Part shown: in pieces, positions 1 to 59,362 of the stretch
Layout: every line of letters begins with the position of its first letter
How positions within the stretch are numbered: the first letter of the stretch is position 1
Assembly (NCBI GenBank): GCA_964410735.1
Contig: CAYPIF010000025.1
Location: 1 to 59,362 of the forward strand
Length of the DNA: 59,362 nt
Direction: 5' to 3'
DNA from: an uncultured Thermoplasmatales archaeon
GTDB lineage: Archaea; Thermoplasmatota; E2; DHVEG-1
Made by a program: the position numbers and the translations under genes
Notes under the pieces: generated by a model
Told to the model about the DNA's origin: nothing
What the model saw: the letters and a program-made list of their open reading frames with translations, nothing else
Databases searched by the model: none

Positions 1-169
1 CATAAATTCTCCTAATGATCTAATCATATTTATAGTTGGTTGTGACCACAACATTTCGTTATACTTGACCGCATCCTAACTCAACCAAAAAAAAACATCA
101 ATCAAAACGAAATATAAATACAATGACTAAAGATCAAAAAAAGACTATTCTCATACTTTATATACAATA

Positions 170-250
170 AATTATCACAAATAAGATAATATAAGAACAT
201 AGTTTTTTATAGAAAAATTTAATATAGATATTTGTGATAATTATTTATCA
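170..250. promoter_or_regulatory. Candidate operator upstream of katG (14-bp inverted repeat plus Fur/PerR-like palindrome)
   Basis: AATTATCACAAATA (170-183) and TATTTGTGATAATT (229-242) are exact reverse complements; TGATAA-TTAT-TTATCA at 235-250. Confidence 0.4.
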
Positions 251-428
251 TTTGGGTGAGGAAATAAGTTGACTGACATGGAACATCAAAAGAAGAGGGA
301 CTACCTTCCATTTCAGTATATACTATCATCTTGGTCAAATGAATCAATTGAAGCGCTTTTTATAAAAAGTGCACGACGACGCAATATCTTCCCTAATAAC
401 AACTCCAAAAAGTAGAGGAGAAAATTAA

Positions 429-2630
<2,202 letters not shown>

Positions 2631-2759
2631 TAATTTCGATATTCCTCTTATTAATACAAGGGGTTTACGAGCTGATGAATTGTGCCTAATAGTTTAAGGA
2701 TAGGAGTTGAAGAAAAAGAAGAATCGTGATCTTGATTACAACGTGGGGTTGTTATTGAT

Positions 2760-3134
2760 ATGTTGAAAAGTGTCTATGTTGCCATTGGTACTATTTCTCT
2801 TGTTATTGGTATAGTAGGAGTTGTTGTACCGTTGCTTCCAACCACCCCATTTTTACTTCTTTCTGCAGGATGTTACGCAAAAGGTTCTGAAAGGGTATAT
2901 CGTTGGTTTATCAATATTAGATGGATAGGCAAAAATATTCAGAATTACAATGAAGGAAAAGGTATTTCAGTTCGAGGAAAAATCATTTCAATATTGTTTT
3001 TGTGGACTACAATCATCATTTCAATGTTTGTTATATGGTCTAATTTCTTTGTACAAGTGTTATTGTTTGTTATCGCTGTAAGTGTGACTTACCATATTCT
3101 TAGCTTAAAGACAATGAAGAACGAGTTATGTTAA
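2760..3134 (+). CDS. YbaN/DUF454 family membrane protein
   Basis: GVVVPLLPTTPFLLLSAGCYAKGS signature. Confidence 0.9.
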   Translation: MLKSVYVAIGTISLVIGIVGVVVPLLPTTPFLLLSAGCYAKGSERVYRWFINIRWIGKNIQNYNEGKGISVRGKIISILFLWTTIIISMFVIWSNFFVQVLLFVIAVSVTYHILSLKTMKNELC

Positions 3135-3277
3135 AAAATGGATTATGTTTTTTCATTGATGAATTCATACTCAGATTACAAATCGAGATATTTTTTGAGA
3201 AAACAGTTATTCATAAAACTTGTAGTAAATTCTATTAGATAGATTTATTACCAATTGTATACTATATTTTTCTAAAT

Positions 3278-4261
3278 ATGAGGAATTATGGGAAACCGAG
3301 AATTGTAATCAGTAAATGCATTGAATTTGAATATTGTAGGTATAATGGTCAGATAATCCGAAATGAGTTTGTTGATAGAATTAAATCATATGTTGATTTT
3401 ATTCCAATTTTTCCAGAATATGAAATTGGTTTAGGCGTTCCTCGAGAGCCCATTCGAATAATTGAAAGAGAAAAGCAGAGATATCTTGTACAACCTTCAA
3501 GTGGAAAGGACTGCACCGAGAACATGCAAGAGTTTTCACAACGGTTTCTAAGTAATCTAAATGATATTGATGGGTTTTTATTGAAATCCCAGTCTCCATC
3601 TTGTGGTATAAAGGATGTGAAAATATATCCAAGAGAACAGAATAGTGCTCCCGTATACCGTGACAGTGGTTTTTTCGGTAAGCAGGTATTAGAATTGTAT
3701 CCATATCTTGCGATTGAAGATGAAGCACGATTGAGAAATAATGGTATCAAGGAACATTTTCTCAAGAAGATTTTTACATTTGCTCGTTTCAGACAAATTA
3801 AAGATACACGAAAAATACATGATATGATTCAATTTCATACGGAGAACAAATTATTATTCATGTCCTATAGTCAAAAGTATCTTAAAGAGATGGGAAGAGT
3901 TCTCTCAAATCAAAAAGATATACCCTTGCAACAACTAAAAGAAGCGTATCAAACATTTCTTTTTAAAATGTTTTTAAGACCACCAAGATGCAACTCAAAT
4001 ATTAATATCCTCCAGCATGCATTTGGATATGTTTCAGATCATCTTCACCAAAATGAAAAACAACTTTTTCTTAAAACAATTAACGAATACTCGAATAATA
4101 CATCATCTCTTGAGATTCCCGTTGCCCTCTTGAAATCATGGATCATTCGGTTTCAGGAACCCTATCTACAGAAACAAACCTTTTTTGAACCGTATCCTCC
4201 TGAGCTTCATACTGCAGAATCCGTTCAGATTTGCCCGTCTAAAGATTATTGGAAATCATAA
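3278..4261 (+). CDS. DUF523 (TudS-like)-DUF1722 (YbgA) fusion protein
   Basis: ISKC...RYNG, PEYEIGLGVPREPIR, KSQSPSCG, FHTENKLLFMS, YLQKQTFFEPYP; adjacent to photolyase. Confidence 0.9.
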   Translation: MRNYGKPRIVISKCIEFEYCRYNGQIIRNEFVDRIKSYVDFIPIFPEYEIGLGVPREPIRIIEREKQRYLVQPSSGKDCTENMQEFSQRFLSNLNDIDGFLLKSQSPSCGIKDVKIYPREQNSAPVYRDSGFFGKQVLELYPYLAIEDEARLRNNGIKEHFLKKIFTFARFRQIKDTRKIHDMIQFHTENKLLFMSYSQKYLKEMGRVLSNQKDIPLQQLKEAYQTFLFKMFLRPPRCNSNINILQHAFGYVSDHLHQNEKQLFLKTINEYSNNTSSLEIPVALLKSWIIRFQEPYLQKQTFFEPYPPELHTAESVQICPSKDYWKS

Positions 4262-4295
4262 AATTAAAACATGTAATTGCAACTGTTATGGGATT

Positions 4296-5630
4296 ATGAT
4301 TGAAAATCAACGCATTAAACGATTGAATAGCAACACATTCCAGAAAAGGAAGTATATTCTTTATTGGATGCAAGCATCACAACGGACGAAAAACAATCAT
4401 GCACTGGACTATAGCATTGAGTTAGCAAATAGATATCAAAAGCCTCTTGTCGTCTTTCTTGGTTTAACAGATACATTTCCTGATGCAAATCTACGTCATT
4501 ATCATTTCATGGTACAAGGGTTAAAAGAGATTGAAGAATCTTTAGAAAACAAACAGATACAGTTCATAATAAAAAAGATATCACCTGAAAAAGGGATCAT
4601 ACCGCTTGCGAAAGATGCTTGTGTTGTGATAGGTGACCAGGGATATCTGAGGATACAACGTCAGTGGCGTAAACAAGTAGCAGAAGAGATCACGTGTCCA
4701 TTCATCCAGGTTGAAAGTAATATCATTGTACCAGTTGAGGAAGCATCACATAAAGAGGAGTATGCTGCGTATACATTACGACCAAAAGTAATGTGGAAAT
4801 TCATTGATTATGTAAAGCAAAATGAAGACTCTAAGCCGATAAAAGATTCTTTAAAGTTTGATTTTGAATCGGAGGTCATCAGCAATGTTGATACTTTTTT
4901 GAAAGATATGAACATTGATACATCAGTGAAACCAGTTGAGGGTTTTGTTGGTGGTGAAAAACAAGCTGAGGCTTTATTGAAAGATTTTATTTCACACAAA
5001 CTTGATACATATGGCAGTTTGAAGAATGATCCGAATAATGAATACACTTCACATCTGAGCCCGTATCTGCATTTTGGACAGATTTCTCCATCATATATAA
5101 TGTCGGAAATTTACAAAAAAGAGGGGTATGGACAATATATTGAGGAACTCCTTGTTCGAAGGGAGCTAGCGATTAATTTTGTCTACTATAATACGATGTA
5201 CGACTCTTTTAAAGGTCTTCCATCTTGGGCTTTGGAGACCTTGCAGAAGCATAGGAATGACAGACGGCAATATCTGTATATTATCGAAGAATTTGAACAA
5301 GCTAATACGCACGACCCATATTGGAATGCAGCTCAAAGGCAAATGATTCAAACTGGTTATATGCATGGGTATATGCGGATGTACTGGGGTAAAAAGATTT
5401 TGGAATGGACAAAAACACCAGAGGACGCATTTGACATTGCGTTATATTTGAATAACAAATATGAGCTTGATGGACGGGATCCAAATGGGTATGCTGGTGT
5501 TGCATGGTGTTTCGGTAAGCATGACAGACCATGGAAAGAGAGACAGATATTTGGAAAAGTTCGATATATGAATGCGAAAGGCCTAGAAAGAAAATTTGAT
5601 ATTGAAACCTATTCAAATCGATTCGATTAG
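4296..5630 (+). CDS. phr: Class II CPD DNA photolyase
   Basis: YWMQASQR..NHAL, SHLSPYLHFGQIS, MHGYMRMYWGKKILEW, ELDGRDPNGYAG; start moved to ATG 4296. Confidence 0.95.
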   Translation: MIENQRIKRLNSNTFQKRKYILYWMQASQRTKNNHALDYSIELANRYQKPLVVFLGLTDTFPDANLRHYHFMVQGLKEIEESLENKQIQFIIKKISPEKGIIPLAKDACVVIGDQGYLRIQRQWRKQVAEEITCPFIQVESNIIVPVEEASHKEEYAAYTLRPKVMWKFIDYVKQNEDSKPIKDSLKFDFESEVISNVDTFLKDMNIDTSVKPVEGFVGGEKQAEALLKDFISHKLDTYGSLKNDPNNEYTSHLSPYLHFGQISPSYIMSEIYKKEGYGQYIEELLVRRELAINFVYYNTMYDSFKGLPSWALETLQKHRNDRRQYLYIIEEFEQANTHDPYWNAAQRQMIQTGYMHGYMRMYWGKKILEWTKTPEDAFDIALYLNNKYELDGRDPNGYAGVAWCFGKHDRPWKERQIFGKVRYMNAKGLERKFDIETYSNRFD

Positions 5631-5656
5631 AATTATCAAGGATTACAATGACAATA

Positions 5657-6067
5657 TTACCGATAAAAATGGCCTAATTTTTCATCGATATCCACAGCAA
5701 TCTTATTGATCTGAGTGAAAATTCTATCGATATCCAATAAGACCTCTTCAACGCTCTTCTGAACACTTGAGGAACGCAATCGATATCGATTGTTTTCTTT
5801 TACTATTAAACCTGTTTGAATGAAATTGTTGATATGATGAACAACTGATCCACGGGAGATAGTAAGCTCATCCGCGATATCATCACTAGTTAACCCTTCT
5901 GAATTTGAACAACATTCTTTTACAAAGAGTCGGAAGATCTTTCCTGCAGTATCCTGTTTATCCCTTAGAGTGAAATACCCAAAGGACTTGCATATGAAAT
6001 CGATATCATCATCGAGACTTCCTGGAGCGGGAGATCTTACCTTTTTCACTGTTATCGATTGAGTCAT
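5657..6067 (-). CDS. Winged-helix (ArsR-like) transcriptional regulator
   Basis: GLTSDDIADELTISRGSVVHHINNFIQTGLIVKENNRYRL HTH plus wing; divergent from Hsp20. Confidence 0.8.
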   Translation of the reverse strand: MTQSITVKKVRSPAPGSLDDDIDFICKSFGYFTLRDKQDTAGKIFRLFVKECCSNSEGLTSDDIADELTISRGSVVHHINNFIQTGLIVKENNRYRLRSSSVQKSVEEVLLDIDRIFTQINKIAVDIDEKLGHFYR

Positions 6068-6110
6068 GACAGTTCTATGTAATGATCTGTAACATATTTA
6101 AATCTTATCA

Positions 6111-6137
6111 ATTTAAATTACTTTAAGTAATCTAAAT
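6111..6137. promoter_or_regulatory. Palindromic operator candidate between regulator and hsp20
   Basis: ATTTAAATTACTT-T-AAGTAATCTAAAT, 12 of 13 arm positions complementary, core ATTAC-N5-GTAAT. Confidence 0.55.
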
Positions 6138-6227
6138 AGTAAATTATTTATATTGTTTATCACATTACAACAAAGAATGAAAAGTTAAAACACTATATGT
6201 CTTGGATAATTGTGGAGGTAAAAGAAT

Positions 6228-6755
6228 ATGGCAATAATAAAAAAAGACAAAGAGAATAAGATAGCCGTAAGACCTTCAGAACAAAAAGGAGAATTAACTC
6301 CAATGAGACCATATGATCTTTGGTCAGAGATGGATCGTATGTTTGACAACTTCAGAACAGGTTTTGATGATCTGTTCTGGCCATTGACGCAGACAAACAG
6401 ATCTCTTTCCACAATGACGCAAAATCGAACACCAGCAATGGATTTTGCAGACCTCGGAGACCATTACGAGATGAAAGTGGAAATGCCTGGGATCCCAAAA
6501 GATAATATTAATATCGAGGTCACACCAAACACCATAGAAATATCCGCTCAATACGATCAAGACAAGGATGAAAAAGATAAAAACTGGTTACGAAGAGAAC
6601 GAAGCAGCGCTCAGTATTATAGGTCTTTAGAGGTCCCAGAGGAACTAAAAACAGATGATGTTGATGCAGAGCTGAAAGATGGAATTCTCACATTAAAACT
6701 ACCGAAAATGGAACCAAAACCAGAACTTCAGCCAAGGAAGATAAAAATAAAATAA
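6228..6755 (+). CDS. Small heat shock protein Hsp20
   Basis: Alpha-crystallin domain (EMPGIPKDNINIEV, RRERS, AELKDGILTLKLPK) and C-terminal IKI motif; GGAGG RBS. Confidence 0.95.
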   Translation: MAIIKKDKENKIAVRPSEQKGELTPMRPYDLWSEMDRMFDNFRTGFDDLFWPLTQTNRSLSTMTQNRTPAMDFADLGDHYEMKVEMPGIPKDNINIEVTPNTIEISAQYDQDKDEKDKNWLRRERSSAQYYRSLEVPEELKTDDVDAELKDGILTLKLPKMEPKPELQPRKIKIK

Positions 6756-7037
6756 AGCGTACAATAAATAAACCCATTCTATTTCTTTATTTCTTTCTAA
6801 ACCAACTTTTTCTTCGATGTATGTGAAGTTGAAATGTTCTTTAGTGTAGATTGAAAAAAATGGATCATTGACTATAGTTTTTTGATGAAACAAATTAATC
6901 ATTTTCATGCACTCATTTAATGAGAAAAACCAGTGGTTCAAATAAAATCGTATTTATGCATACTATTAAGCCCAAAGCTACTATGATAAATCATTCAAAC
7001 GAAAGATGACGTACTAACTCCTTATGAATTAATAGCA

Positions 7038-7871
7038 TCATTCTTTAAAGAGATGTACATCGGTTTGAGGAAACGGTATACTGATACCTTCGGAATCGAA
7101 TGACTCCTTGATCAGTTGTATCAATTCCCGCCTCACAGGCCAGTAATCACTGGTTTTTACCCATGGCCGTATGATGAGGTTGACACTTGAATCGCCTAGT
7201 TCATCTGTAGCGACTAGCGGTGCCGGATCCGAGAGCAGTTTATCATGATTTTTTATAAGATTTGATACGATTTTTATTGCCTTGCCAATGTCATCCCCAT
7301 ATCCAATGCCAACGGTAAGATCTATCATTCGAGTGTTCATAGCAGTATAATTTGTAATGGCATCCCCCCATACTTTTGAATTAGGGATGATGACCTTTTT
7401 GTTATCAACTGTTAATAATGTTGTATTGCTGACACCCACATGTTGAATGCTTCCGGAGTGCCCTGCAGCATCAATATAATCACCGACTTTGAATGGTTTC
7501 GTTAATGCTATCATGAAACCTGCTGCAAGATTCCCGAGCATATCTTGAAACGCAAAACCTATCACAAAGCCAAAGACAACAGAGATGCTTACTAAACCTG
7601 AACCAACATCGATGCCTAATACACTAACCGCTATAAGAAGAATCAGGATAAGCAGTAATATCTTGGATACTCTAGTGACGAATTCGATGAGTAATTTTTC
7701 CATTTTTGCTTTTATCATCGCATGTCGGATATATCTAACAACGAGAGCCACTGCGATATATCCAATAATGAGGATCACTAGTGCAGCAACTACATTTCCA
7801 ACAGTGATATCAGTCATTGGTATCTTTCTTGACAAAAGAGATATTATTCCCTCAAAATCCATAGGTTCCAC
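7038..7871 (-). CDS. Small-conductance mechanosensitive channel (MscS family)
   Basis: GFAFQDMLGNLAAG, KPFKVGDYI, IIPNSKVW, GISIPFPQ. Confidence 0.93.
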   Translation of the reverse strand: MEPMDFEGIISLLSRKIPMTDITVGNVVAALVILIIGYIAVALVVRYIRHAMIKAKMEKLLIEFVTRVSKILLLILILLIAVSVLGIDVGSGLVSISVVFGFVIGFAFQDMLGNLAAGFMIALTKPFKVGDYIDAAGHSGSIQHVGVSNTTLLTVDNKKVIIPNSKVWGDAITNYTAMNTRMIDLTVGIGYGDDIGKAIKIVSNLIKNHDKLLSDPAPLVATDELGDSSVNLIIRPWVKTSDYWPVRRELIQLIKESFDSEGISIPFPQTDVHLFKE

Positions 7872-7994
7872 TCCATTTTACAAAGCAAAAGCATTTTATC
7901 TTACATATAATTTGTTATTTTTATTTGGCATTGAAAAGAAAATGTTATTTTTAATGATGATTAAAGGAGATTTGATTTTTTAATGCATGTTGAT

Positions 7995-8327
7995 TTATTG
8001 TAAAAAGCCTTCCAAAAGATGCTTCATTTTTTTAGTATATGCTTCGAATGCTTCTTTTCCAATTTTTGTGATTTTAAACATAGTGTGTGGTTTTCGTTTT
8101 ATGAATTCTTTTTCAACTTCAATGTATCCTGAATCTTCCAGTTTTTTTGTATGAGTAGCAAGATTTCCCCATGTAAGTCCCGTTTGTCTCAGAAGAAAAA
8201 GAGCATCCATGCTTTCGACAACGTAGAGATTGGCCATAATCTTCATTCTTGCGGGTTCATGGATAATCTTGTCTATCTCGTCTATTGGCAAATCCATTGC
8301 TTTGTTTATTCGGGATCCTTTATTCAT
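7995..8327 (-). CDS. Winged-helix transcriptional regulator
   Basis: IHEPARMKIM, TWGNLATHTKKLEDSGYI, TKIGKEAF; ATG overlaps upstream TGA (ATGA). Confidence 0.85.
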   Translation of the reverse strand: MNKGSRINKAMDLPIDEIDKIIHEPARMKIMANLYVVESMDALFLLRQTGLTWGNLATHTKKLEDSGYIEVEKEFIKRKPHTMFKITKIGKEAFEAYTKKMKHLLEGFLQ

Positions 8328-8949
8328 ATTGAACCGGGCCGTGGAGTTTTTTGTATGAAACGTTTCATGAGTATGATGCCCCATAAGAAAAGCAATAGTG
8401 ATGAGACAAAAAACAGGCTCGTGCTGAGTTCAGGTGAAACGTTCTTCGTTAGCATTCTAAATGGGAACGGTAATCCTACTACTAATCCAACAATATAATA
8501 ACGATCGATTTTAAAGTAGTATGCTGGGATACTAAACAGGAATACGGATCCTGCTACGATGAGTGATGAAAAAAATAATACAGTTATCGTGCTTCTTTGG
8601 ATCTGTTGTAGCAAGCTGTAGATACTAACCACAACTGCTAAGACAACCCATATCATTTGTATCTCAAAAAATTTGATTTTATTTCTTTTCCCTTTTTCTG
8701 AAAGTCTTATGATTCCTCGTCTCGGATTCGTTATGAAAATAACTAAGAGCGGATAGAGTATGATTGCAGGCAATACCGTAATGAATAGGAGTTCTTCAGA
8801 CAGCCCATATCCTAGATCTTCTAGTAACAGCGAAAGGCCAAAGCCAAAAAGTAGTAATCCTATGAGTATATCTGATGCCCCATCATTGAAAAGGGTGCTG
8901 TAGATGCTTTTTTCGATTTTTTCTAAATTCGTTGTTTCTAGTATTTCAT
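8324..8949 (-). pseudogene. Multi-pass membrane protein with 1-nt frameshift right after the start codon
   Basis: Open hydrophobic frame extends to about 8947 (EILETTNLEKIEKSIYSTLFNDG...), but the ATG at 8949 with GGTGA RBS reads ATG AAA TAC TAG. Confidence 0.65.
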
Positions 8950-9331
8950 ATCACCATCAATTAATATGCTGGTAGAAGTTTATATGCTTTTTGTTGAAAA
9001 GTACTTTTTAATAGAAATATATTATTACCAGGTTTACAAAATCTTCAATCAAATGAATTGGACCGTTGCATTCGTATACTTTCAGCAATCTGATTTTCAT
9101 CATTTTATAATATCAACGTAAATTACTAACGAAAACAAGAAAATTGGGAGAGCAGACATCAAAGGGATTCTTTACCAATATTTGATGTTTGAAACTTCGA
9201 CCAAGATTATGTTAGAGGAAAACATCATGAACATATCAAAAAATAAACAAATCGATAAATCTCAATATCTTACAAATGAAGAACTTGCGTTGCTTGCCCT
9301 CCTTCGAAGAAACTAGTCCATTGTCACTATC

Positions 9332-9515
9332 TTAGGTAAACCAACCATTAAATCGTGCAATCGCAATGATCAAAAAAAGAGATACCCGCTATACAATTGA
9401 TCACCATACCAATAATATCATCAGCCAGATAGAAACGAATGCCGCTAATTAAAAACAAAATACCGGGCATCGCAAATAATACTGAATGGATGATATTATT
9501 TTTTACTTTACCCAT
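9332..9515 (-). pseudogene. Small two-helix membrane protein, probable homopolymer frameshift
   Basis: Removing one base from the A7 run at 9372-9378 extends the second TM helix (SFLIIAIARFNGWFT*). Confidence 0.4.
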
Positions 9516-9610
9516 ATTTTTTAGAACATCAAAAGCATATTCAAGCATATTGAATTAAAAATAAATCATATCAAAAATTTCATGTGATCCGTTGCCTATT
9601 TCTAACGATA

Positions 9611-10240
9611 TTACAATCCCACTGTGGTTATCCATGAAGCAAGACCAGTAAGCGCAAATTGAACTGCAATTGCAACGGTAAGAAGACCCATCACCCGTGT
9701 GAACGCGTCCATTCCCTTATTCCCAAGAATCCGAATAATAACTCCTGAACTGGAGAAGATAATATAGGTTATAAAGAGTGTTAATACTATTGAAATAATT
9801 GCAATAAGTATTGAAAACCACCAGGAATATGTGACAGTGAGTGTCCTCATGCTCACTATGGTAACAGTTATAGCACCAGGACCTGAAAGAGATGGCATTG
9901 CCAGCGGAACAAGTGAATAATCCACTTGTTCACCCTTTCCAGGTGTGGTCTCACCAAATTGTTCCCCTCTTCTCACCATATCAAGGCCAACAAAGGACAG
10001 CAGGATACCCCCAGCTATCCGTAATGAATAGATATCAATACCCAGATACTCAAGAATACTCGAACCTGCTATCGCAAAGATGATAAGAAGAATCGAAGCA
10101 TACATAACCGTTCTTTTCGCGGTCAGCATTCGTTCTTTTTTAGAGGATTTACTTGTGATGGCTGAAAAAAGAGCCAATGTTGATGAAGGATTGACGATAA
10201 TGAGAAGGGGGATGAATACTGAGAGGAACACATCAAGCAT
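9611..10240 (-). CDS. MarC family membrane protein
   Basis: IVNP, LRIAGGILL, VPLAMPSLSGPGAI, RVMGLL. Confidence 0.93.
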   Translation of the reverse strand: MLDVFLSVFIPLLIIVNPSSTLALFSAITSKSSKKERMLTAKRTVMYASILLIIFAIAGSSILEYLGIDIYSLRIAGGILLSFVGLDMVRRGEQFGETTPGKGEQVDYSLVPLAMPSLSGPGAITVTIVSMRTLTVTYSWWFSILIAIISIVLTLFITYIIFSSSGVIIRILGNKGMDAFTRVMGLLTVAIAVQFALTGLASWITTVGL

Positions 10241-10584
10241 ATTGGACCACGTATTCCCTGAAATATGACGTAGTACTTTAGGATTATCTTTCTTTTAACC
10301 GAAAATATCATCATTCCATCAAAAAAATATAAAACCACTATATGCATTACTATATTCCGATAAAGGAGGCAAGAGGTAGGTAGGGGAAGATCCTAGAAGA
10401 CATGGGGAAAAGGAGCTGGATGGTGAGGAGAGAATGGATCGTTCTCGATTTTCCCACCCCATTCTTCTTATACATTTCTAATTGCATTGAAATGCTCTTA
10501 ATTCGAATTCTTTGTATGAGAAACACTGTGTTGTAATTTATATAGATAATTAATTAAATGATTGCCTCATGTATTTTTGATACC

Positions 10585-11310
10585 ATGAAATCCATATGTT
10601 CTCTCATCTGTAAATCTTTGATGCTTTGTTTCATAGTATTATTTTGTATTAGTTTGTTTTCTTCATCAGTCATTGCAGATGATTGGGGGCAGGGAACACT
10701 ATATGTTAGCCCATCCTATGGGCCTGGTGGCAGTGAAGTCTATGTAACTGCTTCTATCATGGATGATGTTGAACCAGAATATTGGGACACCTATTATGGT
10801 CTTGAATACAAGATCGTGTGGGACGTTAGGCAAGCGGACATCATTAACCCTAATCTTTGGGGTTGGGAGAACCCAATCGGAACTGCCTATATTGATTATG
10901 AGGGAGGGCTTACTGGCACTGCCACGATCCCAGATGATTCACCGGGAACATATTACATCTATGCTGCCTATCAGCGGTCCAATAGTGATCCGTATCATGT
11001 GTATTGGTGGTCAACATTCACCATTGAAGATGATACGAGTTCAACAGGAGATTATGACAATGATGGGTACCCTGATGAAGTGGATGATTTCCCCCTTGAC
11101 CCCTATGAATGGTTTGATTCGGACTATGATGGTATTGGGGATAACAGTGATCCATACCCCTATGATGCCTATAATGACCCAAGTGCAAATCAAAATCCGT
11201 ATGATTCTACTAATAATGGGAATGATACACCGGGATTTGAAACATCCCTGTTCATCATCATTACCTTTTTATGCATGATACTTGTGAAGACTGTTAATAA
11301 AAGAAAATAA
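10585..11310 (+). CDS. Secreted surface protein with thrombospondin type 3-like Ca-binding repeats and PGF-CTERM
   Basis: Signal peptide; DYDNDGYPDEVDDFP and DSDYDGIGDNSDPYP; TPGFE + TM + KRK tail. Confidence 0.8.
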   Translation: MKSICSLICKSLMLCFIVLFCISLFSSSVIADDWGQGTLYVSPSYGPGGSEVYVTASIMDDVEPEYWDTYYGLEYKIVWDVRQADIINPNLWGWENPIGTAYIDYEGGLTGTATIPDDSPGTYYIYAAYQRSNSDPYHVYWWSTFTIEDDTSSTGDYDNDGYPDEVDDFPLDPYEWFDSDYDGIGDNSDPYPYDAYNDPSANQNPYDSTNNGNDTPGFETSLFIIITFLCMILVKTVNKRK

Positions 11311-11462
11311 AGACTATATCTTATTTTCAGTTCGTTTTTTAGGTTTTTTTGTAAAATATGTTTTTAATTTTTATTATATAAAATTTATTTTTGTTAAAGA
11401 TTATTTTTTAATTTAATAATATTTATATAACAGCATGATTCTTTTAGTCTTTGTGATATAAA

Positions 11463-11711
11463 ATGGTGAGTCTGAAGGATGTAAAAATAAATATTGCAAC
11501 AGCAATCGCAGCAGCATTTGGATTTGTGATAGCGCTGCTATGGAAAGATGTTATCGTCGGTCTGCTTAAACTGACACCTTTTTGGAGTGAAGAAGGATTT
11601 ACCGACCCCACAGGAGCGGTTGTGTCAATAGTTCTCGTATTGATAGTAACAATCATCTGTGTCGTTGGTATAATGTACATCTCTAAATGGGGCGGAATTG
11701 ATAAAAAATAA
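11463..11711 (+). CDS. Small membrane protein (DUF5654-like)
   Basis: AAAFGFVIALLWKDVI, two TM helices. Confidence 0.7.
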   Translation: MVSLKDVKINIATAIAAAFGFVIALLWKDVIVGLLKLTPFWSEEGFTDPTGAVVSIVLVLIVTIICVVGIMYISKWGGIDKK

Positions 11712-11820
11712 GATATCCCAACCCTTTTTTTCTCTTTTTTAATCGATGACCATCTGAACTTTAATAGTGAATTTAGCAGGTGCGAAAGTATTATTAGCCC
11801 ACTATTTTTTAGCATCGATT

Positions 11821-12438
11821 ATGGGACCAACATTGATTTTTGATTATGACGGTGTCATTGTCGATTCACTTGACCTCTTCATGCGCTTTTTCATAGAAGC
11901 ATGTAAAAAAGAGGGTTTTGAGGAAATTGGTTCAAAAGAGATATTTCTCTCACTTTTCGATGGAAATATGTTTGAAAAGATGGCGCAAAAAGGTATGTCA
12001 AGGGGCCAAATCCTTCATATCATGCTCTTCATGAAAGAGAAACTACTGAGGAATCAAGGAAAACTCCAAGTATTCAAAGGCATGAAGCAAACATTGAGCA
12101 CACTCTCAGAACAGTATCCATTATACATTATTACATCCAATGAATCAAATGTTGTCAAACAATTCCTCATATCACAAGAATTAGCCGTCTTTAAGGATAT
12201 CTATGGATCTGACAAGGAACCAAGCAAGGTAAAAAAGATACACCATATCAAACAACAAAATAATAGCGATAAGGTCTTTTACATTGGTGACACTGTGGGT
12301 GATATCATGGAGGGAAAACAGGCAGGCGTTCAGACGATCGCTGTTACCTGGGGATGGCATGATGAAGAAAAACTTCAAAAAAGTGGTCCATCATATATTG
12401 TATCTCATCCAACAGATCTTCTTGGGTTATTCGTATAA
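11821..12438 (+). CDS. HAD family hydrolase (phosphoglycolate phosphatase-like)
   Basis: FDYDGVIVDS motif I, ITSN, YIGDTVGDI, VTWG. Confidence 0.92.
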   Translation: MGPTLIFDYDGVIVDSLDLFMRFFIEACKKEGFEEIGSKEIFLSLFDGNMFEKMAQKGMSRGQILHIMLFMKEKLLRNQGKLQVFKGMKQTLSTLSEQYPLYIITSNESNVVKQFLISQELAVFKDIYGSDKEPSKVKKIHHIKQQNNSDKVFYIGDTVGDIMEGKQAGVQTIAVTWGWHDEEKLQKSGPSYIVSHPTDLLGLFV

Positions 12439-12582
12439 ACATATGATAAAATATTATACAAAAAATCAGGTTTCTTTGTTAAAAACATAGCAGTTGGTTG
12501 AATTTTACACAAAAGATTTAAATATCTTCTTTCATAAAGGATAGTGCTGTTCGACAATACAGTATCGAAAAGGTGAAGAACT

Positions 12583-12873
12583 ATGCCGAAGGAAGAAACA
12601 GATGAAAACGTGATATTTATTGGAAACAAACCACCAATGAGCTATGTACTTGCGGTCGTCACAGAATTCAAAAAGGACAACACTGAAGAAGTCGTCATAA
12701 AGGCAAGAGGACGTGCAATCAGCCGAGCGGTAGATACAGCTGAGATCGTGCGAAACCGTTTTGTCACCGATGCGGTCGTTTCTGAGATACAGATCGGAAC
12801 AGAAAGCGTTACCAACGATGAAGGACGAACACACAACGTTTCATCCATAGAGATACATCTCTCTACGAAATAG
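12583..12873 (+). CDS. albA: DNA/RNA-binding protein Alba
   Basis: [35 protein letters not shown]. Confidence 0.97.
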
Positions 12874-13079
12874 ATCCTAAAAAAATAATAGATTTTGCTA
12901 TGCTCTCATAGCTGGGAAAAAACTGTTCCCTAAGGATAGTTGTTTTATAGATTTTTTTGGTTATGCGCGCACATTCATTATATGATGCTTAATGATTTTT
13001 ATACCATGAACAATATTAAAGGAAATATTATTATATTATTAATAAAATTATACTATGGTATTTGTAAACGTGATGCAAC

Positions 13080-13175
13080 ATGAGCAAGCCCTACGAGGAC
13101 CATAAGAATCGGCGTATACGTGAGATTCACAAACGCGTCTTTGAATTCATGAGCAAAAAAGAAAAAGAAGAATAA
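13080..13175 (+). CDS. Candidate small protein, 31 aa (MSKPYEDHKNRRIREIHKRVFEFMSKKEKEE)
   Basis: GTGA RBS-like element, TATA-like sequence upstream, fills an intergenic gap; below the ORF track cutoff. Confidence 0.35.
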   Translation: MSKPYEDHKNRRIREIHKRVFEFMSKKEKEE

Positions 13176-13249
13176 CGCCGATACAAAAGACAGAAATCAG
13201 CTGTATCAAAGACATATTTTTAAGCACCCTATAGTTTCCAACATATACA

Positions 13250-14149
13250 ATGGCTTTATCAATTGATGAGATTGTCAATACACTTGTTCCATATACTGAT
13301 ATCATCAAATTCTTCATCATCCTCTTAGCAATATTTATCATATTCATAGCTCTATTTAAAATAATAAAACGAGGTCTCCTTAAAAAGGCGAAAAACAAAA
13401 AAGATATCTCGAATATCACCGTTTTTCTTGATTTTTTAAAATATTCATTCATACTCCTCGTCGGCATCTTTGCAATAACCTCGTATTATGGACAATGGGG
13501 CGATATCGGTTTCATCGCAGGTCTACTAACCGTTGCACTTGGATGGGCATTACAAAAACCAATAGCAGGTGTTGTTGCATGGATCATCATCATATCCAAA
13601 CGACCATTCCACATAGGCGATAGGATAGAAATCAACACTATGAAAGGGGACATCACTGATATCACCCTCACCCACATCTACCTTAATGAGATCGGCGGTA
13701 CAATCGATGGTGAAGAGTTATCAGACAGAACCATCATGATACCAACCTCGATCATCTTTGATGCTGAAATAATCAATTACAATCACAAAGACAATCTTAT
13801 CCTTGATGAGGTAATCTCATCGATAACCTATGAAAGTAACCTTGAAAAAGCAGAGGAAATCGTAAAAGAATCAGCAAAAAAGATCATTGAACCATTGAAA
13901 AAACAATACCCGAAACAATACAGCAATAAGCAGCCTCACACTCGACTTCACTTCAAGGAATCCGGGGTTGACGTCACCGTACGATACCATACCATAGCAA
14001 CACAAAGAAATCAGATATCTACGGACATCCGAAGAGAGATCTATAAACAGATACGACGTACACCAGATGTTGAATTCGCCTATCCACATACAGAGGTGTT
14101 GCTTCGAGATAAAGAACAAAAAAATAATGAAAAAGGTTTTTTTATTTAA
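13250..14149 (+). CDS. MscS family mechanosensitive channel
   Basis: LGWALQKPI, RPFHIGDRIEI, VEFAYPH. Confidence 0.9.
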   Translation: MALSIDEIVNTLVPYTDIIKFFIILLAIFIIFIALFKIIKRGLLKKAKNKKDISNITVFLDFLKYSFILLVGIFAITSYYGQWGDIGFIAGLLTVALGWALQKPIAGVVAWIIIISKRPFHIGDRIEINTMKGDITDITLTHIYLNEIGGTIDGEELSDRTIMIPTSIIFDAEIINYNHKDNLILDEVISSITYESNLEKAEEIVKESAKKIIEPLKKQYPKQYSNKQPHTRLHFKESGVDVTVRYHTIATQRNQISTDIRREIYKQIRRTPDVEFAYPHTEVLLRDKEQKNNEKGFFI

Positions 14150-15422
14150 GGAACTCTTGATAGATATCCATCTCTCGGTTGGCTACTTTCGCCCAGGTGA
14201 ACAACTCAAAAACACGTTTCCGGCCGTTCTCACCCATCTGTTTCCATTGATCAGGCACAGAGAGAATCTCGTTCACCCCCCATGCAATATCAGAGGGATC
14301 AAAAGGATTGATATGGATACCACATTGTTTATCACCAGACGAGATGATCTGTTCCCTCATCCCGTTTATGCCCCGAGCACCTACCACAACAGGTTTTTCC
14401 ATTGACATCGCCTCTGTGCAAACGATCCCAAAGGGCTCATACAGAGACGGCAGAATAACAACATCAGATGAAGCATAATGAAGGATACGTTCCTCTTCAG
14501 AAACAAATTCAGTACGAAGGATGACATAATCAGATATGTTTAACTCTTGTATCATCGAGGTAATTGCCTTATCAAGGTCACCAACACCTAGCATAACTAG
14601 TTTGACCTTGGGAAATTGATCGATGATCTGTGGCATTGCTTCAACCAACTGTATCGCACCTTTCACGGTCACTAGGCGACCGATGAAAAACAAAAAGATT
14701 TCATCATCCTGTATCCCATATCTTTTTCGGAGTTCACGTTTTTTTTCCCAAGGTATCTTTGATGTATCATATTTCTCAGGGTCTATACCATTCCAACACA
14801 CCCTGATCTTATCAGCGGGGAATCCTAGTTGTTGCAATTCCTCCTGCATCGCATAAGAGACCGTTATGATACCATCAGCGGTTTCTGCACCTGTTTTCTC
14901 AATATGCTGTATCGTTGGTGAACCATTTCCGATGGAGCGACCATGTTCTGTCGAATGAACATGAAAGATCAATGGTACATTCAAGGCCTTTTTTACCATC
15001 ATACCACCAAAGATACCCAACCAATCATGAGCTTCAATAATATCAACATGAGTACCATTGTTGGATTGAGTTATTGTATCAACAAGGGTCTTTGCAGAAA
15101 GCATATTATAAGAGAACACATCGGAAAAAAAGGTGAGATGTTTTCCCCACGAGAGAAGATCTTGGTTAGATAGAATAGCCAGTGATTGTGTGATATCAAT
15201 GAGTTTTGGTCGATAGACCGTTATCCCATTTTGCTGTTCCACTGGTAACAAAGAGTTGGCATCATTGATTGCAAAGACAGTGACCGTATTACCTTGGGCG
15301 ATCTGTTGTTTTGTAAGCTCCGTTGCAAATGTTCCTAGTCCACCCCAGATAGCAGGAGGAAACTCCCAGGAAAAATGAGCAATGGAGATTTTTTTTTGCA
15401 TACTCTGCTGTTCTGTATTCAT
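14142..15422 (-). CDS. GT4 family glycosyltransferase
   Basis: WEFPP..GGLG, AHDWL, HVHSTE, PSLYEPFGIVCTEAM. Confidence 0.93.
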   Translation of the reverse strand: MNTEQQSMQKKISIAHFSWEFPPAIWGGLGTFATELTKQQIAQGNTVTVFAINDANSLLPVEQQNGITVYRPKLIDITQSLAILSNQDLLSWGKHLTFFSDVFSYNMLSAKTLVDTITQSNNGTHVDIIEAHDWLGIFGGMMVKKALNVPLIFHVHSTEHGRSIGNGSPTIQHIEKTGAETADGIITVSYAMQEELQQLGFPADKIRVCWNGIDPEKYDTSKIPWEKKRELRKRYGIQDDEIFLFFIGRLVTVKGAIQLVEAMPQIIDQFPKVKLVMLGVGDLDKAITSMIQELNISDYVILRTEFVSEEERILHYASSDVVILPSLYEPFGIVCTEAMSMEKPVVVGARGINGMREQIISSGDKQCGIHINPFDPSDIAWGVNEILSVPDQWKQMGENGRKRVFELFTWAKVANREMDIYQEFLK

Positions 15423-15571
15423 CCCCGTCCACCTTACGCGGCCCAGAAATGGTGGTCATAGTTAATAAAACAACCGCTTTTGATTGATTCATCATCGATT
15501 GGGAATATTCATAATGTAAAAGTTGTTACATACTATTAGTAGCATCTATCGTGGATGGTGGGTGAACAAGT

Positions 15572-16633
15572 ATGAGCAACGTTATACTTCAAGAGGTTCT
15601 TGAGAACATCGAAAAGATTGAAAAAGGGGATCTAGAAAACCTACATGCAGTATTATTGCCTGATTTTTTTGTGGACCATATTGTCTCAATACCTGATTTC
15701 AAAGAGGGAATGCATCAGATCGAATCGCGGGTGTTACAAGGCGGTGGCAATATACCTGGTTGTTCTCAGGTGATACAGCAAGGTGGAAACGCTGCAAATA
15801 CCGCTCTTGCACTAGGACGACTAGGCATTTCATCCCATCTTATCTCTAAGACAAATGAAAATGGTAAATACCTTATGGATTTTTTTCTAAGACCTCATGG
15901 TGTTGATATCTCTCATGTACAAACAGGCGGGCTTCTTGCTAGTACGGTAGCATTAGAGTTCGGAAGGAACCACTCCAATGTCTTCCTTCAAGATGCAGGT
16001 TCAGTGGAAGATTTTGATGTTCATGATCTCACAAAGGATGATTGGAAGCTGATACAATCATCAGATATCGTTGGTGTGATGAACTGGAGTTTAAATAAGA
16101 CAGGGACGCATCTTGCGAGGGATGTTTTTTCCTTTGCTAAGGATCATGATGTGAGAACATATGTTGACACTGGCGATCCTAGTCCACGGTCAGAGGATAT
16201 AACAGAACTAATTGATTCAGTCTTTGCCCCAGGTCTCGTAGATTTCTTTAGTTTGAATGAGAATGAAATTCGTAGATATTCAGGACAAAACAGTGGCGTA
16301 AGCCCAGATGAAATCCTTAGCGCCGCCTCGATTCTTTTAAAGAAGGTGCAAACTCGTCTTGATGTCCATACTGCTGTTCAATCGTACTCAGTTTCAACCA
16401 GAGAGAACGTGACTGTCCCAGCGGTATCTCTTGAAAAAGTGTTTCGCGCAACTGGTGCAGGTGATGCATGGAATGCTGGTAACATTTTTGGAGAACTTGT
16501 TGGTTTTTCCTCTGAATGCCGTTTGATGTTTGCTAATATTCTTGCTGGTTGCTATATTTCAAAACAGGAACCTTTGCCGCCAACATTGGAGGAGGTAAAG
16601 GACTTTACTAGAACATGTAGTTTGAATGGTTGA
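15572..16633 (+). CDS. PfkB family carbohydrate kinase
   Basis: GGNAANTALALGRLG, NENE, TGAGDAWNAG. Confidence 0.9.
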   Translation: MSNVILQEVLENIEKIEKGDLENLHAVLLPDFFVDHIVSIPDFKEGMHQIESRVLQGGGNIPGCSQVIQQGGNAANTALALGRLGISSHLISKTNENGKYLMDFFLRPHGVDISHVQTGGLLASTVALEFGRNHSNVFLQDAGSVEDFDVHDLTKDDWKLIQSSDIVGVMNWSLNKTGTHLARDVFSFAKDHDVRTYVDTGDPSPRSEDITELIDSVFAPGLVDFFSLNENEIRRYSGQNSGVSPDEILSAASILLKKVQTRLDVHTAVQSYSVSTRENVTVPAVSLEKVFRATGAGDAWNAGNIFGELVGFSSECRLMFANILAGCYISKQEPLPPTLEEVKDFTRTCSLNG

Positions 16634-17180
16634 TGGGAAAATGATATGGCCGTTTAACGATAATAAGAATATGAACATACCGGAGGATGGAACAGAAGGT
16701 GGGTTCCTTGAAGATCGAAAGGATCGTTTCCATTGCGGTGTTGATATCTATGCACCACGAGGGGAACCCATTCTTTCCATTGAAGATGGTACGGTCCTAG
16801 ATGTATCTGTTTTTACGTCCCCTGAACGTGTCTCGTATTGGAATGATACGGTGCAGATACTGTTCAAAGCTGATTCTGGTATTTTTTATCGCTATGCTGA
16901 ACTTGAAGGATCATTAGTTGAAAAGGGGAAACAGATCCATGAAGGGGATACTATCGGATATGTTGGTCAAGTGTTGAACCCAAAAGTGATCAATAGGAAA
17001 AGCCCTGAGTATATACAACGTTTGGTACAAAGAAAGAAACTTAGTATGCTTCATCTTGAAACATATACCAAACATCCAACTGATTCGAGGTTTTATCTTG
17101 GCGGTAATTGGTTTGGGACACAGATACCGAGTAGTTTGATTAGCCCACATATTATCCTTAGGAGAATACAGGAAAAATAA
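16626..17180 (+). CDS. M23 family metallopeptidase-like protein
   Basis: HCGVDIYAPRGEPI..IEDGTV, YRYAEL, GDTIGYVG, MLHLE. Confidence 0.85.
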   Translation: MVDGKMIWPFNDNKNMNIPEDGTEGGFLEDRKDRFHCGVDIYAPRGEPILSIEDGTVLDVSVFTSPERVSYWNDTVQILFKADSGIFYRYAELEGSLVEKGKQIHEGDTIGYVGQVLNPKVINRKSPEYIQRLVQRKKLSMLHLETYTKHPTDSRFYLGGNWFGTQIPSSLISPHIILRRIQEK

Positions 17181-17232
17181 AAAGATTGGAAGAAAAATTA
17201 AAAACTCTATATTCGAGGTGGTGAGGAGAAAG

Positions 17233-17994
17233 ATGGAAACAGTACGTGACCCTGAATATGACAAAGCATTGGCATTCATTCAGAAACATCATCAGAAAAA
17301 ACCTGAGAAAACATTTCTTCAGCTCATTGGAGAATGCAAGGTCGAATATGATGGACGTGCGAAATCATTTCTTGATTGGGGGCAGCGTATCGTCATGATA
17401 AAACAGGATGGAAACGTCCTTGTTCATCAACCTGTGATGCGGGAGCCTATCAACTGGCAACCATCTGGATCGAAGACCAGTTTCTCCGTTGAGGATGCTA
17501 AATTCATTGTTCGTTCCCGGCATACGAATCCATCGGAGAAGATGAAGATTAGCTTCAGAAAGATCTTTTTGATAACGATTGCCCAATTAACTGATACTGC
17601 ACAACTTAAGATTGTAGGTATGGAAGCTGATGTTGTGAACCAGATCATAAGTAACCCCGATTGTATCGAGGAAGGATTAAGGATCCAGAAACGTGAGAAA
17701 CAAGTGAAATCAGGTATGATCGATCTGTTTGGATATGATGCGCAACATACTCCAGTGATCATTGAGGTGAAACGTAGTCTAGCAACGATCAGTGCTGTTC
17801 ATCAACTTCGGATGTATGTGAACGATATAAAACATGAAAGTGATCATGCTGAAGTTAGAGGGATACTCTGTGCACCACGGGTACCTGATATGGTAAAACA
17901 TCTTCTTGTGGATTATGGGTTGGAATGGCAGGAGATAGAACGAAAAGTGGTGATGCCTGATGATTTTCAAAAATCGTTGAAAGAGTTCTTCTAA
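17233..17994 (+). CDS. nucS: Mismatch-specific endonuclease NucS/EndoMS
   Basis: CKVEYDGRAKS, KQDGNVLVH, PINWQP, IIEVKR, QLRMY. Confidence 0.95.
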   Translation: METVRDPEYDKALAFIQKHHQKKPEKTFLQLIGECKVEYDGRAKSFLDWGQRIVMIKQDGNVLVHQPVMREPINWQPSGSKTSFSVEDAKFIVRSRHTNPSEKMKISFRKIFLITIAQLTDTAQLKIVGMEADVVNQIISNPDCIEEGLRIQKREKQVKSGMIDLFGYDAQHTPVIIEVKRSLATISAVHQLRMYVNDIKHESDHAEVRGILCAPRVPDMVKHLLVDYGLEWQEIERKVVMPDDFQKSLKEFF

Positions 17995-18002
17995 AAAATT
18001 GT

Positions 18003-18590
18003 CTATTTAAGGATGTCTTGGACACAGATATTTGTCAATGTTTCAATTGATGATGTTGCATCAAGAACCATAAACCGAGCCCCTTTGGCAAGATCCAAAT
18101 AGTTCTTTTGAACCTTTGAGAGAAAAGAGGCTTTCTCAAAAGGAATAAGCTCGTCTCGTTGTTGGATACGTTTTATTGCTGCATCTGGATCAATATCGAA
18201 AACAAAGGTACGATCCGGCGTAAGAATACGATGCTCTGAAAGTTCCTTCAACCAATGAATCGGATCATCAATTGTCTCCTGTAATTGTGCCCCTTGATAT
18301 GCATAAGTTGATTCAGCATACCGGTCACAAAGGACGACATACCCATCATCAAGCCATTGCTGGATCTCCTTAATATGGATGAATCTATCAGCGATAAATG
18401 TGAACGCAGTGACAAAAGGATCCGTATCGGTTTTAATGCATCGTTTTACACAGTCACCCATCCATGTATCTGTTGGCTCAAGGGTCTTCTTTACTTTTAC
18501 ACCCTGCTCGTTTAAAGCAGTGTATACCTTAGAGAGAACCGTTGTTTTTCCTGACCCATCGATTCCTTCAAATGTGACAAACCGTTTCAT
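18003..18590 (-). CDS. tmk: Thymidylate kinase
   Basis: FVTFEGIDGSGKTT, LCDRYAESTYAYQG. Confidence 0.95.
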   Translation of the reverse strand: MKRFVTFEGIDGSGKTTVLSKVYTALNEQGVKVKKTLEPTDTWMGDCVKRCIKTDTDPFVTAFTFIADRFIHIKEIQQWLDDGYVVLCDRYAESTYAYQGAQLQETIDDPIHWLKELSEHRILTPDRTFVFDIDPDAAIKRIQQRDELIPFEKASFLSKVQKNYLDLAKGARFMVLDATSSIETLTNICVQDILK

Positions 18591-18630
18591 ATGCCTCATC
18601 CCACTTTGCAAAGGGACATATCAACATCCA

Positions 18631-19719
18631 TTATATGTTTTGGGATGACCCTTTGATATCATCATTTTTTTTCTGAGTTGAACTCTTAGCACTCTTTTTC
18701 TCAAGATACCATTTCCGTTTGTAATAACTCAAAGGATGATTTGTTTTACGACAGATATCATCGATCTTTTCAGATGGACACAACCCATATGTCTTGAGTT
18801 TGTCACACCCTGGAGCACTATAGGTCGTGGAACTTGTCGAACCAGTGATATGCTCAATCTGATACATGGTTTTCTCCTCCTCAAAATCAGGAGCAGTACT
18901 AAAAACCTTTAATATCTGTGCCGGGGTCATTTTCAATGAGCTTAAAAAGGCAACAAGAGCAAAACGACCCATATGTGGAACGTTTTCTCCCGCCTGGATC
19001 GCTGCGAGTATATCCTTGAGGCAGGGGGGAAGTTTTGTAACATCCAATGTCCCAATAGGTGCGGTTTCAAGCTCTTTTCTATGCATGAGAACCTTGTTTT
19101 GAATTCGCACTATCTCATCTAAAAAAAGTGTTTTCACATGAGGATGGCAGGTCCTCTTCTCTAGTTCCTCATTGATTCTGTGACGCAAAGCCTCCTGTAA
19201 TAGACGTGCGAGGTCCTTGTGAGACACTACAACATATCCATTGTTCATCTCCCGATTGATCATTTTCCATGTCTTATACCTGGTTGGAGCAAATCGGAGA
19301 TAATGGATGAAAGAAACAGACAGATGATCTGTATCCATATCATACTCGAACTCTACATTGAATTCTCGGGCCACGTCAAGAAGGAAATCGGTGCTTTCCT
19401 TCTGAAGGTTCTTATACATATGTACTGCTTCACCAAGTGCGTATCGTTTCGTAAAAAATGAATCTCCGATACAAACCGTTATCATTCGAGCAATGGGATA
19501 GGATAAAAGTTCCATCAGCGATTCGGTCTCAGAAGAAAGACTTCTATTACCGACATCCTTATCATTAAAAGCATGGTCCAAGCGGTCAACAGCAGAGATT
19601 CGCGCGCGTTCATAGATGGCGTCATCTAAAAGATCAGAGATTGCTGGTGCCTCTTTCTTGACAAAAATCTTTGCATCTGAAAGAAAGGGATATTTTGCCA
19701 ATGTGAAAAGATCATGCAT
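18631..19719 (-). CDS. priL: DNA primase large subunit
   Basis: AKYPFL, LPPC, HMGRFAL, YQIEHI, Fe-S cysteines (PGC..LC..C), HPLSYY. Confidence 0.95.
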   Translation of the reverse strand: MHDLFTLAKYPFLSDAKIFVKKEAPAISDLLDDAIYERARISAVDRLDHAFNDKDVGNRSLSSETESLMELLSYPIARMITVCIGDSFFTKRYALGEAVHMYKNLQKESTDFLLDVAREFNVEFEYDMDTDHLSVSFIHYLRFAPTRYKTWKMINREMNNGYVVVSHKDLARLLQEALRHRINEELEKRTCHPHVKTLFLDEIVRIQNKVLMHRKELETAPIGTLDVTKLPPCLKDILAAIQAGENVPHMGRFALVAFLSSLKMTPAQILKVFSTAPDFEEEKTMYQIEHITGSTSSTTYSAPGCDKLKTYGLCPSEKIDDICRKTNHPLSYYKRKWYLEKKSAKSSTQKKNDDIKGSSQNI

Positions 19720-19858
19720 AGAGACTACTAATCCTTAAACATTCGATTGTTTAAGAGGATTTCCGATGGTTTTTGATACTTCTCCGTTTTGAAAAAATGT
19801 CAGACCAAGTATATATACAACTTCATAGAAGAAATAATGTAACAGTGAAAGAGTGGAG

Positions 19859-20026
19859 ATGGTAAAACTGAAAGTCGCACCAAAGAACCCAGAATCTTTT
19901 CGGACCCTAAACTCGGTTGACCAAGGAGTTGACGGTTGGACAAACGTCCTCCCAACATGGGAAAAAGCTCTCCAAAAAGAGTTAAAGTGTTTCTGGGAAT
20001 CAATCAACAATGATGTATCTGAGTGA
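19859..20026 (+). CDS. Candidate small protein, 55 aa (MVKLKVAPKNPESFRTLNSVDQGVDGWTNVLPTWEKALQKELKCFWESINNDVSE)
   Basis: GAGTGGAG before ATG, TATATATA at about 19810; more plausible than the two antisense ORFs in the track. Confidence 0.5.
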   Translation: MVKLKVAPKNPESFRTLNSVDQGVDGWTNVLPTWEKALQKELKCFWESINNDVSE

Positions 20027-20118
20027 ATAGTAACCTAAGATGAAGAGGAAATGAGGATTTCGACCTCTAAATTTTAAGTACTTGAAATGCTATTATCCCG
20101 AGGCAGCTCTGTTGTCTT

Positions 20119-20192
20119 GGGCTCGTAGCTTAGTCTGGTGGAGCGACTGGCTCATAACCAGTTGGTCGCAGGTTCAAATCCTGCCGGGCCCA
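20119..20192 (+). tRNA. tRNA with CAT anticodon, probably tRNA-Ile2
   Basis: Acceptor GGGCTCG/CGGGCCC-A, anticodon arm ACTGG-CTCATAA-CCAGT, T-loop TTCAAAT, T-run terminator; Ile2 identity inferred from the GGGC acceptor type. Confidence 0.92.
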
Positions 20193-20230
20193 CTTTTTTT
20201 GTATATATTAAGGATAGATTTATCTAAATA

Positions 20231-21169
20231 ATGTCCATGCAGGAGGGTATGAAGCAATTAACCATCGGCGTATTTCATGATGATTCACTTGCTAAAGAAC
20301 TGGGAAAAAAGGCGACCGAGAGCGATATGGTCTTTTATCACCGCAAGACCGATGAAACGATTTTCTCATTCATCCATCCGGCTGAGGATAAGATCATCCC
20401 AAAAAGCCAGATCCTTAACATGATAGATGTCGCCATTATCTCCGCTGAGAAGATAACTCCAGCTCTTGGTGAAACAATCCTTATGATCGATTCATTGAGC
20501 ATAAAGCAAGGATTGATTATTATTCCAGCATACTCCGATACATCCCAGTTGCAGAAATTAATTGAAGGAACATCATTAGCATCTTTTGAGATGGTTGAGA
20601 GAAATGTTCATGGAATCTTTGAGCATCTTGAAAAAATGACGATTGAACGGGATTTAGATGGACCAGCTGTTACGACGATCGATCATTCATTCCATGTGAA
20701 AGGGGTTGGCGAGGTTGTTCTCGGGTTCGTAAACCAGGGCATTCTCCATAAGCATGACAAACTGAGGGTCTATCCAGTTGACAAGGAGACGATCATTCGT
20801 TCGATTCAGATGCAGGATACGGATTATGATGAGGCACCTGCAGGTTCACGGGTTGGTCTTGCTTTAAAAGGAATGACCGTTGATGATCTGAAAAGAGGAT
20901 ATGTGATTTGCCCTTCCGACACCGTTCAAACGGGTTCAGAACTAAGGATCTCTTTTTCTAAAAATCGTTTCTATCCAAAAATCTCAATTGGACGGTTTCA
21001 TGCAACAATAGGGTTGCAAAGTATCCCGGTTAGTATCACTGATATTTTGGATAACATCATTGCTCTACAATTTGAGAAAAAAGTATGTTTTTCAGAATCG
21101 CAAAAAGTAATCCTACTTGATCTGAATGCGGAAAAACTTCATCATATGGGCACAGGAACAATCATATAA
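20231..21169 (+). CDS. SelB-like/EF-Tu domain 2 translation factor with degenerate G domain
   Basis: IDHSFHVKGVGEVVLG, IRSIQMQD, GSRVGLALKG; no canonical P-loop. Confidence 0.85.
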   Translation: MSMQEGMKQLTIGVFHDDSLAKELGKKATESDMVFYHRKTDETIFSFIHPAEDKIIPKSQILNMIDVAIISAEKITPALGETILMIDSLSIKQGLIIIPAYSDTSQLQKLIEGTSLASFEMVERNVHGIFEHLEKMTIERDLDGPAVTTIDHSFHVKGVGEVVLGFVNQGILHKHDKLRVYPVDKETIIRSIQMQDTDYDEAPAGSRVGLALKGMTVDDLKRGYVICPSDTVQTGSELRISFSKNRFYPKISIGRFHATIGLQSIPVSITDILDNIIALQFEKKVCFSESQKVILLDLNAEKLHHMGTGTII

Positions 21170-21359
21170 TGTATGATCTTAAGATGGCACAGGTAGATGT
21201 GTAACATCTCCGTTTATTTTGGAATTCTTTTGATTCAGATGGGTTAAGATATGATAAAGTTTTAGCAATAAGCATTGATCTATGTTAAAAAAAACGTCAT
21301 TGTAGGGAATTAAATATTAAAAAATTTAAAAAGGTATTTATGTATAAACATCATAAATG

Positions 21360-21482
21360 TGTTCAGGTCTGGAGAGGTGAGAGAGATTAAAAAAGAAGAA
21401 CAATCCTCCAATTTTTCATTTGTTTTGCCTCCTTTTTCGTGTCTCCAGGCCCACCTCCCTATTTGTTAAAGGCTCGGGGCAC
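21360..21482. ncRNA. Structured intergenic element with a 10-aa micro-ORF on the minus strand (21387-21419)
   Basis: GGTCTGGAGA/TCTCCAGGCC and GAGGTG/CACCTC complementarity; AGGAGG RBS before MKNWRIVLLF; TATA-like boxes on both flanks. Confidence 0.35.
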
Positions 21483-21601
21483 ATAGCTAAAAATGAAATA
21501 TAAAATTTTCCAAATTTACCAATATAATATTCAATAGATATTTTTATTGAATCGCCTATAGAAAGAAAATCGACAGCCACCGTATGATTATCAAATGGTT
21601 A

Positions 21602-22627
21602 TTACGGAATGATCTCTGTCGTATTGTTGTACGGTGGATAGAACAGTTTCTCTTTGAACGTTTCACAAACGGGAATATATTGTTTGAGCTCATAAATAAG
21701 GAACTTTGTCATATCGCAGATGACATCAAATCCTTCCTGTCCCCATAACCGTTCTTTGTTGGCGAACAAGCATCTACCCCCACAGATGTCATAAACATCA
21801 CAGGAGAGACAGGGTTCATCAACATGGATCTTATGATATCCTGAAGAGAGATCCCCAAGATTATTCCATTCGAAATCAGGTGCAATAGGACATGCAAGGA
21901 TCTTACCATCAGTGGTAATGGCTATAGCACCATCCCCCGCTTGACACGGAAGACCTCCACCACCATGAAGCAGACGGCTCATGATCCCTAAAAATGGAAT
22001 GATACCAGGGATGTTACCTTGTTGTATCTCTGAAACCCACCATGAAACAAGTTTCCGCAATCCTGGCTTATAAGAGGATTCGACCCAGGTTTTGAACTCT
22101 GGTAGTTCCCACAGAGCACTCCAAACCGCATCGACCTGCCAATGAACAAACGGAAATCTATCGATAAGATGTTTCACATCAAGATAAATATCTGTTTTAT
22201 AGGACACAGCCATCCGTGCGATAAGTTCACCTTTGAAATCAGTGGTATGAATGATCTTGACAGCATCCATCACTTTATCGTAACAGCCTTCTTCACGATA
22301 AAAATCAGTGACATCCTTTCGCCCATCAATGGAGAGAAGGATCGTATCAAATTGAGGTATCTCATCCTTAATTTTTTTTATAAAATACCCATTGGTGTTG
22401 ATAACAAAATGCTTTGCAGGAAGATAGGAAAGAAACTCTTGTACAACGTTAGGCTGCAACAGAGGCTCCCCACCATAAAAGGCAACAACTGAATCATTGT
22501 CCTTACATATCAAATCATAAAGCTGTTCTTTTTTATACGTGATAGTATCAGGCATACCATGAAGACTGCCCCCGCAATAACGACAGTTCAGATTGCAGAT
22601 AGGTGTTGTAAGCACAATATAAAGCAT
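21602..22627 (-). CDS. Radical SAM/SPASM protein (AF0577/TIGR04084-like)
   Basis: CNLNCRYC, FYGGEPLL, SPASM cysteines CQAG..ACP..CLSC..CGGRC, C-terminal EIIP; start moved to ATG 22627. Confidence 0.88.
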   Translation of the reverse strand: MLYIVLTTPICNLNCRYCGGSLHGMPDTITYKKEQLYDLICKDNDSVVAFYGGEPLLQPNVVQEFLSYLPAKHFVINTNGYFIKKIKDEIPQFDTILLSIDGRKDVTDFYREEGCYDKVMDAVKIIHTTDFKGELIARMAVSYKTDIYLDVKHLIDRFPFVHWQVDAVWSALWELPEFKTWVESSYKPGLRKLVSWWVSEIQQGNIPGIIPFLGIMSRLLHGGGGLPCQAGDGAIAITTDGKILACPIAPDFEWNNLGDLSSGYHKIHVDEPCLSCDVYDICGGRCLFANKERLWGQEGFDVICDMTKFLIYELKQYIPVCETFKEKLFYPPYNNTTEIIP

Positions 22628-22710
22628 ATACGTGGTATAAAGAGGTATTACAAAAAAGATACACCTAATCAGGAGCGAAAAAATACCGATGAACCGGTGT
22701 TCCATCAAAT

Positions 22711-23082
22711 TTACATCTTTAACGCTTTTTCAATCCGTAGTTTAAGATCATGGATCTCAAAAGGTTTCTCGATATAATCTTCCCCAAGAAATGCCCCAGC
22801 ATTCTTTGCAACCCTATCCGTACGAGCTGTTAAGAAAACAACAGGTATCCCTTTCCATGATTCATTTTCCTTGATCTTATCAAAGGTCTTCCATCCGCTC
22901 ATACCGGGCATCATGATATCAAGTAATATCAGGTCCGGTCGTTCTGTTTGTAAAAGTTGCAAACATCGTTCTCCACTTTCCACCCCCGTTATCTGAAATT
23001 CATCAGAGATACTTTCAATACCACTTTTGACAGAGAACACCACATCAGGGTTGTCATCAACTACCATAATTTTTTTAACCAT
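22711..23082 (-). CDS. Stand-alone response regulator receiver protein
   Basis: VVDD, LLDIMMPGMSG, FLTA, KPF. Confidence 0.95.
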   Translation of the reverse strand: MVKKIMVVDDNPDVVFSVKSGIESISDEFQITGVESGERCLQLLQTERPDLILLDIMMPGMSGWKTFDKIKENESWKGIPVVFLTARTDRVAKNAGAFLGEDYIEKPFEIHDLKLRIEKALKM

Positions 23083-23144
23083 ATTTTCACCTAAACCATC
23101 ACAGAATCCATATAACGTATAGTATACTCATTTAATTATTTTTG

Positions 23145-24266
23145 TTATTCACACACCGGCTGTACAAACCGTTTGAGACGCTGAATGGCCTTTAATTGTT
23201 CCTTTGAACCTAGTTTTGTTTGTTGGATCGCATTCTGTATCAGTTCAATGGATTCATCCATCGCTTTTGTATCAACAGGGAAAGGAACACCATCTTTTCC
23301 GCCAACAGTAAAGCTGTATTTAACTGGATCATGCCAGGAAGGTTCAGAACCATATACAAGATCTGAGATGAGTGCAAGAGCACGCACCGTTGACGGACCA
23401 ACTCCTTTGCAAGAGAGAAATTCTTCATAATCCCTTGGTTGGAACTCATAGATCTCCTTAAGTCGGTTCCAATTCACACTTATTGGCATTTTGAATGATT
23501 TAACTTCATTGCATTTCTCTAGGATCATGGATCCATCAAGGGTCATCTGACCTGATGGAAGGGTTAATGTTGACCAGGTCTGTTTGAGATGAGTAGGGTT
23601 ATCATTGATCAGATCAACAGAGGTTTTTTGGGCTCGTTTACTTTCTTTAGCAGCCATATTGAGCACTTGGGAATGAATCATGTCTCCGATAATACCTTCA
23701 TGTGGTTCGGAGATAAACGACGTTAGGTCATTAGATCGCCAATGGTATCTTCGGGCATAACTTGTTTCATTATTCATCCCTTGTTGTATCACCCCCCACT
23801 GACCTTTTTCTGAGAAGATGAAAACATGATGATACAGGTTATACCCATCTTGTATTGCCGCTGTATCGATCTTTGCCGCCATTCGACTTGCATATTGAAG
23901 AGTATCAACAGTTGAACAGGGAATATTAAAAAGTTCAGAATACATCTTGATCTCTCGAAGAGTGTTCCGCGATCGTTTCCCTTTTCCACCCGCGATGGCA
24001 AGACCATGTTTCTCTGGTTGTATCGCCTCTTTTAATGCTCCGCAGGTTACGGTTGTGGTCCCACTTGAATGCCAATCATAGCCAAGGACACAACTGAGTG
24101 CTTGGAACCAAAAAGGATCAGATACTCTTTTGATAAGTTCCTCAGATCCGAATTCATACTGCAGAACATCAATAATGCCTCCAGCTAGTCCAACCATCCG
24201 TTTGAACAGCCACCGAGGTGCTTTTCCCCCATGTAATGGAAGATCGGTGAATCCTGATCGCTGCAT
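23145..24266 (-). CDS. DUF763 family protein
   Basis: LPLHGGKAPRWLF, GYDWHSSGTTT, QQGM, GGKDGVPFPV. Confidence 0.92.
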   Translation of the reverse strand: MQRSGFTDLPLHGGKAPRWLFKRMVGLAGGIIDVLQYEFGSEELIKRVSDPFWFQALSCVLGYDWHSSGTTTVTCGALKEAIQPEKHGLAIAGGKGKRSRNTLREIKMYSELFNIPCSTVDTLQYASRMAAKIDTAAIQDGYNLYHHVFIFSEKGQWGVIQQGMNNETSYARRYHWRSNDLTSFISEPHEGIIGDMIHSQVLNMAAKESKRAQKTSVDLINDNPTHLKQTWSTLTLPSGQMTLDGSMILEKCNEVKSFKMPISVNWNRLKEIYEFQPRDYEEFLSCKGVGPSTVRALALISDLVYGSEPSWHDPVKYSFTVGGKDGVPFPVDTKAMDESIELIQNAIQQTKLGSKEQLKAIQRLKRFVQPVCE

Positions 24267-24413
24267 GATCTACCCCTGTTAGCCCATATTGTTTGTTTTG
24301 TATTTATACGTTTGAGAGAGGGGTGAAACTATTCTTAGGTTTTTAGAGAAAAATGATTAAAACACTCATTAGGAGTCATTCTTTTAAAGAGGTCAAGCTT
24401 ATCACGTCCCATA

Positions 24414-26381
24414 ATGAAAAGACAACTCGCCGCTTTGGACATTTACACAATGGTCTCTGAGATGCAAGAACTACAAGGATGTTTTGTTGACAAGATCTAC
24501 CAGCTCTCAAGAGATGAACTTCTTTTACGACTTAGAAATCCTGCAACCAAAAAGAAGGAACAGATATACATCAAGAACGGGCAATTGGTATGCCTTACTG
24601 ATAAACAACTTTCAACACCGATAAAACCAACCACTTTTGCAATGACCCTTCGAAAATATCTCTCTAACGCAAGGCTAACCAAGGTGACTCAGCAACAATT
24701 TGACCGTATCATCAAGATAGAATTTGCAAAAAATCAGACTTTTACCCTTGTCATCGAGTTATTCTCCAATGGGAATATCATCCTTGTCAATGAAGAGAAT
24801 AAAATCATCCTACCATTCATCAGAGAAGAATGGGCACATCGGACCATTAAATCAAGGGAAGACTACAATCCTCCACCATCTCAAAAGAATCCTTTTGATA
24901 TCACAAAAGATGATTTCGTAAGTATCCTACGTGAAAGCAAAAGTGATATTGTGAGAACACTCGCAATATCCGTAAATCTCTCAGGGATATATGCGGAAGA
25001 GGCTTGTGCACGAGCAAAGATAAATAAAAACAGTAAACCCGCAGAACTCACCGAGAATGATATCTCAGTGCTTTATACCGAGATGCAAAGGATGTTAGAC
25101 CAGATAAAGAATGATAAGACATCCCCTGTTTTAGCCACATTAAAAGAGGACCCGTTTACGATCCTTCCCTTTGAGTTCCAAAGTTATAATGACGCAACCT
25201 ATGAGCCAGTAGAACAAATGGTACGAGGATTTGACCGTTTCATCATACAGACCGTTTATATTAGACAAGAATCAAAGAACCAGAAACAAATGGATAAACT
25301 CCATAGACAACTTGATCAGCAACAACAGGCCATTAGTGACCTTGACAATAAAATGATCAAACAAAAGCAACATGCTGAGATTCTCTATCTTCATTTCCAA
25401 CAGATTGACCAACTCTTAAAGGAGATCCAGCAACGGATAAATGAGAAGAATAAAACAAATCTTAACAACTATCTATCAGAGCATCCACTGGTCGAAACAT
25501 ATGACCTTTCCTCCCAGACGATACAAGTCCGGCTACAGGATCTAGAAGGAAATATCGAGATAATACCGTTAGATATTAGAAAAAGTATCGCTGAAAACGC
25601 GGAACAGGCATACAATAACAGTAAAAAATCAAAACAGAAGAAAGAGGGAGCAAAAAAAGCGATAACACATACCAAAAAGACCATTGAGGAAGTACAAAGT
25701 CATATTGAAAAAGAACAAGAAAGACAAGAGAACCAAAAGGAGAAACAGAGAATATTCTGGTTTGAAAAATACCGCTGGTTCATCTCAAGTACAGGTAATC
25801 TTATCATCGGAGGAAGGGACGCGAAGACGAATGATCAGATCGTGAAAAAACATCTGGAAAGTAAAGACCGGTATGCACACGCAGATCTTCACGGGGCACC
25901 TAGCTGTATCATCAAACAAACCACATATGATAACAAACCCACTGAGATAACCGAGCAGACAATAACAGAAGGCTGCCAGTTCGCTGCAGTTTATTCAAAA
26001 GCATGGAAACAGTATGCTGAGGCGCAATCATATTGGGTTCTGCCAGAACAGGTCAGTAAAACACCTCAATCAGGAGAGTTCGTGCCTAGAGGAGCGTTCA
26101 TCATACGAGGACAACGGTCGTATTGTAAAAGTAAAATGGAACTTGCCATTGGATCCATCAGGATAGAGGATACAGAAAAGATCATTGGTGGACCTGTCAA
26201 AGCTATCAAGAAATGGTGTGAAAAATATGTTATCCTCCAACCGGATACCGATAAGAAACAGCAGATAGCAAAAAAACTAGCAAGCATGTTCGATGTCTCT
26301 GTTGAACAGATAAATAAAGTACTGCCACCTGGAGAAAGTATGATTGTGTCCATAGTTGGCGAAAATCAGTCAGAATCATAG
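24414..26381 (+). CDS. Ribosome quality control factor Rqc2/NEMF/RqcH (NFACT)
   Basis: FAMTLRKYL, FDRI, ELF..GNIIL, WFEKYRWF, GRDAKTND, HADLHGAP, QVSKTPQSGEF..GAFIIRG. Confidence 0.93.
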   Translation: MKRQLAALDIYTMVSEMQELQGCFVDKIYQLSRDELLLRLRNPATKKKEQIYIKNGQLVCLTDKQLSTPIKPTTFAMTLRKYLSNARLTKVTQQQFDRIIKIEFAKNQTFTLVIELFSNGNIILVNEENKIILPFIREEWAHRTIKSREDYNPPPSQKNPFDITKDDFVSILRESKSDIVRTLAISVNLSGIYAEEACARAKINKNSKPAELTENDISVLYTEMQRMLDQIKNDKTSPVLATLKEDPFTILPFEFQSYNDATYEPVEQMVRGFDRFIIQTVYIRQESKNQKQMDKLHRQLDQQQQAISDLDNKMIKQKQHAEILYLHFQQIDQLLKEIQQRINEKNKTNLNNYLSEHPLVETYDLSSQTIQVRLQDLEGNIEIIPLDIRKSIAENAEQAYNNSKKSKQKKEGAKKAITHTKKTIEEVQSHIEKEQERQENQKEKQRIFWFEKYRWFISSTGNLIIGGRDAKTNDQIVKKHLESKDRYAHADLHGAPSCIIKQTTYDNKPTEITEQTITEGCQFAAVYSKAWKQYAEAQSYWVLPEQVSKTPQSGEFVPRGAFIIRGQRSYCKSKMELAIGSIRIEDTEKIIGGPVKAIKKWCEKYVILQPDTDKKQQIAKKLASMFDVSVEQINKVLPPGESMIVSIVGENQSES

Positions 26382-26392
26382 GTGAATAAAAG

Positions 26393-27436
26393 ATGAAGAT
26401 TATCTTTGAAGACCTTCAACATGGTGAAATAAAACTACTCCCCCAAACATTGGATGATATCTGGCATCTCTCAAACATCATCCAAACTGGTGACATTGTC
26501 AAAGCCATGACCTTTCGCACAGACGAACAGACATCTGATAAGATACGGACAAAGAAATCAACGAAAAAACGAATGAAACTCAGTATTCTCGTGGGAGAAG
26601 TAAAATTTCATGAGTTCTCCGATAGACTTCGGATCCATGGTATCATCGAAGAGGGACCACAGGACAAGGGATCGTATCATACCTTTAATGTCACCGCTGA
26701 CGATAAGGACCCTATTACCATTGTGAAAACAGTATGGAAATCATATGAACTCCAACGGCTGAAAGAAGCCGTTCAGCAGACAAAACAATCACTCATCGTT
26801 TTTGTCTCCCTTGATGATGACACTGCTACAATTGCGGTACTCCGACAAAGCGGGATCCAGTGGATAGCCGATATTGACTCACACCGGTCAGGGAAGATGT
26901 ATGAATCTGTAAGTACAGAAAAAGAGTACTATGCAGAGATACTTTCTATGGTACAACATACCAAACCAGAGAATGCACCATTGATCATTGTTGGCCCAGG
27001 GTTCACAAAAGATCATTTCATGCAATATGGGCGAACAGCAAACCCGGAACTATTCAAACAATGTTTCAATACTGCAACAGGTAATGCAGGGATGAATGGG
27101 GTCCAAGAGGCGATGAAATCAGGTGTTGTTGACCATATCAGTAAGGAAAACAGGGTGTTGTTTGAAACACAACTTGTGGAAAAGCTCTTTGTTGAAATAA
27201 AAAAGGAAGGCCTTGCAGCATATGGTGAAAAAGAGGTTGCACAGGCATTGGAAAATGGTGCCGTTGAACATTTACTGATAGCTGATACAGTGATTCGAAG
27301 TGAACAAGGTAATCGTCTTGTGAATCTTGCCCAGTCGCATCAGAGTGCATTTACAATTATCAACACAATGCATGATGCAGGAAAAAAAATAGATGGTATC
27401 GGTGGTATCGCAGCATTACTACGATTTAAAATATAA
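26393..27436 (+). CDS. pelA: Ribosome rescue factor pelota
   Basis: DDIWHL, RLRIHG, GSYHT, GPGFTK, AYGEKEV, GGIAALLRF. Confidence 0.95.
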   Translation: MKIIFEDLQHGEIKLLPQTLDDIWHLSNIIQTGDIVKAMTFRTDEQTSDKIRTKKSTKKRMKLSILVGEVKFHEFSDRLRIHGIIEEGPQDKGSYHTFNVTADDKDPITIVKTVWKSYELQRLKEAVQQTKQSLIVFVSLDDDTATIAVLRQSGIQWIADIDSHRSGKMYESVSTEKEYYAEILSMVQHTKPENAPLIIVGPGFTKDHFMQYGRTANPELFKQCFNTATGNAGMNGVQEAMKSGVVDHISKENRVLFETQLVEKLFVEIKKEGLAAYGEKEVAQALENGAVEHLLIADTVIRSEQGNRLVNLAQSHQSAFTIINTMHDAGKKIDGIGGIAALLRFKI

Positions 27437-27447
27437 AAAAATGAGGG

Positions 27448-28206
27448 TTAGATCATCCCTCGTCCATATCCAAGGTTCACGTAGAACTCGCCAACATTAT
27501 GATCAAAACCATCATCACCCGTCGTTTTTGTGTCATCAGACCCTGAGTCATCTATTGGTGGTTCTGATTCCTGTAACGAACAGGTATAATAGGTGTAAGT
27601 GGCAGTTAACTCGAAATCATTGCCTTTATCCCGTATGTATTTGAGAAGTCTAAAGATCCGTTCACCTGTATCAACAGTGACGGTGAGATCAAAATCTGCT
27701 TTGTTCTTTCCAGAGGTCAACTCATCAATTGTGTCCTGTGCATCAGAGAGACTTGTCGCCTCAATTGTTCCATCCTTTGGACGTTCGTTAACGGTGAAGA
27801 CAAAACTATAGTTCCCTTCTCCCTCAGATGAATCAGTTTTTATTTCTGAGCCATGTGACATCTCTGCGGTAAGGGTATCAAGACCTTTTTTCATAATGAG
27901 GCCATAGGTTACATCGTCTTCCCAGTTAAGTTTGAATTCAACATTTGTAATAATTATATTGGAACGGCCAGATACGGTGATAGATTGTTCAAGTGTTGTA
28001 CCTTTCTCAACGAAGAAATCCTCGTCGATACTCTGTTCACCTGTATCTTGTGTCCAGGTATATGAATAGCTCATATATTCTGATCCTGCTTCTCCAACAT
28101 TTTCTTCATTATCTGGAGCAGTATACAGTGTTATTCCAATTCCGCTAATAAGGAGAACTACAACCCCTATGATTAAAATGATCTTATCGTTTTTTTTCAG
28201 ATTCAT
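27448..28206 (-). CDS. Membrane-anchored extracellular hypothetical protein
   Basis: N-terminal TM helix, acidic beta-rich body. Confidence 0.7.
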   Translation of the reverse strand: MNLKKNDKIILIIGVVVLLISGIGITLYTAPDNEENVGEAGSEYMSYSYTWTQDTGEQSIDEDFFVEKGTTLEQSITVSGRSNIIITNVEFKLNWEDDVTYGLIMKKGLDTLTAEMSHGSEIKTDSSEGEGNYSFVFTVNERPKDGTIEATSLSDAQDTIDELTSGKNKADFDLTVTVDTGERIFRLLKYIRDKGNDFELTATYTYYTCSLQESEPPIDDSGSDDTKTTGDDGFDHNVGEFYVNLGYGRGMI

Positions 28207-28422
28207 AGAAACACCAAGTTATTATTGAGGGATTTGTATTTTTCTATATTTATAAGTATAGTTCCCCCTTTATTAAAGTTTTTCATATCTTTATTATATA
28301 TGTTGAAAAATGGATTCATCCTTTATAAAATTTTTTATCAATTATAAATTTATTTTTACAGACGCCTCGCATCAATCCTGTCATGATAAATAGTAGCACC
28401 CAATGTAGTGGTATTAGAACAT

Positions 28423-29715
28423 CTAGAAGGTAAGACCAAGTTTGCTGCGTAGATCGCCTCTATGAGGATATTGATCATTTATTTGAGGTTCCATACCTGA
28501 ATAATCCGCAAAAGTCTCATCATTTCTCAAGGTATATCGGGCATAATAGAATGCCTCTTCTGCAGATACCTTTCCATCTTGGAAAAGTGTGATCAAAGGA
28601 GGTTTTCCGGTCTCTCGTAAGCCTGGTCGGTATCCATCAGCAGCACCGGACTGCAATCCTTCGAACCAAAGAAGACTGAACAATGGTCCACGAGTAGTAC
28701 TCGCATACCCAACACGATATTTGCTTGCACCAGATATAACAACACGGCCTGAACCACTGATACCAGAGTGAAGAAGGAAGAACGTTGGGAAATCCAAAAT
28801 CGTCCTATCAGCAAATCCACCACTGAAACACGCATCAACAATGATGCAGGATTTATCAGCGCGGAGACTATACAATTGATCACCAAGCTCCTTATCAGTA
28901 ATCATACCATCCCATAGAAAGATAGCACTTCGTTCCAGGATCTTTCCACCGGTTATCACATTTGTCTCATCACCCCACCCATGCCCTGCGAACCAGATAA
29001 ACACTTCACTATCAGTATACTGATTTGCTTCAGAGATAACATGGTAAAGCACTGTTTCAACATTGGCCTCTGTCGCACCACCATAATTGATATCATATTG
29101 ATGCGTTCGTTGTTGTAACGTCTCTATCTGAGCACCATACCCATTTTCCTCCCGGATCCAGCCATCATCAAATAAAATAAAGATGTTACTAGTCGGAAAT
29201 TCATGGTTCTCAATAAAGAAAGTTGCCATTTCCTCAGCAAGATATAAAGCACCATTTCCCAGTTTCGTCTCGTTATCAGCTGGAAAGTTTGCCGCTGCAA
29301 TAAATACTGCCCATTTATGCTGTTCCGTCTCTAAAGCCTCAGGATTTGACACATACACGGTTACCTCAACAGGGTCTGAATATTCCGTACCATCAAATGC
29401 TCGAACAGAGATCACATTCAAACCATCAGGGTATTGATAGGTGACCCAATCATAACTCCACTCCGTTGTTCCCTCGACCTTTTCCCATTCACTTGAGTTT
29501 ATCTTGATCTCAACATACTCAATGGTATCCTTTGCATCAGGATCAACGGCGGTTCCTATGATCTTAACAATACTTGACACTACTGCATTTGTTTGAGGGT
29601 ATTCTATCTGAACAAGTGGCAAGGCATTCACTGGCGTATCATCCTGTATACAACCTGAAAAGATCGGGATGACTAGAAGCATTATAAGAAAAACCACTAC
29701 CGCTTGTCTTTTCAT
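28423..29715 (-). CDS. Secreted caspase-fold (clan CD) cysteine peptidase with Ig-like domain
   Basis: Lipobox-like FSGC, Ig-like domain, FAGHG and VDACFSGGF His-Cys dyad. Confidence 0.85.
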   Translation of the reverse strand: MKRQAVVVFLIMLLVIPIFSGCIQDDTPVNALPLVQIEYPQTNAVVSSIVKIIGTAVDPDAKDTIEYVEIKINSSEWEKVEGTTEWSYDWVTYQYPDGLNVISVRAFDGTEYSDPVEVTVYVSNPEALETEQHKWAVFIAAANFPADNETKLGNGALYLAEEMATFFIENHEFPTSNIFILFDDGWIREENGYGAQIETLQQRTHQYDINYGGATEANVETVLYHVISEANQYTDSEVFIWFAGHGWGDETNVITGGKILERSAIFLWDGMITDKELGDQLYSLRADKSCIIVDACFSGGFADRTILDFPTFFLLHSGISGSGRVVISGASKYRVGYASTTRGPLFSLLWFEGLQSGAADGYRPGLRETGKPPLITLFQDGKVSAEEAFYYARYTLRNDETFADYSGMEPQINDQYPHRGDLRSKLGLTF

Positions 29716-29789
29716 ACCTTACCAATGTATAATTTCTCAGTTATTATTTAAATGGTTTTCTGAACAAGCTTTTCCCATTCTTGATTTTT

Positions 29790-30767
29790 TTATGAAAATG
29801 CAGATGCTGTAAAATGTTGATATCCTTTATTTTCCAGAGTTTGAAGTATATCATTTTTAAGAATTGTTATACCTTTCTCCTTTGTTACTGTGCCAATAAC
29901 AGTTAAAGATGTAGGAGCAATGGTCTTTTGAAGTAAAGGGAATGCATCTTTAGAAGCAGAAAGCAATAATTCATATTCCCCACCAAAATGGAGCAGATAT
30001 TCACTGAGGGATATATCATCACAATATTTCATCAGGAGAGGATCAACGGGGATTTTAGAATAATCTATTTGAAATCCAACATCGTTGAATCTTTGAAGTT
30101 CATAAAGCGAAGCTGAGAGACCATCAGAAATATCCATGCAACAATGAACCTTTCTTGACATCGCAAGCTTTTGACCCTCAAGAACACGTGGTGTTGGGTG
30201 TATAAGACCATGTATAGTTGATTTGGTTTTTTCTCCTTTTTGAATAGCAAGATAACTGGCAGCAGCGGAACCTACTGTTCCAGTCACAGCGATGATATCA
30301 CCGGGTTTCGCACCTGCTCGACCCATGAACTCATTTTTATCTACAACCCCTATACTAGTCCCCGAGATTACAAGATCATTGTTTTCTTTGGTATCTCCAC
30401 CTATGATCGATGTTTGATAGGTTGATGCACATTCATGAGCACCTCTCACAATATCCTGAAAATCTGAGACCATCATATCTTTTGGTAATCCATATGCTAA
30501 GAGAACACCAAGAGGAGTTCCTCCCTTTGCTGCAATATCGCTCAGATTAATCGCCGTCACAAACCATCCGATATCCTTGTAACTCATAACCGGTGAAAGA
30601 TGTGTTTTCTTTGACACCATATCTGTTGAGATAAGGATAAATTGGTCTCCAAAAGGTAATATCGCACAGTCATCACCGATCATATTGTTTGATGGATCCA
30701 TTTGTATGATGGATTTTACAAGTTCGATTAAGTTTCTCTCACCCTCATCTTTAAGAGTACGCACCAT
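29790..30767 (-). CDS. thiL: Thiamine-monophosphate kinase
   Basis: IGDDCA, STDM, NLSDIAAKGG, IIGGDT, MDISDGL, GGEYELL. Confidence 0.95.
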   Translation of the reverse strand: MVRTLKDEGERNLIELVKSIIQMDPSNNMIGDDCAILPFGDQFILISTDMVSKKTHLSPVMSYKDIGWFVTAINLSDIAAKGGTPLGVLLAYGLPKDMMVSDFQDIVRGAHECASTYQTSIIGGDTKENNDLVISGTSIGVVDKNEFMGRAGAKPGDIIAVTGTVGSAAASYLAIQKGEKTKSTIHGLIHPTPRVLEGQKLAMSRKVHCCMDISDGLSASLYELQRFNDVGFQIDYSKIPVDPLLMKYCDDISLSEYLLHFGGEYELLLSASKDAFPLLQKTIAPTSLTVIGTVTKEKGITILKNDILQTLENKGYQHFTASAFS

Positions 30768-30951
30768 TGAAATATCATTCCTCCGAACCACAAAAATGGT
30801 TTTTTACCATATTCAATGCAATTCCCTATTATTAAATGTTATAAAACACATCATCAAGAAGACTTAAACACATCATTAAAGAAAACTTTATCACAGCCTT
30901 ATCAATGTATCCACAAAGAAAAAACAAAAAAGGGTGGTCCTTTTGAAAAAG

Positions 30952-31971
30952 ATGACATATGCTGAAACCGGGGTTGACATCGATAAAGAAGAACGAGCAA
31001 TCAAGGAGTTGCTCAGTGAAATGAGGACAAAACGTAGTGGCATAGGCAAACCCCTCGGTGGCCATTATGCAGGATTGATAGAATTCGGTGAGTATGGTCT
31101 GGTTCTTTGTACAGATGGTGTTGGTAGTAAAGTGTTGCTGGCAAACTCTTTGCATACATGGGATACCGTTGGCATCGACTGCATCGCCATGAACGTCAAT
31201 GATGCTATTTGTGTAGGTGCTGAACCTTTAGCGTTTGTGGATTACCTCGCAATAGACAACCCAGACCCAGCGATCACTAAACAAATTGGAAAAGGCCTGG
31301 AAGTTGGTGCAGCTCAATCCAACATGTCTATCATCGGGGGTGAAACAGCATCATTACCTGAACTCATCAAAGGTTTCGATCTCGCTGGAACCTGTCTAGC
31401 CTATGTGAAAAGAGACCGAATTGTGACGGGAGATACTCTCGAACCTGGTGATGTTATCATTGGTTTGGAAAGTAGCGGCGTGCATTCAAATGGGTTCACT
31501 CTTGTTAGAAAGGTCGTTGAACAATCATCATTTTCATATAATGATAAATTCCCCGGTGATGGATACCCTGGTAAGACCATCGGTGAGGTACTATTGACCC
31601 CAACGCAGATATATGTGAAGGAGATCGTCACTCTGCTCAAGGAAGTACCCGTGAAAGGATTAGCGCATATTACTGGAAGTGGTCTGAGAAATCTCCCTCG
31701 CCTGAAATCAACAGTGAAATATGTAATCACTGATCCATTTAAACCACAACCAGTTTTCTCATTCCTACAGAAAGAAGGAAACATTGAGGATTTTGAGATG
31801 TATAAAACATTCAACATGGGCATGGGTTTCTGTGTTATCGTACGAAAAGAAGATGTTGATATATCCCTTGATGTTTTAAAGAAACATTCATCTGTAAAAG
31901 TAAAGGTTGTTGGAGAGATACAAAAAGGTTCAGGTGTTGAGGTACCATCATTAGATCTTATTTATAAATAA
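30952..31971 (+). CDS. purM: AIR synthetase
   Basis: TYAETGVDI, TDGVGSK, GGETA, SSGVHSNG, AHITG, TFNMGMG. Confidence 0.97.
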   Translation: MTYAETGVDIDKEERAIKELLSEMRTKRSGIGKPLGGHYAGLIEFGEYGLVLCTDGVGSKVLLANSLHTWDTVGIDCIAMNVNDAICVGAEPLAFVDYLAIDNPDPAITKQIGKGLEVGAAQSNMSIIGGETASLPELIKGFDLAGTCLAYVKRDRIVTGDTLEPGDVIIGLESSGVHSNGFTLVRKVVEQSSFSYNDKFPGDGYPGKTIGEVLLTPTQIYVKEIVTLLKEVPVKGLAHITGSGLRNLPRLKSTVKYVITDPFKPQPVFSFLQKEGNIEDFEMYKTFNMGMGFCVIVRKEDVDISLDVLKKHSSVKVKVVGEIQKGSGVEVPSLDLIYK

Positions 31972-31972
31972 T

Positions 31973-32716
31973 CTACGATAGGAATATCATCGTAAGTATG
32001 CCCAGGATGATCGGTTGATGGAGAAGATATATCACTAGTGAATGCTGTCCAATATAGCGTATACTGTTCAACACAGAAGGGGAATCCCCCTTTTTTATGA
32101 TAAACTTTCTTTCCTCATAAGGATACAGCATGTCGCCAATATAAACACCAATGAGTACGACACCAAACCAGGGAAGTAAAGGGAAATAATCAAGTGTGTA
32201 AAATCCAAAGGGACGTAGTCCCATCCAAAGTAACCAAGGAACGGAGATCTGTACACTGGATATAAGTATACCTCCTAAGATGATCATGCTTCCCACCACT
32301 AAAGAAATATTTGGTCTCTGTATAAAAGGATAAGCGAGAATAACAGATAGACCGATACAATGAAGCACCCCAAACATAATGAAACCCCGATGTGGATAAA
32401 TATACGTAACTACAGTTATTAGTAACCCATATAATAGGATACGAACACCTTGTTTGAGGAAAGGAAGAAACTGCTTCGAAATTTCCCCGGTTCTTTTGTC
32501 CATCTTTGATTTTTTTATGGTAAGTGAAACTCCTACAAGAACCAAAAAAAGAGTACCAATAGGATACAAAAACAAAAGAAATTGGATTGAATGAATCGGA
32601 AGGAAAAAGATACCTAAAAAGGTGACATCGAAACAGATATGATACAGAATCATCATGATGATAGCGATGCCTCTGAAGAAATCTATCTCCCAATATCTCG
32701 TATCCTTTTTTGACAC
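31973..32716 (-). CDS. DUF1624 / HGSNAT-like membrane acyltransferase
   Basis: EIDFFRGIAIIMMILYH, FGVLHCIG, DYFPLLPW, SLVIYLLHQP. Confidence 0.88.
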   Translation of the reverse strand: MSKKDTRYWEIDFFRGIAIIMMILYHICFDVTFLGIFFLPIHSIQFLLFLYPIGTLFLVLVGVSLTIKKSKMDKRTGEISKQFLPFLKQGVRILLYGLLITVVTYIYPHRGFIMFGVLHCIGLSVILAYPFIQRPNISLVVGSMIILGGILISSVQISVPWLLWMGLRPFGFYTLDYFPLLPWFGVVLIGVYIGDMLYPYEERKFIIKKGDSPSVLNSIRYIGQHSLVIYLLHQPIILGILTMIFLS

Positions 32717-32764
32717 AATTCATAGAATACCTGCGATGTATAAGTAAGTGTTTAAAAACAAGAG

Positions 32765-32839
32765 TAGCGGGGAGTGGATTCGAACCACTGGTCTACGGGT
32801 TATGGGCCCGTCGGGATCTCCTGGCTACCCCACCCCGCT
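32765..32839 (-). tRNA. Initiator tRNA-Met (CAT)
   Basis: A1-U72 acceptor AGCGGGG/CCCCGCT-A, three G-C pairs at the base of the anticodon stem, loop CCCATAA. Confidence 0.95.
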
Positions 32840-32946
32840 CTAAGAATTAATGGATAAACTCAATGAGGATTAGGGAATAGGACTTCACATACTTAAATGT
32901 ACCACTTAGAGAAAAAAACCGAATTTTTCAGACACTGAACACTGCA

Positions 32947-33894
32947 TTATTCCACGGTAACAATGGGTTCCATCAACGGATATCGATCCACCCGCTCATA
33001 ATGATCTGAGACCTCATACGGCGTATCACCAATCCCATCAGATCCCGAAATATTTTGACCCTCTCCAGAGTAAATATCGATACCTGTGTAATCATCCCAG
33101 TAGTTTCCACCAAGTGGGTATCCTGAATCCCACTCATTTCCGCTTACTTGATCATCACTATTCCAATCAGTATTATTGATAAATGTATTATGAAACACGA
33201 TATTTAATCGTGAACCACAGCAGAAATACATACCTTCCGAGTTATCCTTAAACACATTTCTTGTAACAGTATTATATGTCGAACCTTTTATCCGTAGTGC
33301 ACAGTCATTGTTAATGAAAACATTATCCTCTGTAAATGCATAATTGGATCCTGCATAAAGATACATGCCATATTGTACATTACCATTATAGATATTATTT
33401 CTAAATATATTATAATGTGAATGAGTGGAATAGATACCTATCGAATTACCAGTAAAAATCATATCGTATACAAGGTTATGATCTGATTGAATATCAATAC
33501 CCGCATCATATGCTGAAGCATAATTTTTCCCAGAATTTCGAACTGTGAACCCACTAATGTTCAGCTTACCTGTTTCCTCAACATATATAACATCACCAGT
33601 ATGATTACCATCGATGATTGTTGTCTCCTTAGCCTGTCCTTTTAGAACGATGGATCTATTTATGACAAGATTTTCAATATAGACCCCTGCATACACATAG
33701 ACTGTATAATTGTCAGGAGCATTATCAATTGCAGCCTGGATGGTTCCAAAATCTTTGGTGCCATCACTTTTCACCGAAATCGTATTTGCATCAAGGGGTT
33801 CTTCATCGACGTATGTAACACATCCACTGAAGAGGAGGCTAAATACCACTAAGTTGAATACGAGAAAATGTTTTAGATTGCACATATGATTCAC
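32947..33894 (-). CDS. NosD/pectin-lyase-like beta-helix lipoprotein
   Basis: FSGC lipobox, TIQAAID, G.Y.EN, Asn-rich repeats, GNYWDDY, DGIGDTPY, DRYPL. Confidence 0.88.
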   Translation of the reverse strand: MNHMCNLKHFLVFNLVVFSLLFSGCVTYVDEEPLDANTISVKSDGTKDFGTIQAAIDNAPDNYTVYVYAGVYIENLVINRSIVLKGQAKETTIIDGNHTGDVIYVEETGKLNISGFTVRNSGKNYASAYDAGIDIQSDHNLVYDMIFTGNSIGIYSTHSHYNIFRNNIYNGNVQYGMYLYAGSNYAFTEDNVFINNDCALRIKGSTYNTVTRNVFKDNSEGMYFCCGSRLNIVFHNTFINNTDWNSDDQVSGNEWDSGYPLGGNYWDDYTGIDIYSGEGQNISGSDGIGDTPYEVSDHYERVDRYPLMEPIVTVE

Positions 33895-33947
33895 AAGTGT
33901 TAAGCTTTTTCTAGATATTTATAAATTATCAATAAAATCTGCCGTAT

Positions 33948-36230
33948 TTACCGTATCCAAGCTAAGAAAGATACGATGTCGCTTGCGCTCTCACCGTATC
34001 TACCATGGGCGATAACGGTGAGTAGATGTGACCCCTTCAATGGTATATCCATCTCCCATTGATACGGATACGTTGTATCAGTATAATACGAGGTATCGCC
34101 CACCAAGAACTCAACGGAGTAAACATAACCAGATGGGTTTGAAAGTGCATTTGTTTCAATAATACAGGGCCCTAAAATCAATGGGTGTTGCATGAATGGG
34201 ATGGAAAAAAGCTGATTGTCAAATAAATATATGATACCATCAGACTGAGGTTTTGTCACCTCGACCGATAGTCCGATATTAGTATTTGATGGATCATGTA
34301 TTGCTATCTCAGGGTCACCGAAAAGATTGGTCTCATAATACACCCATCGAATACCATTTTCATCTATCTGCCAGGCATTATCTTCCTTTGAGTAATGGTT
34401 TGCTGGTCCAATTTGCCGTATGTTCTCAGTAAATAATGCTTTGAAAAAAGAGATATCCAATGCAAGGGATGGCGAGTTGAGATTATTCTCACTACCTAAT
34501 CCATATCGGGCGTTCATAATCGCTGCAAAGGCACCTGAGGCTGTTTCTACGGTGAGCCGTTCTGCAATGCAGTCGTATCCAGTTGGATTATCAAAACCTC
34601 CGGCCATACAACCATGGGAGTATAATAGGAAACAATCTGTGTTTGATAATGATTCAACATCTGAATTATGCATTTTTAGATTATAACCGTAATATGAATG
34701 CCCGTCATGGTTGATGATATGAGGCGTGGCATTGTTGATGATTTCAATCATATCTTGTTTGTTCCAATTGTAAGGAAGATCTCTGTCATACAATGTTTCG
34801 ATATAATACTCTGAAGGAATGTATGGTTTCACCAGATCCTTATAGTTACCACCATACGCTGATATCCCAGGGAACCCAAGATATTCCCCAACAAAAAGTA
34901 TCTTTTTCAGGAACGGTGAATCTTCCCCATTTTCGTAAGAGAGTGTTTTTCCAACAAAATATGCAACCTCTAGTTCCGAGTCGACACAGGCCCGTCCAAC
35001 TGATACCTCAGAGAGAAGATCTGCTTCATCGATCATTGTTATATTATTTCTGTCCTTTGATTCCCCAAAGTGTTCATCCATATCATAATTAAAGTTACCA
35101 TCAAGACAGGCATAATAAACATCTGAGGGGATGTCATCCTCTTCCTCAGCAAGGGTCAAACCAGTTGAGATCAAGGGTAGACCGCTTTCATTTGCAAAGA
35201 GCCCTCGTGCAGGTATGATGTTCTGTAAATGATCATTGGTATCACCATCGCCACCGAGTAAAACATATTGAGTGCCTAGTTCCATGTATGCATATCGTAT
35301 GTAGTTTCGTATCCTTGCTTGTACGTCATCGAAGCGTTGGTAGTTCTCAGTGATAGGTTGTTGGTAGAATGGATTTGATGGATTGTTATCACCCCATGTG
35401 CCATTAACAGAGAATGATGGGTCGGCAAGTATTTCTTCGACTGTTACAATCCTTCCAGTTAACCCCTTATCGATTTTTGATTGGAGAAGATATTGGAAGT
35501 TGTCTTCAAGCCCCGAGTTCTTCAGTTGTTCATTTGTTATAATAAGATAGGTTGCTTCTTGAAGAGTACTAGTTTGCGATGTCTCATAGGTCTTTAATAG
35601 TTCTGGATTCTCGATCAGTGTGCTTACTTGCTGTCTATCAGCTTCAAGGTTTCTAACCTTGTTAAAAGTAGTGATTGGTTTTGTTTGTATGCTAATGGTG
35701 ATGCTCGGATGATAAGTGAGTTGTTGCATCTCCTCGTTATAGGTGACTGGGTGAAGTGTGAGAAACAGGATACTATATCCTTTCATTACATATGTGCCCG
35801 TGATAGAATGAAGTTCTTCTGATACTGTGGTCGCTGAAGTTATCCCTATTTGTTCACTTGGTTCTTGTAATGGTATAAGCTGCGCTCCTTTTTGTGGAAG
35901 TATCGACTCATAGATTATACTTGGTTGATCTGTTTCCACTATGATGTTCTCTACAGTATACCCCTGTGGTAGGAGAAATCGCAGTGGTTTTACTGGTAAA
36001 CAAGATTTACCAGCCCCTTGGGTAATCGGAAGGTCACCAATGTTGATTTGATGGACAAGTGATCCATTTTCTTCAGTTGTTTGTATCAGTGGCTCTGAGA
36101 AATGGTACGTTCTAATGATCTCATCAAGAGAAGACTCCTTTGAGGACGTTGAAGAGCCCGCCATTGTGCTTAACGAGGCGGTTATGATCAAAAAGAAAAG
36201 TGGGATTGCAAGAAGGGAATTGTATTTCAT
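33948..36230 (-). CDS. Secreted peptidase C25 (gingipain family) with propeptide and C-terminal Ig-like domain
   Basis: YVLLGGD, PSDVYYACLDG, VGR, NHDGH, HGC, NLFGDP. Confidence 0.92.
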   Translation of the reverse strand: MKYNSLLAIPLFFLIITASLSTMAGSSTSSKESSLDEIIRTYHFSEPLIQTTEENGSLVHQINIGDLPITQGAGKSCLPVKPLRFLLPQGYTVENIIVETDQPSIIYESILPQKGAQLIPLQEPSEQIGITSATTVSEELHSITGTYVMKGYSILFLTLHPVTYNEEMQQLTYHPSITISIQTKPITTFNKVRNLEADRQQVSTLIENPELLKTYETSQTSTLQEATYLIITNEQLKNSGLEDNFQYLLQSKIDKGLTGRIVTVEEILADPSFSVNGTWGDNNPSNPFYQQPITENYQRFDDVQARIRNYIRYAYMELGTQYVLLGGDGDTNDHLQNIIPARGLFANESGLPLISTGLTLAEEEDDIPSDVYYACLDGNFNYDMDEHFGESKDRNNITMIDEADLLSEVSVGRACVDSELEVAYFVGKTLSYENGEDSPFLKKILFVGEYLGFPGISAYGGNYKDLVKPYIPSEYYIETLYDRDLPYNWNKQDMIEIINNATPHIINHDGHSYYGYNLKMHNSDVESLSNTDCFLLYSHGCMAGGFDNPTGYDCIAERLTVETASGAFAAIMNARYGLGSENNLNSPSLALDISFFKALFTENIRQIGPANHYSKEDNAWQIDENGIRWVYYETNLFGDPEIAIHDPSNTNIGLSVEVTKPQSDGIIYLFDNQLFSIPFMQHPLILGPCIIETNALSNPSGYVYSVEFLVGDTSYYTDTTYPYQWEMDIPLKGSHLLTVIAHGRYGESASDIVSFLAWIR

Positions 36231-36327
36231 TTCAATACACCTTGTATCCTACTAATGATTATAATATATAAAATATAAATAAGTATCCAACAAAAATTGG
36301 AACAATAGACAAAAACTATGCTTGAAG

Positions 36328-37404
36328 TCACAATTCATCTTTTAATTTCTCAAGGAGTTTCTTTGCACTTTTATTTAATTTCTGAGGAGTTTGCACATGG
36401 ACCTCCACATAGAGATCTCCAGATGACATGCCTCTCATCGAAGGCATTCCCTTCTTTTTAAGTTTTAAGATATCACCATATTGAGTACCCTCAGGTATTT
36501 TGATTGTTCCAACCTCACCATGTATGGTTTCAACATCGATCTTTCCGCCTAATGCTGCTTCAGGAAATGTTATTTCCTTTATCATGAACAGATCATCTCC
36601 ACGTCGATGGAAAATCCTGTGCTGCATGACATGAACAACAACATAGAGATCACCGGTTCCTCCAGGCCCTGATTCTCCTTCACCATGCAATCGTAGCTGC
36701 GTACCAGTTTCTATCCCTTTTGGGATTGAAACATCAATGGTTTTTCTCACTCGTACTCTTCCGGACCCATTACAGGTTGGACAAGCATGCTCAATGATCT
36801 TTCCTTGTCCATTACATTTTGGGCAAACCCCCACCTGTGTGAAGATCCCGAATGCTGTTCGTCTGGATTGCTTGATTTGCCCCACCCCTTGACATGTTGG
36901 GCAGACCTTCGGTTGTGTCCCGGGTTTTGCACCGGTTCCCTTACAGGTATCACAGGTCTGTGTTCGTGGGAATTGGATCTCTTTTTTTACACCAGTAAAT
37001 GCTTCCTCCAGGGTAATCTCAATATCATAACGAAGATCTGCTCCACGATACCGTCGGTTCGCCTGTGAAAAACCTCTCCCCCCAAAAAACGAACTAAAGA
37101 TGTCTTCAAAATCAAAGCCCATACCACGGAAGATATCACCAAAATTTGCACCACGGAAGATATCCTCTTGACTGAATTGTTGATCTATCCCTGCATGACC
37201 ATATTGATCATACATTTGCCGTTTTTGATCATCTGAAAGAACTGCGTATGCTTCAGAGATCTCCTTGAATTTCTCCTCTGCATCTTTACTTGGATTTTTA
37301 TCAGGATGATATTTCAAAGCGAGTTTTCTGTATGCTTTTTTGATCTGCTGTTTATCCGCAGCTTTTTCAACTCCAAGAGTCTCATAATAATCTTTTTTTG
37401 TCAT
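36328..37404 (-). CDS. dnaJ: Chaperone DnaJ
   Basis: J domain with HPD, G/F-rich region, four CxxCxGxG repeats, GDLYV. Confidence 0.97.
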
Positions 37405-37606
37405 GGTGCGGCAGAGCCTAATTAATTACTACTATTTTTGTCTTGCGAACACGACACTAACACGATTATACCAATATAAGATAGAGCAACATTACACAAT
37501 GTCATCCCCCATTAGTAGAATTTTCAAATAAGGGAAAAAACAAATCCATACTATACTCTTTAAAAAATATATTCATTTATCTATCTTTGGAGAAGGTAAA
37601 TAGAAC

Positions 37607-38097
37607 ATGTACGAAATCAGACGTCAGGAAAAAGCTATCACCAATACCGATGGAATGAAAAAGATACTACAGCAGACAAAATATATCACTATTGCTATGT
37701 CCAATAACAATGAACCTTATTTGGTCACTCTTTCTCATGGATATGATCTAGAACGTAATATCATCTATTTTCATTGTGCTTCAGAGGGTAAAAAATTGAT
37801 ATTTTGAAGAAGAACAATGTTATAGGGGGTCAAGGATTAATTGACAGAGGATACGTTCATGGGAAGTGCGACCACCTCTATGTAACTGTTATGTTTCATG
37901 GCCATGCATCATGTGTGATTGATGAGTACGAAAAACGTCATGCACTTGAATTTATGATTAGACAATTGGACCGGAATCCAGAACAGGTGATGAAAAAACA
38001 GATTACAAATAGATCATTAAGAAGAGTCAATATCGGTCGAATTGACATCGATTAGGTGAGTGGAAAAATTGCAGATAATGTGATAACTTCAGTTTAA
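37607..38097 (+). pseudogene. Pyridoxamine 5'-phosphate oxidase-like (NimA-like) pseudogene
   Basis: PYLVTLSHGY..IYFHCASEGKK then frameshift near 37800; premature TAG at 38053 before VSGK, frame continues to TAA 38097. Confidence 0.8.
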
Positions 38098-38149
38098 GAC
38101 TCGATTTTCAATACTCCCTCTACATTTGTATTCATTAGAAGAGACGCTT

Positions 38150-38869
38150 TTATAAAATTGATACCATGATTATGGTGAGTATATCTCCAAGGATGAAAGT
38201 TGTTATAAACCCTGCAAGCAGAGGAATCATAAATGGTACCTTTGGTGTCACCCATATTTCTTTAATGCCTGCGTTCTCAAAATCAGCATAGACCTCGTCT
38301 TCATTGATACTAGATGGTCGATATGAGAACTTCCTCTTTCCATCCTTGATCTTTTCAAGCGGCCAAACAAATTTGTTTTTTGCATCAGCTAACGGCATTT
38401 TATACCCAAGAAATGCTTGAGGAAACGTCCGATTTCCTTTTATAAGGTTATAAACGAAAAGTGAAAGTGGGAGGATTAGGAAGAGTACAACTGAGTTTGA
38501 AAAGATCGCCCAGGAGGTTGGCATAAGTGAACTGTATAAAGGAAATTGATAAATCTCCGGGGTAAACGGCACAAGGATCGCTATTGCCATAATGGCTTTT
38601 GCATCAGCGCCACCGAAGATGACACCCAATTGAAAGAGAACATACATCAAAACAATCATAATCGGGATAAAGAGAAGATAGAACATCTGTCCAGAGATAT
38701 CCTCAAGAAGATAATTTGCAACAAGAAATACTGCTCCAAGTCCACCCATGATGATCCAAAGAATGTTTGATGCTCTACGGGTCTTGATATCTGTATAGGA
38801 TGCATATGCAAGAATCAAAATACCGATAATCAGTCGACTAATATCAAGTAATATTAGGTACTCACTCAT
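38150..38869 (-). CDS. Prepilin peptidase (A24, FlaK/PibD-like)
   Basis: ASYTDIKTR, FGGADAK, IWVTPKVPFMIPL. Confidence 0.93.
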   Translation of the reverse strand: MSEYLILLDISRLIIGILILAYASYTDIKTRRASNILWIIMGGLGAVFLVANYLLEDISGQMFYLLFIPIMIVLMYVLFQLGVIFGGADAKAIMAIAILVPFTPEIYQFPLYSSLMPTSWAIFSNSVVLFLILPLSLFVYNLIKGNRTFPQAFLGYKMPLADAKNKFVWPLEKIKDGKRKFSYRPSSINEDEVYADFENAGIKEIWVTPKVPFMIPLLAGFITTFILGDILTIIMVSIL

Positions 38870-39060
38870 CCAATCACAAAGTGTGTATCAAAACACTGCA
38901 TATTAATATAATGTAGAGAACAAGAGAGGCAAGAATAAATAAATAGAAACGTTTATTAAAATCATGTTTGCTTACATATAATATATACTCGAGGATGATT
39001 GGGATGCAACAACACATCTTCTAAATTACATTACGTTGAAAATTGAGGAGAAGATGGGAT

Positions 39061-40029
39061 ATGGATTTATCTATACATAAGAAGAAGAATTTTGACACTA
39101 CAGAAAAAGAAAATGATGATAACTTACACAACATCTACGACAAATTAGACGAAAAATTCGAACATATGAGGCAGACTGAACAACCGGCTACAACTGATAC
39201 GGACGATAAGGTTAACCAGATCGATCACTTCCTGTTCAAAGATGAAAAACCACGGTACGAACAGAAACAAAATGAACCAGAGAACACATTTTCAAATGAT
39301 TCAGATACAACAACTCAAGATGAATATACAGAGTTACCAGAGAACGAGACAAATGAACCATCACCGGCTTACCACGATGACCATGACATGCTTTTTGATG
39401 CGTTTAACCAACATGGTAAACAAGGCAACGAGACGCAGCAGACTCAAAAAAAAGGGTTCCCGCTCCCAAAGATTAAGATCAAAGTCAATAAGAAACCTGT
39501 GCAGACGAAACAACGATCAGAACAAAAAACGAATGAGCCGAAAAAATCATTTTCCCAGTTATTTAAAAAACAAAAGGAAACACAAACAGAACAGATAGCC
39601 ACATATACAGATCCATCTAAACTGTTAAATCAAGAAGAAATACCAACTGAACAGGATATGCAGATGAAACAAAAAGAAAAAAAGAACTGGTTCAAAAGGA
39701 ACAAGGAAACAGCAGCACCAAACCAGGGGCAAATGGTAATTCCCGAACCAGTTGAACAGACCCCCCAGATAGAGCCCAATGAAAACAAAGACCATACTTC
39801 CTCATATACTAGTGACGCTCTAAAAAAACCAGATAACAACAAACCATCTGGTGATGGTCCATTAATTGATGAAAATAGCCGCCCGTTACTAGATGATGAT
39901 GTTCGAAAACTCTTAGCGATAACCGATGAACTACTGGGAAAACTCCCAGAGCATGTCATTGAGGAGTTTGCATCATCTGATGATTTCGCCCTCTATGAGA
40001 AAATTATGAGCAAATATCACATAAAGTGA
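39061..40029 (+). CDS. Low-complexity pilus-locus accessory protein with helical C-terminal domain
   Basis: K/E/Q/T-rich disordered body; C-terminal DDDVRKLLAITDELLGKLPEHVIEEFASSDDFALY; first gene of the pilus operon. Confidence 0.7.
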   Translation: MDLSIHKKKNFDTTEKENDDNLHNIYDKLDEKFEHMRQTEQPATTDTDDKVNQIDHFLFKDEKPRYEQKQNEPENTFSNDSDTTTQDEYTELPENETNEPSPAYHDDHDMLFDAFNQHGKQGNETQQTQKKGFPLPKIKIKVNKKPVQTKQRSEQKTNEPKKSFSQLFKKQKETQTEQIATYTDPSKLLNQEEIPTEQDMQMKQKEKKNWFKRNKETAAPNQGQMVIPEPVEQTPQIEPNENKDHTSSYTSDALKKPDNNKPSGDGPLIDENSRPLLDDDVRKLLAITDELLGKLPEHVIEEFASSDDFALYEKIMSKYHIK

Positions 40030-40035
40030 TGAACG

Positions 40036-42015
40036 ATGGGATTGCTTGAACAAGCGCAAATAAAAAAGAAAGAAACTCAGAGTGCTGAGCAGGAAACAGA
40101 CAATCCTTTTACTGTGAGTGATCGATCAATTGGACCAGTTGGTTCAGGCCTTCTTGCAAAAGCGACGATGAAAAAAACCCAATCTTCCGAGTATGCACCC
40201 CAAGAATCTAGTTCATCAGAGGCGCAATCAGTGATAACAACTGGATCAGGACTCCTAGCAAGAGCATCAATGAAAAAGCGAGAGACAGATAAAAAAGTAC
40301 GGGATCCCTCACAACTTTTAGCATTATTTAATAAACCCCATGAGGTCATCGAGGAGAAAAAAGGATTTGGTTGGAAAGGCATTGGAACCAGACGAGTCAT
40401 CAAAATCAAAGAAACCGGAGAATATCTTTACCAGGTCATAGAACCAACACTAAAGGAGTATGAGAAGGAGAAAAAAAAGGAGCTCACTCATCTATTCAAG
40501 ATGCTCGCTGATATCAATGTCACCGGTAAAAGTGTCAAAGAAAGAAAACAGTATCTTCAACAGACACTTGAACAGATCATTATTGACAATGATATAAAAT
40601 TCTATCCGAAAAAGGAAAAAGAAGAAGAGAAAAAATCATTCAAAGAGCTCTTCAATCTTTCCAATTTGATCCATCATACTCCGAAACAAAAACCCCCTTC
40701 AACAAAAAAACCATTTTTATTCTCATTTATCACAAAAAAGGTCGTTCCAAAAGAGAGAAAAGAAGTAAATGAGGAGCTGGAACGAGCAGCGCAAGAATCC
40801 AAAGATAATATCTTTTATCATCTTTTCCGTGAATTCCTTGGATATGGCGTCATTGACATTGCCATGATGGATGATGGCATTGAGGATATCTCCTGTGATG
40901 GACCGGATGTACCAGTATTCCTCTATCATAAAAAATATGAGGAGATTACAACCAATATCAATTTTGAGAGTTCAGATGAACTTGATTCATTTGTCGTTCG
41001 TCTTGCACAAATCTGTGGCAAGCAGATCTCAATATTTTCCCCGATTGTAGATGGAAAACTCCCAGATGGTTCACGATTACAATCAACACTAGCGAAAACA
41101 GTCACAGTTGGATCAACATTCACCATCCGTCGGTTCAGAGATAACCCATTGACACCAGTTGATCTGATCAAATCTCAATCGTTTTCAATTGATATGGCCG
41201 CTTATTTCTGGATGGCTATTGAGAACGCGTCATCCATCTTATTCTGTGGTGGAACCGCAAGTGGTAAGACAACAGCACTCAACGCGTTATCCTTGTTCAT
41301 TCCCTCATCGCATAAGATCATTTCCATTGAGGATACCCGTGAGGTGAGCTTGCCCCATAAAAACTGGATCGCAGGGACCACACGACAAGGGTTCTCATCC
41401 TCCGAAGCTAATAAAACGGGTAAGGATATTGACATGTTCGATCTTATCCGTGCAGCACTTCGACAACGACCTAAGGTCATCATTGTCGGCGAGGTCAGAG
41501 GAAAAGAAGCTGATAGCTTGTTCCAAGCGATGGCGACAGGCCATACATCCTATGCAACAGTGCATGCAAGCTCTATTCACACCTTGATTCAACGGTTGGA
41601 AAACCCTCCGATATCCCTACCCCGAGCACTTCTTACCTCCCTTGATGTCATCATCTTCCAAAATGCTATTGATATTGGAAAGAAGACCGTTCGTCGTATG
41701 ACCAGTGTCACTGAGGTCATAAAACTCGATCCAGATACCAACCAGCTTATCTTCATGGAACCCTTTAGATGGGTGTCAAAGACAGATGATAGGTTTGAAG
41801 GTGGTGGTGGAAGTAAGATCCTTAACACGATACGTTTACAGAATGATTGGACAGAGGAACAACTGGAAGAAGAACTTGAGAACCGAAAGTTCATCATTCA
41901 ATGGATGATAGATACCGATAAAAGGGATTATCGCGAGGTTGGAAAGATCGTTGCGGAATACGAGAGCCAGCCACAGGAACTCTTGAAAAAGGCAAGGGGG
42001 GAAATGAAAACGTGA
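40036..42015 (+). CDS. Type IV pilus assembly ATPase (VirB11/FlaI-like)
   Basis: IEDISCDG, GGTASGKTT Walker A, SIEDTRE, LRQRP..IIVGEVRG, TGH...TVHA. Confidence 0.95.
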   Translation: MGLLEQAQIKKKETQSAEQETDNPFTVSDRSIGPVGSGLLAKATMKKTQSSEYAPQESSSSEAQSVITTGSGLLARASMKKRETDKKVRDPSQLLALFNKPHEVIEEKKGFGWKGIGTRRVIKIKETGEYLYQVIEPTLKEYEKEKKKELTHLFKMLADINVTGKSVKERKQYLQQTLEQIIIDNDIKFYPKKEKEEEKKSFKELFNLSNLIHHTPKQKPPSTKKPFLFSFITKKVVPKERKEVNEELERAAQESKDNIFYHLFREFLGYGVIDIAMMDDGIEDISCDGPDVPVFLYHKKYEEITTNINFESSDELDSFVVRLAQICGKQISIFSPIVDGKLPDGSRLQSTLAKTVTVGSTFTIRRFRDNPLTPVDLIKSQSFSIDMAAYFWMAIENASSILFCGGTASGKTTALNALSLFIPSSHKIISIEDTREVSLPHKNWIAGTTRQGFSSSEANKTGKDIDMFDLIRAALRQRPKVIIVGEVRGKEADSLFQAMATGHTSYATVHASSIHTLIQRLENPPISLPRALLTSLDVIIFQNAIDIGKKTVRRMTSVTEVIKLDPDTNQLIFMEPFRWVSKTDDRFEGGGGSKILNTIRLQNDWTEEQLEEELENRKFIIQWMIDTDKRDYREVGKIVAEYESQPQELLKKARGEMKT

Positions 42016-42875
42016 AATCGACCACATATAGTCGGTTTTGCCGAAGGCTCTTTGCTCAGATGTTCGAACGGTTCAATATCAGTGAGACCAGTAGGAACCG
42101 GCTTTTGGAGAAAGCAGATATCAGCATGGTCTACCTTGAGTATTACTCCATGGTCCTGATGAATATCATCCTTGGGTTTGCCTTTACCTTTATCTCTTCA
42201 GTACTCTTATATATGCTAATACCTCATCCTATCACTGCACTGTTAATTCTCGCGATTTCATCAATTGTCCCCGTTGGCATTGGCCTGTACTATATCTCTC
42301 TTCCCTCATCCAAGGCTAAAAGCCGAGGAAAGAATATTGACCGGTTTTTGCCGTATGCTACTAATTTTATCAACACAATGTCGGTTGCAGGCATCTCTCC
42401 TTCTGAGATATTTGAGACCCTTTCAACAGTAAAACTCTATGGTGATGTTCAAAAAGAGGCGAAAAAGATCACGACAGAGATATCCATGATGGGTGTCGAT
42501 ACGATCACCGCCGTCCAACATGCAATCCAAATATCACCTTCAGATAAATTCAAGGAATTTTTGCAGGGCATTCTTAGTGTGATACAATCAGGTAGTGAGC
42601 TCGGCCCATATTTCCAACGATGCGTGGAGAAATATATGGAAGCAGATCTTGTGGAACGAAAACGGAACCTTGAATCACTGGCGGTGATGGCAGAAGCGTT
42701 TGTTGTAACTGTTATCGCGTTTCCCTTGTTCCTTGTCATCATTATCTCGGTCATGGGGATGACAAGTGGTGGAATCTCCTTTGAGTTCATGTTCATTCTT
42801 GCTTTTCTTATTCTGCCTATGGCCTATGCAGGCTTCTATGTTATGATGAAATCTGGTATGGGTGAAGCAGTATGA
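42012..42875 (+). CDS. Type II secretion F/TadC-like platform protein
   Basis: IDRFLPYA, AGISP, SPSDKFKEFL..SG, TM helices; GTGA overlap with ATPase. Confidence 0.9.
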   Translation: MKSTTYSRFCRRLFAQMFERFNISETSRNRLLEKADISMVYLEYYSMVLMNIILGFAFTFISSVLLYMLIPHPITALLILAISSIVPVGIGLYYISLPSSKAKSRGKNIDRFLPYATNFINTMSVAGISPSEIFETLSTVKLYGDVQKEAKKITTEISMMGVDTITAVQHAIQISPSDKFKEFLQGILSVIQSGSELGPYFQRCVEKYMEADLVERKRNLESLAVMAEAFVVTVIAFPLFLVIIISVMGMTSGGISFEFMFILAFLILPMAYAGFYVMMKSGMGEAV

Positions 42876-43774
42876 TCCCGTTTCTGAAATCCCAGAGATA
42901 TAATTTCCAATATGTGTATGGTTCTAATGTACCAATGCACATATTGCTCGGGGTTTCATCAGGTGTCACTATCATTCTTATCCTTTTAGGAGTATTAGGT
43001 TTCCTTGGTGTTATTCATACTGATCCGATTGGGCTGAGCGCCTTTGATTTCATGGTCTTTGGTGTGCTCTCCGCTATTGGACCAGTTGGTTTTTTCAATT
43101 ATATCAAAACAAAGAAGAAGAAACAGGTTGAGAATCAACTCCCTGATTTCTTACGGGAGATAAGCAGTGCAACTGCTTCGGGGATGACCGTGTTCGATGC
43201 AATCGATTCAGCTTCACGTGGTGATCATGGGCATCTCACTCCTGAGATAAGACGGATGTCCGCTCAGTTGTCCTGGGGAATATCCGTACAACAGGCATTG
43301 AATAATTTTGCGAAACGTATTGGGACCGATGCGGTTCAAAGAATGGTCATCACCATCAACAAAGCATTGGAGATCGGTGGGAACACTGCAGCGGTCTTTG
43401 AGGCAGCAGCAAAGGAAATCGATCAAGCGAAACGAGTGGAGATACAAAGGAAAACAGAGATGTCCATGTATAGTATCGTAATTTTCATCAGTTTCTTTGT
43501 GTTTCTTGCCGTCATTCTCATTATTGATAAAACGATTTTCACAGCCATCTTCGATCTGCAGGGTAAAATGGCGGGTCAGGCGATTGGGAATATGCGTATC
43601 GCTCAGATAGACCATGATCTGTTGAAATATACATTCTTCTCATTTGTCCTTGTACAGAGCATGGGTGGCGGGCTTCTGGGTGGTTTTATGATGGATGGAC
43701 GACTGTCCTCAGGGGTCCGTTTTGGGTTTATTTTGGTCTTAGTTTCATTCTTTGTGTTCAAATTTATTTTTTAA
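42872..43774 (+). CDS. Second TadC-like platform protein
   Basis: LPDFLREI..SGMT, QLSWG, GG, TM helices; ATGA overlap. Confidence 0.9.
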   Translation: MIPFLKSQRYNFQYVYGSNVPMHILLGVSSGVTIILILLGVLGFLGVIHTDPIGLSAFDFMVFGVLSAIGPVGFFNYIKTKKKKQVENQLPDFLREISSATASGMTVFDAIDSASRGDHGHLTPEIRRMSAQLSWGISVQQALNNFAKRIGTDAVQRMVITINKALEIGGNTAAVFEAAAKEIDQAKRVEIQRKTEMSMYSIVIFISFFVFLAVILIIDKTIFTAIFDLQGKMAGQAIGNMRIAQIDHDLLKYTFFSFVLVQSMGGGLLGGFMMDGRLSSGVRFGFILVLVSFFVFKFIF

Positions 43775-43850
43775 AAATTATCATTTTGGTAAAATGACAG
43801 CGATAGTTTAAATAACGAAACCAACAGGAAATAGTATTGTGGATAGGAAG

Positions 43851-45785
43851 ATGCCAGTGTTTACGAGAGTTTCTCTATATAATACTCATGCTGTTTCTGA
43901 GGTGGTAGGAGGAGTTTTGTTACTTGCCATCGCAGTGCTCGCATTTTCAGCGATATACTCAGTTATCTTTCCACTACCGGGTGTTGAATCAGAGCAACAC
44001 GCTAAGATGATCGGGTATGTTGATTTGGACGGGACAGTGAAAATCGAACATATTGGTGGAGAACCAATCACATCTTTCCGGATCGATGTAAAAGATATCA
44101 ATGGGACGGTACTCGGCTCGAATTCTTATGAGGAAAACTGGGGAATCGGTGTGTGCAAGATACCAACTTCAACGAAACTGCTAAATGAAAGTCAAAAACT
44201 CCATGTGACGGTCTACACAGTAAACTCTGAAAATGGTCAAGAACTCCTCTTTGAGGGAATCCTTCAGGGGAATGTACCAAAAAGTCAAACCTCCGGATCA
44301 TCGAATAGCTCAGACCAACCTTATCTCATCTCAAGTCTTTTAACAGATTCAACAGATGAGGATCTTATCTGTTTCAATAAAACAAGTAATGGTGTCACAA
44401 TAAATGCATCGTTTAGTGCAACAAGTTACATTTATAATTGGATCTTTAACTCTGAACCATTTGCATCAATGATATTACCATGTGATACAGATTCATCATC
44501 AACCGTAAAGGATTACACAGGTAATAATTATCATGGCATGGTCCATGGAGCCAGTTGGTCATCACAAGGTATCAATAGTGGGTCTTATAGTTTCGATGGC
44601 ACAACATACATATCAATTCCGTATTGTTTCAAAGGTTCCACTATCAATGATGTTACTATCGAGCTTTGGGTGAAGACATCTAACACTTCAGTGACACTTC
44701 TCAGCTATAACAGCACAAGGTATGGGGAGATAACCATCTCCAATGGCCTTGTGAAATGGACAACGACATCGAATGGGAACACTCGCGATATCATTGGTTC
44801 AACGGATATATCAGATAATCAATGGCACCATGTCACTGTGACATACACTTCAGACAGCGGTACAGCAGCCATCTTTGTTGATGGCATCATTGAAGAATCT
44901 GAAAGCGTCCATGCTGCATCTGACACCCTTGGATCCGGTTCTATCACAAGTGGTTATCTTGGAAAAGGATTCAATACCCAATCCACGGAATATGTAACAA
45001 TTTTTACCGATACTTTTGAGACAGACAAAGGATGGTCCGTTCAGAATAGCCCATATCTTTCAGAGGGAGAATGGGAACGTGGGACACCAGTTGACGATGA
45101 ACGAGGGGACCCACCATCTGATGCAGATGGATCAGGAAAATGTTATATCACTGAGAATGAAAGAGAGAAGGATATCGATGGGAGTTATAATAATGCTGGG
45201 ATAACCTGGTTGATTTCTCCGAGTTTTGATCTTTCCTCATATCTTGAGGCCTCGTTCAGCTGTGAAGTATGGTATACGAATGATTATGGGTACTCACCAG
45301 ATAATGATTATTTCTATATAGATGTTTCAAATGATGGAGGTTCAACCTGGACACGTGTTCAAACAATTGGTCCAACAACACCCGAACCAAAACAATGGTA
45401 TGAACACACGTTCCAAATAGAGGAGTACATTGCCTTAACGGATAATGTAAAAATCCGATTCGAAGCCTCTGATGCAGGTTCTGGATCTGTTGTAGAAGCA
45501 GGTGTCGACGCAATAGAATTAACAGGGTTACCCACAGGTGGATCGGATAATCTCACTGGTATGATCGATGATGTCAGGATATATGAACGGCTTCTATCAG
45601 AGGAACAGATCTATCAGGACTATCTATGTATGAAAGATGGTGAAAGTGACATTAGTGTCATAGTTGCTGAGGAAACAACGGTTGGTGACACCTGGTATTG
45701 TGTCCTGACACCAAATGATCAATGTCAAGATGCTTCTTCAATATCATCAAATCAATTAGAGATCACCCTATATGGAGGTGGATAA
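43851..45785 (+). CDS. Large type IV pilin-like adhesin (class III signal peptide, LamG and further beta-sandwich domains)
   Basis: HA/VSEVVGGVLLLAIAVLAF and IEHIGGEPI pilin N-terminus; WHHVTVTY, FVDG, GMIDDVRIY LamG motifs. Confidence 0.85.
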   Translation: MPVFTRVSLYNTHAVSEVVGGVLLLAIAVLAFSAIYSVIFPLPGVESEQHAKMIGYVDLDGTVKIEHIGGEPITSFRIDVKDINGTVLGSNSYEENWGIGVCKIPTSTKLLNESQKLHVTVYTVNSENGQELLFEGILQGNVPKSQTSGSSNSSDQPYLISSLLTDSTDEDLICFNKTSNGVTINASFSATSYIYNWIFNSEPFASMILPCDTDSSSTVKDYTGNNYHGMVHGASWSSQGINSGSYSFDGTTYISIPYCFKGSTINDVTIELWVKTSNTSVTLLSYNSTRYGEITISNGLVKWTTTSNGNTRDIIGSTDISDNQWHHVTVTYTSDSGTAAIFVDGIIEESESVHAASDTLGSGSITSGYLGKGFNTQSTEYVTIFTDTFETDKGWSVQNSPYLSEGEWERGTPVDDERGDPPSDADGSGKCYITENEREKDIDGSYNNAGITWLISPSFDLSSYLEASFSCEVWYTNDYGYSPDNDYFYIDVSNDGGSTWTRVQTIGPTTPEPKQWYEHTFQIEEYIALTDNVKIRFEASDAGSGSVVEAGVDAIELTGLPTGGSDNLTGMIDDVRIYERLLSEEQIYQDYLCMKDGESDISVIVAEETTVGDTWYCVLTPNDQCQDASSISSNQLEITLYGGG

Positions 45786-47783
45786 ATGAGAAACAATATT
45801 GGATGGAAAAAAATTGAGGCAGCTGCTCTCCTTACAATGCTCCTTTTTTCAAGCTGCATTATACTCAAACACGACACTGTAAAAGCAGATGGTTACACTG
45901 GAGAAGATCTTGCTCTTGCCATCCTTGCAAACCAGTCCACATTGATCAGCTGCAGCTATAGTGACACAGATAACTATGGGAACCGTCAAAGCACTGTTCT
46001 TTCCTCTATGGGAATTATGTCACCGACTCATGGCTCAACATTTGCCTTATTTAGCACTGGTGTTGCTGGAGCAAATCCTACAACATCATATGAAAATAAC
46101 CCTGGTGATGAGAGAGGAAGTTGGTTCTCTGGAGGACAATATGGGTACCCCCGTGATGAAGTGACTCTTACGATGACATTACAGGTTCCAGAGTTCATGC
46201 ATTATTTATATTATGATGTACAGTTCTTCAGCACGGAATATCCTGAGTATGTTGGATCAGCATATAATGACAAATTATCTGTTAAGGTGAACTCACCTTC
46301 AATGGGTCTTTCTGAATATATCTTTGATATCAACAGTGGTTATTTCGTTCTTGATTCAGATGGGTTAGCAGGAACAGGTTTTAATGTGTACGCCCAAAGT
46401 GGATATCCTGGTGGCGTTGACTGGATCGATACGATTACAAGACATCCTGGAGCAGATGCTGGTGCATCCGATCTTATCCCTATTGGAGGTCAAACTCATC
46501 CCGTCTCACCTGGTGAACAGATAACGGTCACCATCGATCTTAAGGATGTTGGCGATAACCAATTTGATAGTGCAGCATTTATCGATAACCTTATGTTCAC
46601 TGGTTACGCTAGGGCCAATATTGTAGCTCGTAAAACAGTTCAGGATCTCAACGGAGGCGATGTTGAACGTAATGACCTCCTGAAATATACGGTAACAATC
46701 AGTAACACTGGTTCAGCAGTTCAACATAATAATATTGGTCATGAATTCGAAGATATCATACCAGAGAATGCTACATATGTCAGTGGTTCAGCAACAGCAA
46801 CTTCAGGAACAGTGCAATATCTTTCAAATGAGAATAAGATCGTATGGGATGGTCAAATCTCTGCTGAAAGTAGTATCTCTTTATCGTTTCAGGTACAAGT
46901 AAATGATTCCGCGGATAATGGTGTTATCATCAGCAACCAGGGATTTGTTAATTGGGATACTGATGAGGATTATGTTAATGATGAGGTAGAACTAACAGAT
47001 GATCCTCACACAGATGATGGAATCGATCTTGATGGTGATGGTGAAACTGATGATGATGATCCAACGGAGCTTACAGTGGTCGCGTTCACACCGCCAACAT
47101 CGGTCTCAGAGGATTTTACTGATGATTCGATTGGTGAGGCCGCCACAGAAAATTACATGGATAGAGAATGGTTCAATACCTCCTTTGAGGCAGGGGAGAC
47201 CAACTTCGGGGTAGCAGGCAGCTATTATAATGCAACACCTCAATCATTCAAAACCAAGATAAGAGCAGCGGGAAGCCCACAATATTGGTATTATGATACT
47301 GCAGGTCTTGAAAGTGCATTATCTTTCTGGCAGATCAGTTTCAAATGTGGCAATGCAAGTGAGTACTCAACGATGTACATGGATTTCACAAATAGCAATG
47401 ATGCAGTGATTGCTAAACTTAAATTCGTCTATGAGCAACAAGGCACACATCCCCCATTGGATTGGCTGTTGAAACTGTATTACTGGAGCGAATCATCCTA
47501 CAGTTGGGTACAATTATCCACAGACACCCAAGGATACCTCTATAACTATTGGTATTCATTGAGATTAGAACTCTTGGATCAATACCATATCAGATACAGT
47601 TTGTATAGGAAGGGAACCGGTCTTGTGGATACGAAACAAGATGAAAGTCTTGCAACCCTTGTAACAGAGTATTCACCTGGATCTGATTTCTCGAATCTTG
47701 CATACATCAAATGGAGCAACACAGAGAACCCGATCGTATGCCCAATGTTTTTTTGGGATGACCAGATACTAGGTTTATCATAA
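45786..47783 (+). CDS. Secreted protein with choice-of-anchor L-like and DUF11-like domains
   Basis: FFSTEYPEYVGSAYND, DVGDNQFDSAAFID, LKYTVTISNTG..DIIP..TYVSGS, DLDGDGETDDDDPT. Confidence 0.75.
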   Translation: MRNNIGWKKIEAAALLTMLLFSSCIILKHDTVKADGYTGEDLALAILANQSTLISCSYSDTDNYGNRQSTVLSSMGIMSPTHGSTFALFSTGVAGANPTTSYENNPGDERGSWFSGGQYGYPRDEVTLTMTLQVPEFMHYLYYDVQFFSTEYPEYVGSAYNDKLSVKVNSPSMGLSEYIFDINSGYFVLDSDGLAGTGFNVYAQSGYPGGVDWIDTITRHPGADAGASDLIPIGGQTHPVSPGEQITVTIDLKDVGDNQFDSAAFIDNLMFTGYARANIVARKTVQDLNGGDVERNDLLKYTVTISNTGSAVQHNNIGHEFEDIIPENATYVSGSATATSGTVQYLSNENKIVWDGQISAESSISLSFQVQVNDSADNGVIISNQGFVNWDTDEDYVNDEVELTDDPHTDDGIDLDGDGETDDDDPTELTVVAFTPPTSVSEDFTDDSIGEAATENYMDREWFNTSFEAGETNFGVAGSYYNATPQSFKTKIRAAGSPQYWYYDTAGLESALSFWQISFKCGNASEYSTMYMDFTNSNDAVIAKLKFVYEQQGTHPPLDWLLKLYYWSESSYSWVQLSTDTQGYLYNYWYSLRLELLDQYHIRYSLYRKGTGLVDTKQDESLATLVTEYSPGSDFSNLAYIKWSNTENPIVCPMFFWDDQILGLS

Positions 47784-47815
47784 AGATATAAATAATTAAG
47801 AGGTGGAAAGAGACC

Positions 47816-48523
47816 ATGGCCAGAGTATTTGATAAGAACATGCTTATCATGACAACTGCAGTGATGGTAGGAGTTGTGGTAATCACCTACTTTGTAGGCG
47901 ATATCGTCCATCAGTCACAACTTACACAATTAAATACCGAACATGTCAGTGAGATAGAGACGATTGAAGAGAGAAACATCAATTTCACCAGTAGTTTTCT
48001 TGAATCCTCTGTTCTTCTTGATTCAGCACGTGAGGATCGAGCATTTGGTAACTATCATTTCGATCTTGCACATCTGTTCTATATCAGTGCTCTCTCTGAG
48101 GATAACGAGACCGTTTTCGAGGATTATCAATATCGATGTATATCGAATTGCTCCTCTGCGATGCCGATGTATGAAACGGCTCATGAGAACTTTAAAATGG
48201 CTTCATCCTTCTATGATACAACAAAGAAATTCACAGATTATGAGAACTATATCGTTCTACTTTCCATGTATGTCAATCTATCAGATTCCGGTGCTCGGTT
48301 GACTCTCTTACGATATAACGCAAGTATGTATCTAATGATGCTTGCGGAGAACATTACTTTTGTGAATGGATCAGCAATCTTAGAGAATGTAACGGCTCTT
48401 GAGGATCTCTTCAACAGTACCATGATGATGTATGCTGGTGAAATGGGCAATTATGAGGAAATCCAAAAAGAGATAGATGAATACGATATAGAAGGATTCA
48501 GCGCTATCCGAGAACCCGTATAA
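47816..48523 (+). CDS. Membrane-anchored helical hypothetical protein
   Basis: N-terminal TM helix, GAGGTGG RBS, several N-x-S/T sequons. Confidence 0.7.
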   Translation: MARVFDKNMLIMTTAVMVGVVVITYFVGDIVHQSQLTQLNTEHVSEIETIEERNINFTSSFLESSVLLDSAREDRAFGNYHFDLAHLFYISALSEDNETVFEDYQYRCISNCSSAMPMYETAHENFKMASSFYDTTKKFTDYENYIVLLSMYVNLSDSGARLTLLRYNASMYLMMLAENITFVNGSAILENVTALEDLFNSTMMMYAGEMGNYEEIQKEIDEYDIEGFSAIREPV

Positions 48524-48714
48524 ACAAAGAAGAGAGCATTAACAAACAAAATGACATCTTTTCTTCTCCTTCTTTTTTCTATTAACAAACGATCTCCAAT
48601 AATAACCAAAAGACACAGAAACAGCCACTAGTCTTATAACCAAATACAATATTACAGGGAAAAAGTTAAAGAAGGGAGCTTATTTTACCCCTTTGTAAAT
48701 TAATTTAGACAAAT

Positions 48715-48787
48715 GCCCTGGTAGTGTAGTGGCCTATCATCCAAGCCTGTCGAGCTTGGGACCCGGATTCGAATTCCGGCCGGGGCG
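48715..48787 (+). tRNA. tRNA-Asp (GTC)
   Basis: GCCCTGG/CCGGGGC-G acceptor, CAAGC-CTGTCGA-GCTTG anticodon arm, T-run terminator. Confidence 0.96.
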
Positions 48788-48859
48788 TTTTTTTTTGTTT
48801 TTTGTCAGTTTCTCACGATAACTATTTATAAGAATTTCAGGTAAAGTATTTACTATTGG

Positions 48860-50638
48860 ATGGTGCAGATGAATTTGAGTTCAACAAAATCATACATTAA
48901 ACTAGTTTTACTTAGTTTGATACTACTTTTCATAATTTATTTTATTGCTGGCCCTGTATTAGCAGACACAATTTATGTGGATGATGGCGGTGGAGGAGAT
49001 TTCACATCAATACAAGAAGCGATTGATACAGCAAATGAAAGTGATACGATATCAGTAAGTAGCGGAACATATAATGAAGCTATACTCATCAATAAATCCA
49101 TTACTTTAAATGGTGAAGGAAATAGTAATACAGTTATAATATCATCAGGAACAAACACAGTAAAAATCGAATCCAGTAATGTGACAATATCTGGTTTTAA
49201 AATAAAAAACTCGAATGGAAGTAGTTTTGCATGCATTCAATTGTATCATGTGACCGATTGCCAAATCAATGATGTCATCGTTCAATACGGAGGAAATACA
49301 ATTTATTTAATTGATTCAAATAATAACAATATCTGTAACAACAACATCAAAGATGGAAATATTGGCATCTATCTCTCAAACTCTTCCAACAACATAATTT
49401 CAGATAATATTATCCAAAATAATGATGTTAATGGAATTTTTCTTAATTACGTCTCTTCTGCTAATAGGATATACAAAAATGATTTTTCATATAATAACCA
49501 AAAGAATGCCAGAGATTTGAATAATGAATCCCCAAATCTTTGGAGTTATAATAACGAAGGAAATTATTGGGATGATTATTGTGATCTTGGAGGATATGAT
49601 TATAATAATGATGGCAAGGGTGATACCCCATATATAATTGATGTAAATAGCCAAGATAGTTACCCTCTAGGAGATTTTTGCAGCTCTAAACCAATTGCAT
49701 ACATAGAATACATTAGTCCAAATCCTGGAGTCAAGGGACAAACAATTACATTTAAAGGTCATGTAACTACTGGTGGAGAAATAATTGATTGGCTATGGAC
49801 GTCATCTATTAACGGGGATTTTGGTAGTGCTTCAGAGATTACTACATCGTCACTATCTGTTGGCACCCACAACATTAGATTTAAGGTTTATGATGGAACA
49901 GAGTGGTCTGATTATGATACTGAGACGTTAGTAATTACGGACCCTTCATCTGAAGTGAATCAACCTCCAGAGGCGACTATTGTTACTATTGACCCGATTT
50001 CAAGTACTGAGGGGGAATCAATTTATTTTCATGGGTATGGTGTTGACACTGATGGAACTGTAACAGGGTATAGTTGGAGGTCTAGTAAAGATGGTATTAT
50101 CAGTTCTTCTCCAACGTTCACAAGTAGTGATATTTCAGCTGGCGCCCATACTATTTATTTCAAGGTCAAGGATAATGACGGTGATTGGTCCATAGAGGCA
50201 TCTAGACAGATTACTATTATGGAAAATCAGACCGCCGTAGCAACGCCGATTGCAGTTATCGAGTGTCCAGTATCTGGTGTGATCAATCATTCTCTTCGTT
50301 TTGATGCTTCAAAGAGTTATGTTCCAGATGATCCTGATGCGGTTCTCTCATTTTCCTGGGATTTTGGTGATGGGAAGTATGGTACAGGTGAGATAATCAC
50401 TCATTCATTTCAGAGTAGCGGTAATTATACAGTTACTCTTAGAGTTCAGGATAATTTGCATCATTCATCATCAAAGACCGCGTCTCTATCCATTACCAAT
50501 GTTTCAACAGATACAGACCCGATTGATAATTCCACAGATCAAAATGAGGATATTGAGGTGACACCGGGTTTTGGATTTGCAGCCCTGATTTGTGGTATTA
50601 GTGTGTTTTTATTTATTAATATAAGGCGAAAAAGATAG
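48860..50638 (+). CDS. Surface protein: NosD beta-helix, PKD domains, PGF-CTERM
   Basis: SIQEAID, GNYWDDY, WDFGDG..HSF..GNYTVTLRV, TPGFG + TM + RRKR. Confidence 0.9.
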   Translation: MVQMNLSSTKSYIKLVLLSLILLFIIYFIAGPVLADTIYVDDGGGGDFTSIQEAIDTANESDTISVSSGTYNEAILINKSITLNGEGNSNTVIISSGTNTVKIESSNVTISGFKIKNSNGSSFACIQLYHVTDCQINDVIVQYGGNTIYLIDSNNNNICNNNIKDGNIGIYLSNSSNNIISDNIIQNNDVNGIFLNYVSSANRIYKNDFSYNNQKNARDLNNESPNLWSYNNEGNYWDDYCDLGGYDYNNDGKGDTPYIIDVNSQDSYPLGDFCSSKPIAYIEYISPNPGVKGQTITFKGHVTTGGEIIDWLWTSSINGDFGSASEITTSSLSVGTHNIRFKVYDGTEWSDYDTETLVITDPSSEVNQPPEATIVTIDPISSTEGESIYFHGYGVDTDGTVTGYSWRSSKDGIISSSPTFTSSDISAGAHTIYFKVKDNDGDWSIEASRQITIMENQTAVATPIAVIECPVSGVINHSLRFDASKSYVPDDPDAVLSFSWDFGDGKYGTGEIITHSFQSSGNYTVTLRVQDNLHHSSSKTASLSITNVSTDTDPIDNSTDQNEDIEVTPGFGFAALICGISVFLFINIRRKR

Positions 50639-50646
50639 ATCATTCT

Positions 50647-50684
50647 AGGTTAAAGGATCTGTTTTTTTTATCTGTCTTTAACCT
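50647..50684 (+). terminator. Inverted repeat with T-run after the PKD gene
   Basis: AGGTTAAAG ... CTTTAACCT enclosing a T-run. Confidence 0.3.
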
Positions 50685-50819
50685 GAATTATTGATTTTTA
50701 TTGTTTGTTTAATATTTTTATTTATATGCTAGAATAAAAAAGTTTATATACTACAAAAACAAAAATATATATAATGTATGGGGTAAACTCGAGGGGGGCA
50801 AACATACGGGGGATCACCA

Positions 50820-51242
50820 ATGAATATTATCACTTTAAAAGAAATGACTAATGCTTTAGAGAACAAACTAGGTCTAAACAAGCAGAAAGCACAAAAAATC
50901 GCAGAATTCATCATGGATTCTTTTGGATACGAAACAAGGATCATAGACAATATCCTCAAACCTGATGAACGTCAAATCTTTTACATGCTAGAAGCAGAAG
51001 GTCTGATGACAACGGAAAGAGAACAGAACCGGCTCTATGATGGAAGAGAATGGCTGACCCATTATTGGGAACTACGAAAGACCGCAATCCTTTATCACGC
51101 ACATCATAAACCAATAGAACAACCCACAAAGATAGTTCAACCATCGATCAAAAAGGAACCGCAATCAGTCTATAGTTCAGTAACAGAAGACATGTGGACG
51201 ATGAGAAAGATAATAGACCATAAGATCATCGGTCATTTTTGA
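50820..51242 (+). CDS. DUF6015-like protein
   Basis: FGYETRIIDNILKPDERQIFYMLEAEGL...DGREWLTHYW. Confidence 0.7.
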   Translation: MNIITLKEMTNALENKLGLNKQKAQKIAEFIMDSFGYETRIIDNILKPDERQIFYMLEAEGLMTTEREQNRLYDGREWLTHYWELRKTAILYHAHHKPIEQPTKIVQPSIKKEPQSVYSSVTEDMWTMRKIIDHKIIGHF

Positions 51243-51290
51243 GAAAAATATTTCAATCAAAGGTAGACCACATCACCTGTTTTTTAATAC

Positions 51291-52829
51291 TTATTTAGAT
51301 CCTAACACGATATCATTGAAAAGGGAGAAGGTATCAAAAAGATCCTGCTTATCATATCCTTTGAGATAGACATCAAAGAACGCAAGCTCTATCACCCGTG
51401 TAATATTCACAAGTCTTTTTGCATCAATCGTTCCAAACCCCAAAAGCTTTTGAGGAATACCCGGTAACAGATGGGACAATAACACCCCCACATCCGTATA
51501 TCCATAATGTGTCGAACCTAAAATCCCCACCATATAAGCATCCGTTGAAACCTTTTCATACAACCCAAGGGTACTTGTTTCATTGATACGAGCCTCAGCA
51601 AGCATCATCAGAATCGGTTTGGAGATATTACCGGGGAGGAACTCATCATAGACCACCCCATCAAGGGTGAACCCTGCTTTGAACCGTTCATCCTCAAAAC
51701 AACACACAGCTGTTGCAGCCCCACCAAAACTATGCCCATACATCCCAAGCCTAGTAAGATCGAAACATCCAGACAACATCGCATCATATTCATTGAGAGC
51801 ACTGATCTCGTTTAGAACAAAATAGACATCATCGACGACCGTACGAAGTGACCTGGTGAAGAACCCTGAAAGATTTTCAAATGGGACAGGGGCAAGCTCC
51901 ATGGTCCGTCCATCTGAAAAAACCGTGATCCCTGCCACATATGGATGATTGATGGAAACAACGATATAACCATTGCTCACCATATCTTCAATAAACGAGG
52001 TATATATCTCTTCGACCCCATCATACCCATGGGAAAAGATAAGCACTGGGTAGGGTGCATCATCTTTTGCTATTTGTACCCCCTCATAACAATGAGGAGA
52101 AACATAGGTATATGCCAAGTTAGGGATAGTGATCAAAGGAATCGGGGATTGTTGCTTAAGCCATTGGAAGGTTATCGGATCCATATAGTCCATGCGTTTC
52201 TGAAAATCTTTTTCAACTGTTGGATACCAGATATGAGCAATCAGTTCACGGTGATCTGATGGATCTTCTGAGAACCATTCGTCACGGGACTCATCGATAA
52301 GATCTAGGGTTTTCACACCAACCGCATATGCACCGGTTAAAGGTGGTAGAAATGATGATTCGAAGATTCCTTCACATGAGAGGGAACCTCCACCAAGTAT
52401 TGTTACATCAAGAGTAAAATTCACCAGACCATACTGTACTGCACCAACAAATCGTTGAACGCCTTGTGAATCATATTGAATGGAACCAACGACCCATTGT
52501 TTATAGAAGAAACCAGTCATCAGCCCAAGATGTTGCCCTGTTTGAGAAAGGAGATTACCTTGAAATTTGCCTTGAAGATTGGATCTGCCAAGGTCCAGAA
52601 ACCCTGAAAACGATCCCTGTGTTGTATCATTTGTCCAAATACCAGAAAATGAGCCATCATACCAGGTATCTTCAACGATCAATTTCTGTGACCCAATACT
52701 ATCGAGGGGGGTACTTGTTTTTGCATTCACGAGAAACGGTGAACAACAGAGAGAAAGAAGTAAAATAAGAGATACTAGCTCCGAAAGGAGAATCTTTCTA
52801 TTATGATACTTTGAAAGACCACGCATCAA
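51291..52829 (-). CDS. Secreted alpha/beta hydrolase (PAF-acetylhydrolase-like)
   Basis: Signal peptide, WYP, IFSHG, GHSFGG nucleophile elbow, LDG, THYGYTD. Confidence 0.88.
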   Translation of the reverse strand: MMRGLSKYHNRKILLSELVSLILLLSLCCSPFLVNAKTSTPLDSIGSQKLIVEDTWYDGSFSGIWTNDTTQGSFSGFLDLGRSNLQGKFQGNLLSQTGQHLGLMTGFFYKQWVVGSIQYDSQGVQRFVGAVQYGLVNFTLDVTILGGGSLSCEGIFESSFLPPLTGAYAVGVKTLDLIDESRDEWFSEDPSDHRELIAHIWYPTVEKDFQKRMDYMDPITFQWLKQQSPIPLITIPNLAYTYVSPHCYEGVQIAKDDAPYPVLIFSHGYDGVEEIYTSFIEDMVSNGYIVVSINHPYVAGITVFSDGRTMELAPVPFENLSGFFTRSLRTVVDDVYFVLNEISALNEYDAMLSGCFDLTRLGMYGHSFGGAATAVCCFEDERFKAGFTLDGVVYDEFLPGNISKPILMMLAEARINETSTLGLYEKVSTDAYMVGILGSTHYGYTDVGVLLSHLLPGIPQKLLGFGTIDAKRLVNITRVIELAFFDVYLKGYDKQDLFDTFSLFNDIVLGSK

Positions 52830-52849
52830 TTGATTAAATATGGTTATAT

Positions 52850-53293
52850 TTATTTAATACTTTGTAATGAATGCAAAACCATTTGATCAAGAAATTGCCC
52901 ACCTTGCAAGATTCTTAGAAGGATATCCAAAAGTAACACAGGCCATTTGAACGTAGTCACAAATGAAAGACCAAACGCGGTGAGGAGTATCTCAAATATG
53001 CTGCCAAAATAGGTTATCCAAATAGCAATAGGAATAGTGATGAACAATGATAGGAAAAAGGTAAGTATGAAACCAGTTGTATATATCCGTAGTATCATTT
53101 TTATCATGCTAAAAAGAGGAGCAGCATCCAGAGTATCTTGGAAAAATGAGATTTTTTGAAACGTGTTCACTGATGACGTCTTTTGTTCTTGAATGCTACT
53201 TGCATGGGAATCAACAGCAGAGATACACGGAGCCATGAGAAGAACAAAAGAAGATACTGCTACGATGAGATACATGATCACTTTCAAATTCAT
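52850..53293 (-). CDS. Hypothetical membrane protein
   Basis: Signal peptide plus two TM helices. Confidence 0.6.
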   Translation of the reverse strand: MNLKVIMYLIVAVSSFVLLMAPCISAVDSHASSIQEQKTSSVNTFQKISFFQDTLDAAPLFSMIKMILRIYTTGFILTFFLSLFITIPIAIWITYFGSIFEILLTAFGLSFVTTFKWPVLLLDILLRILQGGQFLDQMVLHSLQSIK

Positions 53294-53424
53294 CCCCCAT
53301 ATTAAAACGATATCAGATACATACGACATTAAAATATATGCATAATTATATTATTATTTCTCTAACGGTTTATTTTTGCTACCGCAGCGTATACCTCTAG
53401 CATGATAATATCATCACATTTTTA

Positions 53425-56139
53425 CTATATAGGAATACTGAACGGAAGATCAAGCAACCATTGGATGATATCCCAAAGCCATTCGAACTGCATCAGGAAA
53501 TACACAACACTATGTGGACAACGTACAGAAACATAGGAATTTCCCATATTGCCCGCATGATCAAAGGCTCGAACCTCAAGATCATATTGTTGTAAGAGCT
53601 CAGCAGTAAACGTCCATGAGTATGTTGAGCCACCAGGAAGTTCAGCAGCTTTTCCCCCATTGAACCATATCTCAATACGTTCCACACCAGATCCACTGCT
53701 TGAATCATAAACAGTTCCCTCAACAACGGTTACACCCGGTGTGATACGACCCCATTGTGGTGAATCGATGGTGACAGAGGGATCTGTGGCATCCATTTTG
53801 ATATTATCTATGATCTGATGTGGGTCCTCCTCATTTCCTGCAGCATCCACACTATAAAACTCAATTTTATGGTCCCCGCCATCGGAGGATATCCGTGGTT
53901 TGTTATTGGCATCATATGTCCGAACGCTCCCGCCATCGATATAATAATAGGTGACAAGGTCCTCTTCAGGTGAAACATTATCATGGGCCTCAAAGGTAAA
54001 GGTCACAGCGGTCGTATACCAATCATCAGCCCCATTTGGGGTAGCAGGATTCATCTCATAGGTCGTCCATGGAGGATCATAATCCGATCCGACCCAGCTG
54101 ACGCTCCACCAGTCTAGAACAGGTGTATCCACAGGAAGATCACGACTGAACGTTGCTCGTAATCGTATTGGTTGATCAGGAAGACTTGAAATATCCCGTC
54201 CAGGGTTGATATCAGAAAGAATGACCTGGGCCCCTTGCTCATTGAGGATATCAAAGCTAATGGTACCAATAGGCGTTGAATAATCAGCATCGAACGCAGC
54301 CCATTCCAAAAAACCTTCACCGGCCTCAATCACCCTTGATACAACAACAGTACTTGTTATCATCTGATGCTCCACACCGATCGTATAGTCGACATCCGGG
54401 GAACCGGTTGACCGATAGACCTGCCAGACACTACCAAAGGCATCGGGGTATTCACTTGCCTGATCCCGTTCATCCTCCCAGGTTGCAAAGATCCGGCCGT
54501 TTCCCACAGCAAGATTATTCCAGTCGACGCTCACTGATGACCCATCAGAAAGTTTATGTGACTCTGTCTGCACCTCACCATCTGAGGAAACTAATATGCC
54601 CCAGAGGTCAGATCCACCATCAAAGGAGACAAAGAACATGGTATCTAGATAAGGAACTGCATCTGTTCGAATATATTGAGAACCTGCTTGGAGTATGAAA
54701 TCATCTTCCACAACCACACCATGTTTATCAACGATCTTTCCCCAGACATTCCCATGATATCGTCCAGCGCTTAGATCAGCATCATTCCATGCAAAGAGAA
54801 ATCGTTCTGTTTGAGGACAATAACTAACAACAGGGAAGATATGATCTATGGAGGTATCACCAATTGCAACAGATATAACAGAGCCAAGAGCCGCACCATT
54901 ACTATCAAATCGTTGTGCATTTAAACTGAACGGACCAGACTCAGGATCAAATCCATCCTCATAAACGACCATGAAATTACCATTGTTATCACTACATACC
55001 CATGGTTCATCCTGACAGTTCGGGCCGCTTGCCACTTGAAAATCAGAGGTGACTGGGTTACCTGATGCATCAAAGATTCGTCCATAGACATCATAGTTAC
55101 TGGTGCTTCCTCTCGCATCCTCCCAGACAACAAAGAACCGGTTTGTAGCACTATCATAGCTGACACAGGGATCACATTGAAGACTTGCTGCTGCGACAAC
55201 GGTGAATCGTTTGGTGACAACGCCTGACGTTGAAATAAGAGCTCCTTTAATATCTGCTTCAAATCTCATAGGAACATTGTTCGCAGGGTTTTCCTCCCAG
55301 ACAACAAATAACACATTATTACCATAGGCAATAGACGGATTCTGCGCATGTATTGTTGAACCTGAGAGCGAAATATTGATATCTGCATCACCTGATGGTT
55401 GAGGATCACCACCCTCGTAATTGTAGGATCTCCCATGGATAACACAAGGAAGGGTTCGCTCCATACCAAGTAAGAGGTCCTCTGGGCCTATTCGTTCTTC
55501 CCATGCCACAAGGAAGCGGTTGTTGCCAAATGCTACATCGGGATCCCATGCACCTTCCAGGTAATTCTTATAGGATATCATGATATCCGGGCTGGTTCGG
55601 TCATCCCAGGTGAATATCATATCAAAGTTGCTTTCATCAGCTGCCTCAGTGTCACCATAGAAAAGGTAAAAAACAGTATCTCCAGGGGGAACGCTTGGGA
55701 TCCTGACAAGGACATTGGCAGATTCACCTGGATCTACTTCACCAATCCAATAATAAAGTTCGTTTCCCTCAGCGTCCGTGAAACGGAGATCATCAAAATC
55801 AGATTGCATATCTGAATCATAATAGATGGCCATATCAAGGACATATTCAGTAAATGTTTGTGATCCATCATTGGTGATGGTAATCTCCTTCATCCGTGTC
55901 CATGAATCCTTATACCATGCTTCATAGGTATCCTTCATGGAGACGGTACCTTCGATGGTATTAAGAACATAATTTGATGATTTCGTGGTATCGATACCAC
56001 TTGCATCAAGGAAATCATCCTCCCAGGTGAAAAGAGTCCCACCTGAGGAAACACCTAGTAGCATGCCCCCTTGCATGGATACAAGTAAGAGGAGAACTGC
56101 AATCATTAATCCTTTTATTATATTTCTACTATTATTCAT
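53425..56139 (-). CDS. Large secreted protein: DUF2341-like domain, propeller-like repeats, Ig-like domains
   Basis: DFDDLRFTD..LYYWI; repeated P.VA....FLVVWED; FYSVDAAGNEE; RAFDHAGN. Confidence 0.8.
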   Translation of the reverse strand: MNNSRNIIKGLMIAVLLLLVSMQGGMLLGVSSGGTLFTWEDDFLDASGIDTTKSSNYVLNTIEGTVSMKDTYEAWYKDSWTRMKEITITNDGSQTFTEYVLDMAIYYDSDMQSDFDDLRFTDAEGNELYYWIGEVDPGESANVLVRIPSVPPGDTVFYLFYGDTEAADESNFDMIFTWDDRTSPDIMISYKNYLEGAWDPDVAFGNNRFLVAWEERIGPEDLLLGMERTLPCVIHGRSYNYEGGDPQPSGDADINISLSGSTIHAQNPSIAYGNNVLFVVWEENPANNVPMRFEADIKGALISTSGVVTKRFTVVAAASLQCDPCVSYDSATNRFFVVWEDARGSTSNYDVYGRIFDASGNPVTSDFQVASGPNCQDEPWVCSDNNGNFMVVYEDGFDPESGPFSLNAQRFDSNGAALGSVISVAIGDTSIDHIFPVVSYCPQTERFLFAWNDADLSAGRYHGNVWGKIVDKHGVVVEDDFILQAGSQYIRTDAVPYLDTMFFVSFDGGSDLWGILVSSDGEVQTESHKLSDGSSVSVDWNNLAVGNGRIFATWEDERDQASEYPDAFGSVWQVYRSTGSPDVDYTIGVEHQMITSTVVVSRVIEAGEGFLEWAAFDADYSTPIGTISFDILNEQGAQVILSDINPGRDISSLPDQPIRLRATFSRDLPVDTPVLDWWSVSWVGSDYDPPWTTYEMNPATPNGADDWYTTAVTFTFEAHDNVSPEEDLVTYYYIDGGSVRTYDANNKPRISSDGGDHKIEFYSVDAAGNEEDPHQIIDNIKMDATDPSVTIDSPQWGRITPGVTVVEGTVYDSSSGSGVERIEIWFNGGKAAELPGGSTYSWTFTAELLQQYDLEVRAFDHAGNMGNSYVSVRCPHSVVYFLMQFEWLWDIIQWLLDLPFSIPI

Positions 56140-56141
56140 TT

Positions 56142-58358
56142 TTATTTCACCTCATACCATTCATAGTTCCATAATAACCATACATCCCACTCACCGGGAA
56201 ACGGGTTATCACCAAGGACCCATATTCGAGGAATAATTCCATTCTCTGTATCCCACATTACTGTTCGTTTAATGTCAAGAAAATCAGTTCCAGTAACATT
56301 TAAACCATATTGATGAACACCGTTTTGATTTGCACCATACCCAATCTCAAAATGTAACTCTTCACCAATCGGCTCACGGGTATACACCATAAAATATCCT
56401 GTTTGGCCCCATTCCCATTCGATCTTTAGATAGCTTTCGTCATTCAATGAGACGAAACCATTGAGTTTGAATTGTTCGTTCTCAATATCAGCAAAGGTGA
56501 CCTCAACAGGTTTGTTAAGACTAAGTTCAAAGGATCCTGCCTCTCCAACTGTCCAGGTAGCAGCGATATCAAAATCTGCCCCTTGATAGGAGAGGGAGAC
56601 CACAAGATCTATTAGTTCGGTGATGCCACCAGAGAATGCAAGATTCTCCACATGATCACCATCATAATTGAATGAGATCAAAAGATCATCAGTTGCGATA
56701 GCACCGACCCCTAAGGATAATACCTCTGTAGATGTGTCTATATCTACGACAGTAAGGGTCACCCCAAATAATCGGTCACCACCAGTATCAAGACCAACGG
56801 AAACAAACGTGTTATTTTGAGAGGGAAGGTCAAAGGATGCAAGACCATATCCATCATAGAGTTCAAGTACCCCAGTTATCTGCCATTTGTTGAAGCGAAG
56901 GGGTACAGTAAGGGTTGTGGTAGCACCAGAATATTTAGATGCTTGGACATACCCATTGAGTGATGGAACATCCAGTCCTGCATCAACTCGGAGTTTTTGA
57001 GGAAAATGATCTATTTGCATGAATGGTTCCTCTGAATCAAACAACGATATGGATGCTTGGGCGATATCACTTGACATATCCAAATCAATCAGTCCTTCGG
57101 CAGAGAGAGAAAGAAGGCGGATGGCAAGGCCCCAGGTAGCCTTTATTCGTTGAGGAAGCTGAGTCAAGGACATTGCAACAAGATTTCCCTCCTGTACATC
57201 ATCAACCATGTACGTTACATCATAGGTTGTATCACTTTCATAGAGAAACGATCGTTCACCAAGAATAGTAAGGTCAAATGTCATATATGATGGCAACGGA
57301 TCGATCATAAATCTTTGAACGATATTTGAGAGGGAACCTCCAACAGCCGAAAAAGAAATAGTTGTTGCCCGTCCACCGCTATTTCCAAAATCATAACTAA
57401 TTTTTCCCTTTCCAGGAATGGTCGTTATCTGCAGTTCAGCAGCGGGTTCAAAACCGATTGAGAACGATCGGAAGAATGCCTCTGATAATGAGCCATCAAC
57501 GGTTAGAAATGATGCATTATATACTAATGAGTAATCTCGTTCCAATTCATAGGGTGTTACCTTGAATCTGAAGACACGAGGATCACAAATGCTGTTGCGA
57601 CCGAAAAAAAACCGTGTCTCAACATGATGAGGTCCTTCATCGTTCTCAGGGGATGTAAAACCAAATCGTAATGAAAAATATGGTTCCGATGTGGTGATTT
57701 GACCAAAATTCTCCGCCCTAGAGCGTGGTGAAATCATTTCTAATTGACTGATGATCCGATTAAGTGAATCGTATAACCTCTCGAAGCCAGGCGTATCAAA
57801 AAACCTCAATGAGTGCTGAAAAACATCTAGAAGAGGATTATCAACGGATTTACCTTTTATTTTTAATAACGAAAATGGGAAACGAACCTCAAGAAACATT
57901 GAATACTCATAAGTGGTATCAGCTGTGGTCTCCATCGTATAATGTGTTTGTACGACATCGACAAAAGTTGCTTCATCAATCAAATAAATCTGAGTTCGTA
58001 CAAATTGAAGACCTATTCTTGTATCATTATTCTCTTGCAGACTGATCTGATAATATCGCCAGCCGCCACCATCAAGCATCAGTTTAAAGGTCGTCATATC
58101 AATATCAAGCTTTACCTCATCACTTGAGCCATCATAGATAGAATAAAACCAAACACCAAAATCATCAACGGTCAGTGATTGATACAGGTTGATATTGGTT
58201 GAATCGTCAAGTATAATTTCACAAACCCCCGATTCATTAGAGAAAACTGATCCATCATTTTCAGATGTTGAAGTACCAATTGAAAAAGAGCAACTAGTTA
58301 TTGGCATGGTCAAACATAGCATGATTAGAACAACCATAATTTTTATAACCCTTCGCAT
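56142..58358 (-). CDS. Large secreted beta-rich hypothetical protein
   Basis: 738-aa ORF with signal peptide, 2 nt upstream of the next gene. Confidence 0.75.
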   Translation of the reverse strand: MRRVIKIMVVLIMLCLTMPITSCSFSIGTSTSENDGSVFSNESGVCEIILDDSTNINLYQSLTVDDFGVWFYSIYDGSSDEVKLDIDMTTFKLMLDGGGWRYYQISLQENNDTRIGLQFVRTQIYLIDEATFVDVVQTHYTMETTADTTYEYSMFLEVRFPFSLLKIKGKSVDNPLLDVFQHSLRFFDTPGFERLYDSLNRIISQLEMISPRSRAENFGQITTSEPYFSLRFGFTSPENDEGPHHVETRFFFGRNSICDPRVFRFKVTPYELERDYSLVYNASFLTVDGSLSEAFFRSFSIGFEPAAELQITTIPGKGKISYDFGNSGGRATTISFSAVGGSLSNIVQRFMIDPLPSYMTFDLTILGERSFLYESDTTYDVTYMVDDVQEGNLVAMSLTQLPQRIKATWGLAIRLLSLSAEGLIDLDMSSDIAQASISLFDSEEPFMQIDHFPQKLRVDAGLDVPSLNGYVQASKYSGATTTLTVPLRFNKWQITGVLELYDGYGLASFDLPSQNNTFVSVGLDTGGDRLFGVTLTVVDIDTSTEVLSLGVGAIATDDLLISFNYDGDHVENLAFSGGITELIDLVVSLSYQGADFDIAATWTVGEAGSFELSLNKPVEVTFADIENEQFKLNGFVSLNDESYLKIEWEWGQTGYFMVYTREPIGEELHFEIGYGANQNGVHQYGLNVTGTDFLDIKRTVMWDTENGIIPRIWVLGDNPFPGEWDVWLLWNYEWYEVK

Positions 58359-58718
58359 TTATAATTCACCTCTTCAATATAATATTTTCTTTTTCCGCCT
58401 TTATATACATTTTCATTACTTTAAAAATTACTGTATTAATTTTCAAAGAAATGAAAAGGAGGGCAGAAATGCAATGGTATTTTTGGAGGAAATATTTTTT
58501 GTGTTAAAAATTAGCCCCATTAAAATTAAAAAAAATTGCTTACACCCAGATCTTTAAAAAAAATTCAAAAAATAATTATATATAAAAGAATCATGAAATA
58601 TACCATAAAACAAGACAAACCACCCATGATAATAAGGGAAAAACACATCAAAAATTAAATGCTCAAATATATGAAAATCATTAAACCAAAAAAAAATTCA
58701 AAGTGAAGATTAGGATGG

Positions 58719-58942
58719 TTTGACAGCGTACCGAGAGCTTTTAGGTTTCAAGCAGTGAAGTTTACCGCGGAAGAATTCCGAAGAACTCAACCGAAGCTCT
58801 CCACCTAGCCCAAAAGTTCCAGCCCCGTGAGGGGTAATGCTCCCATGGGCTCGCGCACCATAGTACGAAAGATTACGCAGGTAGGCTTAACTGCCGGGTT
58901 CGGGATGAGACCGGGTGTATCCCCACCGCTTTGACCGTCAAA
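58719..58942 (-). rRNA. rrf: 5S rRNA with about 106-nt insertion
   Basis: CACCCGGUCUCAUCCCGAACCCGGCAGUUAAGC, CGUAC, GCGCGAGC conserved blocks; terminal helix UUUGACGG/CUGUCAAA; exact ends approximate. Confidence 0.93.
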
Positions 58943-59000
58943 CCATCTTAAAGAACTTCAACTTATGCAATGACATCACATGCAACCTGTTTAACGATTG

Positions 59001-59362
59001 AGTCAGAAAACGAGCTTTTAGTAGCTACGGGCTGAACATGTCGCCCGAAAGCTTCATGCGTACACCCTAGCTCTATCAAACGGGTCTTATACCCGGGCTC
59101 TATGATGCCTCTTTTTAAGGTGGGCTTCATGCTTAGATGCTTTCAGCATTTATCCCTTACAGCGTGGCTGCCCAGCGCTGCCCTGTCGGACAACTGGTAA
59201 ACTAGTGGCTGCAGACCCCTGTTCCTCTCGTACTAAGGGGTCTTTCCCCTCAGGCATCAAACACTTCTAGAAGTTAGCAACAAACCTGTCTCACGACGGT
59301 CTAAACCCATCTCACGATCCGCTTTAATAGGCGAACAACCTCACCCTTGGCAGCTGCTGCAC
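59001..59362 (-). rRNA. rrl: 23S rRNA, 3' end (truncated by window)
   Basis: Sarcin-ricin loop AGUACGAGAGGAAC, GGGUUUAGACCGUCGUGAGACAGGU, CUGAAAGCAUCUAAGC; 3' boundary approximate. Confidence 0.98.

What the first reader, a model, noticed from the sequence alone, without database searches (positions are those of the whole stretch)
58719..58942. Supersized 5S rRNA: structured 106-nt insertion near the 3' end
Seen: the 5S gene spans about 224 nt between its terminal helix strands (extended pairing GAUGGUUUGAC/GUCAAACCAUC). The canonical fold is complete through helix V (GUAAU pairs with AUUAC at 58838-58834). Deleting 58728-58833 (106 nt, boundary ambiguous by about 3 nt because UAC is repeated) gives ...GGGAGCAUUAC-GCUGUCAAA, a normal 5S of about 118 nt. 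The insert is GC-rich relative to the flanks and folds: CCCC-UCAC-GGGG hairpin, 8-bp GAGAGCUU/AAGCUCUC stem, GAGUUC-UUCG-GAAUUC tetraloop hairpin, GCGGU/ACUGC hairpin. Known: Halococcus morrhuae retains a 108-nt insertion in a similar 3' region of its mature 5S, and such expansions are rare. Inference: an independently evolved expansion segment in a non-haloarchaeal lineage, or a processed intervening sequence. It lies directly after 23S, so it is probably the functional copy. Standard annotation would truncate it.
Basis: partly seen in the sequence, partly recalled or inferred. Interest (0 to 1): 0.9.

Follow-up and report, generated by a model that had tools for sequence, protein, structure and literature searches.

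The report
Double-length 5S rRNA in Thermoplasmatota archaea
The only 5S ribosomal RNA gene of this uncultured sediment archaeon carries a conserved, folded 106-base extra domain, which is also found in about a hundred related species, so nearly double-length 5S RNA, known until now only from a few salt-loving archaea, is not confined to them.

Summary
The 5S gene on the minus strand spans about 58719-58942 (224 nt). Rfam finds only 58825-58942 and mispairs helix I.

- **Where the insert sits.** It is 106 nt long. Covariation places it at 58731-58836, inside the 3' strand of helix V, three base pairs from loop A. This makes a four-way junction with a short hairpin and a long arm, P0-Pa-loop-Pb-Pc-Pd(UUCG).
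Two of the four proposed stems are not supported.
- **Only 5S gene.** This is the only 5S in the genome. In the family, all 55 genomes with a 5S carry the insert, including three single-contig genomes.
- **Distribution.** A homologous insert at the same site occurs in three more Thermoplasmatota families. It was not found in the other families searched.
- **RNA evidence.** Metatranscriptome contigs from three studies run from the core into the insert. No spliced joint was seen.
- **Closest known case.** The 108-nt Halococcus-type insertion has the same helix, size and shape. Published surveys covered RefSeq genomes only.

Verdict: a retained expansion segment and a new member of a known kind. 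Homology with the haloarchaeal insert is untested.

The parts
58719..58942 (-). Whole expanded 5S rRNA gene, about 224 nt. The 5' end is as in the Rfam model. The 3' end is set by pairing with the 5' end.
   Evidence: An RNA-library contig ends at 58720 next to adapter-like letters (a weak hint).
58943..58947 (-). 5' flank that extends helix I by pairing with 58714-58718. Probably a precursor processing stem.
   Evidence: Columns 4-8 with 237-241 covary.
58714..58718 (-). 3' flank partner of the extended helix I.
58837..58942 (-). Canonical 5S core: helix I 5' strand, helices II and III, helix V 5' strand (GUAAUC at 58876-58871), loop E, helix IV, and the distal 3' strand of helix V (58839-58837).
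   Evidence: RF00001 alignment. Covariation in helices I, II, III and IV.
58731..58836 (-). The 106-nt expansion segment, with boundaries set by covariation.
   Evidence: Model R1 scores 108.6 bits here and this is the only hit in the genome..
58823..58834 (-). Short hairpin h1 (CCCC-UCAC-GGGG). Its first C is the C of the 'pre-insert UAC'.
   Evidence: Columns 117-121 with 126-130 are 96.8% paired and 2 pairs show changes on both sides. The first pair is CG 94, GU 3, AU 1, CU 1 in 99 sequences and GC in 14 of 14 sequences of family f43.
58818..58822 (-). 5' strand of P0, the closing helix of the long arm. It pairs with 58731-58736.
   Evidence: pairs 131-224 CG 34/38, 132-223 UG 38/38, 134-220 GC 37/38, 135-219 paired in 35/38; the middle pair is weak. 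In f43 the equivalent 6-bp helix shows compensatory changes (alignment, read by eye).
58731..58736 (-). 3' strand of P0.
58809..58816 (-). 5' strand of Pa. It pairs with 58738-58745.
   Evidence: helix 8: 6 of 8 pairs show changes on both sides and 78% of cells are paired. The middle is an internal loop in many species.
58738..58745 (-). 3' strand of Pa.
58806..58808 (-). 5' side (CUA) of the sequence-conserved asymmetric internal loop.
   Evidence: Invariant in 38 of 38 sequences. YUA is kept in all four families.
58746..58753 (-). 3' side (GCUUGAAA) of the conserved internal loop.
   Evidence: Invariant apart from one Y position. GYYUGAAR is kept in the four families, with one UUUAAA variant.
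58799..58805 (-). 5' strand of Pb. It pairs with 58754-58760.
   Evidence: helix 9: 100% of cells paired and 3 pairs show changes on both sides.
58754..58760 (-). 3' strand of Pb.
58764..58797 (-). Pc and Pd with the apical UUCG loop. The hairpin GAGUUC-UUCG-GAAUUC lies at 58788-58773.
   Evidence: helix 10: 8 of 13 pairs show changes on both sides and 95.7% of cells are paired.
58728..58730 (-). Post-insert UAC, the proximal 3' strand of helix V. It pairs with G58876 U58875 A58874.
   Evidence: columns 75-77 with 225-227 are paired in 114 of 114 cells, and pair 77-225 is AU 34 / GC 4. AU 82, GC 15, GU 2 in 99 sequences.
58719..58727 (-). One linker G (58727) and the 3' strand of helix I.
   Evidence: helix 1.
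58688..58696 (-). Run of nine U on the RNA strand, 23 nt after the 5S. Probably the operon's terminator.
   Evidence: Sequence. That archaeal terminators are oligo-T tracts is recalled, not tested.
58998..59362 (-). 3' end of the 23S rRNA, cut by the window end.
   Evidence: RF02540, 364 bits, model positions 2622-2987.

Best explanation
This is a true expansion segment of 5S rRNA. A 106-nt domain is built into the 3' strand of helix V, three base pairs above the loop A junction. It turns that point into a four-way junction from which a short hairpin and a long unbranched arm project. The canonical 5S core is left intact. The domain is transcribed with the 23S-5S operon and stays in the mature RNA of about 224 nt (partly shown). 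It is then expected to sit on the solvent side of the central protuberance, as the Halococcus insertion does (inferred).

The helices vary by compensatory changes. By contrast, an asymmetric internal loop (YUA opposite GYYUGAAR) and the apical CUUCGG loop keep their sequence across four families. The arm is therefore most likely a docking site for a protein or another RNA element rather than neutral ballast (inferred).

The module is old. It occurs in at least four families of uncultured Thermoplasmatota, and its divergence tracks that of the 5S core.
For: **Anatomy**
- RF00001 matches at 74.1 bits with a mispaired 3' end. The true closing strand lies 106 nt further on.

**Structure, on 38 distinct sequences**
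- 95.3% of 2659 cells are paired and 34 of 70 pairs show changes on both sides.
- 0 of 500 shuffles reach any of the five measures. Slid controls give 35-45% paired.
- The fold of the insert alone equals the covariation model, with z = -3.1.

**Site**
- The third base of the helix V 5' strand covaries with the post-insert triplet: AU 82, GC 15, GU 2 of 99. With the pre-insert triplet 12 of 99 are unpaired.
- The last base of the pre-insert triplet covaries with the end of hairpin h1: CG 94, GU 3, AU 1, CU 1, and GC in 14 of 14 in family f43.

**Only copy**
- There is 1 RF00001 hit in the window's genome.
- In family f1, 55 of 107 genomes have a 5S. All 56 hits abut an insert hit.
- The single-contig genomes G013, G019 and G067 have one 5S each, with the insert.

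**Distribution**
- f1: 57 of 107, plus the window's genome.
- f9: 5 of 13.
- f41: 1 of 1.
- f43: 29 of 44 with filters on. A further 6 of 6 unmatched 5S loci on long contigs carry the insert with filters off.
- None in f2 (0/8), f3 (0/2), f4 (0/25), f6 (0/32) or f8 (0/4).
- Outgroup 5S genes are normal, at 80-113 bits.

**RNA libraries**
- Records with 31 or more letters on both sides of the core-insert junction: X1 records 2 and 3, X2 records 17 and 18, and X11 record 15.
- X2 record 17 covers 58722-58901 without a difference.
- There were no joints among the 134 records laid.

**Age**
- Core and insert identities between families fall together: f1-f9 0.78/0.65, f1-f41 0.81/0.66, f1-f43 0.76/0.50.
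Against: - The RNA evidence comes from assembled contigs of metatranscriptomes. They cannot show ends or levels, they drop rare variants, and DNA carry-over is not excluded (cautions).
- The 3' junction cannot be bridged by 31 letters, because only 12 core bases follow the insert.
- There is no evidence that the long form is the one in ribosomes.
- One f43 genome (G335) also has a normal 5S at 101.8 bits, on a 2.7-kb contig.
- In f43 the three proximal helix V pairs are poorly paired under either model, 20 of 42 cells.
- The middle of Pa is mismatched in many f1 sequences, and the middle pair of P0 is paired in only 18 of 38.
- No function is shown. uL18 open frames are no longer in f1 (168-195 aa, leaving out one 67-aa frame cut at a contig end) than in families without the insert (145-189 aa).
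Confidence: 0.85

Rival explanations
1. The 106 nt are an intervening sequence that is removed from the transcript. Either it is spliced and ligated (an archaeal intron), or it is cut out without ligation, leaving a fragmented 5S.
For: Removing it leaves a normal 5S, and a 3-nt direct repeat (UAC) flanks it. Archaeal rRNA introns and bacterial rRNA intervening sequences exist (recalled). Contigs cannot exclude a minor spliced form.
Against: - No joint was found among 134 RNA-library records, while records from three studies run through the core-insert junction.
- By inspection, no 3-nt bulge / 4-bp helix / 3-nt bulge can be drawn at the borders without breaking pairs that covary (h1 first pair and helix V proximal pairs).
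- Internal loops far from the borders are invariant across families. A discarded spacer would not need that.
- The Halococcus insert at the same site is retained in mature RNA (passages of PMC7812874 and PMC7530397).
Confidence: 0.08
2. This copy is a silent or decaying 5S gene, and a normal 5S elsewhere serves the ribosome.
For: Stepanov and Fox describe expanded 5S genes and pseudogenes beside normal copies in some bacteria. G335 has a normal 5S on a short contig. The window's genome is a 110-contig draft.
Against: - It is the only RF00001 hit in the genome and in three single-contig relatives.
- 55 of 55 f1 genomes with a 5S carry only insert-bearing copies.
- The gene is 23S-linked.
- Core and insert both evolve by compensatory changes.
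- RNA-library contigs match it exactly.
Confidence: 0.03
3. The insert is an assembly chimera or a misjoin.
For: MAG contigs often break or misjoin in rRNA operons (general knowledge).
Against: The same architecture appears in 99 species-level genomes and in 120 or more metagenome contigs. It also appears in RNA-library contigs from three studies. The sequences diverge in step with compensatory changes.
Confidence: 0.005

Closest known systems
Halococcus-type 5S rRNA expansion segment (Halococcus, Halalkalicoccus, Halomarina, Halodesulfurarchaeum; Luehrsen 1981, Stepanov & Fox 2021, Tirumalai 2020)
   Same: - It lies in the 3' strand of helix V, between loop E and the three-helix junction. The published position is 104.1-105, 'the sole identified archaeal insertion site'.
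- It is 108 nt against 106 nt here (100-111 nt in relatives).
- It is an 'asymmetric V' with a short hairpin and a long unbranched arm with internal loops, and it forms a four-way junction.
- It is the only 5S type in the cell (passages read).
   Different: - The phylum differs: Thermoplasmatota, not Halobacteriales. The habitat is non-hypersaline sediment.
- Sequence homology could not be tested, because no Halococcus sequence was reachable.
- The exact E. coli-type position number was not assigned here.
- In haloarchaea the distal stem-loop is reported as the most conserved part. Here the most conserved parts are an internal loop and the apical tetraloop.
Bacterial 5S expansion segments (Thermoanaerobacterium and others; Stepanov & Fox 2021)
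   Same: Extra, internally paired modules in an otherwise intact 5S core, overlooked by annotation.
   Different: Bacterial inserts sit at other sites (helix III bulge, loop C, helix IV and others). They measure 13-109 nt, often coexist with normal copies, and are scattered among strains. Here the insert is one site, one module, and fixed across families.
Supersized 23S expansion segments of Asgard archaea (Penev et al. 2020, PMC7594248; seen in the search listing only)
   Same: A large lineage-specific rRNA expansion in uncultured archaea, recognised from metagenomic sequence.
   Different: A different molecule (23S, not 5S) and a different lineage. That paper was not read here beyond its listing.
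Archaeal rRNA introns with a bulge-helix-bulge (recalled)
   Same: An insertion in an archaeal rRNA gene whose removal restores the standard molecule.
   Different: No bulge-helix-bulge fits the borders, no joined form was seen in RNA libraries, and the inner sequence is conserved.

Membership tests
5S rRNA (Rfam RF00001) | Scores above the family's gathering threshold | tested here: met
   74.1 bits against a threshold of 38, model positions 1-120. The last 12 model positions are wrongly placed in the insert.
5S rRNA (Rfam RF00001) | Helices I-V are present and kept by compensatory change | tested here: met
   Helices I, II, III and IV, and helix V in two parts, are 87-100% paired. Changes on both sides occur in helices I, II, III, IV and the proximal part of V.
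5S rRNA (Rfam RF00001) | Placed at the end of an rRNA operon | tested here: met
   The 23S 3' end is 55 nt upstream. The arrangement is the same in L077 and L078.
Prokaryotic 5S expansion segments (Stepanov & Fox 2021) | An insertion of 13 nt or more in an otherwise intact core, internally base-paired | tested here: met
   106 nt. There are 33 internal pairs in model R1 and 38 with P0. Covariation.
Prokaryotic 5S expansion segments (Stepanov & Fox 2021) | Retained in the RNA, not excised | tested here: inconclusive
   RNA-library contigs from three studies bridge the core-insert junction and no joint was seen. Contigs cannot show ends or levels or exclude DNA, and no ribosome data exist.
Halococcus-type archaeal 5S insertion | Site in the helix V 3' strand between loop E and the junction (positions 104.1-105) | tested here: met
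   The insert lies 3 bp above the junction in the helix V 3' strand. Exact numbering was not verified, so there is an uncertainty of 1-3 nt.
Halococcus-type archaeal 5S insertion | About 108 nt, with a short hairpin and a long unbranched arm | tested here: met
   106 nt. The fold is h1 plus P0-Pa-Pb-Pc-Pd.
Halococcus-type archaeal 5S insertion | Sequence homology with the haloarchaeal insert | not testable with these tools
   No Halococcus sequence could be fetched. Among 56 distinct full-length metagenome sequences none had a core unlike the four Thermoplasmatota families.
Halococcus-type archaeal 5S insertion | Host in Halobacteriales | tested here: not met
   All 40 named records are Thermoplasmatota-type MAGs.
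Archaeal bulge-helix-bulge intron | A bulge-helix-bulge at the exon-intron borders | tested here: not met
   By inspection only. A 4-bp UACC/GGUA helix can be drawn, but it has no flanking 3-nt bulges with outer helices, and it conflicts with covarying pairs 117-130 and 75-77/225-227.
Archaeal bulge-helix-bulge intron | A joined (spliced) form is present in RNA | tested here: not met
   No joints among 134 records in 4 RNA libraries. Contigs show presence, not absence.

The most novel reading that the evidence does not exclude
The Thermoplasmatota module and the Halococcus-type insertion are one and the same ancient 5S domain. It would be shared across two archaeal phyla by descent with many losses or by old lateral transfer. 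Its sequence-invariant internal loop (YUA opposite GYYUGAAR, with possible G.A and U.A non-Watson-Crick pairs) would be a specific docking site on the central protuberance, for example for a K-turn-type RNA-binding protein such as L7Ae or for a lineage-specific factor.
Probability: 0.3. Interest if true: 0.85.

Novelty: new member of a known kind. Interest (0 to 1): 0.68.

Why it matters
Large insertions in archaeal 5S rRNA were known only from a handful of haloarchaeal genera. The published survey (RefSeq genomes only) names one archaeal site and one order.

- **Wider range.** The same kind of nearly double-length 5S is fixed in at least four families and 99 species-level genomes of uncultured Thermoplasmatota from sediments. 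It is therefore not tied to life in high salt.
- **Data for structure and function.** The set gives more than 100 diverse sequences with strong covariation. That is enough to define the fold, to find the conserved loop that may be functional, and to test whether the two inserts share an origin.
- **Annotation.** Covariance-model pipelines call a 118-nt 5S with a wrong 3' end in all these genomes.
- **Evolution.** The patchy distribution raises a testable question of repeated precise loss against old transfer of an rRNA domain.

Tried and rejected
**Structure and sequence checks**
They are 75% and 80% paired, and one pair is unpaired in 30 of 38. They clash with Pb (100% paired) and Pc/Pd, so they were rejected as the main fold.
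- The model in which the pre-insert UAC closes helix V was rejected.
- A covariation scan for a partner of the linker and tail found only the model's own pairs at the top.
- Rfam at E up to 1 gives only a 19.4-bit CRISPR-DR37 match on hairpin h1, against a threshold of 40. This is taken as chance.
- The insert is not a repeated element: it has 1 hit in its own genome.
- Plasmids: 34 records match, and none match beyond query position 110. There is no insert homologue.
- uL18 open frames show no extension in insert-bearing genomes. uL5 was not checked.

**Literature**
- Four searches found no paper in the held library on a Thermoplasmatota 5S insert.
- Supplements of PMC7812874 (tables and figures S1-S7, sequence files) could not be seen. 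They may hold the haloarchaeal sequences needed for the homology test.
- The lineage names (perhaps Marine Benthic Group D or relatives) are only my guess and were not tested.

**Parts without cover**
- In all four RNA libraries no record lay on 58650-58719 (downstream DNA) or on 58944-58985 (the 23S-5S spacer). Cover resumed at about 58986 in the 23S.
- X7 covered only the 23S part.
- An X1 record ends at 58720 next to the letters GCTCTTCCGATC, which I recall as the tail of an Illumina adapter.
They are not used as evidence.
- Depth figures were not used to rank parts.

**Tool and script problems**
- The script failed with a division by zero and was fixed.
The string was regenerated and accepted.

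Full report
**What is in the window.** The end of the window carries, on the minus strand, the last 365 nt of an archaeal 23S rRNA (58998-59362, RF02540, 364 bits). A 5S rRNA follows 55 nt later.

Rfam reports the 5S as a complete 118-nt match, 58825-58942 at 74.1 bits. Its alignment shows that the last dozen model positions are forced onto unrelated sequence, with several non-standard pairs in helix I. The true partner of the 5' strand lies 106 nt further on. GAUGGUUUGAC (58947-58937) pairs perfectly with GUCAAACCAUC (58724-58714).

Insert G+C is 0.52, against 0.57 in the core, 0.22 downstream and 0.34 in the spacer. A run of nine U follows 23 nt after the gene.

**Conservation.** The locus is the only RF00001 match in the window's genome, which has 110 contigs and is 94.5% complete.
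- A DNA search of 40 relatives found the whole expanded gene at 80-86% identity in most genomes of the same family. Other families matched only over the canonical part.
- A pattern scan of one genome per prokaryote species found 40 loci. All are in MAGs labelled Thermoplasmatota, Thermoplasmatales, Thermoplasmata, or generically Euryarchaeota or Methanobacteriota. Three of the 40 records are titled as MAG chromosomes.
- From these I assembled 38 distinct full-length sequences.

**Fold.** The structure counted on alignment A1 has 95.3% of 2659 cells paired, and 34 of 70 pairs show changes on both sides. None of 500 shuffles reaches any of the five measures. Sliding the 3' partners by 1-3 columns drops pairing to 35-45%.

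The insert consists of these elements:
- a 2-nt linker;
- a short hairpin h1;
- a long arm made of P0 (closing helix) and Pa;
- an asymmetric internal loop, CUA opposite GCUUGAAA;
- Pb, which is 100% paired with three compensatory pairs;
- Pc and Pd, capped by UUCG, with 8 of 13 pairs compensatory.

The strongest covarying column pairs found without any model are exactly these. The minimum-free-energy fold of the insert alone is the same structure, with z = -3.1.

They are only 75-80% paired across species and clash with Pb and Pc.

**Exact site.** UAC occurs at both borders, so two placements are possible.
- In 113 sequences (38 + 19 + 56), the third base of the helix V 5' strand pairs with the post-insert triplet in 99 of 99 sequences of the f1/f9/f41 type (AU 82, GC 15, GU 2). 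With the pre-insert triplet 12 are A.C.
- The last base of the pre-insert triplet covaries with the last base of hairpin h1: CG 94, GU 3, AU 1, CU 1, and GC in 14 of 14 sequences of family f43. There the alternative would give G.G in all 14.
- Normal 5S genes of neighbouring families align their helix V 3' strand with the post-insert sequence.

The insert (58731-58836) therefore interrupts the 3' strand of helix V three pairs above loop A and creates a four-way junction. In f43 the proximal pairs are poorly defined, with 20 of 42 cells paired.

**Distribution.**
- A covariance model of the insert (R1) hits the window's genome once, at 108.6 bits.
- In the order (118 genomes) it hits 57 of 107 genomes of family f1 plus the window's own genome. 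It hits 0 of 8 in f2 and 0 of 2 in f3.
- RF00001 on the same genomes hits 55 of 107 in f1. All 56 hits abut an R1 hit on the same contig. The two extra R1 genomes have a 5S cut by a contig end or masked by N.
- Three single-contig genomes have exactly one 5S, with the insert.
- The four f2 genomes with a 5S have normal genes at 85-113 bits.
- Samples of the class and phylum add family f9 (5 of 13), f41 (1 of 1) and f43. In f43, 29 of 44 match with filters on. Nine further genomes have a 5S but no R1 hit. I fetched the unmatched 5S of 6 of these 9, plus the second 5S of G335. With filters off the six loci carry the insert and the G335 locus does not.
- Nothing was found in f4 (0/25), f6 (0/32), f8 (0/4) or about 40 other families of the phylum sample.
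- In the new families the insert sits at the same place of a 23S-linked 5S.
The 56 distinct full-length sequences all resemble these four families at 78% identity or more.
- Core and insert identities between families fall together. This speaks for long co-residence rather than recent spread. Vertical descent with repeated precise loss, or early transfer, remains open.

**Is it kept in the RNA?** Twenty runs held part of a 763-nt query, 17 of them on record as RNA. I laid four metatranscriptomes from four studies on 58650-59050.
- Records with at least 31 letters on both sides of the core-insert junction occur in three libraries: X1 records 2 and 3, X2 records 17 and 18, and X11 record 15.
- X2 record 17 matches 58722-58901 without a difference. 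X1 record 1 matches 58720-58826 without a difference.
- No joint was reported among the 134 records laid.
- The 3' junction cannot meet the 31-letter rule, because only 12 core bases follow the insert.
- These are contigs. They show presence, not ends, levels or absence of a minor form, and DNA in the libraries is not excluded.
- Together with the invariant internal loop and tetraloop, which a discarded spacer would not need, and the Halococcus precedent, I put retention at about 0.85.

**Comparison with what is known.** Stepanov and Fox (PMC7812874; abstract, Results and passages of the Discussion read) surveyed 1046 archaeal RefSeq genomes.
- They found expanded 5S only in Halobacteriales, at one site (104.1-105), between loop E and the three-helix junction.
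- The insert there is 108 nt and shaped as an asymmetric V, with a short hairpin and a long unbranched arm.
- Tirumalai et al. (PMC7530397; abstract and passages) saw a four-way junction and a flexible protrusion by cryo-EM.

The present insert has the same helix, nearly the same size and the same shape, but sits in another phylum. I could not reach a haloarchaeal sequence, so homology is untested. No paper in the held library mentions a Thermoplasmatota 5S insert. uL18 open frames do not differ between insert-bearing and other families.

**Verdict.** This is a real, conserved expansion segment of 5S rRNA, most likely retained.

Noticed in passing
L078 (G245:C128) about 3020-3240, against 470-700: There is a second copy of the 3' part of the expanded 5S. 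It runs from helix IV through the insert and helix I 3' strand, plus about 100 nt of downstream flank, and lies 2.5 kb after the complete gene. It has no 5' half. It is either a segmental duplication or a 5S fragment pseudogene.
   Followed up: partly
G335:C155:331-446 (L221): One f43 genome has, besides its insert-bearing 5S (C46), a normal 5S at 101.8 bits without the insert, on a 2.7-kb contig. It may be a binning contaminant or a true second gene.
   Followed up: partly
G055 (C26 and C42; also L037 and L039 from one MAG record): Two different insert-bearing 5S genes occur in one genome. Both have G instead of C at the first position of h1, with a matching U at its end. This could mean two operons or two strains in the bin.
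   Followed up: no
window 58808 with 58746 (last pair of Pa), and the same columns in L076-L096: The pair next to the conserved loop is C opposite A in f1 and f41, and U opposite G in f9 and most of f43. This is the pattern expected for isosteric wobble pairs (alignment, read by eye).
   Followed up: no
window 58818-58839 (+): Weak Rfam match of hairpin h1 to CRISPR-DR37, 19.4 bits against a threshold of 40. I take it as a chance match to a GC hairpin.
   Followed up: yes
window 20119-20192 (+), 32765-32839 (-), 48715-48787 (+): Three tRNA genes found by Rfam. They were not examined.
   Followed up: no
L080 (G100:C1:657981-659088): The 5S core of this single-contig genome reads N (withheld bases), so RF00001 misses it while the insert model still hits.
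   Followed up: yes
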